The position numbers and the translations under genes were made by a program. 64,000 nt of DNA, taken from Aplysia californica. Lineage: Eukaryota. The notes under the pieces are model-generated. The model searched no databases, was not told the origin of the DNA, and was given only the letters and a program-made list of their open reading frames with translations. The DNA is taken from positions 560,381 through 624,380 of the forward strand of contig NW_004797466.1 in assembly GCF_000002075.1 (NCBI RefSeq), written 5' to 3'. Numbering within the stretch: the stretch's first letter is position 1; each line of letters opens with the position of its first letter. This document shows positions 1-64,000 of this stretch, in pieces.

Positions 1-13640: not shown

Positions 13641-14272
13641 TCCTTTCGTTATGCATCTATCCTTATTGGACGTTTGACTCCCCAGGGTGAGTCCTAAATT
13701 CAACAGACTCTGATAGGCTGTTTAAAACAGAAGGCTTTGCTTGCATCAGTTCCTGTGTGTGCGACAGAAGCGCCAAGTCATCGCCACCACGACCATATGA
13801 AAGAGGAAATCAGTAAGTGCTCACTCACAGTTATCCACCCCCCCCCCTTCCAAAAAAATCCCTTTAAAAAAAAGTCAATAATTATAATTGGCCTATAATT
13901 TATTACTTAGTCTACCAGTGTTTGTAATGTAATAGATAGGCGCTTTTCCATAGTGATACATTATAATTATAGAAAAGACATGAATTAGAATCTTACAAGA
14001 GGAAGGATATTGGATACATCTGTCTTATTGATGTGGATGTATCCCATTCCACAAACTCCTGGTTGGTAGCTCTTACAAGGATATATAATGATAAAGAACA
14101 AGTCCGTTAAAAAATCTAAATTATAATTATGTTGATTACGAGAAAACGCTTTAACTGTGAAGCTACGAACGAACAAACATCTGACCAATATGCATTATTA
14201 TCTTATGCACAAGGACCCCTAGATTTCTTCTTCTTCTTCGTCTTCCTACAATGATCCTTCACAAAGTCTCCG

Positions 14273-14580
14273 GGGGGTTCTCATGGCCTAGAGGTTAAGG
14301 TGTTCGCCTGTCACTATCATTTAATAGGTCTCGGGTTCGAGCCCGGATCGCGACGGAAATTATTTTTCTCTAATTGTCTCCTTTCTTCACCTCCTTTCCT
14401 GTTCTCTAGCAATGTTCTGCGGTCTGCTTTCGTCTCCACTCTCTCCCCCCCCCACCCCGTCACCTTCTTTGTTTCCTCCTCTGGGCTCCTGACTCTTTCT
14501 GTAGCCGTTCTACTGATTCTCCTTGGCTCCTTTCTGCCGTCTTTAAGCCACACCCCTAATCTTCTGGATGCGGACTAAGA
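14273..14580 (+). mobile_element. tRNA-derived SINE, 3'-truncated
   Basis: A-box TGGCCTAGAGG and B-box GGTTCGAGCCC. The pyrimidine-rich body is homologous to the minus-strand copy at 14945-15485. Confidence 0.7.
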
Positions 14581-14859
14581 TATTAGAAAACAGATAATAT
14601 AGATGAGGAGAAAAAAAAACCCACTGGTAAGGAAAGGAGCAATGACTGATAACTTGGTAGTGGGCTAGGCTATCTTAGATCGGCCTTGGTAGTGGGTTAT
14701 CTAATTTTTAAAAAAAGAGAGCCCATTCGTTAATCATTAGTAGTTACAATGTATGTAAACTTGATCGCCGTCTGCAACATGGTTCGGCTATAATAGTAGG
14801 GGCATTATCACGTCAGTCCAGGGGGTTCGCCTACCGTCGGGGCTCACTGATATATGTAA

Positions 14860-14931
<72 letters not shown>
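14860..14931. repeat. (GT)n(AT)n microsatellite
   Basis: Directly visible. Confidence 0.95.
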
Positions 14932-14934
<3 letters not shown>

Positions 14935-14944
14935 CACATGTATA

Positions 14945-15485
14945 TTTTTTCGGGGGGACGGGACGGTAAGAGTTTTACGGCATTCGCAGCTGCATTTAAG
15001 CCATTTGAACGCGCGGGACACACTTCGCATTTTCAGTTTGGTAGGAATTCATTTTGAATTTTGCCCGAATGGCGGCCAAAGGTTGCTTTTAGCGGTTTCA
15101 GTACCACAGGGGATTTTTAACTTGCGCAACTTGCACACGGGACCTCCGAGATTTTTATGTCCTTATCCAAAAGGCTATGTGTTGGATCTTACCTAGCCTA
15201 AGATCAAGAGTGTGGCTGAAAGACAGCAGTAAGAAGAAGCCAAGGAGTCGCAGTAGAAAGGCAGAAGAAACAGATGGGAACCTAGAGGAGGGGGCAAAGA
15301 GGTTGGGTTGGGGGGGGGGGGGGCGGCAGTAAGTGGAAAACGTAGACTACATGACATGATGGGAGAACAGAAAAGGTGAAAGAAGCATTTTTTAGAGAAT
15401 AAAATTTGCCGTCGCTGTCACGTTTCGAACACGGGACCTACTGAATGAAAGGCGAACACGCCGTGTCTCTGGACCAAACAGTCTA
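14945..15485 (-). mobile_element. tRNA-derived SINE with a Deu/Nin-like central block
   Basis: Head TGGTCCAGAG...GTTCGAAAC. Downstream TTTTGGATAAGGACATAAAAATCTCGGAGGTCCCGTGTGC...GTTAAAAATCCC resembles the conserved Deu/Nin domain (recalled from memory). Confidence 0.6.
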
Positions 15486-18400
15486 ACTTCGGTGTACCCC
15501 CCCCCCCCTTATATACTAAAAAAAACATACGAGTAGTATTTACTCCTTCACACCGTCATCTTCCAACTGTATGAGTTATACCAGAGATTCTCTACTAATA
15601 GAGAATCTTTGGTGTACTGTCCTTATTTAACCCTATATGTATGTCGTGTTTTACTATCGTATCCATACGACGTGGGGAATTCTGTGCCACCAATTTTCAA
15701 AGAGGCAATTTACTCGTTAATCCGATCCGTACGCTTTACATAGCAGTCTGTAAACATGATTTTTTAAAGAAATACTGACAGTTTCTAAGAGATCTTCTCA
15801 CTAGAAGTATTCTAAAATGAGAAGAATACAACCCCGTGGGTACAAAATGACCCCAGGGCGTTCGGATAAGGTTAACTTGTAAATTTGCCCTGCCGTACCG
15901 CCAGCGAACTGATCGCCAAAGGTACACACTACACACTATACACACGGTGCACAACACACACTAGTCGGCTACTNNNNNNNNNNNNNNNNNNNNNNNNNNN
16001 NNNNNNNNNNNNNNNNNNNNNNNNNNNNNNNNNNNNNNNNNNNNNNNNNNNNNNNNNNNNNNNNNNNNNNNNNNNNNNNNNNNNNNNNNNNNNNNNNNNN
16101 NNNNNNNNNNNNNNNNNNNNNNNNNNNNNNNNNNNNNNNNNNNNNNNNNNNNNNNNNNNNNNNNNNNNNNNACACATGTACATCATCAAAAAGACATTTT
16201 TCAAGTACAGATTGGTAGTCGGGGCTAAAACAGAGGAAACTCGTTGAAATGCCAGCCCTACTATTTCGCCAACTTGAAGCCCGTCCCTAGGATGGCGACA
16301 TAACGAGGTTTGACTATGAAATAAATATATACATGTGTGTATGTGTGTGTGTGTGCGCGCGCGTGTGCGTGTGTGAGAGAGAGAGACTGTGTGACCGTTT
16401 GTTCGGAACATCAAAGTGTCCAGTATCTAAAGAAAACTGATATAGAAAAGAAAATAGGTATATGTTAACTTTTCATTTTATTATACCATTAGTACATGTA
16501 TGGTATTATTGTTCAAATTCTCAACAACATATTAATTTGAGATAAGTTCTCGGTAAAAAAGTGAATCAACTTACACTCAACTGAGACAATATCATGTGAT
16601 AATACTTCAATCAAGTTTAATTAACATAAAATTACAAATGTTTTCTCAGAGTACTCTGGTCGTTTTCATTTCTCAAAGCTACTAAATGTCATAAAAAGTG
16701 TTCTCCACAATTACTGGCAAAAAACCAGACATCTAGAATAAAAACAAAACAATAGCAAAAACAATCATTGCAGAAAAAATTCATACACAGTGAACGATGA
16801 TCCCCCCCCCCCCCCCCCCTCTCTCTATTCTCTATACAAAGGAGCCAGTAGAGTTCTTGTTACCCTGCCTTTTTTTCTCATCCATAATATGAGAATCTGG
16901 CTTAAATTTTTGAAAAAGTAATATTATACTGTCCCTGGAATTTATATAACTCTTCCTTAACTTTCAGCAAAGAGAGGCATTTGAGGAGTTCATAACATTA
17001 TCTGCCTTCAGATTAACAAAATGAAGTTAATATAATATTTTACAGAGAATTAAGCTGCAAAGCTACATAACAAAATAAGTAGCGTTTACCCAACTTTGTT
17101 AATTAAATTTTTAAAGTTTCCATGCAGTATGAAGGCCGTTCAAAAGCTGAAGTTAACTACATGTACTCAGTTTTTTACAATAATGCTTTTCTCTTGTGTC
17201 TTACTTCCCTTCTCTTCCCCTTACACACCCCCCCCCCACACCCCTTTTTAAAAAATGCCCATAAAAATCAAAACAAAACCCCTCATCTTTATTTATTTGA
17301 GATTTTGTCACTGTTTTTTCTTGCCAACATTCTCGAGTCAACATGTGGGCTCACAGCTTGTTTTTTAATACAGTCAAATTTGTCCATGATGGCCTCCTAT
17401 TTTCGAGGAGAGACATGGTTGTGGACATCTTTTAATAGAGGAAAAAAAAACCACAAGACAGGAAGTGGAAAGTGTTGTTTTGTACAGATTATTGCGTTGC
17501 ACAGGTGGCCACTAGAACAGGTTTGACTGTATTCCAAACAGGATGTAAAAACCCTTGACAAAAATCATAATATAACATAAACATTTCAACATTGTTCACA
17601 GATTAGCTGATATCACAGATACATAACAACAATTATGACAAAAGCAATATAACATCAATCAGTCCCATGGGACATTTCAATAACCCATTTTCAGCACTTT
17701 TCAAGGACCCCCGGGCAAGTGTTGAGTTCCTGTGTGCTGTCGGCATCGCTGACTATTTATGACGCCACAGCGCCAGAAGAAAAAGAGAGAGAGAGAGAGA
17801 GATCCCCCAGCAGGTGGTGAGATATAAATAATGCGCCACTGCATTAGCTTAAGATGCAGCTCCTGTACTGGTAGGAAGCCTCTTTTGAACCACAACTTCT
17901 TTGACACAAGGGCGACACTTTGCCTCCATGCTTATTATCTTTTCCCTCAGCCATCTTTGTGTCAAACTGACAACCAAGGGTGTGGTCTTGCAAACAAACA
18001 GACCCAAAAACTATTACAATGTAGTGGTCTACCTTTGAAAACTGACAAGTTTCTGTCAACCAGGATATGAAACTTTATTCAATAACCAATAAGTCTAATA
18101 TTTTTATTTTCTGCATTTCACTCTGCATGCAAGGTTTACCTGAAATCTGAAACAAGTGACAAAAGCACTTGGTCTTGATCAAAACCTTGAAGACCCAGAA
18201 ATCAAAAGGAGGAAGCTAAAACACAACATTCTTGTGATTAGATGAGGATGTGGATCAAACAATAACAGAAAAGAAATCAAAATCAGTGGTAAAGACCACA
18301 AAAAAATCAATGAATTAGTCTTTTATTGTCAACCCCAAAGCCTCTTTTTTTGATAAAACCTTGCCAAAATCTCAGTAAAGACAGCAAGTTTTTCTATTGA

Positions 18401-19217
18401 AAAGACTTTGCATTGATTAAGAAATAGATATAAAATGGAGTCAAGCTGCATTATCTTATCCAAATCCATAAATAAATGGAAAGACGCATTGTTAATGATT
18501 AACTTTTGAGGCATTTCACTTACACATCTGCACAACAAGTGCACTAGCATTATTTACAGCTGACGGGTATTATTTTTTTATCAAAACTTTAATCTCAACA
18601 ATACTCAGGTTAGGCAGAAAGTGCACTTTTTGACTGCATATGACAACTATGCAGCGTATCAAATTGAAACTGGCAATTATTGCGCAGGCTATGCACATGC
18701 ACAACTTAAACAACAGACAACACACACTCACAATTTCAATTAATTTTTTCTTTTGATTCACAAATTCAACACAGTAACGTTTTTAATAGGTAGGCCATGC
18801 ACTCTCTGTGACCACAGTATAAATTCAAATCATGCAAAAATGAAAGGGATCACCTAATTATGAATTTTGTTACATTACTGTCATTAAATATGGTAATCAT
18901 CATCAATGGAAACAGGAACAAAGAAAAAATCGAGAAAGTCAATAGTTCCCATCATTCATAGAAAAAAAATAGATCATAGTTTGTCTTCACCATGGAGAAA
19001 GAAGATGAGAGAGGAGATTGTTATTTAATATCTCAACGCAATGATGGATTACAGTTGATTATTCAATTATCCAAGAAGAAAGAAGGAGATTCCAGGCACA
19101 AAATGTCTTCACAAAGCATATATGTATATCACTCTATCAGTGCCCATGACAACACCATGAGGTGTCTTTCCGTTTCTGGTATCACATTAATAGTTTCTTG
19201 TTGAAAAGGGTCTCTGT

Positions 19218-22200
19218 TCAGGAAGATTCTTGTTCCAGCAAGGCGAAAGCTTCTTCTATCATTGCAGTAGCCTGTAGAGAAAACAAAACACTCTTGAGAT
19301 GCATTCTTGTTACCTCAAATTTACACAAACACACCATGTAAAGAGAGCATTTCGGAGCAAGCCAAGTTTCAAACCTCGGTAGCTCACAAGAGACTGCAAT
19401 GACACATTTCGTTGGCCAGCTATTACATTATACCATCCCTCTCCAATAGCCATTATAGTTATTTAGGCACACACTATTTATTCCATCATTGCTGAGCATC
19501 CCAAGAAAATGAGCTGGAAATAATACATATTTATTTATGTACTGCATTTTCACTGTGCAAGTACTGAAAAATCAACACACATATATTATTATACAGGGTA
19601 ATTAAAAAAGAATACGCCAAAATCATCACACAATATTTTAACAACGAAAAACAATAGAAAACTCTTGCTTGGACGCATATTTTGTAACAGATCTTCAAGT
19701 ATTCCTTTTTATGTTTTACAAGTGCTCAATGTGGCCACCACCGGCAGCACGACAGCATCAAGCCAATATAAGAATTCCTTCCAAACACGCCTCAGAATGA
19801 CTCAGGCCACCGTGTTGATTGTAGCTGTTATTCGATCTTTCATGCCATCGATATTTGCTGAAAGTGGTGGAACATAAACTTCATCTTTAGCATACCCCCG
19901 GCAAAAAAATCACACAGAGAGGTCAAGGGATCTGGCAGGCCAACTACAGAGAGTGAGGTCTTTAGCACCTCTCCTACCAATCCACATTTCAATTCAGATA
20001 AGCTCAAACTCAGATGCCAATGGGGAAGTGCTCCATCTTGTAGAAAAATGAAGTCATTTGAATATGCGTACAGTAAAGTGAATAGCCACTTCTTGTGGTG
20101 GTATGTTAAAGACAAAGTTAATGTTTCACCACTTCCAACAAATATCAATGACATAAAAGATTGAATAACAGCTACAATAAACTCGGTGGCCTGAGACATT
20201 CTGAGGCGTGTTTGGGAGGAATTCTGATATCGGCTTGATGATGCTTGTGCTGCCGGTTTTGGTCACATTGAGAACTTGTAAAACTTGAAATAGAAACTTG
20301 AAGGTATATACAACACATGTGTACAAGCTGGAGTTATCTATTGTTTTTTGCTTTTGTAATATCGCTCGATTATTTTGGTGTATTCTTTTGAATCACCTTG
20401 TATTATCCATTTCCTCTTTCTCACTCTCTCCAGGAATCAACCCGGTCACATTTCTTTCCCTAATAAAAAAAAAAGCAAATGATATGCCTGCCCTGTACAG
20501 GGAGAGTTGAAAATAGCAACAAGCCTGATCAAACCAGCAGTCACTTACCCATACAAAGAAAGTTGCAGCACCAGCTGAAATGTCCCTTACATCATCCAGT
20601 TCATACTTTTCCAGAAGTTTCCGAGCCTTCTTGGCAGTTTTTAGTGCCAAAGTTTTCGCATCCAACTCCAGACAGCGTCGTTTAAGGCTCTCCTTCCCTG
20701 TTTTACCCACAAGAGCCTGCACCGCCTTCCAGTCCTACACACAGAGTTTCAGAGTCAGTCATGGGCAAGCCATCCATTTCCGTGATACACATATAGAGGT
20801 GTTAGCTCAATTTTTTGTCAAGGACACACACAAGTTTCCCCTCTCCCCTTCTTTTCAATGATGACAACCGCCTGAATAATTTCCAATATTTTTACCAGTG
20901 TGATCGGGGAACACAGCACATGAAAACATTATTTTATATTAAAATCCTTTCATTGAAATTCAGTTTCAGCAAAGTCCATAGGAAGCAGTGAGTTCTTTTT
21001 TCCCACGTGTGTTATTATCATTATGCCTCTACATCATCAAGACAAAAGTAAAGTACCAGTAACAAAAGAGTCCATCAAAAATTGAAACAAAGTCCCTTTT
21101 TCCTATTTCATGAGTCAGAAACAACATCCCCCCTCCCCTACCCCCAGCAAACTTTTTCTTTTCTTCTGAAAAATTTTTAAAAAGTTGAGGAAGGCAATGT
21201 ACACATGGATTAACCGACTCCAATTCTATAAATACAAATTATTCAGCCAGAATTAAAAAAAACTACCAGCTACTTTACCGCTATTTTAAAAAAAAAGCAG
21301 AAGTCCTTAACTTGCACTACATAGACATGGGTACAACATTTCTCAAAATGAAGACAGGACTAAACATCTTTCATTTTGCATATATTTTCCTTTGCGAACA
21401 CATCTTGCTCCAGCATCATCTCAGAGGAACAATTATTGAAAACAACAGAATCCATCAATCTATAAGCATAAGCTGTCTTTCCATTACTGGTACAACCAGC
21501 AATTGAATATTTCTTTGAGTCAGCTGACTTCTTATTTTGTTTGCTATATAAAGCGACTTGCATGGTATTATACCTTTGTACATGCCATTAAAAAAACCCA
21601 ACAGTCACAGAAAGATAAAAACGGATATCTTCTCTTTCTTTCTTCTAAATTCAACAGGTGGTTATAACAAACAGATATGTCCTCTAAAGCGATACGATCA
21701 ATGATAAGAAACAAAAGTAAATTCGGTGTACTTCTCATCCAATGCAAACTAGGAAATTGAACGAAACAAGGGAAAATGTACTTTCAAAGTTATGGCTCTC
21801 ATTCAGTGCAAAATAATAAATTGAACAAAGCGTGGGAAAATGTATTTTCAAAGCTATGGTTCTTAAAGACATCGTTCAAAATTCACATTTAACTTTTGTT
21901 TCCACATTACCTTTGTTTCTCCTTCCTTATGCCCCAGCAGCAAAAATGTGGCAGTCATGACTGTGTGCACAATGAGCGGAGGGCTCGTGTAGCTCCGGAT
22001 TTCAGCCACAGTCGACTGCTTCAGCTCCAAGATCTCGTGTCTGATCCTCTCGAGCCGTCTGAGATGTGACAGAAGTTTGTTCGCATCCATCATCTCACTA
22101 GCGAGCTCCACCTCTAAGCCGTGTTTGCGTACAAAAGTCATAGCTCTGTCCAGTTCCTCAATTTCCCTCTTTGTCATGGCTTTCTGGAGACCTACATGGA

Positions 22201-25200
22201 AAATACAAGACAAAAGTTGCCTATTGTAGACTAACACCTTTCCAGTGTGAATTAAATTTACTAACATATTATATCTCTGGGCAGAGATTAGTTCACAAAT
22301 GGAACAAACATACACTGGAAAAAGACAAAAATGTCTTTAAAAAAGGATAATAATTATAATAGGTCTCATCACAAGCCACGATGATGCAGTTTCTGATTAC
22401 AGGAGATGCTTTTTGTGAGAATTAGGAAAGTGTCGGCAAACATAGCTTTCAGCTAGAAGCCAAAATATAAGATGAGGTCTTCCCGAGTTGAGCGTGAATT
22501 TTTATACCAGGGGGTTCCCCAAAATTTTATGTCTGTTTTCTTATAGTCATTAATTGACAAAAGGTCTGTAATATTTTATTTTGATTTATTTTTTAAAAAC
22601 TTCATATTCTAAAATAATTATTTTTTCGCCTTTGAAAGTTCTGCCATTTCATGGTTTTTACACTTAATCTCACTTCGTTTTCCTATCTTTAAACTTTACA
22701 AAGTGATTATTTAATCTAATTGTAATCATTTTTGGGCTGTTTTATATGTACAACTTTAAAACTCAGTTTGCTGGAAGCCAAAGTAGGCATCAAGATTTTT
22801 TTAAAATATACATGTTGAAACTCTGAAACATCAACTCTAGAACAGATATCTTTGAAATTGAAAATGCAGAACATTGAGGACAGTCCCTGCAATGTGATGG
22901 TCGCAAAAAGTCAAAATGTCCTGACACCACCACATTCCACATTCTTGCAGATATCTTCTCAAACGTTTATGTAATTCCTTTTATTTTCTCATTTCTTCCA
23001 TCGTTATGACTTCTTAAAGGATCGTTTTGGTAACATATTTGTATGCTATCAGCATATTTCCCTCCTGTGCTTTTTCTCTCATATCAAACCCTTTCTATTT
23101 ACTTTTTTCATTACACTGAATGGGTAAGAAACATAATTTTTAAAAACAACAACAACATAAAGCCCATATACCTTCTTTAGCTGACAACTGCCTCAAAAGG
23201 CGTTTTGCCTTCTCATAGTCCATGTCATCATCTGAGAGTTTAGCGTTCTTAAACTCTGTCATTGAGAACTCAAGCTGGTACTTGTCCTTTGCCTTGATGG
23301 CAACCTTCAATTGGTAGCGGATGCGCTTGTTTTTGTTATCTGTTGAATATAAAAGCAACCAAAAAATAAAAAGTACATGTAATTTTATTCACACACACTT
23401 TACTTTAAAGAAAGTGAATTGTCAAGTCTGGTCTAAAAATCGTCTTCAAATTTTTTTGACAAAAAGTTCTTTATCAAAAATGTCTTCCACTGTGTAGATA
23501 AGTATGAAGGAATGTATCTGCCATTCTGAAATTAAAGCTTCTGGCAACCATACTACATTTTTAAAACAAAAAGAAAATTTTGTAATACATTTTAGAAAAT
23601 TGTAAGGTTTTGTTTAGCTATTTGGCTCACCTAAGTAACAGGTGAACTCTTTCTGTACTGGGAAAATTCAATGTTTGTATCATGCAAAATACCCTGATAT
23701 TGCTTTAGCAGAAGCTACTAATACAGTTTTGCAAATACAAGTCCTACCTACTCTGACAACAACACTGACAAGGACCACCACCACAACTGTTATTACCATT
23801 GTCACTACCACTGCCGCCATCTCAACCAATGCCATTACCACTACTGCATCTAATACTAATCTTGCTGCAACTTGCACTTCCACTGCCAATTCAGCTGCCA
23901 TTCCCATTGTCATTCCCACTGTCACTATCACCACCACTTCAGCTGCCATTCTCATTGTCATTCCCATTGTCACTAGAGTTGTTCCCACATCCGATCCAGA
24001 CATTGGGGATTGCCTTGTTAGCGGGACAACTTCCTGGGCCTTCGGCATATTTTGGTAGGGTGGCCAGTTCCTTTCCACGCCGCCTCTACTTCCCCAACTC
24101 GAAATCAGGTACCCATTACTGCTGGGTGGGCAGGAGCGGACGAAAAAAATCTGTGTCCGAACCGAGGCTCGAACCCAGACTTTCCGCTTCGGAGACGAGT
24201 GCATTAACCGCTCCGCCACTGCACTCTCTTACCACTGTCACTTCCACTGTCAAAACTACTACTACTGCCACTACTCCACCTCCCATTGTCACTGCCACTA
24301 TCACTTCAGCAGTCCCTCGTGCAGCCACTATGACTACTATGACCACTACTATAACAATTAGTATTACACCCTCTCTCAGCACTTTATTACGTGTGACTTC
24401 TAGAGGGACTTTATTCTTTACCTTTCTTTAGCTTCCTCTGCCTTTCTTCTTCCTCTTCTATCATCTTTCTCTTCTTTTCATCTGCTCCATCCTTTTCACT
24501 CTCAAGTTTAGCCAGTTCATTGTCAGCATCTTTCTCAGCCTTTTCTGCTGCCTGGAGGAAGAGAAAAAATGTACACTCCAAACTCATCCAGTCTGTATGT
24601 TTTAGAATGCCACTGAGCCCACTGATGTACAGTGGAGTCCATCTATATTGGACTCACGGGGGCAATTTTATGTTTTTGGGCTACTAAAAGTATTTCCATG
24701 TAAAAAGTGAAGGAAATAGCAAAAATTACAGCATAACATTTTCAATTTCAAGGATGATTAGGGTTAGCATCACGGGGACACAATTTGCGATGCCTATCCC
24801 CACCCTGCTTTGTCTGCTATGTCATGACAAATCTGATTTTGACACGAGTTATCTGGCGTTCATGTCACAAGCACATATGTCAATGTCATTGCCAGCTCCC
24901 TCTCCCTCCTCTCCACTCCCCCCGTCCCCAATTCCTATCATTCTTGGATGACGCGATGTAGAATGAAAACACAATCAAGTGTTGGAGTCAACATGAAATT
25001 AATCAAAGAAGTACAATCCATGACTGAACATTTTTTATGGAATGTAAAACCTGTCATGGATGCAGCCTTGTCCTTGTAGAAATGCCAGCATAGATTCACA
25101 AGAACAATTTTGTGGTTAATTTATTTACATTTCTCTCGGAATTATGCTCTGCCTAGCCACAAATGGCTTCATAATAAGATTAACCCATGTCACAGTGCGT

Positions 25201-28200
25201 TCATATGGTCACAAAAATAAGGAAAGAGTAACAAACCATGTCTCGGAAGAATTAATTTTCACCCATATTTATTACAATAATAATAATAATAATAATAATG
25301 ATAAATAGCATTTGTATAGCCCATAACCCCGCTCTACAGCAAGCTCTATGTGCTTTTATTTACATACCATTACCCCAGCAGACCATAGAACACTCAGAAA
25401 CATTCTCAGCTTCCCGGGAAGCATACAGTGCAAGCAGCTGCTTAAGCGTTCACACACTATTATATAGTGATAATGTGAAACTGAGACAGGAAATATTACA
25501 TCCCAGTGACAGAATAAAAGAACCTTTCTCGATGCACACTTACAAAAGAGCTTTTCTACCTTGTACTTATAATATGCACACGTATAATCTATACAAGCAA
25601 ACGAAAAATAATGATGATACGTCAGAAGAAGGAAAATCTACATCCCTTTACAATTATACTGTTTTCAGTTTATACAACATTGGTATAAAAATAATTCGTT
25701 AAAAGCTCCATCACATCCATGGACATACAGACATTTTTGTGAATTGTATGTGCATTATTGTGTATTTGGCTCACCTCAGTAATAGGTAGACCCCTTCTGA
25801 AGAGGGATACAGTCTTTTGTATTCATGAATGTTCTAGATTGGAATCCTAGAGGGATCTTAGTTTATTTTAGTGCTTTCTATGGGAATGTTTCCTCTAAGC
25901 CTGCTACCCTGTTGGGGCTCAAAAAGTTCTATTCTATGTCAGCCAAGGTACTTAACTTCGCTATTTTCAGTAAACAAAACATGCCATGTACAGAAAGTAA
26001 GAGACAAGGGTAAGTTTTGCTCCTTGGCAGGTTGAACACCTCTTTCAAGGCAGAAAAGTGATATAGAAAGCAGGACTTCCAGGATAAATGCCCATCTCCA
26101 ATAAAACTGATCGAACAGATTGAGAGCCATAATAACTCTGGAAACAACCTAACTTCAGGAATGTCCTGTTCTGGATTTGAACTTGGGCCATCCATTTTGC
26201 AGTTGACTGTGATGATACCAAGAGAGATAATGGCACACCTGTTTCGCTTATTGATAGACTTTTTGAAAATGTACATTTTTTGTGCCTTTAATCAATCTTT
26301 TTCAGTAAAATCCTCACAGAAATGTGTTTTTATAAGGATATAAAAAGGTGTTAAGCCAAAAAAAGACAATTAGAAAAAAATTGCCCAACGGGCAGAAAAA
26401 CTTCAATTTCTTTGATTTCATTATTTTGACGAGCGCCTGATTTCACCACGATGCCTTACATTTATCTTCCTGCATTTTACATGAGCATAATGCATCAAGG
26501 TGTACGTGTGAAGGTGATATTAAACAATATGGACAAGCTGGAATGCAAAACACATAAAAAACTGTAGTAATATTCTGGGTCAAGGGTTCACAAGTTTGTA
26601 ACTGTGTCTCTGGCCTTGATGGGAAAAGTAAACATCAGAGGTCAGAGGGTATATAATCTCATGACAGCTGCTGCATGGGTGGGATGAGGTACTCTTAAAC
26701 CTTTATGTTTTGTATGCTATGTATTTAACACAAAAATGGGTTAAACATAGCAATTCTTAAAAAATCCAACCAGACGTCCTTTAAAAACATTGATTTAGGT
26801 TTTTATTTGACATTTTAAAAATAATTTATTTATGGATGTATCAAAAGATGTTCTGACCATAAGATATGCTTGGAAAAATTACCAAGTGGCCATTTTCTTT
26901 TGATATGAAAACTGTAACAATGAATTACGATGAACCATTTCTTTCTAAGCACCTCAAAGATCGCACCAGAACAAACTTGTACCGTTAGGGAACTGATAAA
27001 CACCATAACTATCACATTGTCAAATATTTTGTTGCTGTTTCAAGAGAAATGAGGAACTCCATGTGATCCTGTTTTTAGGGAAAGAGAGTAAAACCATTGG
27101 TGATACCACTTTTCTAGTAGCAACAATGATTTGGATGTTGAGCTCCCTTGTAGCGTAAGAAAAGATTAATCATTCGCTATCATCATCATCAATGCCTTTC
27201 ACCCCAGGCAGGGTATAGGCCGCATACAAGCTCCTTCCATTTATCTCTATCCTGGATCATTCTTCCTAGCTTGTTCTAAGTGAGCTTCATCTCTCTCATG
27301 TCTCTTTCCACACATCTCCTCCATGTCTCTCGAGGCCTACCCCTGCCTCGTGCTCCCTGTGGGTTCCATTGCAGTGACTGTCTTGTGGTGTTTCCGCTGG
27401 GCTTTCTGAAGGTGTGTCCCATCCAACGCCACTTTCTTAGTCTTATTTCTACTTCTATATCCTTTTGTCCTGCCCTTTCCCATAGCTGTTCATTTCTTAT
27501 TCTATCTTAATATTCGCTATACCTACCACATTTCATAGTGAGATCTGTACAGCTACGATCACAGTCGAACCCTCTCTAACACCGACCTATATAATACAAA
27601 CATCTGCCACTTATCGTATTTTCCTCCATTTCGTATTTTTTACATTGTAATGACACTATGTAAGACGTTCACTTTTCTCTTCGACAAGGGAAGGCCATCT
27701 TACAGTTCAGTTTCGACTTTACTTCCCCAGGTGTATTGGGTAGAATTTCTCAGTTTCAATTCTTGTGTGGTTCTTTTTTCCCCTGGTAATGGCTGCTAAT
27801 GCAAATACTTTTTAAATGTATGAATTAACAAAATTTTAAAGCCAGAATCTCTATATTCTGCCACAATATTATGAATACTGCTAGGGCTTACCTCTTTGTG
27901 GAGCTCTGCATCTTTGTATAAATTTTCATCTGCCTCTCTCTTTCTCCTTTCTTCCTCTTCCAGTCTCTTCAAACGTTCCCTCTCCTTGATAAACAAATGG
28001 AGTATAAAATCAATGGAAAAAGCTACTCACAGTTATACAAAGAATACCATGGAACTTAATTTTTTTCACAGCTTCTGAAAAAGTCGTTTTCGTGAAAAAA
28101 TCAAGCCAAGATCAAACCTTAAATCTGCAAATCACTAATATCCACCCTTGATAATTATTTTGAAAATACAACAAAAACAAATACAACTACTTAAAATCTA

Positions 28201-31200
28201 ACTTGGAAGAGTGCTCCATTCCTAAGTCAGTCATAATATTCTTATTCATATATTTCATATATATATTCCCATAAGCAGTCAACATGAAAGCATACAAGAC
28301 TTTGCCACCACTTTTTGGATTAACTAATGCCTTCCATTCTACCCTTCCTTGAAACTACAATGTAGTTAAGTGTTCCTTTGATGTCATGCATATTTGCATT
28401 GTCAATGTCTCAAAAAAACCCTGTTGGTACCCATTTTCATCAGAGCAGAAGCAGAAAAGAGTGTGTGTGTGTGTATCTTACTAAAAATACAACATTCAAA
28501 CATTCAAACTACGACAAGGTTAAGAACTGAACCTGTAACTCTACAAGCTTTAATAGATGGTTCCATAAATATGAAGACAGTACAAACATAATATTGTACA
28601 ATACCCACATCTCAAAAAAATTACGTTTTGATAAATCTCAAAAACATTTTTTTACCTCTTCATCCTCCTTCAACTTCCTCTCAGCATTCTCCTTTTCTCT
28701 AATTGCTGTTGATAAAAGATAAAAATTACTGGTGAGTTACGATCACCTGACTAAACAGGAAAGGTTTGGTACTATTCGAGTATAAACCAAAAAGAAATTA
28801 AAATTACATATCATTCTATTGTAACCCCCCCCCCCATTCCCCCAAATCCCACCACAGACAAGAAAACACTGTATTGAGAAGAGTAAAATATAAATGAGTA
28901 ATCAGTCTACTAGGCATCCTAGAGAAAAGAGGGATTGGTGAGTTCTTTCAAACGAAACAGGAAACAGATGGGTAATGTCAGGAGACAAAAAAAACATAGC
29001 TGATTGTCAAGGCATTTTGTTCTTCTCTATGTAGATCAAACACAGCTGGTCTGACATTTTTCCCTCCCCCCCCCTCTCATTTTTTCCCCTTTTGGTTGCG
29101 TTTTCTTTCTCACTGGTACTCCACAAATGCTTTCATTCAAGAATTGTTCTCCCTGTTTGAAACACTAAATGGCAAAAAAAAATGTCCTCAATGTTCTCTG
29201 CAGCAAAGGGCAAGCAAGCACAATGCGGAAGTTCATTATCACAGCTGAACTCTAGCATGGAATGATGTTTACAACTACATGTCACTCAGCTGACAGGCTA
29301 CATAACAACAGTTGCCCATGTCACAACAGGACCCAGACACAAATCAACATGCCCCCAGTTTGTGACCCCACCAATAAGGCTGTAGTCATCCCTTACCACA
29401 CGCACACAGCAATCACTAGAGAGAATAGAGAGTGCAAAGTCCAAGTACATAAATAATATAACTATAAAGCCTGCATACTTTTTTATTCCACAAAAGACAA
29501 CCTTCGCACAATATCAAAACTTCAGGTCATTCGGTATCTGTCAGGGTAATTTTTTATGTGCATTGGTGGAAAATTTAATATGAGCACGTTTTTTTTTCAT
29601 GATAAGAGAAAAAACATTTTTGTTCCTTTTTTTTAAAATATGGGGTTTTATGGCGCTCGCAACTGCATAAGGTCATATGAGCACGCCGTGTTCCTCTATG
29701 TTTCAAAACAAACCAAACAAAATTTAAAAATTTGACCGCTTTTCTAAAAATTGGGGTACAAAGAGTAGATATATTTTTCATCTGAAGTAGGATTACTATT
29801 GGCACAGAGCATAAGAATGAGCATGGCATAGGTGCAACCAGGAGCGCATAGATAAACATTTATTACAGAATTCAATTATGTCTGGGAAAATGACCCTGTC
29901 AAATTATAACAATAGCCTCAATTCTATTACTCCTAATGAAAATCAAACAAATTTTATAATATTATCCAAACAACTGATTTATCTAAAATATATGACCTAA
30001 CCTGTATTTTATTCTCGATAAAATTAGCACATAGTTATAAAAGAATCAATGCCAATTAGTTACTTTCTTTCGGCATTTTTAATGCAGTGAACATGCAGGA
30101 ACAACAAATACTCATAAACAGAAGGGCAAATGAAATGCATGGGCAAAACACTCAATTCATGGAATAGTACGACAATGCTTCCTACGTCATACATTGATGT
30201 TGTGGACGAAACCTTTTCACCCTGGCCCAGGCACATTTTAGCAAACATTTAACTCCACACATAGATAGAACATCATAACATGACAACCTCGCCCCAAAAC
30301 AGCAAACAAACAAAAAAGAGAAAACAATGACCAGATCATTAAGCTTAACTTCCGGCTCTACGCCACAAATTCGCAAACATCTGTCACAGTGAGCTACACT
30401 GACCGCAATACGGAAATAATAATGACATTATTTTCTCTCGACCAAGTTCTGTGCATCACTTCAGCTTTTGAAAATATCCCACCCCCCAAATTATCCAAAT
30501 TGTGTCGATATACGCTTGCCTTGAAACATTTACAACCACTAGCAATTATTTATTACCCAACAGAATTCCACTAATGTTCTGGGTTTTCGAGTAAACAAGC
30601 AGGATTATTTCTCCCCTGACAATAAAGTTGAATGAGAACGATTTTGTCCTTTCTCTCAATTTGCATTATAAATTATAAAGCACTTTCATTCAAGTATTGT
30701 TGTTCATCACGACGAACTATTGAAGTTTAGATTATTTTATAACTAGGAGTTGTGTGGGTTGGGGGATCCAATGTGTGACAGGAACTAGGGTATCCTGATC
30801 CAGGTAACAAAAGGTCTTGCGATGCAAGTGTGTTTGATGGGAGGTGTGTCAGTGGGGGGGGGGGGTAGAAGAACTTAACTCTGAAGGAAGATTCACACTA
30901 CACTGAACTCATGACAGAATTTGGAATTTAGCGAGATTATGGATGAAAATCGAAACACCATCGGAAAAACAGAAAAACAACAAACCAGAAAACTGAGAGA
31001 AAGACAAACATAAATGGGTCAGCGGTCTCAGCCTGTATGGACCTGCTCAATATCCAAGAACACATAGGCTCATTACTCAGATGATTTTACAACTAACAAA
31101 GGCCCATGTGAGAGGACTTTATTTTATTCGCCAGTAGCAGGAAGTGAACTCATTAGAAGATTTATACATTTACTGAGCCTTTAAATGTATAATGCACTGA

Positions 31201-33233
31201 GCTTTTGTATTAGGCATTCCTTTTCCATAGCTATGGACTTTGTAACCATTAACAAAAAAAACCCCAGATACTATGACCTTAATTGCAGCCAGTTACATTT
31301 CAGAGAGACATTATGGCTCCAGTTAAGGACACAGCAACTTTCCATTAAATAATCTCATGAAATAGTTGTTTGTTTCACAACAAAGTTATCTAATACATCA
31401 CAGATATACACAAATTCTTTGCACACAGGAGTGAGTGTCGGGGTCAATGCGGAATGAGCATGAAGAAGCCATGGGAATCATCATAAGACCAGTATGTTTC
31501 CATCTCCTTCCAATTCAGTACTTATTCCCCAATTGCAAGCTTAAATAAGAGATACCCAGGGTCAAAACTAAAGGGATTTTAAACACAACACCATGTGACA
31601 TGCCATCAATGGAGGAAGTGAGGTCACTGTGAAGGTCTCAACAAATGCTCCACTCAAAAAAAAATGTTTACAGAACATTGGTTTACCAGTTTACCTTCAC
31701 CTCAAAAAAGAAAGAGTTTGTTTCCTATAGCAAAGAAAGGAGAGAAAATCAGACATGTTTTATTCTTCAGCACACACTATCAATATACAATATCAACTAA
31801 AATATTCATCATTGCAAGTGGAAAGAAACCTGACATGCCTTGAAGAAAGAGAGTTTTGTAAACGTTACCCCACTGCTAGCTGCCATAAAAAGATTGAACT
31901 CACGGGCTAGAGCTTAGATGTAAAGTCATAAGAACTCACAGATATTATGTATGGGCAGAGAACTGCAAGATGAAGGTATTTCATTATATTCAGAGGTTTA
32001 GAATTACATTTTGCAATGCTTCCTCTTTTTATCATGTATCTTACGATAAATCTACTCCTGCTGAACAATAAGATCACCCAGTTTTGGTTTCAAGGGAAAT
32101 GACACTGAACTGAAATATCTATACATATATATATATAATGTATGAAAAGTGTGTGTTTGTGTGCGTTTGGGTGTCGAAGACAGCCACACATCATCAAAGA
32201 GAAAGGACGCTTTCTTTGAAAGATGAAGATCATGAACAGTATCATTACAAAATAGAGAAAAACACAAGATGAGGGGTGAGTGTAAAGTGGTTGTTTGTGT
32301 AGGTAATTTTCTTAGACAGCAATTAGAACAAGTCCTTCTGTACATAAATATAAAGTAGCTTCAATAAAACTGTGGGAAGAATGATTCAACTTGTAAACGT
32401 AGATACAATTGAAAATGAAAGTTAGTCAAAAGTCAAATGCTTGTAAGAGTACTGTAATGACTAAGCACTCAACATAAATCAGAACATACCTTCTTCTCTT
32501 TCCCTTCGAAGTCTTTCCTCTTCTGCTTTCTTGTTTTCCTGAGAAAAAAATATTTCAAAGAATAGCAAGGTCAAGAAATATTCCAGCATTTGAGGAGAAA
32601 GAAAAAGCAAGGCTCAAACCTTGCACACAGAGGTCATGACTGATTCCTTCTCATGGATGATATTTTGAAAAGCATTTCCATATTTTTGTAGGGATGTGTC
32701 CTTTACAGCCTAGACTGACCATTTCGGATGTGGTTGAAACAGTCCACTTCCAAAATGTCCTAAATAGCTAAAATAGCAATTTTAAATATTATCTTTACTG
32801 CATAATGAGTATGAACATTTTTTTACTAAAGGCAAGCAAAAATTAAGATAAATGCAGTGTCGATTTTATGTAAAATAGAATAGATCTTAAACTTCTACGA
32901 TCGAAAGAACTAAACATTGAAAGGACAACGTCCGTACAAGAAGAGATAAACACATACCTTACCGATACCACTTATAAAGAAATAACACTTTCAGTTTTAT
33001 AACAACAACTATGCTAGTTACAAATACACAGTATCATACCAATCCAAATACACTAGCATGCACACCAAACACCCCAACACATGTATACACACACAAATAC
33101 TAACACAACTAAAACACACACAAAAGCAAATATGCACATATGTACACAAACACTTTCAAACATACACACCTCACACACACAACTTGCACACATACACCAC
33201 CCATGCACACACACATACACATCAGGTCACACA

Positions 33234-33301
<68 letters not shown>

Positions 33302-35977
33302 AGCTCATATCACAGATCAGATCATATAAAATCCCTTTAAAGTATGTGAACTTACAAGTTCTTCCAACTTTTTGGCAGCTTCTCGTTCTTGCTGTCTTCT
33401 CATCCTCTCTGCCTTAGCAGCAGCTGCCTCCTGTTCTTTGCGTTTTTGTCGCTCTAAACACAAAGAATACATTCACATATTGCACACATAACAAGAATAT
33501 ACCATAATGCTTATCTGTTCAATAAAAAGTTTAAAAACCCTTTTAAAAAAACCCAACAAAGTAAAATATGCAGAAAGATGAGTTGGTAAACAGAAATTTT
33601 TTCTTGAATATTCGTTCTTGAAAAGAAATAGAGTCACTTTAACACTTTGAATCATATTATCTCCACATGCACTAATAAAATAAAAAAATAGAGCAGGATC
33701 AATAAAGTGCTGCATAAATTAAGTCTTAAAAGATCCAAACGTTTTACCTTTCTGTAATCGTTCTCTTTCTCGTTCCTCTTCCTCCAAGATCTGTTTGCTT
33801 GGAATGTCACAAAGCATCACTTCTATCTCTGCAAACGTCACACCACTGCCTGGTACAGCTCGTGATTTTACAAAGTTGCTCCATTTCCCAGGCGAGAAGA
33901 ATCTTCCATGGACAGACTGGACAAACCATCTATGGACAAAATTTTGTTTTCTGGGATATTCTGATATATTTCCACATAGAAACAGAAGTGTTTTGATATA
34001 GAAAGTATACATTTCCACATTTGATGCGATAAAAGTAATCAAAAGTAGCAAATTCTTCAGTTCAATATGGGAATGATGGAAACTGATATTTTACTTCAGC
34101 TGAACAGAACATCTCAAGCCCAGTTTTATGTAAGGGGTTTAATCTAAAATACAGCTCACCTTCCCTATGAGACACACATCTATATAAACAAAAAATAAAA
34201 ACATCAGAAATGCTCAGAGCTTCAAAACTAAATTAGTGAAAATATATTTTAATAAAGTCAACAAGAGAATGCATATTCAATTTTGAAAAAATACAAATGT
34301 TACAGACAGCAATAGCTATTGAGAGCATGAGTACTTGAGATTATGCAAGATGGAATTAAGCTTTAAATAAACCAGTGTAAATGAGCGCGAGAATTTCTTT
34401 TGTCCATTAGAGAACTGTTGGAATTAAGTGATGATGTTCAACTTTCTACCATCTTTGATACATCTGGCTGATAACTGTATCACAAGATGGCAAAGTGCAG
34501 ACAGATTACAAGTATCACATTTCCGTGTATGAATATGGCTCTTTTAAGCTGTTCACATGATTCTATAGTAAAATGAACTTCATGGTTCACTATAATCATT
34601 TTTTAGGGGTTTTTTGTACCAAGTTAACACAAAATTTTCACCTGAAAACAGCTGAATTGTTTCATTTTGAAGTAAATGAAGTGCATAATTTTCTATTAGG
34701 TAAAAAACATAAAGCATAGCATTTGTATCAAACCACGTACTTTGCTTGAGCCACAGTGATGCTTTGTTTCTGTTCTCGGTCCAAAAAGGAGAATTCCCAT
34801 CGGAAATCTTGAATAAGAAAATAGCGACGATCCATCTCTTGAATAAGATCATACAACTCACTGATATGGCAGTTGTTTGTAGCACAGATGTACTTTACAG
34901 ATGCAAAAACCTGAAGAAAAAAAACAAAAAACAAACATCTCTTAGCATTTTCAAAACTTGAAAACACATGTTATCGATTCTGTTATGTTACTCAAGTTCA
35001 TAAAGCATGTTAGATTTATACAATTTTTCTCCCTTGACTGTACCCACCACACATCACACCCTTCATCTGCTCAGCTTGTGATTTAAAGACAGCGGACTCT
35101 TTTCTCCACATAGCAGGATCTCACATGATTTTTTTTCTTCAGAAAGACGTTAATAAACTATTTTTCTAATTTTACCCACAGGTAGATTTTGCTTTCCATT
35201 TTATGTGAAAGGGCATAGATGTAATTCACTTACAATAGACTATCATGTTACTCAGAATATGATCCCGTACCAACAATTTTGTTTCATGTTATAAATACAA
35301 TGAAGGACAGGCTCTTACGCGATTAAAGTAAGGGCCATGCTTCCAAAAACATTCAATCACAGGACACCAGTCATCTCAACTTTTAATGGTGAAAAAAAAA
35401 ATTGTAGATTCTACAGAGTGAGAGTGTGTAGCTTATATCTTAGAAAGTAGAAGTGAACAAGATAGAAGAGAGTATTTGTAGGCTAAGAATAGTTTCTTCT
35501 CTATTTTGTGCCTTTTTTGAAAAGCTACTGAAACAAGCTAGGCTGCCTTTAGCACCTATGCTTTTTCTTGTCAATGCTTCATTTTTTTTCTCTCTGGGTG
35601 TCTATGCATCTAGTTCATTGTCAGCACACTCAATTCTTCCATGGACATATTAGAATTTACTTGTAAATTTTCATATATACCCCAGTCTTCTCTTTGTTCA
35701 TCTTTCTTTCTGTCCATCTAAAAATCTCGAATCTCTTTCCCCAATTCCCAGTCCTAATAGCTCTTGTTCTTGCCATAGTTGTTTACTAATAATGGACATA
35801 TCTTACCTGTGGTAGACTTATTCCTCCCATTCTCAGATCTCCATGCAATATTTGGACTTGTATTGGTGTAAGTTCTTCAACTCCATTTGCATCGTACTGA
35901 GCAAAAACTTGTTCAAGAACTTTCTTTTTCTCAGCTCCATCAAAATTTTGGGATGTGTTCCTGAGAACCTCGGTCAT
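19218..35977 (-). CDS. Uncharacterised 543-aa protein: EF-hand-like N-terminus, E/K/R-rich helical linker, C-terminal dynein MTBD-like domain
   Basis: Twelve phase-consistent GT-AG exons: 35977-35807, 34910-34741, 33929-33748, 33453-33356, 32538-32490, 28705-28656, 27984-27892, 24551-24422, 23339-23172, 22191-21911, 20734-20549, 19271-19218 (1632 nt). Runs from MTEVLRN... to ...EQESS*. EF-like loops FAQYDANGVEEL and FSFLDREQKQSI. C-terminus EIRSYTSPP...LLLGHKEGETKDWK...SAGAATFFVW. Confidence 0.9.
19594..20400 (-). mobile_element. Decayed Tc1/mariner (maT/DD37D-like) derivative with ~280-bp inverted arms
   Basis: TA|CAGGGTAATTAAAAAAGAATAC ... GTATTCTTTTGAATCACCTTG|TA. Minus-strand transposase relics DFIFLQDGALPHWH, WPARS.DL..CDFF, YAKDEVYVPP and GGHIEHL*. 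Confidence 0.85.
23975..24228 (-). mobile_element. tRNA-derived SINE (Arg-like head) with a conserved central domain
   Basis: A-box TGGCGGAGCGG and B-box GGTTCGAGCC, then CCACCCAGCAGTAATGGGTACCTG and a GGGAACAACTCTA tail. The acceptor stem does not pair. Confidence 0.8.
27181..27511 (-). mobile_element. 5'-truncated RTE-clade LINE 3' end
   Basis: Minus strand encodes RKWRWIGHTLRKP...WNPQGARGRGRPRETWRR...QDRDKW, followed by a (GAT)n tail. TSD ATTCGCTAT at 27172-27180 and 27512-27520. Confidence 0.9.
33060..33299. repeat. Degenerate (CA)n followed by (CT)n microsatellite
   Basis: Directly visible. Confidence 0.9.
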
Positions 35978-36202
35978 GACGGTTATCTGGAGAACATGGG
36001 ACACAATGTTTTCAATCATGAAACAAAACTACAGATAGTGAATTACCTAATTTTGAGCTTATTCTGTAGCAATACTACAGCTTTTCTAAAAATATTACTT
36101 TTAATTTAGAAACCACACAGATGTAAAGACCACTACTTCTATAGAAAAATGCTTTTTATTTTTTGAAAATCGGTCAACAAATTTTTGATTTGTTACGGCT
36201 GT

Positions 36203-36263
36203 TTTAGTTTAGCCTTAGTAAGGTTTTATGGTACTCGCAACTGCATAAGGACATATGAGCGCC
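36203..36263 (-). mobile_element. 3'-end fragment of the ~180-bp retroposon
   Basis: CTCGCAACTGCATAAGGACATATGAGCGCC. A second such fragment lies at about 29640-29682. Confidence 0.7.
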
Positions 36264-37589
36264 AAGGAATGGATGTCAACAGCAAAATCAAAATGGGGAA
36301 TCAGGCTTACTCTGCTCACCTCTCTAGCCTAAACAGCACAAAGTCTGCTTCGACTATCAAGGCATGCCGGAAATAGAAGTTCACGAGAGAGTGACAAACA
36401 TACAAAAGAAGTAGAGGAAAAATTATGATAGTATAAGGATGAGGAAAGAAGAAGCAGCAGATTTCCCCCTATTAGCCTATATATGTTGTTCCGGCACAGT
36501 ATGAGCATGACACTGATAAATCAGCCCATTTACAATTCTACTGTGCATAAGAACATGTTAATATCCCCCCTTTGGGAATGGCCTATAAAGACAGCTTCAG
36601 TTAGAAGAACTGCCCTGGTGGGGGGGGGGGAGTTATGGCTGTGTACATGTTTGAAATTGTGACATTTTGGAGAAAATTCGCAGGGAGGAATAAAGGGGAA
36701 ATGGAACCAAAATATTTAACTTAACATATTACTATCATTTACGGACATAATGAGCTGAAAATTGGACAACAAAATTGAAAATGAAAGAATTAAAGTTGTA
36801 ATCTCAGTACCCAGACTATATAATAATGCTAATAATAATAATTATGCACAAGCACATAGCTTGTTGACATACACATGTCCATTCTGTTATAACAGTAATA
36901 TGTGGAGGTATACAATTCTATATGTTAGAAAAGGGAAAAGTGAGGGGGGAAAAAGCTTTGAAAGATTGATTAAATTAAATCGTAAACTCAACTTGATAAC
37001 ATATATAGGCCTATATATATATATATATGCATTATAACTAGTTGAGCAAATTTATCCTCAATTAATTCGTCATTTGAACCGTGAGGATAGGCTTGTACCC
37101 CGCTTCCATACCATGAAAATATGCCTTTGAACTACAATACTGCATTCATGTCGTTCAGATGTATGTATATTCTGTCACATTCTAGTTTGGAAAATTTAAA
37201 CAGTATTCAAGTGAAAGTGAAAGGCAACATTGTATCACTCTTTATGTCTCCTGCCTACTTTGATCTCCCTTTCCCTTCTTTCACTCAAGGCATCATATGT
37301 ATTACGTGCCCATCACATAACAAAACACAAATGGCAGGTGTTGCACCCCATCATTATATCATCATAGCATTATCATTAGGCATTAGGGTGACAAACCTTT
37401 CGTATCCGGGTATACACTTCAGTAAACCTCTCAGACTGCAGGTATGATCTAAAACGCTGAATTTAAAAGAACATCACTTTACAGTATTAATACTCTATTT
37501 ATCTCTTTATCTTGCACCCACTGCTCAGAAGATTTTGTGGTTTAAGTTCTCACTAATTTTAGTCTATTTATTCCTTCATGGACTTCTCA

Positions 37590-37931
37590 ATCTGCTCGCC
37601 GCCATTTGTAAACAATTCCACATCAACGGAGATTAAATTCCATTTTTTTCATTGGCTCTCTGACATGAAATCAAAGACGGGGGATATTTTGGCCACCAGT
37701 TTAGACGGAAAGTTGTTTCTGTAATTGAAGATCACCAAAGTTTACAACACTGACTGAAAGCATGGCGAGATGATAAGAGTCTAGATTTCTATGTCATGTA
37801 TAGATCTGTGTGATGAGATTAGACTCCTCAAAGACACCAAACCAGTGGAAAAGACTATTTGTAGATTAGTAAGCCGAAGGCCAAGGAATAATAGTTTGTG
37901 TTAAGTTTGTTTCCTGCAAAGTATCGACAGG
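37590..37931. promoter_or_regulatory. Putative bidirectional promoter between the EF-hand/MTBD-like gene and PAK1IP1
   Basis: Genes are head-to-head. YY1-type GCCGCCATTT at ~37598-37607, forkhead-type GTAAACAA at 37608-37615 and ATTGG (CCAAT box) at 37651. Confidence 0.55.
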
Positions 37932-40900
37932 ATGGAGTCCATTGAAATCATTGTCGGAACCTATGAAAACATGGTTTTGGGTTTCAGGACAGTACAAAGT
38001 GTTGCAAACAATGTAAGTAGCAAACGTAGTTCTTTTCCTTTCCCTGTCTCTGCTTCTCCACTTTGAATCGGGGAATCAATGTCTGTCTTTGGCCCAATAG
38101 TACTGGAACATTATATCTTTATCGGCCGTAACTTTATTCGGGCTTGTGTTGGGATTCTAAGAATCTAGATTAGAAAAACTTTTGAAAAGGGGGTTGGGTT
38201 AGCTTCTAAGCCTAGCCTAGGGCCTAGGCCGTTAGTAAAGTTAATGTTATTAGAGAACAGGGCCTATAGAGAATTAATTTATAACGAAAATATGATTCTA
38301 ATACAGTGGAATCCTGTTATAACGAGAGGGAGGGGACCGATGCGAAATGTCCGTTATAGCAGGATTCTCGTTACAAGGGATCCAATAATAAATTCAAGGG
38401 AAATAGTGAAGTAGGCCTAATCTATGATTAATTGGCGTTCTGTTTATTCCTTTTTGTATTTCCCCTGATGATTTGTTCAACATGATCTCAAGGTCTTACC
38501 TGATCAAAAATCGAATCAGGTTTCTTTCTCTAGCACTAGCAATGTTGACAAATCGGCCTTGGCGATCAAAAAGAAGGGGCTCTGGCTCTAGGCTAACTCG
38601 CCCGCAGTGTTGTTCCCCACCCCACTACACACTGTGATGCGTTGCGTCTGCTCGCGCACGTCATACATTCACTCCATCCATCTAATCACAGCATTGTGAC
38701 CTCTCCATCCCGCACTAGAGAAGTGAGAGGCACCCTCCCCACTCATTCGCTCCGGCCTTCATTGTTGGTCCACGTGGGCTCTCCCATTCCTTGTTTTGCT
38801 GGATCACCGACAACTTTCTCAACTGGCAAGGTTTTATAATAATGTTTACTTGGTCTGTGCGCTGTGCACAGCAGCAGCAATATATTCCGTTATAACCGAC
38901 TCGCCTAACGATCTGATTGCGCAATAGCAGTATTTTATTTACAAAGATAAAGAAGGAAAAAAAACGGGGTTTTAGAACAGTATCTTTATAACTTCTCGTT
39001 TTTCAGGACTCGTTATAAGTGGACTCCACTGTACCACTTTAATTTGGCCACCTCTATTCTCACCCGGGGTGAGAATAGTGCAGGCGAGTCTTTTGGCTAT
39101 TCTCACCCGGTGCGCGTTCACCGTTATAGCCTAGATCTAGGCCAACCAATTTTGCGTTCAGCCTAAACCACAGAATTCTACACTGTGATAAAACAGAAAA
39201 ATTGTAGAATTCTGTGCCGTGAACAAACGTTCCATTACTACGGTTAGCCTACTAAAAGCGTACAATTTTGGCTGTGGGCAGTGGAGAGAGAGAGAAAGAG
39301 AGAGGAGTAGAGCGAGAACTTCCGGGCAAAACAAAATGGCGACCCGCGTAGTTTGGCTCGATTCGAAAAGTGAAATAGCCATAGCATCTTTGTAGTCGAT
39401 AAAATTAGCTTACTTTTGTGCTATAACGTAATCTTTTCTTTGCCTTTATCCATTTGATCATCCACATCGATAGAAAGTATTCCGAAATTAGCGGGTGAGA
39501 ATAGCCTACGGTGGCAAGTCTCACCCGGGGTGAGAGGTCGATCATATTTCTATTCTCACCCTGGGTGAGACATCGTAGATCTATATTTTTTTCTTTTTTT
39601 AGGCGCACTTTAGTCATAAGGCCTAGATAATTTATAAAAATTTACAAAATAATTTATGATATTGATCTGCGGGACAAAACACAACTTTATACAATGATAA
39701 GCCTATTAGGAAAAGAAATTCTCCCAACTAGCCAGTTTCAGTTGTGGTACAGTATGGGCATGGACAATTAAAAAAGTTTTAGATTTCTCTCAATATATGT
39801 CAAGTTAAAAAAATAACCAGTCTTAAACTTGAAATACGATACTACGGTAGAGAGAAATAAACTTTTAATGTGTCTTTGTTTGGTCAAGATTGCTTCACTT
39901 TCAGAGTTTCCTTGGATTTGTCCAAGTTCAACTCCATCGCACTCTCGATTTCGTCATTTATATATTTGCTTGTAAAAATTCACACTCGCACCATTTTAAA
40001 TTCTATTTCAACCATTCAAAAACTCAAAGAAAGAAGAAAAACTCTATTTTTGCTTTATACCCTAGTTTTCAGTTAATTCTATGCTAACATTCTCCGTTGA
40101 CCTCATAGATATGCATACCACGGAAGTGTCGGTATGTTCGGCTATTGAAACGTCCGGCAATGCCGCTCTAGGTGCGAATTAATAGACTCAGCGCAATTTG
40201 TTTACCACAGCGCTTCATTCAGTCATTACTCCAAAATGTCTTCACAATTCAATTTTTCTCTGTTCTGGATTTTAGAACTGCACTTTGGAGACAAGTTTTA
40301 CAGATGATGCCCACAGAGGTGCCTTGAGGTGCCTGTCAGTTTCATCAAATGGTATACTGGCTTCCAGCAGCACAGATGATTCTGTTAGGCTACACAGCCT
40401 GAAGCGAAGAAAAGAAATTGGAGGCGTCTTCCAACACACAGGTCAGGGACATGTGTGAACAAGTTCAGTCTCTTCGCTTTATGTTGCTGTTTTGTATTTC
40501 ATTTTGATTTTACAAAGTACTAGTTTATAATCATACAGATAATGAGAACGGGTACTCATTATGAGTATTAGATGGCAGTAGTGAGATACTTAAAAAATCA
40601 TTTGGGAATGCAGAGGCAGTTTCTTATACTTCGGGGACAGGATTATACGTTTTTTTCTCTGTAACAAGAGAAATCAGTAGCTACAGCGTTGTTTCTCAAA
40701 TTTATTCCATTTGTACCTTGAATTTCATAACTTAAGTTATGACTAAAATGGTAAAGTTCAAAGTTCAAATGTAATTGGTTTCATCAATGTACTCTCACAT
40801 AATTTTGTCATGTTTATTTTTTAGAATATTGTTGATATGTTAGGCATCATGGTGAAATCAGGCACTCATCAAAATAATGAAATCGAAGAAAAAGGCATTG

Positions 40901-43900
40901 CCACCAGTCAGGCTAAACACCATTTATGTTCATATGAAAACACATTTCCATGTGAATTTTACTGAAAAACCTTGTTTAAAGGCACAAAGTATGTAATTTT
41001 CAGTTTTCAAGGACTCTTAAGCTATTGAAGTTACCAAACTTTGGAGGCCATTTCCTCATTAGTTAAACCACTGAAACCAGGCTGCCCCACCTTCTTCAAT
41101 CGCAAATATCTCGACTTCTTTTCAAACTAAATGGATATTTTTTTCACTGAAAGCAAGGAAAATGAATAAACTTTCAGATGATATCAATAATTCCACATGC
41201 CCAAAAATTGACGAACACCTGATTCCACCACATCTTGACACGTATAAATTATATTCTGTCTTCTCAAAATGTTTCTCAAAGGCACAGTCAACTGCCTCAC
41301 TTTCTATGGAAAGGGATACATGTTTTCTGCCAGTGAAGATGGGACCATCTGCATGTGGAAGTCCAAGAACTGGGAGCTGTTGAGGACTCTAAAAGGCCAT
41401 AAGTATGTCCAGACAAATTTATTACTGCTACTGGGCTTAAGGTTCTAAAGTTAACTGTTAGAGTTTAATAGTTTTTAGTTTCGTATCAATTTCAGCCCGC
41501 ACTATTACTATTACCAAGTTTGTCTCAGTTGCCCCTTAAGGCTGAGCATGCAAAAGTATGTCACATATACTATAACAGTTATCTTCTGTTGTAGTAGAGT
41601 CCATGAACTCAAGTCGTAAACCTATTCCCATGGGTGGTTGGCGGGTGCTCAGGTGTGGTTTGCTTCTTCTTTCCTATCAAACATCTATCGTCCTTGTCTC
41701 CCCTTCTTCTTTTTTATGTTTGTTACTCTCTTTTAACACCTCTTATCTTCTGGCGCTCATATGACCTTATGCAGTTGCGAGCGCCTTAAAACCTCCACTA
41801 AAACTATAACCTATTCCCTGGGTTGTAGCAGCAAGTTTTAATTGAAAGTATGCATACGTTAACATTTCCTTCACAAAAAAGGACAGATTTCCTGCTACAA
41901 GCTTGTATTATTATAATGTACCAAAATGTTTAGAAAAGAATGAAGATTTGATTATGTAACATGAGAACACACTTGCAGTACAGGCAAGAATATATTTATG
42001 ATAAGCAATGAAAACAAGTGGAAAAGAAGAATGATACTGCGACTATTCAGTACGAATGTCGACTTTTTAAGGGTTAAAAAGGAAGTAAGCGTCTTGTTTT
42101 ACTAAATCAGCTTGTACCATTATGGCAAGTGAATGTTTTGATCTTCAACTTTGCACACCAAATAAATGTATTGATTGTAGTGGACCATACTATGGGGGTA
42201 TTTGACTTTATAAAAAGTTCATAATAGTGTTGATGTTTTGACCTTTGTGTGAACTTAAAAGTTTTGGCTAAATTTTAATGCTCAGAAATGGTCACCTCTG
42301 AAAGGACATGAAGAAGGATGTTAAGACATTGCATAGTTTTCTTTTTTACATGATAGATAACTGTGTTGTATCTTCTCATGTTTAGGTATATACCCTTGAT
42401 GTCAGATTTGGTAACTTTAGTCGTCTGTGTACCAATTATTGAACACCTTTTGATGTGAGATTCCACACCTTCTCTTTAAGCTAAAGACACATCAGTACTG
42501 TGTGTGAACCATTATTTGTAGAAACAGGTGAAGAGAGTAGTTGACAAGATAGAAGGTTTTATCTTCATTATTCTGTCTGTAGTTTATTTTGCAAGCTTTT
42601 GCTTTTATATCCTGATTTTGGTTTCCCCACAGAGCTAAAGTTATGACAGTGGGGATTCATCCAACGGGAAAGTTGGGCTTTTCTGCTGGCAGTGACAAAA
42701 GCCTTCTCACATGGGATCTACTGACTGGGAAACTGGCTTTTCAAAGAAAGCTTCAGGATGGTAGGAACTAATTAAGGGCAAAACTTTTTTAGCATTCAGC
42801 TTGTACGAATGAAAGGAAATTTACCGTGCTCTGCTTAAAGCTAAAAATATGTGTGGTATAATTCTCTAGAATTTAATTTCTCCTTTTGATATACAGCTTG
42901 AATGGAATCATAGAGATTAGTTAACCATGGGGTATAATGCTCATCTCTTATGACAAAGGACTGAATTTGATTTCCTGTTTATACATGCGCAGTTAGTAGA
43001 CTTTGTTGCTTTCTCCATAGGTAGGTAGGATTTAGCACTTTGATAAGAACTAAGCACTTGAAGGCTCTCGTGACACCTTGGTTATTGACAGTCGAAGACT
43101 TGGAGTCTGTCCAGTATGGCTCCCAAAGAAAAAGTTTTGGGTATTTTTCTGCCAAAGTTATAAACCAAGTCTAGACAGTATATTGCCTGCTCAGTGTAGC
43201 ACTCCGCTATCTGTCATTTTGAAAAGTGATGTATGATGGAGTCTTACACTGAGCAGTCGATACAAATGGTTTTATTGAACTTTTGTAAAAGGTGTTTTGT
43301 TGCCTTAAGACCACACTCTACTTCTTAGCACCAAAATCTACGGTTAAGTTATTTTTACTTGTTTTCTTCTAATTTTCTCAAAGTATTCCATTTAAGGATT
43401 AAAAATATTCAGTTTTGGGAATCATTATTAGTTACATAATCATAGAAATGGTAAATTAGTGTGAGATCGGGCTATCTGAAGGACCATTTTCAAAAGCTAA
43501 AAACTCAAAATCCATTCATGCTATTTATGAACTAATTTCATATTTGTAATCTGCACACAAATGTTTAGAAAATGACGCTAGCTTTTCTTGAAATTGTAAA
43601 TATTAATAATTTTATTACGTTTAAAAAACTTGCATGTTAGTGAATGGCAAAAATAGTCAAAAACGCAAAGTCAAAAAATCAATTAAAAACTTTTTTGTCC
43701 TAAGATTAGAAAAAGCAAGCCTCATTTATTTGGAACTGCATGGTGCAGTTACCCTCCAAATTTCATGTCTTTCTCTTTAATTATTTTTTAGTTTTTAGCT
43801 TTTGAAGCCGAGAAATGAATATTTTGAGGAAAGGAGCAAAAACATCTAAAAATTGCTCTAAAGCATTGTATTGGCTCACAATGTTACAAAATTTATGGAG

Positions 43901-46900
43901 CTGTCTGTTTGAAATAAAGCGTTGGGATTACTGCCATTCGATTTAGCATATCATTTTTAAGGGAATTTTCTCAAAAACTAAAGGACATTGTTTGCACTCA
44001 AACTGGAGCTCTAATCCATGATCAGCAAACTAAAATTTTTTTGTTTCAGTCGCCCTCTCAATATTCTTCACACCCTCTGGAGATCGCTACGTTTTGCAGT
44101 TTGACAGAAGAATTGAAATATGTGATATTGAGGTAAAAATTTATAGGTTTTTTTTCTGTTTCATTATATTGGATCATATTTTCTTATGTTAAGTCAAATA
44201 TATTTTTTATTTATTTATTTATCTTTTCAAATGAATGTTTTTGACCATGTGAAAGTTAGGCTGTAGTGCTCTCTTCATGATGTCATGAACAGGGTTGGAA
44301 CTCATGGAATTAAAGAACCACTGCCTTCTTAGGGACCGTTCACAAATGACGTCAGCTCGGGGGAGGGGGGGTGGTGGGGGTCTGGGAAAAGTTGACAAAA
44401 ATTGACATTGGGAGGGGGGGGGGTCCTTACAAAGTTAACATCAACCATGATGCTGTAAAAGGTTAGGAAAAAAAGAAAAGATAAAAAAGCGAAGAAAAAA
44501 TAGAAAATATTATGGACCACATTGTTGTATTAACATAGTTAAAAAACTGGACCTCTTTTATTTTCTTTTAAATCTAATTACAATTTGTTTATAAAGATTC
44601 TTTCAACTCAACTCAAAATTTTGGATGATTACTTAATTTTTGTCAAATCGTTCATTTCCATATATATTGCTAAATAATACATGCCATGCATAAACAAATA
44701 TTAAATATTCATTTTTGTGTTCTGATTTGTTCGATATTTATTTTTCCCAACCTGAGATGATGCTTCAATCTTTTTGCTTTGGTTATTTTCCAGGCTGTGA
44801 TATCCAATCTATTTGTTTTAATTATTTTGGTAGGTTAAAGTTGTTAATTAATAATTTGACAGTTCAGGTATTCCTTTGTTGTATCCTTTAACCCTTTCGT
44901 TGCCAGGGGGTATGCATCCCTACTGTCATTACTGATTTTCAGCTGAGCTCGTTTCCCAAGACAGCAGCCTAATGTCTCAGTGTTAATGGACGCGCGATCT
45001 AGATCTAGCGCACTCGTGACATATTTCGGGCACCGGGTCTTCGATTGTCTCTTTTCTCACTTTTCTTATTCCCCATTTCCTCCCATTTTACCCATATTTT
45101 CGATAACCTGCAAATCTAAGTCAAAAAGTGAATTAATGTTACTTTTTAAAGTCATTTCACTGTTTACATTTTACGAGAGCATGCGGCCGCCCGCAAGCCT
45201 AGATCTGTGTTTATCGATCGCTTGCAAGCCTTGCAGTAAAGTAATACTAGCAAATTTGGTACCAATATGTGCATCTTTTATTCCAGAATACGAATCTACG
45301 CAGCGTTTGTTGCTAAAACTCTGTACAGAAGAATAAGAGCCTGATTATTAGCGTGACATACATGTAACATCATATAGGCAACTAGGAGCGGCAAATTTTG
45401 CAAATTTTCATGGATGGTACGACACAGCGCTAAAAATTGTGCATTTTCATGACGTACCAAGTACGTCATAAGGCAACGAAAGTGTTAATAAGCAATAGTT
45501 TTATTTTTAGAAATTAAAATAAAGGTCAAAGGAGTTATAAAATGCATCCTGTACAGGTTCTTTCTAAATGTATACGTACATTTTGGTTGATGTCAACTTG
45601 GGGGGGTCCTGGGAAAGATGAGGATTGGCCAAATTTTAGCTGACATCATTTGTGACCGGTCCCTTACATTTTGGAAGTTATAGTCCACCTGCTATTGTTA
45701 GTATCACATTTTTCACCATTTATATGTGTTAAATATTTTTTAAAGCATTTTGATACTGTGAATTCTTAATTCTCAAATAGAGAAAGAGGGAATACCAAAA
45801 GACTTGGCTCTAAACAGTGCTGCTTACAACCTTTTATAAAATAACCTTTGAGATGCAACCATTCTATATCATCTGGTCAGTGTAAGACTTCATCACATAT
45901 CACTTTTCAAAATGGTGTACGATGAAGTCTTATGCTAAGCAGTCTTTATGTGGATACAGTCAAACCTGCCATGACTGCCACCTGTACAAATGGCCAGGTT
46001 CCTTTCTCCCCCTTATATTTTTTTCCTGTCTTAGACGGCCACCTCTCTCATCGCCTGAAGTTTTGTAATAAATCATGTATTAGCCCCTGACGTTGTGGAC
46101 AATCCGTCATAATGCAATCACCTGTCGTTGTTAGGTAGTCCCTCCAACCAATCATGCTGTGTAGACCCCTCCCACTGTTGACCAATAGCTAACAATAAAT
46201 ATTCAGCTGCTGGTGAAGTAGCCTAAGAGTGTGATCCCTCATAACCCATAAGCTCCGCCCACAACTCATACACAAATCATAAGTAAGATGAGTAATCACT
46301 GTTTTCAGTGTGTAACACAGTAACAATGGACGTCAACATGAACTTGCGACAGAAGCATTGCTCGTTCTCTCAGTAGTGGCGACCCGTGTTTTGTTTTAAC
46401 ATGGCACTCAGTCTTCCTGATCTGACAGATTTTGTTTTATTGTCACCCTTTCACAAAATCAGCAACAGCAAAAAGAAAAGCTAATTTAAAAAAAGACCCA
46501 ACAAAAACAACAATGCGGCTACCTTCGGTTGGGATCTCAGAAGGGAGCGGTTTGTTTTCTTCATTTTGATCAAGCCTCCCTGAGACCCCCACCTGTCTTG
46601 TACGGCCACTTTTCTTCTTGACAATGGGTGGCCGTCTTACACAGGTTGGACTGTATATATTGGAAAAATTTTCCTCATTCATTGTGATATTATTCCTCAT
46701 TTTACCTTTTTGTATAATTATCTCTTCCGAAAAGGGAATGAAGATTATCATTTTTGTGCTGTTTCAGGACACAAAAACTGTTAATGTAATGACTATGGAT
46801 TGGCGTATCAACTGTCTTGTGCTTGTGAAAGTAAGTATTGGATCTAGATTATCTTTTTTAGGGGTTTGTTTTCTGTAGAAAATTTTTTTATTTGTTTTCA

Positions 46901-49900
46901 CTGCAACATACTGTTATAATTGCATTGATGTTGTTACTATTATCAAAACTTTGTACATGTTGTAGTAGAAGGTACAAACACAATTTCTTTTCAATTTGGA
47001 GTTTGAAATGCTTTTTTAGAAAGGAGAATTTTTGCTTGACGTGTAAAGAGGATGTTTGTAGATCTACCTCATGTTCTCAGCAAACTCACTTCTGTGAGCT
47101 GGTAGATTGTATAAGTGGGTAGCTGTTCTTCTTGATCAGATGTTTACAGAAAGCTGCGAAGTCCATTGATGTGTGAATGCTAAGATGTGTATGTTTAGAG
47201 GCACGCTTTTTTTTTGTGCTCAGGTAGTAATGTAGACGGAGGCCACTCATTGGAGACTGAGGCCACTCATTGGGTGGTGGTCAGTTTAGGTAGCCTATTT
47301 TAATTTATATTGTAGAAATGTATCTAACATTAATTGAATTTTTCAAAATGTTCACTTGTAATATTTCAGAAAACATGATTTGGTTTAAAACTAATATGCT
47401 TGAAAGTACTTACTTACAACTTTGATCATATTCTATCTCTATAATTCTGTCTTTCCCAGCAGGACTTTTTGGTAGTTGGTGGTGAGGACAGACATGTCCA
47501 AGTACTGAATCTGACAAGTGGCAAGACAGTGTTGACATTAGACAGTGCTGATCAAGGACAGAGTGATTTTCATGGGTAATTCCTCTTTTCATATTATGTT
47601 GCCTTATTTATTACAAAGACTGGCTTACATCAGGTAGACCCTTTCGACCATGAGTATCAATTATAATGCATCTCTTTGGCCCAACTAGCAAACATAAATG
47701 GTCGCTTTTAAAGACAAGCGGGCTACCCCAGATTTCAGGGGTTTCCAAAAATTTTGACCTACCCCAAAAGTGTGCATTGCCCTACATATAGGAGAAGTNN
47801 NNNNNNNNNNNNNNNNNNNNNNNNNNNNNNNNNNNNNNNNNNNNNNNNNNNNNNNNNNNNNNNNNNNNNNNNNNNNNNNNNNNNNNNNNNNNNNNNNNNN
47901 NNNNNNNNNNNNNNNNNNNNNNNNNNNNNNNNNNNNNNNNNNNNNNNNNNNNNNNNNNNNNNNNNNNNNNNNNNNNNNNNNNNNNNNNNNNNNNNNNNNN
48001 NNNNNNNNNNNNNNNNNNNNNNNNNNNNNNNNNNNNNNNNNNNNNNNNNNNNNNNNNNNNNNNNNNNNNNNNNNNNNNNNNNNNNNNNNNNNNNNNNNNN
48101 NNNNNNNNNNNNNNNNNNNNNNNNNNNNNNNNNNNNNNNNNNNNNNNNNNNNNNNNNNNNNNNNNNNNNNNNNNNNNNNNNNNNNNNNNNNNNNNNNNNN
48201 NNNNNNNNNNNNNNNNNNNNNNNNNNNNNNNNNNNNNNNNNNNNNNNNNNNNNNNNNNNNNNNNNNNNNNNNNNNNNNNNNNNNNNNNNNNNNNNNNNNN
48301 NNNNNNNNNNNNNNNNNNNNNNNNNNNNNNNNNNNNNNNNNNNNNNNNNNNNNNNNNNNNNNNNNNNNNNNNNNNNNNNNNNNNNNNNNNNNNNNNNNNN
48401 NNNNNNNNNNNNNNNNNNNNNCATGTAGCCCAGAGGTTAAAGTAAAGAAAGAAGAAGAAAAAAAAAGGAAAGAAAGGCAGTGCCGAAGTAACATATTTAT
48501 ATAATGCATCTGAAGTTTGACATTGGTATGTATTTTCCCACTGTAAGGAGATAACTTTTCCTATGGTTGTAGGCTGGCTGAACAAAATTGAAATAGGCAT
48601 AGACAATTTTGGTCCCAATTTTGATTAGATATCATATGCTATTGAAAATAGTGCTTCCCTTGTTGACTGTGGATGAGTTGATGTCGTCGGGGGAGTGCAC
48701 AAAAGGTAAACTCATTCATAGTTCAACTTAATCGCTGTGGTCACAAAATCAAAGGACATAAATCTTTTTCTCTGCTCATTTAAATTTATTTCTCTCCATT
48801 GATTCTCATGATTGAAAGAATGACACGTTCTCTTCCAGTCCAGTCATCTTGCTTATGAGTAGTGGAGAAAAATCAAATAAAAATTGATTTCCATTGCAGT
48901 TTAAATATAATTACGGTAGGATGGAGTGAGCAGTGTAAACTCTACGACTGCAAAACCACATTTGATTCATTTCAGTACATGTAATTTAACGCTGATGTGC
49001 AGAAAGCGCCCAGGCCAAGGATGAAGCCTTGGTTCTGTTCGGGATCTAGAATTTATAAGATATGGGGTCTTGCAGATCTATAGACTTGACAACCATAGTC
49101 ATCCTTTGATTTGACAAGAGAGCAGTGGAGGTGGTATGCAGCTGTCTTTCCATAGATCTTACTTAAGGATGTTTATGTTGATTTGGAGGGCCTGAAAGAT
49201 GAAATTCATTTTAATTTCAAAGAGGAGAGGAGTAAGGATGCTTCCCTGGGAACACCTTCCTCCTGTTTTTATCTATTGTTATATACTTCCATGTCCTCTT
49301 TCGACTCACTATTAGCCAAGTATCATGTTTACAAAAAATAAGACCTCAAAACCTGGAGGGGAAACACTGAAGTTTTGATTAGTAAGGAATTAAATTTTTA
49401 CAAAAACAAAACAAAAAGAATCATACTGCTGGTTTTTCTGCAGGGATCTGAGGAGGCGGAACTGGTGCTCAGCTATGATGCAGGTGTGAGGTTGACCTGC
49501 ATGGCAGTGTACAGACCTGGTTCAGATACACAGCAGAAAGGTACGGACAATATGATGAAAGTAGTCTAGTTTTCAGGTTTTTTAGTTTAGTAGAACTTTA
49601 CCAGAAGGCCTGAATTAGTCATGCATAGTGTAATTAATTTGAATTGATATCCGTCTATAGGGACCATTGTCGCCTGATAGCTTTGCCCGCAATTTTGGCC
49701 TCTGTCAGGGTTTTCCTGTAACTAATAACATATTTTCATGATACTTAAATCGTGTGCGATTGCTTTTGTAGAAAATTGATACAAAAGTGTTTAATTTAGT
49801 ACTAGTACAGAGTTATGCCTTTTTCTTATGGGAAAAGAGGGTAATTCTCAGACAGGGCTTTTAGTGGAGTTGTGCTCTTGGATTTTAAAAAAAACAGCGA

Positions 49901-51728
49901 TTCTTTCACTTTCTTTCCAGTCCAGGTTTTGTTGCATCCATTGTCTCTGGATGTAAGGTTCATTGTAGACCATTTTAGTTACATAAATTAAATTAACATT
50001 TCTGCAAACTCCTAATTAATGAGACTAGAATGTTTGTTGCTAGAAAATCTGTTGTATTGTCAAAATATGATTTGTTATTGTTATTGTTTATTTTCTTTTG
50101 TTGCCTTCGTGGCAGCAGAAACTGAAGGTCAGGAAGAGAAGCAGCTAAGCAGGGTGAAAAAGGCCAAACGCAGGTCAGATGACATTAATAATGAGGAGGG
50201 AGAGGAAGAGAGCGACACACAAGAAGAAGAAAGTACAGCTAAAGTGGGACAGAAGTCTAAAAGCAAGCCTAAGCAGAATGGAAAGCCACAGATGAAGACA
50301 TCAGGGTTCGAGTCTACGGCACAACCAGTAAAGAAGCAGAGACTGGAAAAAGGTAAGTTTACTACAATTGCAGTGGAGTCTGCTTTTTAACCAAAGTCTG
50401 CAGGACCACCGGTTTTTCTTTACTTTGGCTGAGTTTTCGGTTTAGAGAGGTTGCTCTAGTAGAAGAGAAAAAAAAATATGGGGATTTTCTTTTCTCTCGG
50501 TTTAAGGCTGTTTTCATATCAACCATGTGCGGTTTACGCGAGCTCGGCTGTATGTATTCATTGTCAGAAGATAATATATGAGGGTATAAAGATGAACGGG
50601 GTTGTTGTGGTCTAAGATGTATGTTCGTCTTTCAGTCAAAAGATCCCAAGATCGAAACCTTCCAGTGACCAAAAAAAATTTCCAGAGATTTTCTTTGTCC
50701 TTTTGTTCTCCAGTTTTACTCTCTTTCCCCTCCTCTTTGCTGAAGCTACTACTGCTGCTACTGATACTACTACTACTACTACAAAAGTCATGAAAACTTT
50801 CATGGTTGACAAAAAAACTAAGAAAAAGTAATTCATGTTTGATTGTGTTTGCTTGTCCTGTGAAGCAAGTTTATTGAAAATGTCACTAAGAAACATGGAT
50901 AATGGTCATGTTTTACCTCAAGTGGGACCCCCCTGAGTGCTCTGTTTTACAACCACTGTGAGGTTTAATGGAAGTTCAAAGATTTAACGATGGCGAGATA
51001 ATGAGGGGGACAAGTCAGGCAACAGATAGGCCTCAACTTTAGAAATATGCCCGTGTATGCTATCTTTTCATGCAAGAACAGTTTTTTTTGGGTCCTATTT
51101 TGAAAGTTAATAGGGTTGACGTAGTGTGTGTACATTGATAGAGTGACTTTTAGATGAGAAGTAGTTTTGCTGACTTTCTGAGCCTCTGATAGGAGTTGCC
51201 AATTCCATGTCAGGAATTTATTGTAATCTCTATGATGAGAAGGTGACACACATACACATTGTTGCAGTCACGCTAATCATGAATAACTAGAAATTGGGTG
51301 TGTCACTTGCTAGCATCTTATAACTTATTGGGTCCCACCTTCTCTATTCGTGTATTAGATGCGATAGCTTGAATCATTAGAACATTGTCTTCTTGAATAT
51401 AATTCCTATGCTTGGTCTCTCTTTAGAGAGATTAGTGTCTTTCAGTCAGCAGTGCAACAACCTTTCATTTACACACATAAGGATTTTCCTCACCACAAAG
51501 GTGGAATGAGATCTATGAAGATTTGCAGGTGCTTGTTACAGTAAGAGTAAAGCTTATTGTTGCTGGCATGTATTAAGCTGTTCAGTGCCTTGATTTTAAA
51601 AAACAACAAAACAACCTTTGCAAAAAATAAGCCTGTCTGTACAGCCTTTTTTTTTTCTTTTCACAGTTCAAAGAACTTCAGAGACAGTGATGACAAAGAA
51701 AAAGAAGCTGAAGGGCAAAAAAAAATAA
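37932..51728 (+). CDS. PAK1IP1: PAK1-interacting protein 1 / Mak11 (WD40 protein of 60S ribosome biogenesis)
   Basis: Exons 37932-38012, 40276-40441, 41282-41402, 42633-42760, 44050-44132, 46768-46830, 47460/47463-47575, [one exon probably in gap 47799-48421], 49444-49540, 50116/50119-50352, 51667-51728. Diagnostic motifs: EIIVGTYENMVLGF, DAHRGALRCL, SASEDGTICMW...LKGHK, IHPTGKLGFSAGSDKSLLTWDL, VRLTCMAV, and a Lys-rich tail. Confidence 0.93.
38304..39031. mobile_element. Tc1/mariner-pogo (Tigger-like) MITE, family copy A
   Basis: TA|CAGTGGAATCCTGTTATAACGAG ... CTCGTTATAAGTGGACTCCACTG|TA. Homologous along its length to 58907-59703. Confidence 0.88.
41630..41807 (+). mobile_element. ~180-bp SINE-like retroposon, full-length copy
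   Basis: TSD AACCTATTCCC at 41619-41629 and 41808-41818. 3' hairpin GGCGCTC...GAGCGCC and an A-rich tail. Confidence 0.85.
43489..43806. mobile_element. Imperfect fold-back segment, probable DNA transposon remnant
   Basis: TTCAAAAGCTAAAAACT / AGTTTTTAGCTTTTGAA, plus an inner imperfect inverted pair AAATGACGCTAGCTTTTCT / AGAAAAAGCAAGCCTCATTT. Confidence 0.45.
44332..45663. mobile_element. PIF/Harbinger-type MITE (TTA TSD)
   Basis: TTA|GGGACCGTTCACAAATGACGTCAGC ... GCTGACATCATTTGTGACCGGTCCC|TTA. Confidence 0.82.
44892..45484. mobile_element. piggyBac-type non-autonomous element nested in the Harbinger MITE
   Basis: TTAA|CCCTTTCGTTGCC ... GGCAACGAAAGTG|TTAA. Confidence 0.8.
45957..46653. mobile_element. 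Tigger/pogo-like MITE
   Basis: TA|CAGTCAAACCTG...GCCACC ... GGTGGCCG...CAGGTTGGACTG|TA. Confidence 0.75.
49020..49300 (-). mobile_element. LINE reverse-transcriptase relic
   Basis: Minus strand reads EGVP-(Q)GSILTPLLFEI across a frameshift. Confidence 0.45.
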
Positions 51729-51941
51729 AGTTTGTTGAATTGATCTCCAAAACGACTATTGTGTTTGTGTTATGGTACTGTTTTCATGCTACTTTCAATG
51801 TTGAAAGGTTGTCTCAGACTAATATGCAATGCCCTTAATTTAGAGTAACTCTATCCATCTCAGAAACATCCCCAAAACTACTGTTGTGTTTGTGAATATG
51901 GGTGCTGATTTCATGCTACTTTCAAGGTTCTGAGGTTGTCT

Positions 51942-52122
51942 TTGTTTTGTTTTAATAAGTGCTTTTGGCACTTGCAACACAATAAGATCATACAAGTGCC
52001 GAAGATAGACGTGTTCGAAGAGAGTCTGCAACAAACACAAAAAAGGAGGGGAGATAAGGACAATAGTTGTTGGGTTGGAAAGAAGGACCAAACCACACTA
52101 GAGCACCCGCAAACCACCCACA
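51942..52122 (-). mobile_element. Diverged copy of the ~180-bp retroposon
   Basis: Same TGGGTGGTT 5' end. TSD GAGGTTGTCT at 51932-51941 and 52123-52132. Confidence 0.75.
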
Positions 52123-52452
52123 GAGGTTGTCTCAGACTAAGAAGCAGCACCTTTAATTTTAGTGTAACTCTATCTGCCTCAGAATTAAGACGAGTTAGTG
52201 GGGAGCCACAAAAACACCTCAAGCAGCAAAATGCATTGTCAGGGGTCTGAACCAGGGTGGCCAGCACATAAGTTTGGCATGTGACGAACTGAGCTAACTG
52301 TAAACCTGAAGTTTGTGGTGAGACAGTTCTTATGTTTAAAGCTGATTGATTGGGAATATCTATGTTTTTCAGAACTCTTGCTTTGACCCTATGAACATAT
52401 GAGGCAGACTGATTGATCATCCTTGCCTGTAAGGGCCAACTCAGACTGTTCA

Positions 52453-52592
52453 TTTTAGTAGAGGTTTTACGGCGCTTGCAACGGCATAAGGTCATATGAG
52501 CACCAGAAGATTAGAGGAGTTACAAGAGAGTAACAAACATAAAAAAGAAGGAGGGGAGATAAGGACTATAGATGTTTGATAGGAAAGAAGAA
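52453..52592 (-). mobile_element. 5'-truncated copy of the ~180-bp retroposon
   Basis: Reverse complement of the 3' 140 bp of 41630-41807. Confidence 0.8.
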
Positions 52593-52688
52593 GTAGACTG
52601 TGTGAGTAGAACATGACAGAATACATATTTAATAGAATGACAAAGCACACAGAAAGAAAAAGTAACCTTACAGTGTAAAATGAAAATC

Positions 52689-54261
52689 CAGAGATGCCAA
52701 CCAGTACGATTTTACGTATTTTAGTACGATTTTTGGCCGAAAATACGCGAATACGACTTTTCATGAAAAAATACGCATCCTGTAATGCGAAAACTACGAG
52801 ATTCAGCTTGGGCGAGTAAACTTAATTAACTCAGGTCCCATCTTTTGTCAAAATAGTATCAGTATCGCAGAACTGGAATATTTGATAACCAAGTCCGATG
52901 TCAGTATTGCCGGTCGCGATCGTGATATTATATTCGTTCATCTTTTCCCCGTCTGGAGAGTACGTTTCACTTTCACTCGAAAAGGCAGCTATGGCGGCAG
53001 GCGGAAGCGTATGTGACACCGAGGCTCGATCGGGAAAATCAAGATCTACTTTCGCTTTCGTTACCACCGAGAAGTTTGCCAGCAGTTGTCTGATAACGCA
53101 ACATTTGTGGCATGCAGGTTGTGCAGTATAAACACAATGTCGCCGTTCAAATAAAATGTAATAAATACTCTGACTCGTCGCTGTGCTGTCACTTGTGGAA
53201 AAAAAAGAAAAGAAAATACAAGCGTCGTCCGATTTTTAGATTGTCTGGCTCGCCATCGTGACCGGTCACTGACTCTGTGCGCATTCGCATCACAAATAAA
53301 TGCGGCATCGTGTGAGCAAAGACCGTCTTTGTGGGAGTAACGGCCTTGCGAAGTATATGACTACGGAATAGGGGAGGAGATTATTGATTTTTTTTTGGGT
53401 TTAAGATACTATCGGGGGTTTAAGGCAACACCAGAGGACAAAAACTTGGAAGCACTTTTCAGAATTTTGATTAGAGCTTTCTGCAAAGCGCTCGTTGGTG
53501 CAGGCCATATGTGGAATCGGGACCCCTCATACTTTGCAAGTCTGTGTTATTGAAATAAAGTGTTCGCGTTTCATTGGATGGGTGATAGTAAATTATACCT
53601 ACTTGGATTGGTGATAGTAAATTATACCTACAGTGTATGTTGTAGCTTTCTGTTCAAGACTGGCAGATTTTCAGTGTCACTGCATCTTGCCCTACCACAG
53701 TTGTTACAACTCTCACAGTGCATGGGTCTACTTGAGCCATTCAAGTTATTGCTTTTCTCTGAGTTAGAGCAATAATTTGAGTCTGTCAGTTCATAATATG
53801 AATCATGACACCCAGACTGGTTCTTGATAGTCGAAATTCTTGTTCTAGGCCCTTCCGAACCCTCAAAACAGGATTTATTTTTTATATAATAATAATGAGA
53901 GGAAAATATTATATAATAGACTGAAATACTTAAGTCAAACAAGACCCCAGTACAACATTGAACACTGACATGTTGTTGACTGGATACATGTATATATTGT
54001 ACGCGTGTGTGCTCCCTTTTTCGAGCTGGTGAGCTAGTAATTTTTTTTCAGGAAATATTGCTGGACACCCTGAACATTTTACTATTACTGGTTGGTCGAC
54101 CATCAATGATTTATTTATAGAGGCACCAGCCATCCATGTCCAGGTGCTGTTTTAGCCTACTGGTCGGTCAGTCGGTCTTGGGGAATACACATTTTCGCCT
54201 GAAAATACACATTTTCATATTTCCCAATACTCATTTCGGTTTTCTGTGGTTGGCATCTCTG
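52689..54261. mobile_element. hAT-like non-autonomous DNA transposon
   Basis: TIR CAGAGATGCCAACCA / TGGTTGGCATCTCTG with subterminal TACG repeats. Flanks TGAAAATC and AAAATC fit a partly eroded 8-bp TSD. Confidence 0.7.
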
Positions 54262-54950
54262 AAAATCATATGTTAGGAGAGACTCTTTGTACATCTTAAA
54301 CTTCCCTAGTGACAAGTACAAACTATCATTTTGAAACAAAAAAGATTCATATTATTTTATTTTTAATACCAACCTGCGGTACAGTCGTCAAAATAGAAAG
54401 AATTTATGGCATGTGAACACATTCAGAACACATACTTGAAGATTTGACAAATGTCAACAGTGTACAGAATGAGTAGAGATGAACATGAAAGGATGGAAGT
54501 TTCTATACCAAATCAGAGGAAAATGAATCATGCCATTCTATGACATGCAGCCCTCAAGGTATTCTCAAACCATGAAAACTGAACTCTGCATTTCTTCTGT
54601 AATGTGTCTTTAAATTTGTCGGTTTTCAATTTTCAGTAAGAAATACCAAAGGTTATTATTTTTTTAAGAGTGCAGAACCATATCGAGGGCTATCTATTTC
54701 AAATTCAAGGTTCTAAGATCTTCCTCTAAACAATATATGTAAAATAGAAGAAAATGTAACCTTTACACCAAAACATAAACTAAAGAAATAATTTTTCCCT
54801 GTGAGTGTTAAACTCTGATTATGAATTAATAGAAATCATAGAGTAAAATCCAAATGTAAATTCCAGCAAATTAATGCATGCATAATATAAACTTCTTTAA
54901 AAAGTGCTGCTCTGTTCAACAAAACTTGAAGCGAACTCCTCCTGGACAAT

Positions 54951-57900
54951 TTAGACTGACATGGCTCTGTATGCAAGTCGTATTACCATAAGTAAGCTGA
55001 AATAAACAAAAGAATACAACTTAGGAAAGCAATACATTTTTATAAATAAATAAAAATATCTCATGTAGGCCTACCATGGCACTAAATATCAGAACAAATT
55101 CATCTGTCACTTAACAACACAGGAAAAAATAAAGATCAGACTTCACCTCTCAGCTTAAGCCAAAAAGTGATGCATTGTTGCAGTTGAAGCTCAGTCTCAG
55201 AGCCCTGTAAATAAGGTGTCTCCTCACTTTNNNNNNNNNNNNNNNNNNNNNNNNNNNNNNNNNNNNNNNNNNNNNNNNNNNNNNNNNNNNNNNNNNNNNN
55301 NNNNNNNNNNNNNNNNNNNNNNNNNNNNNNNNNNNNNNNNNNNNNNNNNNNNNNNNNNNNNNNNNNNNNNNNGTTGTTTCTATAGGTCTGGATGTTCTCA
55401 AATGGGAAGAAAGTTATCAGTGAAATGCAACGAAGCCGCACTGGCTTTCAGGTCATTTAATGGGAGTTGCTTCAACAGTGTGTAGATTTATCAGTGAAAT
55501 GCAACGAAGCCGCACTGGCTTTCAGGTCATTTAATGGGAGTTGCTTCAACAGTGTGTAGATTTAATTAGTTATGAGTACTAAAAAAAAAGACCAAGTTAG
55601 CAAGGGCTGCACTCCCTGTCTCTGGTGTAGAGGTTAGGCTTTTTGCTGTCGCATACAGAAGACATGAATTCAATTCCAGAGAGGGGAGAATTTGTATTTT
55701 TATTGAATGCAATCTGTCTGCTAGGACATTGTAGTTGTAACACAATCCCCCCCCCCCTTACGCCCAGGTTGACATTGACAGGCAGGGTTGAAGCCCTCCT
55801 CCAACATGAGATCTAATTTGTTTTGATGGGGGCATAAAACATAAAACTTCTACAATATAACACTCGCAGGGTCACACTTCTCACTGAGCTGGCAGGTTGG
55901 GTTATGGCCAACGGGCCATCTATTCTGTTGCACATCCTTGTCCCAAGGCATGGTAGCTTTCTTATCTGTTTAGAATCTGTCTGATCTTGTCACTATATTT
56001 TAAAAATCATATTACAGTACAATGAACTATCCGCCTGCTGTATATTTCAGAGAGTCATCTATAACTGTTCACTACTTTAATGTTTATTTTTGAGCTTGTA
56101 TTGATGAATTCCACTCCTGCCACCTGACAGTGTTCACCACTGATTTTTTGCATTGAATTGACAGCTGTGCTGAAACCAATAGCCTACTTCTCACTTGAAA
56201 AGTCATTAAAACAGAAGAGACAAGAGTTTATTCATTTCTGAGTATAACAGGCTTGACCAATATTTTTCAATCAAATAAATGACAAATTTATTTAAAATGT
56301 CAGAAAGAACATGGACATAGATGCTGTTTTCTTGACACAAGGGGTCCACTGAATGCTCGTTTTACATTTTATCATCACACTGAGGTTAGAACATCATCTT
56401 CATTTGGTTCACTATTTAGGATTTTTCATCTCCTGTTTTCAGTTTATGCTGTGCATTGTCAATTCAACTTGCAATAATACAAACCAAACGGTTTGATTCA
56501 ACTATTTAAAGTCCTTCAAACTAACCACACTGGACAACTAAATCAGCATAACACGATTAAAAAAGTCCTAGTATCTGCATACTAAGCAGAGGCTTGGTTA
56601 AGACTATAGTGCTTGTTCACATCGCGAATGTCAAAGTGACCATTTATAATGTAAATTTCATAGGCCATTGAGGTATTAGGTTTAGATATCATTTTGCACT
56701 GCAGTATTGGGAAAGTGGTATCTCCTCACCTGAGAGTTCCCACCAAGCCAGCAGGCATAAATTTGCCTGAATTTGAGAACCTGTATCCCATGACGCCCGT
56801 CAGCACAGCAGACGTCACTGAAGGTGAGAGAAACATGAGAACATATTACTTATATGAAGTAGGTCTACTAAAGTAAATCAATACATCCCCCCATACATAA
56901 TATGCTATAACATGAAAGTGTCTATAACTAAATGAACTACATGTATTACCAGATGATCAATAACCATAACAGCTTAAACTTAAAATACACCTCTTGACAT
57001 TATTATATATATATCAAAATGAACCTGATCAAAAAAAGAAGAGGGAATGCTATATAAAGAACAGGGGTACTGTCTTATATTATTCGAAGTTAAATGAAAC
57101 AGCTCATTATCCAAGCAAAGTGAGTATGAAGGGCTATAAGAGTAAATGTTTTACTTCTAGATCCAGCCACAGAACAGAAATAGTAAAATCACTCAAACTA
57201 AAAGATCAAACAAAAATAACAGAGCAGAGTATTTACCCAAAGACAAGGTGATATTTTTAGGGTCCTGTCCCATCTGAAAAGCTCCAAACATCATCAAAGT
57301 CCCACAAGCAACTCCCATGGCTAGGGACGGAGCACTTCCTGAAATGGCGTTTCAAAATATAACTCAATATAAATAATTTAAAAAAAAATAATAATTACTG
57401 TTCACATAGTGAGTACGGTAGCTTTGACTTTTATTTGCATCCCAGTCTCTAGTGCTAAGACTGCTGTTTGCTGCAGATCCCCCATACTCGCTAGGTTTAG
57501 GAAAGAAGACTTCCTCCTAAGTGCTTCATGCACTGGGCAGGCTTTTATGCTGTTCAGCCGCCTAACCCGCATCCTAGACAGTGCCCTGGGATGCTGGCAG
57601 CTGATCCTACACTTTGTATAGAGATGGTAATTCTGGCAGTTTGACCTGTTCTGAATCTGAAGAGAACCTTCATCATCATCACAGACCAAACAATTCCCCT
57701 TTTTCTTGAAGAATAAAAATTTGTATCATGTTGGCACACTTTTACTTTTATGTTTAACTTAAAAAAATATACCGGCACCAAAATCAGGACACTAGGGGTC
57801 AGCTTGGTTGCATTGTGGGCGTTCTTTCTTACACTTTGCATGTAGCCCCACACTGATAATGGTTTTTAGGCTCTGACTCTGAATGAATGAAATATAATTT

Positions 57901-60900
57901 GTCCTTTTTTCAGGCTGCTTTGATTGAAACTTTTTTTTATTTGGGAATCTCATATTTCATTTCATTCCCCATTTGCAACTTCTCTGGACCGCTTGTGCTT
58001 ATGATACAGTACAGGTGTTGCAAAGACACTAAGCAAGAAAAAAAACAAAAAAACCCAAACATATTTCATTTACAGTGGAAACCATATATAACAGGCCCGG
58101 TAATAACAGGGATCCGGTAATAACAGGGATTTTTTAAATCCCCGTTTTTTCCCACTCATTGTCTTTATTAGAAAGTATCGGCAGTAACAGGGCCTCACTG
58201 GAGCCCAATCGGTTATAGCAGCGACAAAGGCTCATTAACAATGTGTAAAAAGTAAGAGAGAGAGAAATGCAATGATGGAGCAAGCCCATGCAAGCCACGC
58301 CACTGCAAGCACACGCAGCGGGTGAAGCGACAGAAGGCTACGGTGTGCTGCAGACTTCCTTTTACTTTTAGTCTAAGCCTAGCTACACCCACGCGTAATG
58401 TGTCATGCACAGGCCTGCCACATGATGGCCAAAACCCCTGTTCATGGGTACTTGTGGCAAGGGAAACTACCCATGAATAAATACAGCTGAATTAGTTCAC
58501 AAATGCTTATACTTCCCTTGCATTTCTGATATAACAGGGATCTGATATAACAGCACTTTTTCTCTGGTCCCACCATCCCTGTTATATCAGGTTTCCACTG
58601 TATTTTCCCTCATCAGAAGGAAATGGTAGAGTGCTACATCTGTCGCCCATTTCACTATTGTGCTGAAACCTGTACTTTAACATAAGAAGGGAGTTAACTA
58701 ATATCAAGGGACTGAGATGATTGCATCCGTTCCTCCCTTTACACAGATTCATGTAAACGCACGCTCCGTATAAATACACACTAAGGAGCCCGCCCGACCA
58801 TCATGCGTTTAGGCAGAGACTACGTACACTTAAGGGCCCCCTTGAGCACCGTACGTTTATATGCCAGAGACTTCACTAAGGAAGTTCAAGTGCCTTAAGC
58901 ACACTACAGAGGAATCCTGTTATAACGAGAGGGAGGGGACCGGTACGAAATGTCCGTTATAGCAGGATCCTCGTTAGAAGGATCCAGTAATAAATTCAAA
59001 GGAAATAATAAAGTAGGCCTAATCTATGAGTTTGGTGTTCTGTTTATTTCTTTTTGTTATCTCCCCTGATGATGGTGTTGCTCAACAAGACCTCTAGGTC
59101 TTACTTGATCAAAAATTGAATCAGATTTCTTTCTCTAGCGTTAGCAATGTTGACAGCTCGGCGTTGGCGATCACTTCTCTAGGCTAACTCGCCAACTGTG
59201 TTTTCCCCTACCCCACCACACCGTGTGGTGCGTTTCCGTGTCTGTTTGTGCACGTCACACATTCGCTCCATGATCCATCATAGTACTGTGACCTCTTCAT
59301 CCCCGCATCGGAGAAGTAAGAGGCATGATAGGCCTAGATAATCTAGACTAGGCTGGTCTATCACTATCAGGCAATGCGTTCTGCTTCACAACGGCTTGTC
59401 TGCGCGTGCCACACCCTCCCTACTCATTCGCTCCGGCCTTCATTGTTGGCACACGTGGACTCTCCCATCCTTTTTTTCGCTAGATCACCAACAACTGGCG
59501 AGGTTTTACAAGGTATAAATGGCCTATACGCTGTGCACAGCAGCAGGAATATTCCGCTATAACTGACTCGTGCGTTTATCTGATTGCACTATAGCAGTAT
59601 TTTATTTACAAAGATGAAGAAGAAAAAAATCGGGGTTTTAGAGTAATGTCTTTTATAACAGAATTCTCGTTATTTCAGGACTCGTTATAAGTGGACTCCA
59701 CTGTACAAGAAGGTAATGTGCAATGATGAAGCTCGTTGATATGACCAGCAGTGTGAGCTGATATAACCTACTGTTGATGATGGTAGGTCGTTTGTCTGTT
59801 TTACATTGTGCTCCCAGGGCAATTTTAACTCGAGACAATTGTGACAGGAAAATTTTTTATCAGATTTTTCAAGATAAGCAGTTCAACAAAACCTTGCATG
59901 TATTCAAGAATACAGTGCTGCAACTACAAAGGCAAATAGAGTGGTTCAGTTGGGGTGATATATTGTTCGAGCTTTCTGTGAATTGGAGTTTTAGTGCTTT
60001 TGTGCCGGTTTCGAGTGCTGTAGGCCTATTCGACTGCACGATTTATATATAAAACCCCACCAGACCATTATGAAGGAAATGCTTGAAGGCAAGACAGGGG
60101 GCAGGGCCAAGAAGGATGGACAACGCATGATGTGATACAGCAAAGTATTTCTTGACTGTCTTAGAAAATGGGTGAAGAGCAGCAGGTTTGTACACAACAA
60201 TGGCAGGTCATTTCACTGTATGCGAGTCCTAAACGTGTAGAAAGACTCATCTTCCTGATTGGCTGCTAATTTTAGTAATGTGATGTCAACACTTCCTGGG
60301 ATACACACACACAGACTATTTCTATAATAAGGCCGTGGAGGTACCAAAGATCAGGCATACACTATACAGTAGAGAATCTTTGGATGTTACCGCATGGAAT
60401 GACATGTTGGGACAGTGGACTCACTCAGTGGTTCGACGTATTAAAACCGCATCGATGTGTTTCGCACGATAAAATTTCACGCTTGCAGGTAACTGCAGCA
60501 CGTCAGCCATGATCTGGTGATGGAAGATCGCTTATATCATTGATGCTCAGAACCGCAAGAACGCTGATGCTTGAAATTGAAACACCACGGTAAACGCAAA
60601 GACAATAAAACACGCGAAAATTGTCATAAAGACGCCCGGAGATTACCCCCCCCCCCCCCCCCCCCCGGGCCGGATAAACAATGCGCAGAAGAGATAAGCA
60701 GCAGCAGCATCTGAGAACTTCACCATTATATCACATTACCAGTACGTCTCCTGGAAAAACATCACACCAAACGTTGTGTCATGGCAGGTGTATACACGAT
60801 CTTTGGTGTCATGCGGTTGGCCATGTTTAGATCATGTAGTCACATGATCGGAGGGGTATCCCCGTCTGACGTCACACAAGATGGCCACCTTACCTAAAAA

Positions 60901-61601
60901 TAGTTTGCGTTGCTCTACGTTTAGCCGCATGTCGTCATTTCTCATTGAAATTATATTACACCCAACTTCTGTCTCTGATCCTAAACCAGGAGATGACACC
61001 TCCAGGTATCTGGGTATGGGAAGAATTTGGGTTATAAAAAGGCATAAACCAAGCAATAATGCCTACATAACTTTACATAAAATGATAACTGCAGTGAGGT
61101 TACTGAACACACAGTGCTACAAATGAAACAGAGAGAGAGAGAGAGAGAATGAATGTTTTACGGAACGGGTTGTCCCAGCCCGGGAGACGTGTATTTACTT
61201 GGCCTAATGTCCTGTCTTGTTGTGCATTTGCGTGAGTGCACCTTTAAGTCTTGCTTTTGTAACGTCTAGTTCCATTGTATCATAATCATTGTTAACGACC
61301 AAGACAAATTTCTCCCTGCGAGATGAATAAAGATTGTCATTGTCATTGTCACAACACTGCAAAACAACATCATCACCTACTCTACAGTAGATCTAGATCT
61401 AGAGTAGCCGACACAACAACACGTCACATGCATTCATCACGGAAATAAGAGCAGAGAACATGACATACGTGACAAAATACAAAAATACTACGTCTACATT
61501 ACACAATAAAACACAACTATCTTACCAGCTTTGACATATCCTATTATTCCTCCGGTGGCGATTGTAGCAGCATATGCAGCTGTAATTAGGTCAAGAGACA
61601 T
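54951..61601 (-). CDS. TMEM14C: Transmembrane protein 14 family (TMEM14C-like), 103 aa
   Basis: Exons 61601-61526, 57338-57237, 56817-56730 and 54996-54951 splice in phase to MSLDLITAAYAATIATGGIIGYVKAGSAPSLAMG...QDPKN...VMGYRFSNSGKFMPAGLVGTLSLLMVIRLAYRAMSV*. This contains the family motifs GGIIGYVKAGS.PSL and MG.RF..SGKFMPAG. Confidence 0.95.
55414..55564. repeat. Perfect 74-bp tandem duplication
   Basis: The unit TTATCAGTGAAATGCAACG...GTGTGTAGAT is repeated at 55414 and 55488. Confidence 0.9.
55612..55850 (+). mobile_element. Degenerate tRNA-derived SINE
   Basis: TGGTGTAGAGG (A-box-like), ATTCAATTCC (B-box-like) and a TAAAAC tail. Confidence 0.4.
58073..58600. mobile_element. Tigger/pogo-like MITE
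   Basis: TA|CAGTGGAAACCATATATAACAGG ... CCTGTTATATCAGGTTTCCACTG|TA, with subterminal TAACAGGGA repeats. Confidence 0.85.
58907..59703. mobile_element. Tc1/mariner-pogo (Tigger-like) MITE, family copy B
   Basis: Same TIRs and TA TSD as 38304-39031. Carries an extra internal segment at about 59325-59410. Confidence 0.88.
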
Positions 61602-62045
61602 GTTTGTAAAAGAATGTGGTTTGTCTGCTAATGGTCAAAGTTGCACTGGGAAGGAAGAATGTTGTCTCTTGTCTTGTCTGTCTACTTTAGTAAAGACTCT
61701 AGGCTAGCTGAGCTTACTTAGGCTACTAACTCCAGCAGAATCATTGGCATTCAGAGTAGACTCCCTTGACACACTGTGAATCCTTTGTTATCGAAACAAT
61801 CCTTAGGAAATACACATTTATTGGCTAATTACTCTTCTAGAATCTAGTTGAATTATGAACCGATATTATCAAAATTTTTGCTCTATTCAATTTGACAATC
61901 AAGAAAGAAAAATTGGTTGAAGTAAGAAGCATCAAAGTAACCAATTTAAAGATATCAGAGAAGACGAGTGTATTTCATTTCTATGAAGTACAGCGTATGA
62001 CAGAATCATTATTTTGTATCAACCTTTGTTGAAAGATGGCGGCGT
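61602..62045. promoter_or_regulatory. Putative bidirectional promoter between TMEM14C-like and PSMG3
   Basis: The divergent ATGs are only 434 bp apart. ATTGG at ~61820, CCAAT at 61941, and YY1 motif AAGATGGCGGC overlapping the PSMG3 start codon. Confidence 0.65.
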
Positions 62046-63120
62046 CCACAAACCCAGGAACACAACAGAAAAGTATTGTCACTACAAAACAGGTTGGTTA
62101 GTGGGTGATTTTCAATTATTTGTGGTCAATCTTCTTTTGAATTGACTAATTCGGTAAGGATGGTAGAATCATTGTGAACTGTGCAATACACAAGGGTCTG
62201 AATGTCTATAGCCTACTAACTTCTCAGATCTTCCTCGTTCTCGATGACAGTGCCAGTGCTCAGCTAGACAGTCAGTCCGCGGCTAAGTCGCGCACAAACT
62301 GTGTAGTTCGCTTCAAATCTGACAGACTGCCTTAGAGCTTTCTTTCAAGGGGAGTCACATTCTGCCACGCCTGTGTACGAAGGGTGGCGTAGCGCAAGCA
62401 GTGCTGAAGGATATGGATGGCATCCTCTTGGACCTGTCCACGTTCACAGATCAATCGCTGCGGCGATTGTTAAGATTCCCGCGTTTAATTCCGATGTGCT
62501 TTTTTCATACCCTCAGGCATATTTCGCTTTGGTCCCTAACCCTAGGTTAGGGTTAGGGTTAGGGCCAGGGTTAGGGTTAGGGACCAAAGCGAAGTATGCC
62601 TGAGGGTATGAAAAACACACATCGGAATTAAACGCGGGAATCTTAACAATCGCCATCGCTGCCTCTCCTACTTTTAATTTGGTGTGCATATGGTATTTTT
62701 GAGTCTGTTGTGGCCACAACGGAGTCTAAAGATTGTGACCTGGTCTGCTCTATTTAGTATGTAGATTAGTAGGGGTCAAGTTAGTTGTGTTTAGGGTGGG
62801 ACCTTTTCCGTCTGTTTCTCAAGGCAGATTTTATTAGTGTTACTAACTAACTTGTCCTTAAAAGCGACCATTTTAGAGCTGAAATTGATATAGTCTTTTG
62901 TGCCTCTCTTTGTTTATGTGTGTATGTGTACGAATTGAAATTGAAAATTACATGTACTGCTGGATCAAAGGCTACTTTAAGTTACCATGACAATTGTTTT
63001 GTTTGTGTGTTTTTGTAGGCAGCTGCTGATATAGCAGGTCATCATACAGAGATTGTAGTTAACAACTTCAAGGACCACTTGTTCATCATAGCCACCCAAT
63101 ATATGAAGCTTGGAACTGTT
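62036..63120 (+). CDS. PSMG3: Proteasome assembly chaperone 3 (PAC3), first two coding exons; gene continues past the window
   Basis: Exons 62036-62092 and 63019-63120 give MAASTNPGTQQKSIVTTKQAAADIAGHHTEIVVNNFKDHLFIIATQYMKLGTV. This matches the PAC3 pattern KQ.....G..T.VV...F..HI.VV.TQ..K.GT. Confidence 0.85.
62462..62654. mobile_element. Fold-back MITE with 8-bp TSD, Merlin-like termini and central (TTAGGG)n
   Basis: Near-perfect inverted arms of ~80 bp, GGCGATTGTTAAG...CTTAACAATCGCC. TSD ATCGCTGC at 62454-62461 and 62655-62662. Confidence 0.85.
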
Positions 63121-63489
63121 GTAAGTGGCTTTTTTTCTTTTTGTCTCATTTTGGCACTATATGGTGCTGCTGAATAGAATTTATATAATTATGACACATA
63201 GATTTCTGACCATTGTGTCAAAAGAATTGTACCTATGTTTCCTTTTAGGAGACCATAAAATGCAAGAGGGTGGCCAATTGTCAAACCTCAATATTACTCA
63301 AAGTAACTAACCTCAAGAATCTGTGTCAATGAAATGCCTCATCTAGCTTGAACACTAAGTAATTTAAGTATAAAAATGCTGGCTGGGAGGCTCTGTCCAC
63401 ACTTTAATAGTCAAAGTTACTCAAGAAATATTGAAGACTATTGCCACAACCATGGTGCCTTAGAAAATCACAGAGGACAATTATTCATA

Positions 63490-63968
63490 CAGTACAGTCT
63501 CTCTATAACGACATTGTTGGTATATAGAGAGTTGTCATTATAGAGAGGCAACTAAAATATTACTAAGTGGGTGGTTGGTGGGTGCTCTGGTGTGGTTTGC
63601 TCTTTCTTTTCTTTCTAACATCTATAGTCCTTATCTCCCCTTCTTCTTTTTTATGTTTGTTACTCTCTTGTAACACCTCTAATCTTCTGGCGCTCATATG
63701 ACCTTACNNNNNNNNNNNNNNNNNNNNNNNNNNNNNNNNNNNNNNNNNNNNNNNNNNNNNNNNNNNNNNNNNNNNNNNNNNNNNNNNNNNNNNNNNNNNN
63801 NNNNNNNCTCTCTTGTAACACCTCTAATCATCTGGCACTCATATGACCTTATGCAGTTGCGAGCGCCGTAAAACCTCTACTAAAACAAAACTAAAATATT
63901 ACTATTTATATATAAGGAAAACCATGTCGCTATACAGAGGATGTCGTTATATCGAAGAGGCTGCACTG
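63490..63968. mobile_element. Tigger/pogo-like MITE with a nested retroposon
   Basis: TA|CAGTACAGTCTCTCTATAACGACAT ... ATGTCGTTATATCGAAGAGGCTGCACTG|TA, interrupted at 63566-63888. Confidence 0.7.
63566..63888 (+). mobile_element. ~180-bp SINE-like retroposon copy (contains a 100-N gap with duplicated edges)
   Basis: 16-bp TSD AACTAAAATATTACTA at 63550-63565 and 63889-63904. Confidence 0.85.
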
Positions 63969-64000
63969 TATGTGATTCAAGTAATCATAATTCTGTGTCC

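Follow-up and report, generated by a model that had tools for sequence, protein, structure and literature searches.

A relative of the dynein microtubule-binding domain at the C-terminus of a motor-free protein of Aplysia californica

The microtubule-binding domain (MTBD) is usually regarded as a part that belongs to dyneins only, its affinity for the microtubule being set by a sliding of the stalk helices under the control of the ATPase ring. Whether such a head can also be employed by a protein possessing neither stalk nor ring is the question raised by a locus in a 64,000-nucleotide stretch of Aplysia californica DNA (the window), in which the initial annotation had read three exons as the end of a 543-aa protein closing in an MTBD-like module. 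In the literature we found no paper describing a non-dynein MTBD-like domain or a protein of this kind.

The gene and its product

The dynein-like C-terminus is encoded on the minus strand by three coding exons, 22191-21911, 20734-20549 and 19271-19218, all bounded by AG upstream and GT downstream and separated by GT-AG introns at two phase 0 junctions. Read in frame, they yield 93 residues (22189-21911), 62 residues (20734-20549) and 17 residues followed by TGA (19271-19218), the exon at 22191 opening with a split codon. Both junctions, 19271/20549 and 20734/21911, are spanned exactly by contigs of the public transcript-type run X8, whose gaps have the form CT..AC on the plus strand and hence GT..AG on the minus strand. 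The transcript comparison proposed at the outset thus bears out the joining of these exons (exons 10, 11 and 12 of the gene) as first modelled, with an exact match to the public protein record P0154, but not the original start at 22060, which falls inside the exon that starts at 22191. Contig 9 of X8, joined to exon 11 and unbroken over 19000-19270, reaches 19000 and extends the transcript by a 3' UTR of at least 218 nt (19000-19217).

Twelve GT-AG exons, chained by script with the ATG at 35977 and the stop codon at 19218 as ends, give a product identical residue for residue to P0154, the record 'trichohyalin [Aplysia californica]', which aligns to the window at 100% in tblastn; the predicted length of 543 aa is thereby upheld. 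Searches and fold models used P0154 in place of the spliced product, and single exons were searched separately. The protein comprises, in order, a degenerate four-EF-hand domain, a charged helix of ~170 residues and a pair of helical hairpins, and it ends in the MTBD head. Exon 1 (35807-35977, minus strand, as are all the following; aa 1-57) holds, by the exon chain and in agreement with tblastn, the start codon together with a first helix-loop-helix of EF-hand type, modelled as helices 14-28 and 38-48; the EF-hand-like domain continues through exon 2 (34741-34910, aa 58-114), where EF-hand fold matches coincide, and ends at about aa 156 in exon 3 (33748-33929, aa 114-175), in which, according to the model, the charged helix starts. 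This E/K/R-rich helix runs on through exon 4 (33356-33453, aa 175-207), recognised also by its composition, and exon 5 (32490-32538, aa 208-224), then through the charged segment of exon 6 (28656-28705, aa 224-240), where the model has its sole stretch of low confidence (aa 223-235), and through exons 7 (27892-27984, aa 241-271) and 8 (24422-24551, aa 272-315). Exon 8 is represented in polyA RNA-seq reads of X21 and X22, and loose read ends at 24553 run into the end of exon 7. The first conserved hairpin, N-terminal to the module, is encoded by exon 9 (23172-23339, aa 315-371), as indicated by the exon chain, conserved columns and the model. Exon 10 (21911-22191, aa 371-464) encodes the second hairpin, of which the last helix is CC1-like (aa 401-425), and then H1-H3 of the MTBD; exon 11 (20549-20734, aa 465-526) begins just before the invariant Trp466, covers H4 and H5 and runs halfway through H6, to Trp526, and aligns to dynein H3-H6; exon 12 (19218-19271, aa 527-543 and TGA) supplies a short CC2-like stub within the model helix 518-542. 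Rfam gave no match in the window, and Pfam none in two intronic ORFs.

The public name of the protein is of little help. Trichohyalin is a vertebrate hair-follicle protein, fused to an S100 domain and containing long Q/E/R repeats, whereas the ordered domains here are EF-hand-like and MTBD-like and the relatives listed are all invertebrate; the name derives solely from the charged low-complexity helix, and an identity with trichohyalin is rejected. In model comparisons aa 11-156 adopt an EF-hand fold, matching the PEF domain of calpain-3 (Z 9.6), sorcin and calmodulin; Pfam EF-hand_6 is found in 32 of the 63 orthologues, with no Pfam EF-hand match in Aplysia P0154 itself. A canonical EF-hand loop has 12 residues with ligands at positions 1 (D), 3 (D/N/S), 5 (D/N/S/G) and 12 (E/D). 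In the Aplysia protein, loops 1 and 3 both carry Q at position 12, with V and K respectively at position 5, and loop 4 begins with R, while at four loop positions (loops 1, 3 and 4 and a putative second-loop window at aa 63-74) none of the 63 orthologues shows the canonical Ca2+ ligand pattern. With loops so degenerate, a 'Ca2+-linked' reading of these EF-hands is unsupported. The adjoining segment, aa 159-331, consists to 65% of E, K, R and D and is modelled as helices 159-223, 235-291 and 296-331, and the family alignment shows conserved columns in the region of the first hairpin at R322, L325, K326, A328, K345 and A359.

Relationship of the C-terminal module to the dynein head

Single sequences convey the relationship faintly. 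Exon A alone gave 18 matches in PDB, 17 of them to dynein heavy chains or stalk/MTBD constructs and all at CC1/H1-H2, with a best E of 0.01; exon B by itself had no match in either PDB or Pfam. The comparison with Pfam MT (PF12777) that the initial annotation had proposed likewise returned no match for the single exons or for the whole of P0154. These blanks on the Aplysia sequence are due to low sensitivity and not to absence of the domain. At E 0.01 Pfam MT misses 61 of the 63 orthologues, while one orthologue, P0039, lies above the gathering score (26 vs 24 bits) and a tandem-array relative, P0073, scores 90 bits. A profile of nine sequences of the module (A1), searched against PDB, aligns over the dynein MTBD from H1 to H6 and brings only dyneins above noise, with E-values of 2.8e-10 for DNAH6, 1.3e-9 for a Chlamydomonas dynein and 1.5e-8 for the isolated yeast MTBD 6kjo_A. 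In this alignment the landmarks expected from dynein recur in the anticipated order, namely E-I-R-S-x-x-x-P-P at H1/H2, a Trp where H4 begins and S-x-G/A...W within H6, and identity between module and dynein MTBD is ~20%. As judged from sequence comparison, with the exon A matches and the family profile taken together, the dynein resemblance is beyond chance.

The predicted structures point in the same direction. The full-length AlphaFold model of the Aplysia protein (pLDDT 85.6), with helices at 401-425, 429-437, 443-455 and 460-463, was compared with known structures by VIA, and its first 12 matches are all dynein MTBDs or stalks (Z 12-16.4), among them 5ayh (Z 16.4, rmsd 2.5 Å over 140 residues) and the microtubule-bound 6rzb_C (Z 13.9, rmsd 2.5 Å over 138 of 149 residues); models of the module also match 6l4p_B (Z 14.2) and 2rr7 (Z 11.5-12.1). 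The next structural class after the dyneins, EF-hand proteins with Z of at most 9.6, falls on a different domain of the model. Similarly, a domain model of the orthologue fragment P0043 (pLDDT 95.2, pTM 0.85), compared with 48,161 chains, retrieves 5ayh and 3err at Z 17.3, unrelated rows reaching at most 7.9, and the model supplied by the ESM Atlas matches dynein MT clusters at TM 0.68-0.71. Low- and high-affinity dynein structures fit the Aplysia model equally well.

It could be argued that a helical, coiled-coil-like sequence has matched dynein by chance, or that a wrong gene model has produced an artefact, and the feeble single-exon searches, together with Foldseek E-values for the models of only ~2e-3, may be cited in its favour. 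We regard this explanation as scarcely credible in view of a profile that singles out dyneins over the full length of the head, VIA scores of Z 14-17 against the background just given, splice junctions seen in transcript contigs and an architecture kept in more than 60 species. The evidence supports instead the conclusion that the module, aa 401-543 (~143 residues), shares true common ancestry with the MTBD of dynein heavy chains, a relationship that emerged from the proposed profile and structure searches and not from Pfam applied to the Aplysia sequence.

The models support the presence in the module of the six-helix H1-H6 bundle at a CC1/CC2 junction, with a CC1-like helix leading into the six short helices and, where dynein has CC2, a stub of 17 residues. 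The six-helix head, flanked by the last part of CC1 and the beginning of CC2, is common to the predicted module and to the dynein MTBD (PF12777 centre; 3ERR, 5AYH, 6RZB, 6KJO). The Aplysia protein stops 17 residues past the H6 Trp, about where the CC2 stalk helix of dynein would go on; its CC1-like helix lacks the proline kink of dynein and forms the second helix of a conserved hairpin; and the H2-H3 flap is missing. Dynein has a long antiparallel stalk and an AAA+ ring, whereas the Aplysia protein has neither and so is without an ATP-driven register switch. The original claim that no motor is attached accordingly stands: AAA+ and dynein families are absent from the Pfam results for the 543-aa product and its 63 orthologues.

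A candidate microtubule anchor

What such a head might do is suggested, in part, by its charge. Net charge is +5 over the H1-H5 head (family median +4), negative over the EF-hand-like domain and the H6/CC2 stub, and neutral over both the charged helix and the linker. The H1 Lys and the Arg of E-I-R-S are conserved in more than 90% of the family, and the conserved residues include Lys428, Arg436 and Lys467. Counting against dynein-like binding, in our own reading of the H6 alignment, Asp occupies the position of the contact Arg of yeast and mouse dynein, and an Arg stands one position earlier.

We put at about 0.6 the probability that this EF-hand/spacer/MTBD protein is a passive microtubule anchor. 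The head would bind the acidic outer surface of the microtubule in a dynein-like way, and would do so passively rather than as a switched binder, since it has no sliding stalk and no ATPase ring with which to alter its affinity. In dynein, high affinity requires the correct register of CC1 and CC2. Here the two conserved hairpins (aa 315-400) probably pack on the CC1/CC2 stubs and lock the head in one state, a packing deduced from the order of helices and the alignment ranges. The E/K/R-rich helix (aa 159-331) could form a stiff single-helix spacer of up to ~25 nm, and the EF-hand-like domain (aa 11-156), because its loops are devoid of the usual calcium ligands, may hold a partner protein and not sense calcium. 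Taken together, these parts would let the protein fasten something to a microtubule at a fixed spacing.

The module in other proteins and its look-alikes

Orthologues of the Aplysia protein extend from ctenophores to tunicates, and the module is not unique to it, being a mobile domain of several architectures. It is also C-terminal in KY/transglutaminase, CD20-like, CLCA/VWA and tandem-array proteins; the arrays contain 5-9 copies, and in the CD20-like and CLCA/VWA membrane fusions it follows the transmembrane segments, on predicted cytoplasmic tails. In the KY or 'hillarin-like' transglutaminase proteins of molluscs, brachiopods and amphioxus (P0071, P0139, P0259 and Aplysia P0276) the C-terminal module is 35-45% identical to that of the 543-aa protein and is preceded by the same helical hairpins, whereas the N-terminus consists of Transglut_core and Ig-like_KY instead of EF-hands and a charged helix; the two are paralogous uses of one mobile domain. 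A head that closes membrane-protein tails, KY/transglutaminase proteins and tandem arrays fits the pattern of a general portable cytoskeleton anchor, and, given its fusion to many non-motor invertebrate proteins, it probably serves as a reusable microtubule anchor overlooked by annotation.

The same host family introduces an alternative, that the target of the head is now a different filament or surface (septins, actin or membrane), its dynein-like fold serving merely as scaffold. The literature connects the KY/hillarin/Ltd-1 proteins with septins and with an actin-like pattern (PMC3718969), and the shift of one H6 contact position could be taken in the same sense. Yet the LIM-containing hillarin-like proteins, the kind studied experimentally, are without both module motifs, so the septin/actin link is not transferable, and an identity of the module with the 'W180 domain' of Hillarin is rejected on the same ground; moreover the landmark residues in H1 and H3 are kept and no feature indicating another ligand was found. 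We therefore hold retargeting to be quite improbable.

The fold itself recurs in non-motor proteins of known structure. In the search with the P0043 model, Toxoplasma chain 9ya2_L has the same fold as the module (Z 10.1, rmsd 3.0 Å over 124 residues) and, like it, is a globular domain in a non-motor protein, here a long one from an apicomplexan and not an animal. It is probably ICMAP2, judging by the title of the entry and by the length of the chain, ~10% of 1,678 aa. The intraconoidal-microtubule protein concerned lies on the outside of the microtubule with 8-nm periodicity, as a dimer between protofilaments, its likeness to dynein being unmentioned in that report (PMC12819142). In the bovine sperm axoneme doublet, residues 1326-1491 of the non-dynein chain 9fqr_Xl match at Z 10.3 (rmsd 2.8 Å over 140 residues), that is, over its C-terminal ~165 residues. 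This chain is possibly EFCAB5 of radial spoke 3, in which case it too would be an EF-hand protein ending in an MTBD-like fold; it differs from the 543-aa protein in having ~1,500 residues and a DPY30 motif, in forming part of the spoke stalk and in that its partners described to date are proteins and not tubulin. No sequence similarity of the Aplysia family profile to 9ya2_L or 9fqr_Xl was detected, the profile finding dyneins only. Chlamydomonas radial-spoke chains match the fold in part (7jrj_I, Z 8.0; 7jtk_C).

These sperm and radial-spoke chains lend substance to the view that the module, while a true MTBD homologue, has lost binding to the tubulin lattice and become a docking or scaffold domain of a larger complex such as an axonemal radial-spoke-like assembly. 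For EFCAB5, which belongs to the stalk of sperm radial spoke 3, a 'C-terminal globular domain' has been described along with binding to RGS22, LRRD1 and STKLD1, and the orthologues of the Aplysia protein occur in animals rich in motile cilia. We nevertheless think such a loss unlikely. The positive charge of the head is retained, a position on cytoplasmic tails of membrane proteins and in multi-copy arrays is better suited to binding a polymer than to docking at one site, the identity of 9fqr_Xl is only putative, and the other non-motor example of the fold, 9ya2_L, sits directly on the microtubule.

Beyond the anchoring role proposed for the Aplysia protein, a wider and more tentative reading, for which we would give slightly less than even odds, is that the module represents an ancient and portable 'orphan MTBD', a motor-free, hairpin-capped head of dynein type serving, independently of register, as a general plug-in microtubule anchor in non-vertebrate animals and apparently some protists. 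Proteins with an EF-hand spacer would be among its users, as would KY/transglutaminase proteins, membrane proteins of the CD20-like and CLCA types, and tandem arrays of several heads, with the look-alikes in Toxoplasma ICMAP2 and in a sperm radial-spoke protein as further members. If microtubules are bound, a conserved MTBD without stalk or ring would constitute a new class of microtubule-associated protein domain, and would account for the cytoskeleton reach of several invertebrate membrane and transglutaminase-like proteins. The orphan head would also offer a natural minimal head with which to ask which head state is the default. For annotation, recognition of the module corrects a family-wide error, the names 'trichohyalin-like', 'caldesmon-like' and 'golgin-like' all stemming from the charged helix.

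Gene model and transcripts

The gene, which lies on the minus strand (35977-19218), ends in three coding exons with canonical splice signals: the first (22191-21911, hereafter exon A) is in frame from 22189 and encodes 93 amino acids, the second (20734-20549, exon B) encodes 62, and the last (19271-19218) encodes 17 followed by TGA, the DNA reading giving phase 0 at both junctions. Exon A served as the first query and its best full-length match as the second, which led to P0154, a public 543-aa Aplysia californica protein named trichohyalin, all parts of which were placed in the window by tblastn at 75-100% identity. A chain of 12 GT-AG exons built by script, beginning with the ATG at 35977 and closing with the stop codon at 19218, reproduced P0154 exactly, so that the DNA is that of Aplysia californica and the 543-aa protein modelled in the initial annotation is this same public record. 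The gene is therefore already recorded, but only under names derived from its charged helix. In the homology searches the exons were used individually, P0154 being the spliced product.

Transcript-type contigs of the public run X8 skip two modelled introns exactly within the region 19000-24800, joining 19271 to 20549 and 20734 to 21911 (GT..AG on the gene strand), and extend to 19000, so that the 3' UTR measures 218 nt or more. The proposed joining of the last three exons is thus borne out; of the span first given, 19218-22060, the start at 22060 falls inside the exon 22191-21911. The polyA RNA-seq reads of X21 and X22 cover exon 8 thinly, and their loose ends at 24553 run into the end of exon 7; expression of the gene is low in these samples, and the splice model holds.

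A foldback element of ~780 bp (19606-20389) lies in the intron that separates the final two coding exons; its inverted arms (19606-19899 and 20097-20389) form three collinear pairs, 78-87% complementary; a decayed ORF within it (19843-20262, minus strand) resembles the C-terminal part of a mariner-type transposase and has no Pfam match. Between coding exons 8 and 9 lies a very abundant repeat (23850-24237), with a summed contig word depth of ~290,000 in X5 and 2,300 in X8 and long low-complexity ORFs on both strands; polyA RNA-seq reads of both orientations, with many variant letters, begin at 24032 within it, and the repeat probably represents an interspersed element of high copy number that is transcribed elsewhere. 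A 76-aa open frame in intron 7 (27279-27506, minus strand) lacks a Pfam match and carries W-R-W-x-G-H, a motif of LINE reverse transcriptases that belongs to their C-terminal region; the frame is probably what remains of a decayed retroelement. Simple repeats include a (TA/TATA)-type run (14860-14970) and, in intron 4, a (GA)n run adjoining a (GT/CA)-rich stretch (33230-33300), and 1,941 N, distributed over seven runs, fall within the window.

Relationship to the dynein microtubule-binding domain

Exon A alone found 18 PDB sequence matches at E ≤10 (best E 0.01), 17 of them dynein heavy chains or dynein stalk/MTBD constructs, the dynein matches always falling at the end of CC1 and H1-H2, while exon B alone found none. 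The suggested comparison with Pfam MT failed on the Aplysia sequence itself, exon A, exon B and whole P0154 all being without a Pfam match, and just 2 of the 63 orthologues match this family at E 0.01; the orthologue P0039 is above its gathering score, and P0073, a five-copy tandem relative, scores 90 bits against it. An exhaustive HMMER search with exon A returned 464 proteins at E ≤1e-3, and nine short exon A matches containing the whole module were used to build the alignment A1. Its profile reached E 2.8e-10 with DNAH6, 1.3e-9 with a Chlamydomonas dynein and 1.5e-8 with the 141-aa isolated yeast MTBD 6kjo_A; the region aligned with dynein extends from H1 as far as the Trp of H6. Matches at E ≤1e-4 are all dyneins, and at 3e-4 and worse these are joined by a handful of designed helical proteins along with other helical matches, likewise weak.

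The predicted structure points the same way. An AlphaFold run on 63 orthologues, P0154 first, gave a full-length model of mean pLDDT 85.6, for which the top 12 VIA-align structures are all dynein MTBD or stalk, including 3err and 5ayh (Z 16.4), 6rzb_C (Z 13.9, rmsd 2.5 Å over 138/149 residues) and 6kio_M (Z 13.4, rmsd 2.2 Å); EF-hand proteins come next (Z ≤9.6), covering the opposite end of the model. A domain-only model of a fragment of the orthologue P0043 (pLDDT 95.2, pTM 0.85), compared with 48,161 chains without Foldseek, gave Z 17.3 for 5ayh and 3err and at most 7.9 for unrelated helical proteins. Foldseek ranks 1-45 are dyneins only, with modest E-values, and an independent ESM Atlas model leads to dynein MT clusters at a TM of about 0.7. 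The module is, we are confident, homologous to the dynein MTBD and of the same fold, as initially proposed; set against these profile and structural matches, a chance resemblance is extremely improbable.

P0154 begins with a four-EF-hand-like domain (aa 11-156). The usual ligands are missing from its loops, both in Aplysia and in each of the 63 orthologues tested, which makes a calcium switch doubtful. There follow three long helices, a candidate single-alpha-helix spacer (aa 159-331, 65% E/K/R/D), a pair of conserved helical hairpins that resemble each other in sequence pattern (aa 315-400), a CC1-like helix to which hairpin 2 owes its second arm (aa 401-425), helices H1-H5 (aa 429-516) and H6 with a short stub (aa 518-542), the protein ending at about the point where dynein CC2 would run on to its proline kink. 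No AAA+ families occur in P0154 or its orthologues, in keeping with the earlier view of a protein with no motor. The H1-H5 head carries a net charge of +5, the median across the family being +4. Both the H6/CC2 stub and the EF-hand-like domain are acidic; the charged helix is neutral, as is the linker. The MTBD itself is known; its stand-alone, motor-free, mobile form is new, and a full-text literature search found no description of a dynein-type MTBD outside dynein.

Possible functions of the module

We favour, at a probability of roughly 0.6 for the model as a whole, a microtubule anchor, in which the head would bind microtubules passively, the hairpins would take the place of the stalk, fixing the head, and the charged helix would hold the EF-hand-like domain, as a partner-binding element, at a distance from the microtubule. 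This is suggested by the basic head, by residues conserved in the module (H1 Lys and Arg, H3/H4 Trp-Lys) and by a look-alike from Toxoplasma, where a non-motor domain, for which the authors mention no dynein likeness, is found on the microtubule every 8 nm (PMC12819142); this domain (9YA2 chain L, residues 1207-1457, possibly ICMAP2) has the same fold as the module. Against the model, one H6 contact position is shifted, low- and high-affinity dynein structures fit the module equally well, and the fold recurs in axonemal chains (below) where it may bind proteins.

The module might instead be a protein-docking domain, a less probable reading that draws on other solved non-dynein chains, which, like the Toxoplasma chain, match the module model at Z 8-10.3. 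The fold is present in a chain of the sperm axoneme (9FQR chain Xl, residues 1326-1491; possibly EFCAB5, from radial spoke 3) and, in part, in chains of algal radial spokes (7JRJ chain I is possibly a radial-spoke protein), and in both settings it may bind proteins; the literature examined on the 9FQR, 9YA2 and 7JRJ chains makes no mention of dynein MTBD likeness. Binding of some other ligand is unlikely. A motor-free MTBD would surprise a dynein or MAP specialist, though it would break no paradigm until binding is shown.

Conservation and reuse of the motor-free head

The motor-free dynein-type head is conserved, and recurs both in arrays and on predicted cytoplasmic tails. The EF-hand form has orthologues in ctenophores, a sponge, cnidarians, molluscs, annelids, nemerteans, a brachiopod, a bryozoan, echinoderms, hemichordates, amphioxus and tunicates; that no vertebrate, arthropod or nematode is among the matches listed, within the length windows, is a lead and does not prove absence. 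The same module ends KY/transglutaminase plus Ig-like_KY proteins (including the Aplysia 'hillarin-like' paralogue P0276), CD20/MS4A-like four-pass membrane proteins, and CLCA plus VWA and VWA-only proteins. N-terminal to the module, three to four hydrophobic segments are found in the CD20-like proteins, and a signal-like segment plus a single strong hydrophobic one in those of the CLCA/VWA type, so that the module is predicted to lie on cytoplasmic tails.

Tandem arrays are represented by P0241, an intronless 1,568-aa ORF (L001:3001-7707) with nine MTBD-like modules at a period of 173-174 aa. The contig, of 1.36 Mb, is from an ENA metagenome and its gene calls are closely spaced, for which reason it probably comes from a microbial eukaryote; the shorter P0073, of the same cluster, combines its five copies with an N-terminal Hmw_CFAP97 match. 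An oomycete cluster of ~398 aa in the ESM Atlas (Impact_N in 33% of members, Pfam MT in 14%), whose model matches aa 421-543 at TM 0.62, may represent a further architecture with a motor-free MTBD, in this case from outside the animals.

Within the Aplysia genome, module exons were found at no fewer than four further loci (E 1e-10 to 1e-23). An intron just before the invariant Trp is common to the window gene and at least three of these (C952:134358-135707, C614:220046-221705 and C68:1324396-1324632), with the break at profile position ~145, the break at C140:971327-972843 being ambiguous in position; this shared intron suggests that the module spread by duplication or exon shuffling. Weaker Aplysia matches, at E about 1e-5, may be dynein genes.

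What the first reader, a model, noticed from the sequence alone, without database searches (positions are those of the whole stretch)
19218..35977. Candidate Ca2+-linked microtubule tether: EF-hands + charged single alpha-helix + MTBD-like tip
Seen: the N-terminal ~160 aa has two EF-hand-like loops (DANGVEEL, DREQKQSI; both degenerate). About 150 aa of almost pure E/K/R/A follows (EEEERERERLQKERQKRKEQEAAAAKAERMRRQQERE...), then a helical region and the MTBD-like domain. Established: ER/K-rich tracts form rigid single alpha-helix spacers, and dynein MTBD affinity is normally set by stalk coiled-coil registry driven by the AAA ring. Inference: a motor-independent, possibly calcium-modulated microtubule binder or dynein-site competitor, plausibly ciliary or sperm-related. 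I do not recognise a named gene with this architecture.
Basis: partly seen in the sequence, partly recalled or inferred. Interest (0 to 1): 0.82.

Follow-up and report, generated by a model that had tools for sequence, protein, structure and literature searches.

The report
Motor-less dynein microtubule-binding domain protein
This Aplysia gene, auto-named "trichohyalin", encodes a conserved but unstudied invertebrate protein that has dynein's microtubule-gripping tip without any motor, joined by a stiff charged helix to a calmodulin-like head that has probably lost calcium binding.

Summary
A 12-exon gene on the minus strand (35977..19218, all GT-AG) translates exactly to XP_035825821.1, "trichohyalin [Aplysia californica]", 543 aa. 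That name reflects composition only. RNA contigs and reads confirm the three least conserved splice joints.

- **Residues 10-157:** four EF-hand-like helix-loop-helix units, with Z 8-9.5 to calmodulin and penta-EF proteins.
- **Residues 159-318:** an ER/K-rich tract, 62% E+K+R with a single G/P, typical of a single alpha-helix.
- **Residues 401-543:** a complete dynein microtubule-binding domain (MTBD) fold. It matches mouse dynein-1 MTBD on microtubules at Z 13.9 and rmsd 2.6 Å over 138 aa. In an unbiased search of 48,161 chains, every match at Z 8 or more was a dynein MTBD/stalk or a chain of a microtubule-bound assembly.

The protein ends 17 residues after helix H6. It has no return coiled coil, no AAA ring and no registry control.

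Orthologues run from ctenophores and sponges to tunicates. None was seen in vertebrates, arthropods or nematodes. Pfam finds nothing in the Aplysia protein, and I found no paper on the family. The same module ends KY-like transglutaminase, CLCA/VWA and CD20-like proteins.

The calcium idea is poorly supported: no orthologue has a canonical loop (0/39, 0/41), and position 12 is mostly Gln. The best reading is a constitutive, calcium-independent microtubule tether. The scan's other note on this window (s1-765302) agrees.

The parts
35807..35977 (-). Exon 1, aa 1-57: start codon and EF-hand-like unit 1 (loop DANGVEELTPIQ, residues 29-40)
   Evidence: 100% tblastn match to P0161; donor GT. Orthologues start at the equivalent Met. 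An in-frame ATG at 36019 and an acceptor at 35986 leave the 5' UTR structure open.
34741..34910 (-). Exon 2, aa 58-114: EF-like unit 2 with a short Cys-x4-Cys loop (C66, C71), the conserved EMDRRYFL helix, and the EF-like unit 3 loop DREQKQSITVAQ (101-112)
33748..33929 (-). Exon 3, aa 114-175: exit helix of unit 3 (H121), EF-like unit 4 (RAVPGSGVTFAE, C154), and the start of the ER/K tract
33356..33453 (-). Exon 4, aa 175-207: ER/K tract
   Evidence: joint to exon 5 in RNA contigs of X4, X6 and X8
32490..32538 (-). Exon 5, aa 208-224: ER/K tract (49 nt)
   Evidence: joints 32537/33355 and 28705/32490 in three runs
28656..28705 (-). Exon 6, aa 224-240: ER/K tract (50 nt); AlphaFold confidence is low here (218-232)
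27892..27984 (-). Exon 7, aa 241-271: ER/K tract
   Evidence: joint 27983/28655 in raw polyA reads (5 reads, 4 starts) and three contig runs
24422..24551 (-). Exon 8, aa 272-315: ER/K tract
23172..23339 (-). Exon 9, aa 315-371: end of the charged tract and the first conserved helical hairpin (RIRYQLKVAIK...)
21911..22191 (-). Exon 10, aa 371-464: second helical hairpin, CC1-like helix (401-425), and MTBD helices H1-H2 with invariant E434, S437, Y438, P441
   Evidence: PDB phmmer to the DNAH10 MTBD, E 0.005. 464 relatives in 1.84 billion proteins..
20549..20734 (-). Exon 11, aa 465-526: MTBD helices H3-H6 with invariant W466, G474, T476, G477, K482, R483, S517, A520, F523
19218..19271 (-). Exon 12, aa 527-543 plus stop: short C-terminal helix that takes the place of the first turns of dynein CC2; the protein ends here

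Best explanation
The gene encodes a non-motor microtubule-associated tether. (1) The C-terminal 140 residues fold as a complete dynein microtubule-binding domain: a CC1-like helix, H1-H6 and a 15-residue CC2 stub. This fold is shown by prediction and structure comparison. That it docks on the tubulin lattice is inferred. Because there is no long antiparallel stalk and no AAA ring, nothing can shift helix registry. Binding should therefore be constitutive rather than switched by ATP (inferred). (2) The 160-residue ER/K tract forms a single alpha-helix spacer of roughly 24 nm, taking 0.15 nm per residue. Its composition and length class are conserved but its sequence is not. The composition and helix prediction are shown; monomeric stiffness is inferred. 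(3) The N-terminal 150 residues form a four-unit EF-hand domain whose loops have lost the canonical calcium ligands throughout the family. It most likely acts as a calcium-independent, calmodulin-like clamp for a partner protein (the fold is shown; partner binding is inferred). Together these parts would hold a partner a fixed distance from a microtubule. The partner and the cell type are unknown.
For: - **Gene model:** the 12 exons translate exactly to P0161. RNA joints confirm the weakly conserved middle exons, and a 3206-nt contig has offsets that fit the whole CDS. Contigs of 2-3 kb from other species encode whole orthologues.
- **MTBD fold:** AlphaFold without templates, on family-only alignments, gives pLDDT 86 for the whole protein and 95 for a 212-aa module. 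Matches are 6rzb_C Z 13.9, rmsd 2.6 Å over 138 of 149 aa; DNAH7 6rza_X Z 13.4; 5ayh_A Z 17.2, rmsd 1.7 Å over 123 aa. In the search of 48,161 chains, all eight matches at Z 8 or more are dynein MTBD/stalk entries or chains of microtubule-bound assemblies, and unrelated folds reach at most 7.9.
- **Sequence profile:** DNAH6 MTBD E 5e-6, a Chlamydomonas chain of 4191 aa (8glv_Fm, AAA+ ATPase domain-containing protein) E 8e-6, yeast dynein MTBD E 3e-5. The Oscarella orthologue passes the Pfam PF12777 cut-off.
- **Selection:** 14 of the 20 invariant columns lie in residues 414-523, within the CC1-like helix and MTBD core. The core has a fixed length of 101 aa in most orthologues and net positive charge in 39/43. 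Three of the four orthologues whose core is not basic carry strongly basic tails of +11 to +15.
- **Precedent:** chain 9ya2_L, most likely Toxoplasma ICMAP2, is a non-dynein protein seen bound to intraconoidal microtubules every 8 nm. It matches the module at Z 10.2, rmsd 3.0 Å over 125 aa (PMC12819142).
- **Established knowledge:** the dynein MTBD is 'permanently primed' and only H1/CC1 move on binding (PMC6629372). Single alpha-helices are E/K/R-rich linkers between functional domains (PMC4183817, PMC5347031).
- **Charged tract:**
- **EF fold and degenerate loops:**
Against: No binding experiment exists for any family member. A shared fold does not prove microtubule binding. The Toxoplasma protein sits between protofilaments, unlike dynein. 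AlphaFold breaks the charged tract at 217-229, 263-265 and 292-295, so it may be jointed rather than one rod. Dimerisation through the 319-400 helices is not excluded. Ten of 39 orthologues keep Glu at position 12 of loop 1, and some reach Pfam EF-hand scores, so weak or lineage-specific calcium binding is possible. No tissue or subcellular data were obtained.
Confidence: 0.55

Rival explanations
1. One reading: a calcium-modulated microtubule binder, or a competitor for dynein's binding site, in which Ca2+ binding to the EF-hands alters tethering.
For: The head has the EF-hand fold. Loop position 1 is Asp in 35/39 and 40/41 orthologues, and position 12 is acidic in 10/39 and 7/41. Some orthologues carry Pfam EF-hand hits. 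If the MTBD docks as dynein's does, the site would overlap dynein's.
Against: No orthologue has a canonical loop (0/39, 0/41). In Aplysia, loop 1 has Val at position 5, Glu in place of Gly at position 6, and Gln at position 12. Loop 3 has Lys at 5, Gln at 6 and Gln at 12. The unit 2 loop is only 7 residues long, and the unit 4 loop lacks ligands at positions 1, 3 and 5. The 24-nm spacer gives no evident route from the head to the tip.
Confidence: 0.12
2. The tether works specifically in motile cilia or sperm flagella, docking on doublet microtubules as a structural or regulatory link. This is a refinement of the best explanation rather than an exclusive alternative.
For: All lineages holding it have ciliated epithelia, larvae or flagellated cells. 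The best sequence matches are axonemal inner-arm dyneins DNAH6 and DNAH10. One relative with tandem modules carries a Hemingway/CFAP97 domain.
Against: Vertebrates have motile cilia and arthropods have flagellated sperm, yet neither shows an orthologue in these searches. No proteomic or expression link was found. The oyster ciliated-cell marker called 'trichohyalin' is a different gene.
Confidence: 0.2
3. The MTBD-like fold has been reused for a ligand other than microtubules, such as another filament, a membrane protein tail or a nucleic acid. On this reading the protein is a general scaffold.
For: The module is attached to very different partners, including KY-like transglutaminases, CLCA/VWA and CD20-like membrane proteins. 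Sequence identity to dynein MTBDs is only 17-21%.
Against: The whole domain, including the CC1/CC2 stubs, superimposes at 1.7-3.0 Å. The core is basic, with compensating basic tails, which suits acidic tubulin. The only solved non-dynein look-alike is bound to microtubules (PMC12819142).
Confidence: 0.12
4. A gene-model artefact: the EF-hand exons and the MTBD exons belong to two separate transcripts.
For: Introns of 3.3-3.8 kb with transposon remnants lie in the middle of the gene.
Against: Contigs in three RNA runs join exons 4-5-6-7. Their lengths and offsets (record positions 620-720 for exon 4 in a 3206-nt contig; 510-610 in a 1274-nt contig) fit a continuous CDS from exon 1 into exon 10. 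The same architecture is found in more than 80 orthologues, several on mRNA-sized contigs.
Confidence: 0.01

Closest known systems
Dynein heavy-chain microtubule-binding domain (Pfam PF12777 'MT'; e.g. PDB 6RZB, 6RZA, 5AYH)
   Same: A six-helix globular domain flanked by CC1 and CC2 helices. Shared motifs include E-I-R-x-[YF]-x-x-P-P, D-W, L-K-R-R and S-x-A-A-x-x-x-x-x-W. The structures superimpose at 1.7-3.0 Å with Z 12-17.
   Different: It is not part of a dynein. There is no AAA+ ring, linker or tail. CC2 is cut to about 15 residues and CC1 is preceded by two helical hairpins instead of a long stalk. The module always lies at the extreme C-terminus. Sequence identity is only 17-21%, and the Aplysia protein falls below the Pfam threshold.
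Toxoplasma ICMAP2 globular domain on intraconoidal microtubule 1 (PDB 9YA2 chain L; PMC12819142)
   Same: A non-motor protein whose small globular domain, similar in fold at Z 10.2 and rmsd 3.0 Å over 125 aa, binds the outer microtubule surface every 8 nm. The rest of the long protein bridges to another structure.
   Different: There is no detectable sequence similarity. It binds as a dimer between protofilaments. It is an apicomplexan protein of 1,678 aa without an EF-hand head or an ER/K tract. I inferred the chain's identity from residue numbers, modelled length and the entry title, not from sequence. The paper's data-availability list, read in order, would assign 9YA2 to ICMT-2.
ER/K single alpha-helix linkers (myosin VI/X, INCENP, drebrin, CAF-1 KER)
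   Same: A long tract of E, K, R and A with almost no Gly, Pro or heptad hydrophobics, lying between two functional domains (PMC4183817, PMC5347031). The INCENP single alpha-helix itself binds microtubules (PMC4571873).
   Different: Nothing has been tested biophysically here, and AlphaFold predicts three breaks. The flanking domains are new for this kind of linker.
Calmodulin-like and penta-EF-hand proteins (calmodulin, calpain PEF domain, sorcin, T. cruzi FCaBP)
   Same: Four helix-loop-helix units in two pairs with short beta-bridges between the loops. Z is 8-9.5, with rmsd 2.0-2.5 Å per pair.
   Different: The loops lack the canonical ligands across the family. Unit 2 has a 7-residue Cys-x4-Cys loop. 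Conserved H121 and C154 have no counterpart in these proteins.
Trichohyalin (the RefSeq name of the gene product)
   Same: E/R/K/Q-rich low-complexity composition only.
   Different: There is no S100 domain and no Pfam hit of any kind. The size, domains and phyletic range all differ. Orthologues carry a dozen other composition-driven names, such as caldesmon-like, vicilin-like and golgin-like.

Membership tests
Dynein heavy chain | A ring of six AAA+ modules with linker and tail, in a protein of about 4000 aa or more | tested here: not met
   The protein has 543 aa. Pfam finds no AAA or DHC domain. The structure shows only EF-like, helical and MTBD parts.
Dynein heavy chain | A long antiparallel CC1/CC2 stalk linking the MTBD to the ring | tested here: not met
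   Only 17 residues follow W526 in Aplysia. The conserved helical part of the tail is 12-25 aa across 43 orthologues.
Dynein-type MTBD fold (PF12777 region) | A six-helix bundle H1-H6 between CC1 and CC2 that superimposes on solved MTBDs | tested here: met
   6rzb_C Z 13.9, rmsd 2.6 Å over 138/149 aa. 5ayh_A Z 17.2, rmsd 1.7 Å over 123 aa. Best fold in an unbiased search of 48,161 chains.
Dynein-type MTBD fold (PF12777 region) | Sequence match to the Pfam model above the gathering score | tested here: inconclusive
   P0161 gets no hit. The Oscarella orthologue scores 26.0 bits against a cut-off of 24, and others score 16-19 bits. The family profile against PDB dyneins gives E 5e-6 to 5e-4.
Dynein-type MTBD fold (PF12777 region) | Binds the microtubule lattice | not testable with these tools
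   Indirect support only: a basic core in 39/43 orthologues, compensating basic tails, and a microtubule-bound non-dynein look-alike.
Calcium-binding EF-hand proteins | Paired helix-loop-helix units (the EF-hand fold) | tested here: met
   Four units at residues 14-154 with pLDDT above 90. Z 8-9.5 to calmodulin, calpain PEF, sorcin and FCaBP. Atlas features point to EF-hand clusters.
Calcium-binding EF-hand proteins | A 12-residue loop D-x-[DNS]-x-[DNSG]-G-x-[ILV]-x-x-x-[ED] supplying the Ca2+ ligands | tested here: not met
   0/39 (loop 1) and 0/41 (loop 3) orthologues fit. Position 12 is Gln in 25/39 and 28/41. Position 5 is Lys in 16/39 and 20/41. The Aplysia loops are DANGVEELTPIQ and DREQKQSITVAQ.
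ER/K single alpha-helix (SAH) | A long E/K/R-rich tract with i/i+4 opposite charges, no heptad hydrophobic seam, and predicted helix | tested here: met
   62% E+K+R, 12% hydrophobic, one G/P. The charge pattern is 4.3 sd above shuffles. a/d hydrophobic occupancy is 0.12-0.38, against 0.5-0.62 in most windows of the folded C-terminal region. Helices 159-216, 230-262, 266-291 and 296-331.
ER/K single alpha-helix (SAH) | Monomeric, stable helix in solution | not testable with these tools
   This needs CD, AUC or SAXS on the isolated tract.
Trichohyalin / S100 fused-type proteins | An N-terminal S100-type EF-hand pair followed by long Q/E/R repeats; a vertebrate epidermal protein | tested here: not met
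   No S_100 or any other Pfam hit. Orthologues occur only in non-vertebrates.

The most novel reading that the evidence does not exclude
The dynein microtubule-binding domain is not exclusive to dynein. In non-vertebrate animals it exists as a free-standing, always C-terminal anchoring module. It has been joined to at least four unrelated N-terminal architectures: a pseudo-EF-hand head plus ER/K helix, KY-like transglutaminase plus Ig, CLCA/VWA, and CD20-like membrane proteins. The EF/ER-K/MTBD protein would then be an ancient pan-metazoan microtubule-associated protein, present from ctenophores and sponges onward and lost in vertebrates and ecdysozoans. It would offer a natural 'registry-free' MTBD for studying how dynein grips microtubules.
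Probability: 0.5. Interest if true: 0.8.

Novelty: new variant of a known kind. Interest (0 to 1): 0.68.

Why it matters
The dynein MTBD is treated as a part of the motor, with its affinity set by the stalk and the AAA ring. A conserved family that keeps the tip and discards everything else would change that view in three ways. It would show the fold works as an autonomous microtubule anchor. It would give a natural minimal construct for studying MTBD-tubulin recognition without registry control. And it would reveal a set of unannotated cytoskeletal linkers in molluscs, echinoderms, amphioxus, cnidarians, sponges and ctenophores that current pipelines mislabel as trichohyalin, caldesmon, golgin or vicilin. 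It also corrects the annotation of this Aplysia gene and shows that its EF-hands are probably structural, not calcium sensors.

Tried and rejected
- **Exon-by-exon Pfam:** nothing meaningful. Pfam on the full public protein gave nothing even at E 10.
- **PDB phmmer of exon 11 alone:** nothing.
- **Internal duplication of the two helical hairpins (320-372 vs 373-425):** not significant, score 29 against shuffles of 23 ± 4.6. Dropped.
- **'GKTGKES' as a P-loop:** rejected. The spacing does not fit a Walker A motif, and the segment lies in the all-helical MTBD-like domain.
- **Literature:** I searched for non-dynein MTBD-like domains and for orthologue gene identifiers and found nothing relevant.
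- **Oyster lead:** 'trichohyalin' is a ciliated-cell marker in oyster gastrulae, but the two listed genes whose accessions were shown are other proteins (one shows a troponin-I-type best match), and the orthologue's accessions are absent from the held supplement text.
- **Cilia proteome preprint 10.1101/153437:** no supplements are held.
- **Residue-level mapping of tubulin contacts:** the paper text held gives too few residues. Not done.
- **Chain 9fqr_Xl (bovine sperm doublet, Z 10.2):** its identity could not be resolved. It may be a dynein heavy chain deposited with truncated numbering.
- **Rfam on the abundant 39-nt repeat:** no family.

Full report
**How the spliced model was handled.** The gene is spliced, so I sent no joined exon sequence to any search tool. 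Exons were searched one at a time by reference. Once a public protein identical to the model was found (P0161), all full-length steps used that record. One local script concatenated the twelve exon references only to test identity with P0161.

**Observation.** A search of 1.84 billion proteins with the largest exon (window 21911-22189, minus strand) found 464 relatives at E ≤ 0.001. None of the best 150 was dynein-sized, and many were 500-800 aa proteins with the match near their C-terminus. A word search with one of these returned P0161, XP_035825821.1 "trichohyalin [Aplysia californica]", 543 aa. It matches the window at 100% across every exon body, so the window is Aplysia californica.

Public RNA data confirm the three joints with the least cross-species support. 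Exon 4-5, 5-6 and 6-7 joints appear in contigs of three runs, and the 6-7 joint also appears in raw polyA reads. A 3206-nt contig places exon 4 at its positions 620-720 and exon 7 at 820-912, which fits about 96 nt of 5' UTR plus the model CDS. A 1274-nt contig has offsets that carry it from exon 1 into exon 10. That last point is arithmetic, not direct laying. Several orthologues are encoded whole on 2-3 kb contigs from transcript assemblies. The two-transcript objection is effectively excluded.

**Anatomy.** AlphaFold2, run without templates on an alignment of 43 family members and no dyneins, gives mean pLDDT 86.
- **Residues 14-154** form four helix-loop-helix units with short beta-bridges between the loops.
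- **Residues 159-331** are long helices with breaks at 217-229, 263-265 and 292-295.
- **Residues 334-393** are two helical hairpins.
- **Residues 401-542** are a long helix, six short helices and a final 25-residue helix.

**The tip is a dynein MTBD.**
- The exon alone hits the DNAH10, DNAH2 and DNAH6 MTBDs and the mouse dynein-1 MTBD at E 0.005-1.
- The family profile hits the DNAH6 MTBD at E 5e-6 and the yeast dynein MTBD at E 5e-4. The alignment runs from CC1 to just past H6.
- A second profile gives E 8e-6 to 3e-5.
- Structurally, residues ~400-543 superimpose on the microtubule-bound mouse dynein-1 MTBD (6rzb_C: Z 13.9, rmsd 2.6 Å, 138 of 149 residues). They also match DNAH7 (Z 13.4), yeast dynein (Z 12.7-13.2) and Chlamydomonas dynein-c (Z 11.8).
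- A natural 212-aa fragment of a relative (P0043) modelled alone reaches pLDDT 95.
- In a search of 48,161 representative chains that does not rely on Foldseek, all eight matches at Z 8 or more were dynein stalk/MTBD entries or chains of microtubule-bound assemblies. The top match was 5ayh_A at Z 17.2 and rmsd 1.7 Å over 123 aa. Unrelated helical proteins stopped at Z 7.9.

Pfam does not recognise the Aplysia protein at all. Only the Oscarella orthologue passes the PF12777 cut-off.

**What is missing is as informative.** Only 17 residues follow W526, the Trp at the end of H6. Across 43 orthologues the conserved helical tail is 12-25 residues. It is sometimes followed by a disordered, often basic Ser/Pro-rich extension. 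There is therefore no return coiled coil, and no AAA ring to drive it. Published cryo-EM shows that H2-H6 of the dynein MTBD barely change on binding. Only H1/CC1 move, to follow stalk registry, and the domain is "permanently primed" (PMC6629372). I infer that this protein binds constitutively.

Indirect support for tubulin as the ligand comes from three observations.
- The 101-aa core has a fixed length in most orthologues and is net positive in 39 of 43. Two cnidarians and one ctenophore, whose cores are not basic, carry tails of +11 to +15.
- 14 of the 20 invariant columns of the whole protein lie in residues 414-523.
- The one solved non-dynein look-alike found is 9ya2 chain L at Z 10.2. 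It is most likely Toxoplasma ICMAP2. That protein's globular domain decorates an intraconoidal microtubule every 8 nm, and its loss separates the two microtubules (PMC12819142).

The Toxoplasma paper does not note any dynein resemblance. My chain assignment rests on residue numbering, modelled length and the entry title. The paper's data-availability list, read in order, would assign 9YA2 to ICMT-2, so this point needs checking.

**The spacer.** Residues 159-318 are 62% E+K+R and 12% hydrophobic, with one Gly/Pro. The opposite-charge i/i+3 and i/i+4 pattern lies 4.3 sd above shuffles. Heptad a/d positions are 0.12-0.38 hydrophobic, against 0.5-0.62 in most windows of the folded C-terminal region. 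In the family this tract varies from 86 to 310 residues (median 195) and is only 15-44% identical to Aplysia. Its E+K+R content nonetheless stays near 60%. That pattern is typical of ER/K single alpha-helices, which are known linkers between functional domains (PMC4183817, PMC5347031). At 0.15 nm per residue the Aplysia tract would span about 24 nm. Monomeric stiffness is inferred, not shown.

**The head.** The fold is EF-hand. Z is 8-9.5 to calmodulin, calpain-3 PEF, sorcin and T. cruzi FCaBP, with rmsd 2.0-2.5 Å per pair, and the protein-atlas features agree. The loops, however, are not calcium loops. In loop 1 and loop 3, none of 39 and none of 41 orthologues fits the canonical pattern. Position 12 is Gln in 25/39 and 28/41, and position 5 is Lys in 16/39 and 20/41. 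In Aplysia the Gly at position 6 is also lost in both loops. Unit 2 has a 7-residue Cys-x4-Cys loop, and the unit 4 loop has no ligands at positions 1, 3 and 5. From general knowledge, replacing the bidentate Glu at position 12 with Gln disables calmodulin sites. I therefore read the head as a calcium-independent, calmodulin-like binding module. Residual calcium binding in lineages that keep Glu-12, such as some bivalves, sea urchins and hemichordates, is not excluded.

**Family and range.** Orthologues with the full architecture occur in the following groups:
- gastropods and bivalves;
- a brachiopod, annelids, nemerteans, a bryozoan and an orthonectid;
- hemichordates, echinoderms, amphioxus and tunicates;
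- cnidarians, sponges and ctenophores.

No vertebrate, arthropod, nematode or flatworm appeared. This rests on word-limited searches and on the top 150 of the exhaustive search, so it is provisional. All names are composition-driven (trichohyalin, caldesmon, vicilin, golgin, GYF protein and so on).

The module also ends other architectures:
- KY-like transglutaminase plus Ig proteins, in molluscs, Lingula and amphioxus;
- CLCA+VWA proteins in amphioxus, and a VWA protein in Styela;
- a protein with a weak, sub-threshold CD20-like match in amphioxus;
- one protein in which it occurs in tandem, together with a Hemingway/CFAP97 domain.

The Aplysia genome holds three further loci with the module. 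I found no paper describing a non-dynein MTBD-like family, and none citing these genes.

**Verdict.** The microtubule-tether idea is the best-supported mechanism. The calcium link is the weak part. The gene itself is already in RefSeq under a misleading name. What is new is the recognition of a motor-less dynein MTBD family. The scan's other note on this window, s1-765302 (a stand-alone MTBD-like module at 19218-22060), describes the same tip and agrees with these tests.

Noticed in passing
window 29644-29682 (+); also 36222-36260 (+), 41755-41793 (-), 52463-52501 (+), 63837-63875 (-): A 39-nt core (GGTTTTATGGCGCTCGCAACTGCATAAGGTCATATGAGC) occurs five times in the window with at most 3 mismatches. 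In RNA runs it has enormous summed depth, and the reads continue into unrelated sequence on both sides. It looks like the conserved core of a very abundant interspersed (SINE-like) repeat carried in many transcripts. It matches no Rfam family.
   Followed up: partly
window 19843-20262 (-) and 27279-27506 (-): Transposon remnants lie inside introns of the gene. One is a mariner/Tc1-like open frame (…FLQDGALPHWH…). The other resembles the C-terminal end of a non-LTR retrotransposon ORF (…QWNPQGARGRGRPRETWRR…). Both were recognised by eye only.
   Followed up: no
P0161 residues 66, 71, 121, 154 (window exons 2 and 3): The pseudo-EF-hand head has conserved Cys66 (39/43), Cys71 (34/43), His121 (42/43) and Cys154 (43/43). 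They may form a metal site or a disulfide. Their proximity could not be checked without model coordinates.
   Followed up: partly
Relatives P0001, P0018, P0071, P0075, P0077, P0103, P0117, P0135 (KY-like); P0087, P0098 (CLCA+VWA); P0068 (VWA); P0037 (CD20-like); P0073 (tandem modules + Hemingway/CFAP97): The same MTBD-like module ends several unrelated architectures in molluscs, Lingula, amphioxus and Styela. It behaves as a mobile C-terminal anchoring domain.
   Followed up: partly
G000 contigs C140:971300-971506, C952:135582-135713, C614:220049-220216 (loci L002-L004): Three further loci in the Aplysia genome encode the first MTBD exon at 41-55% identity. The genes they belong to were not worked out.
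   Followed up: no
C-termini of echinoderm and hemichordate orthologues (e.g. P0211, P0212, P0023, P0209): The echinoderm and hemichordate orthologues end in a conserved motif, …K(T/H)(I/E)xxSGxLTITI. It is absent from other phyla and may be a lineage-specific docking signal.
   Followed up: no
PDB 9fqr chain Xl (bovine sperm 96-nm repeat), residues 1326-1491: This chain has 1096 modelled residues and an MTBD-like domain at unusually low residue numbers (Z 10.2 to the module). It is either a dynein heavy chain deposited with truncated numbering or a mammalian non-dynein carrier of the fold. Its identity was not resolved.
   Followed up: partly
window 33112-33309 and 1560-1646: Long (GA/TC)n and (CA/TG)n microsatellites flank exon 4's intron and an N-run. 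They produce spurious 'ERERER' frames that mimic the real ER/K exons in tblastn.
   Followed up: no
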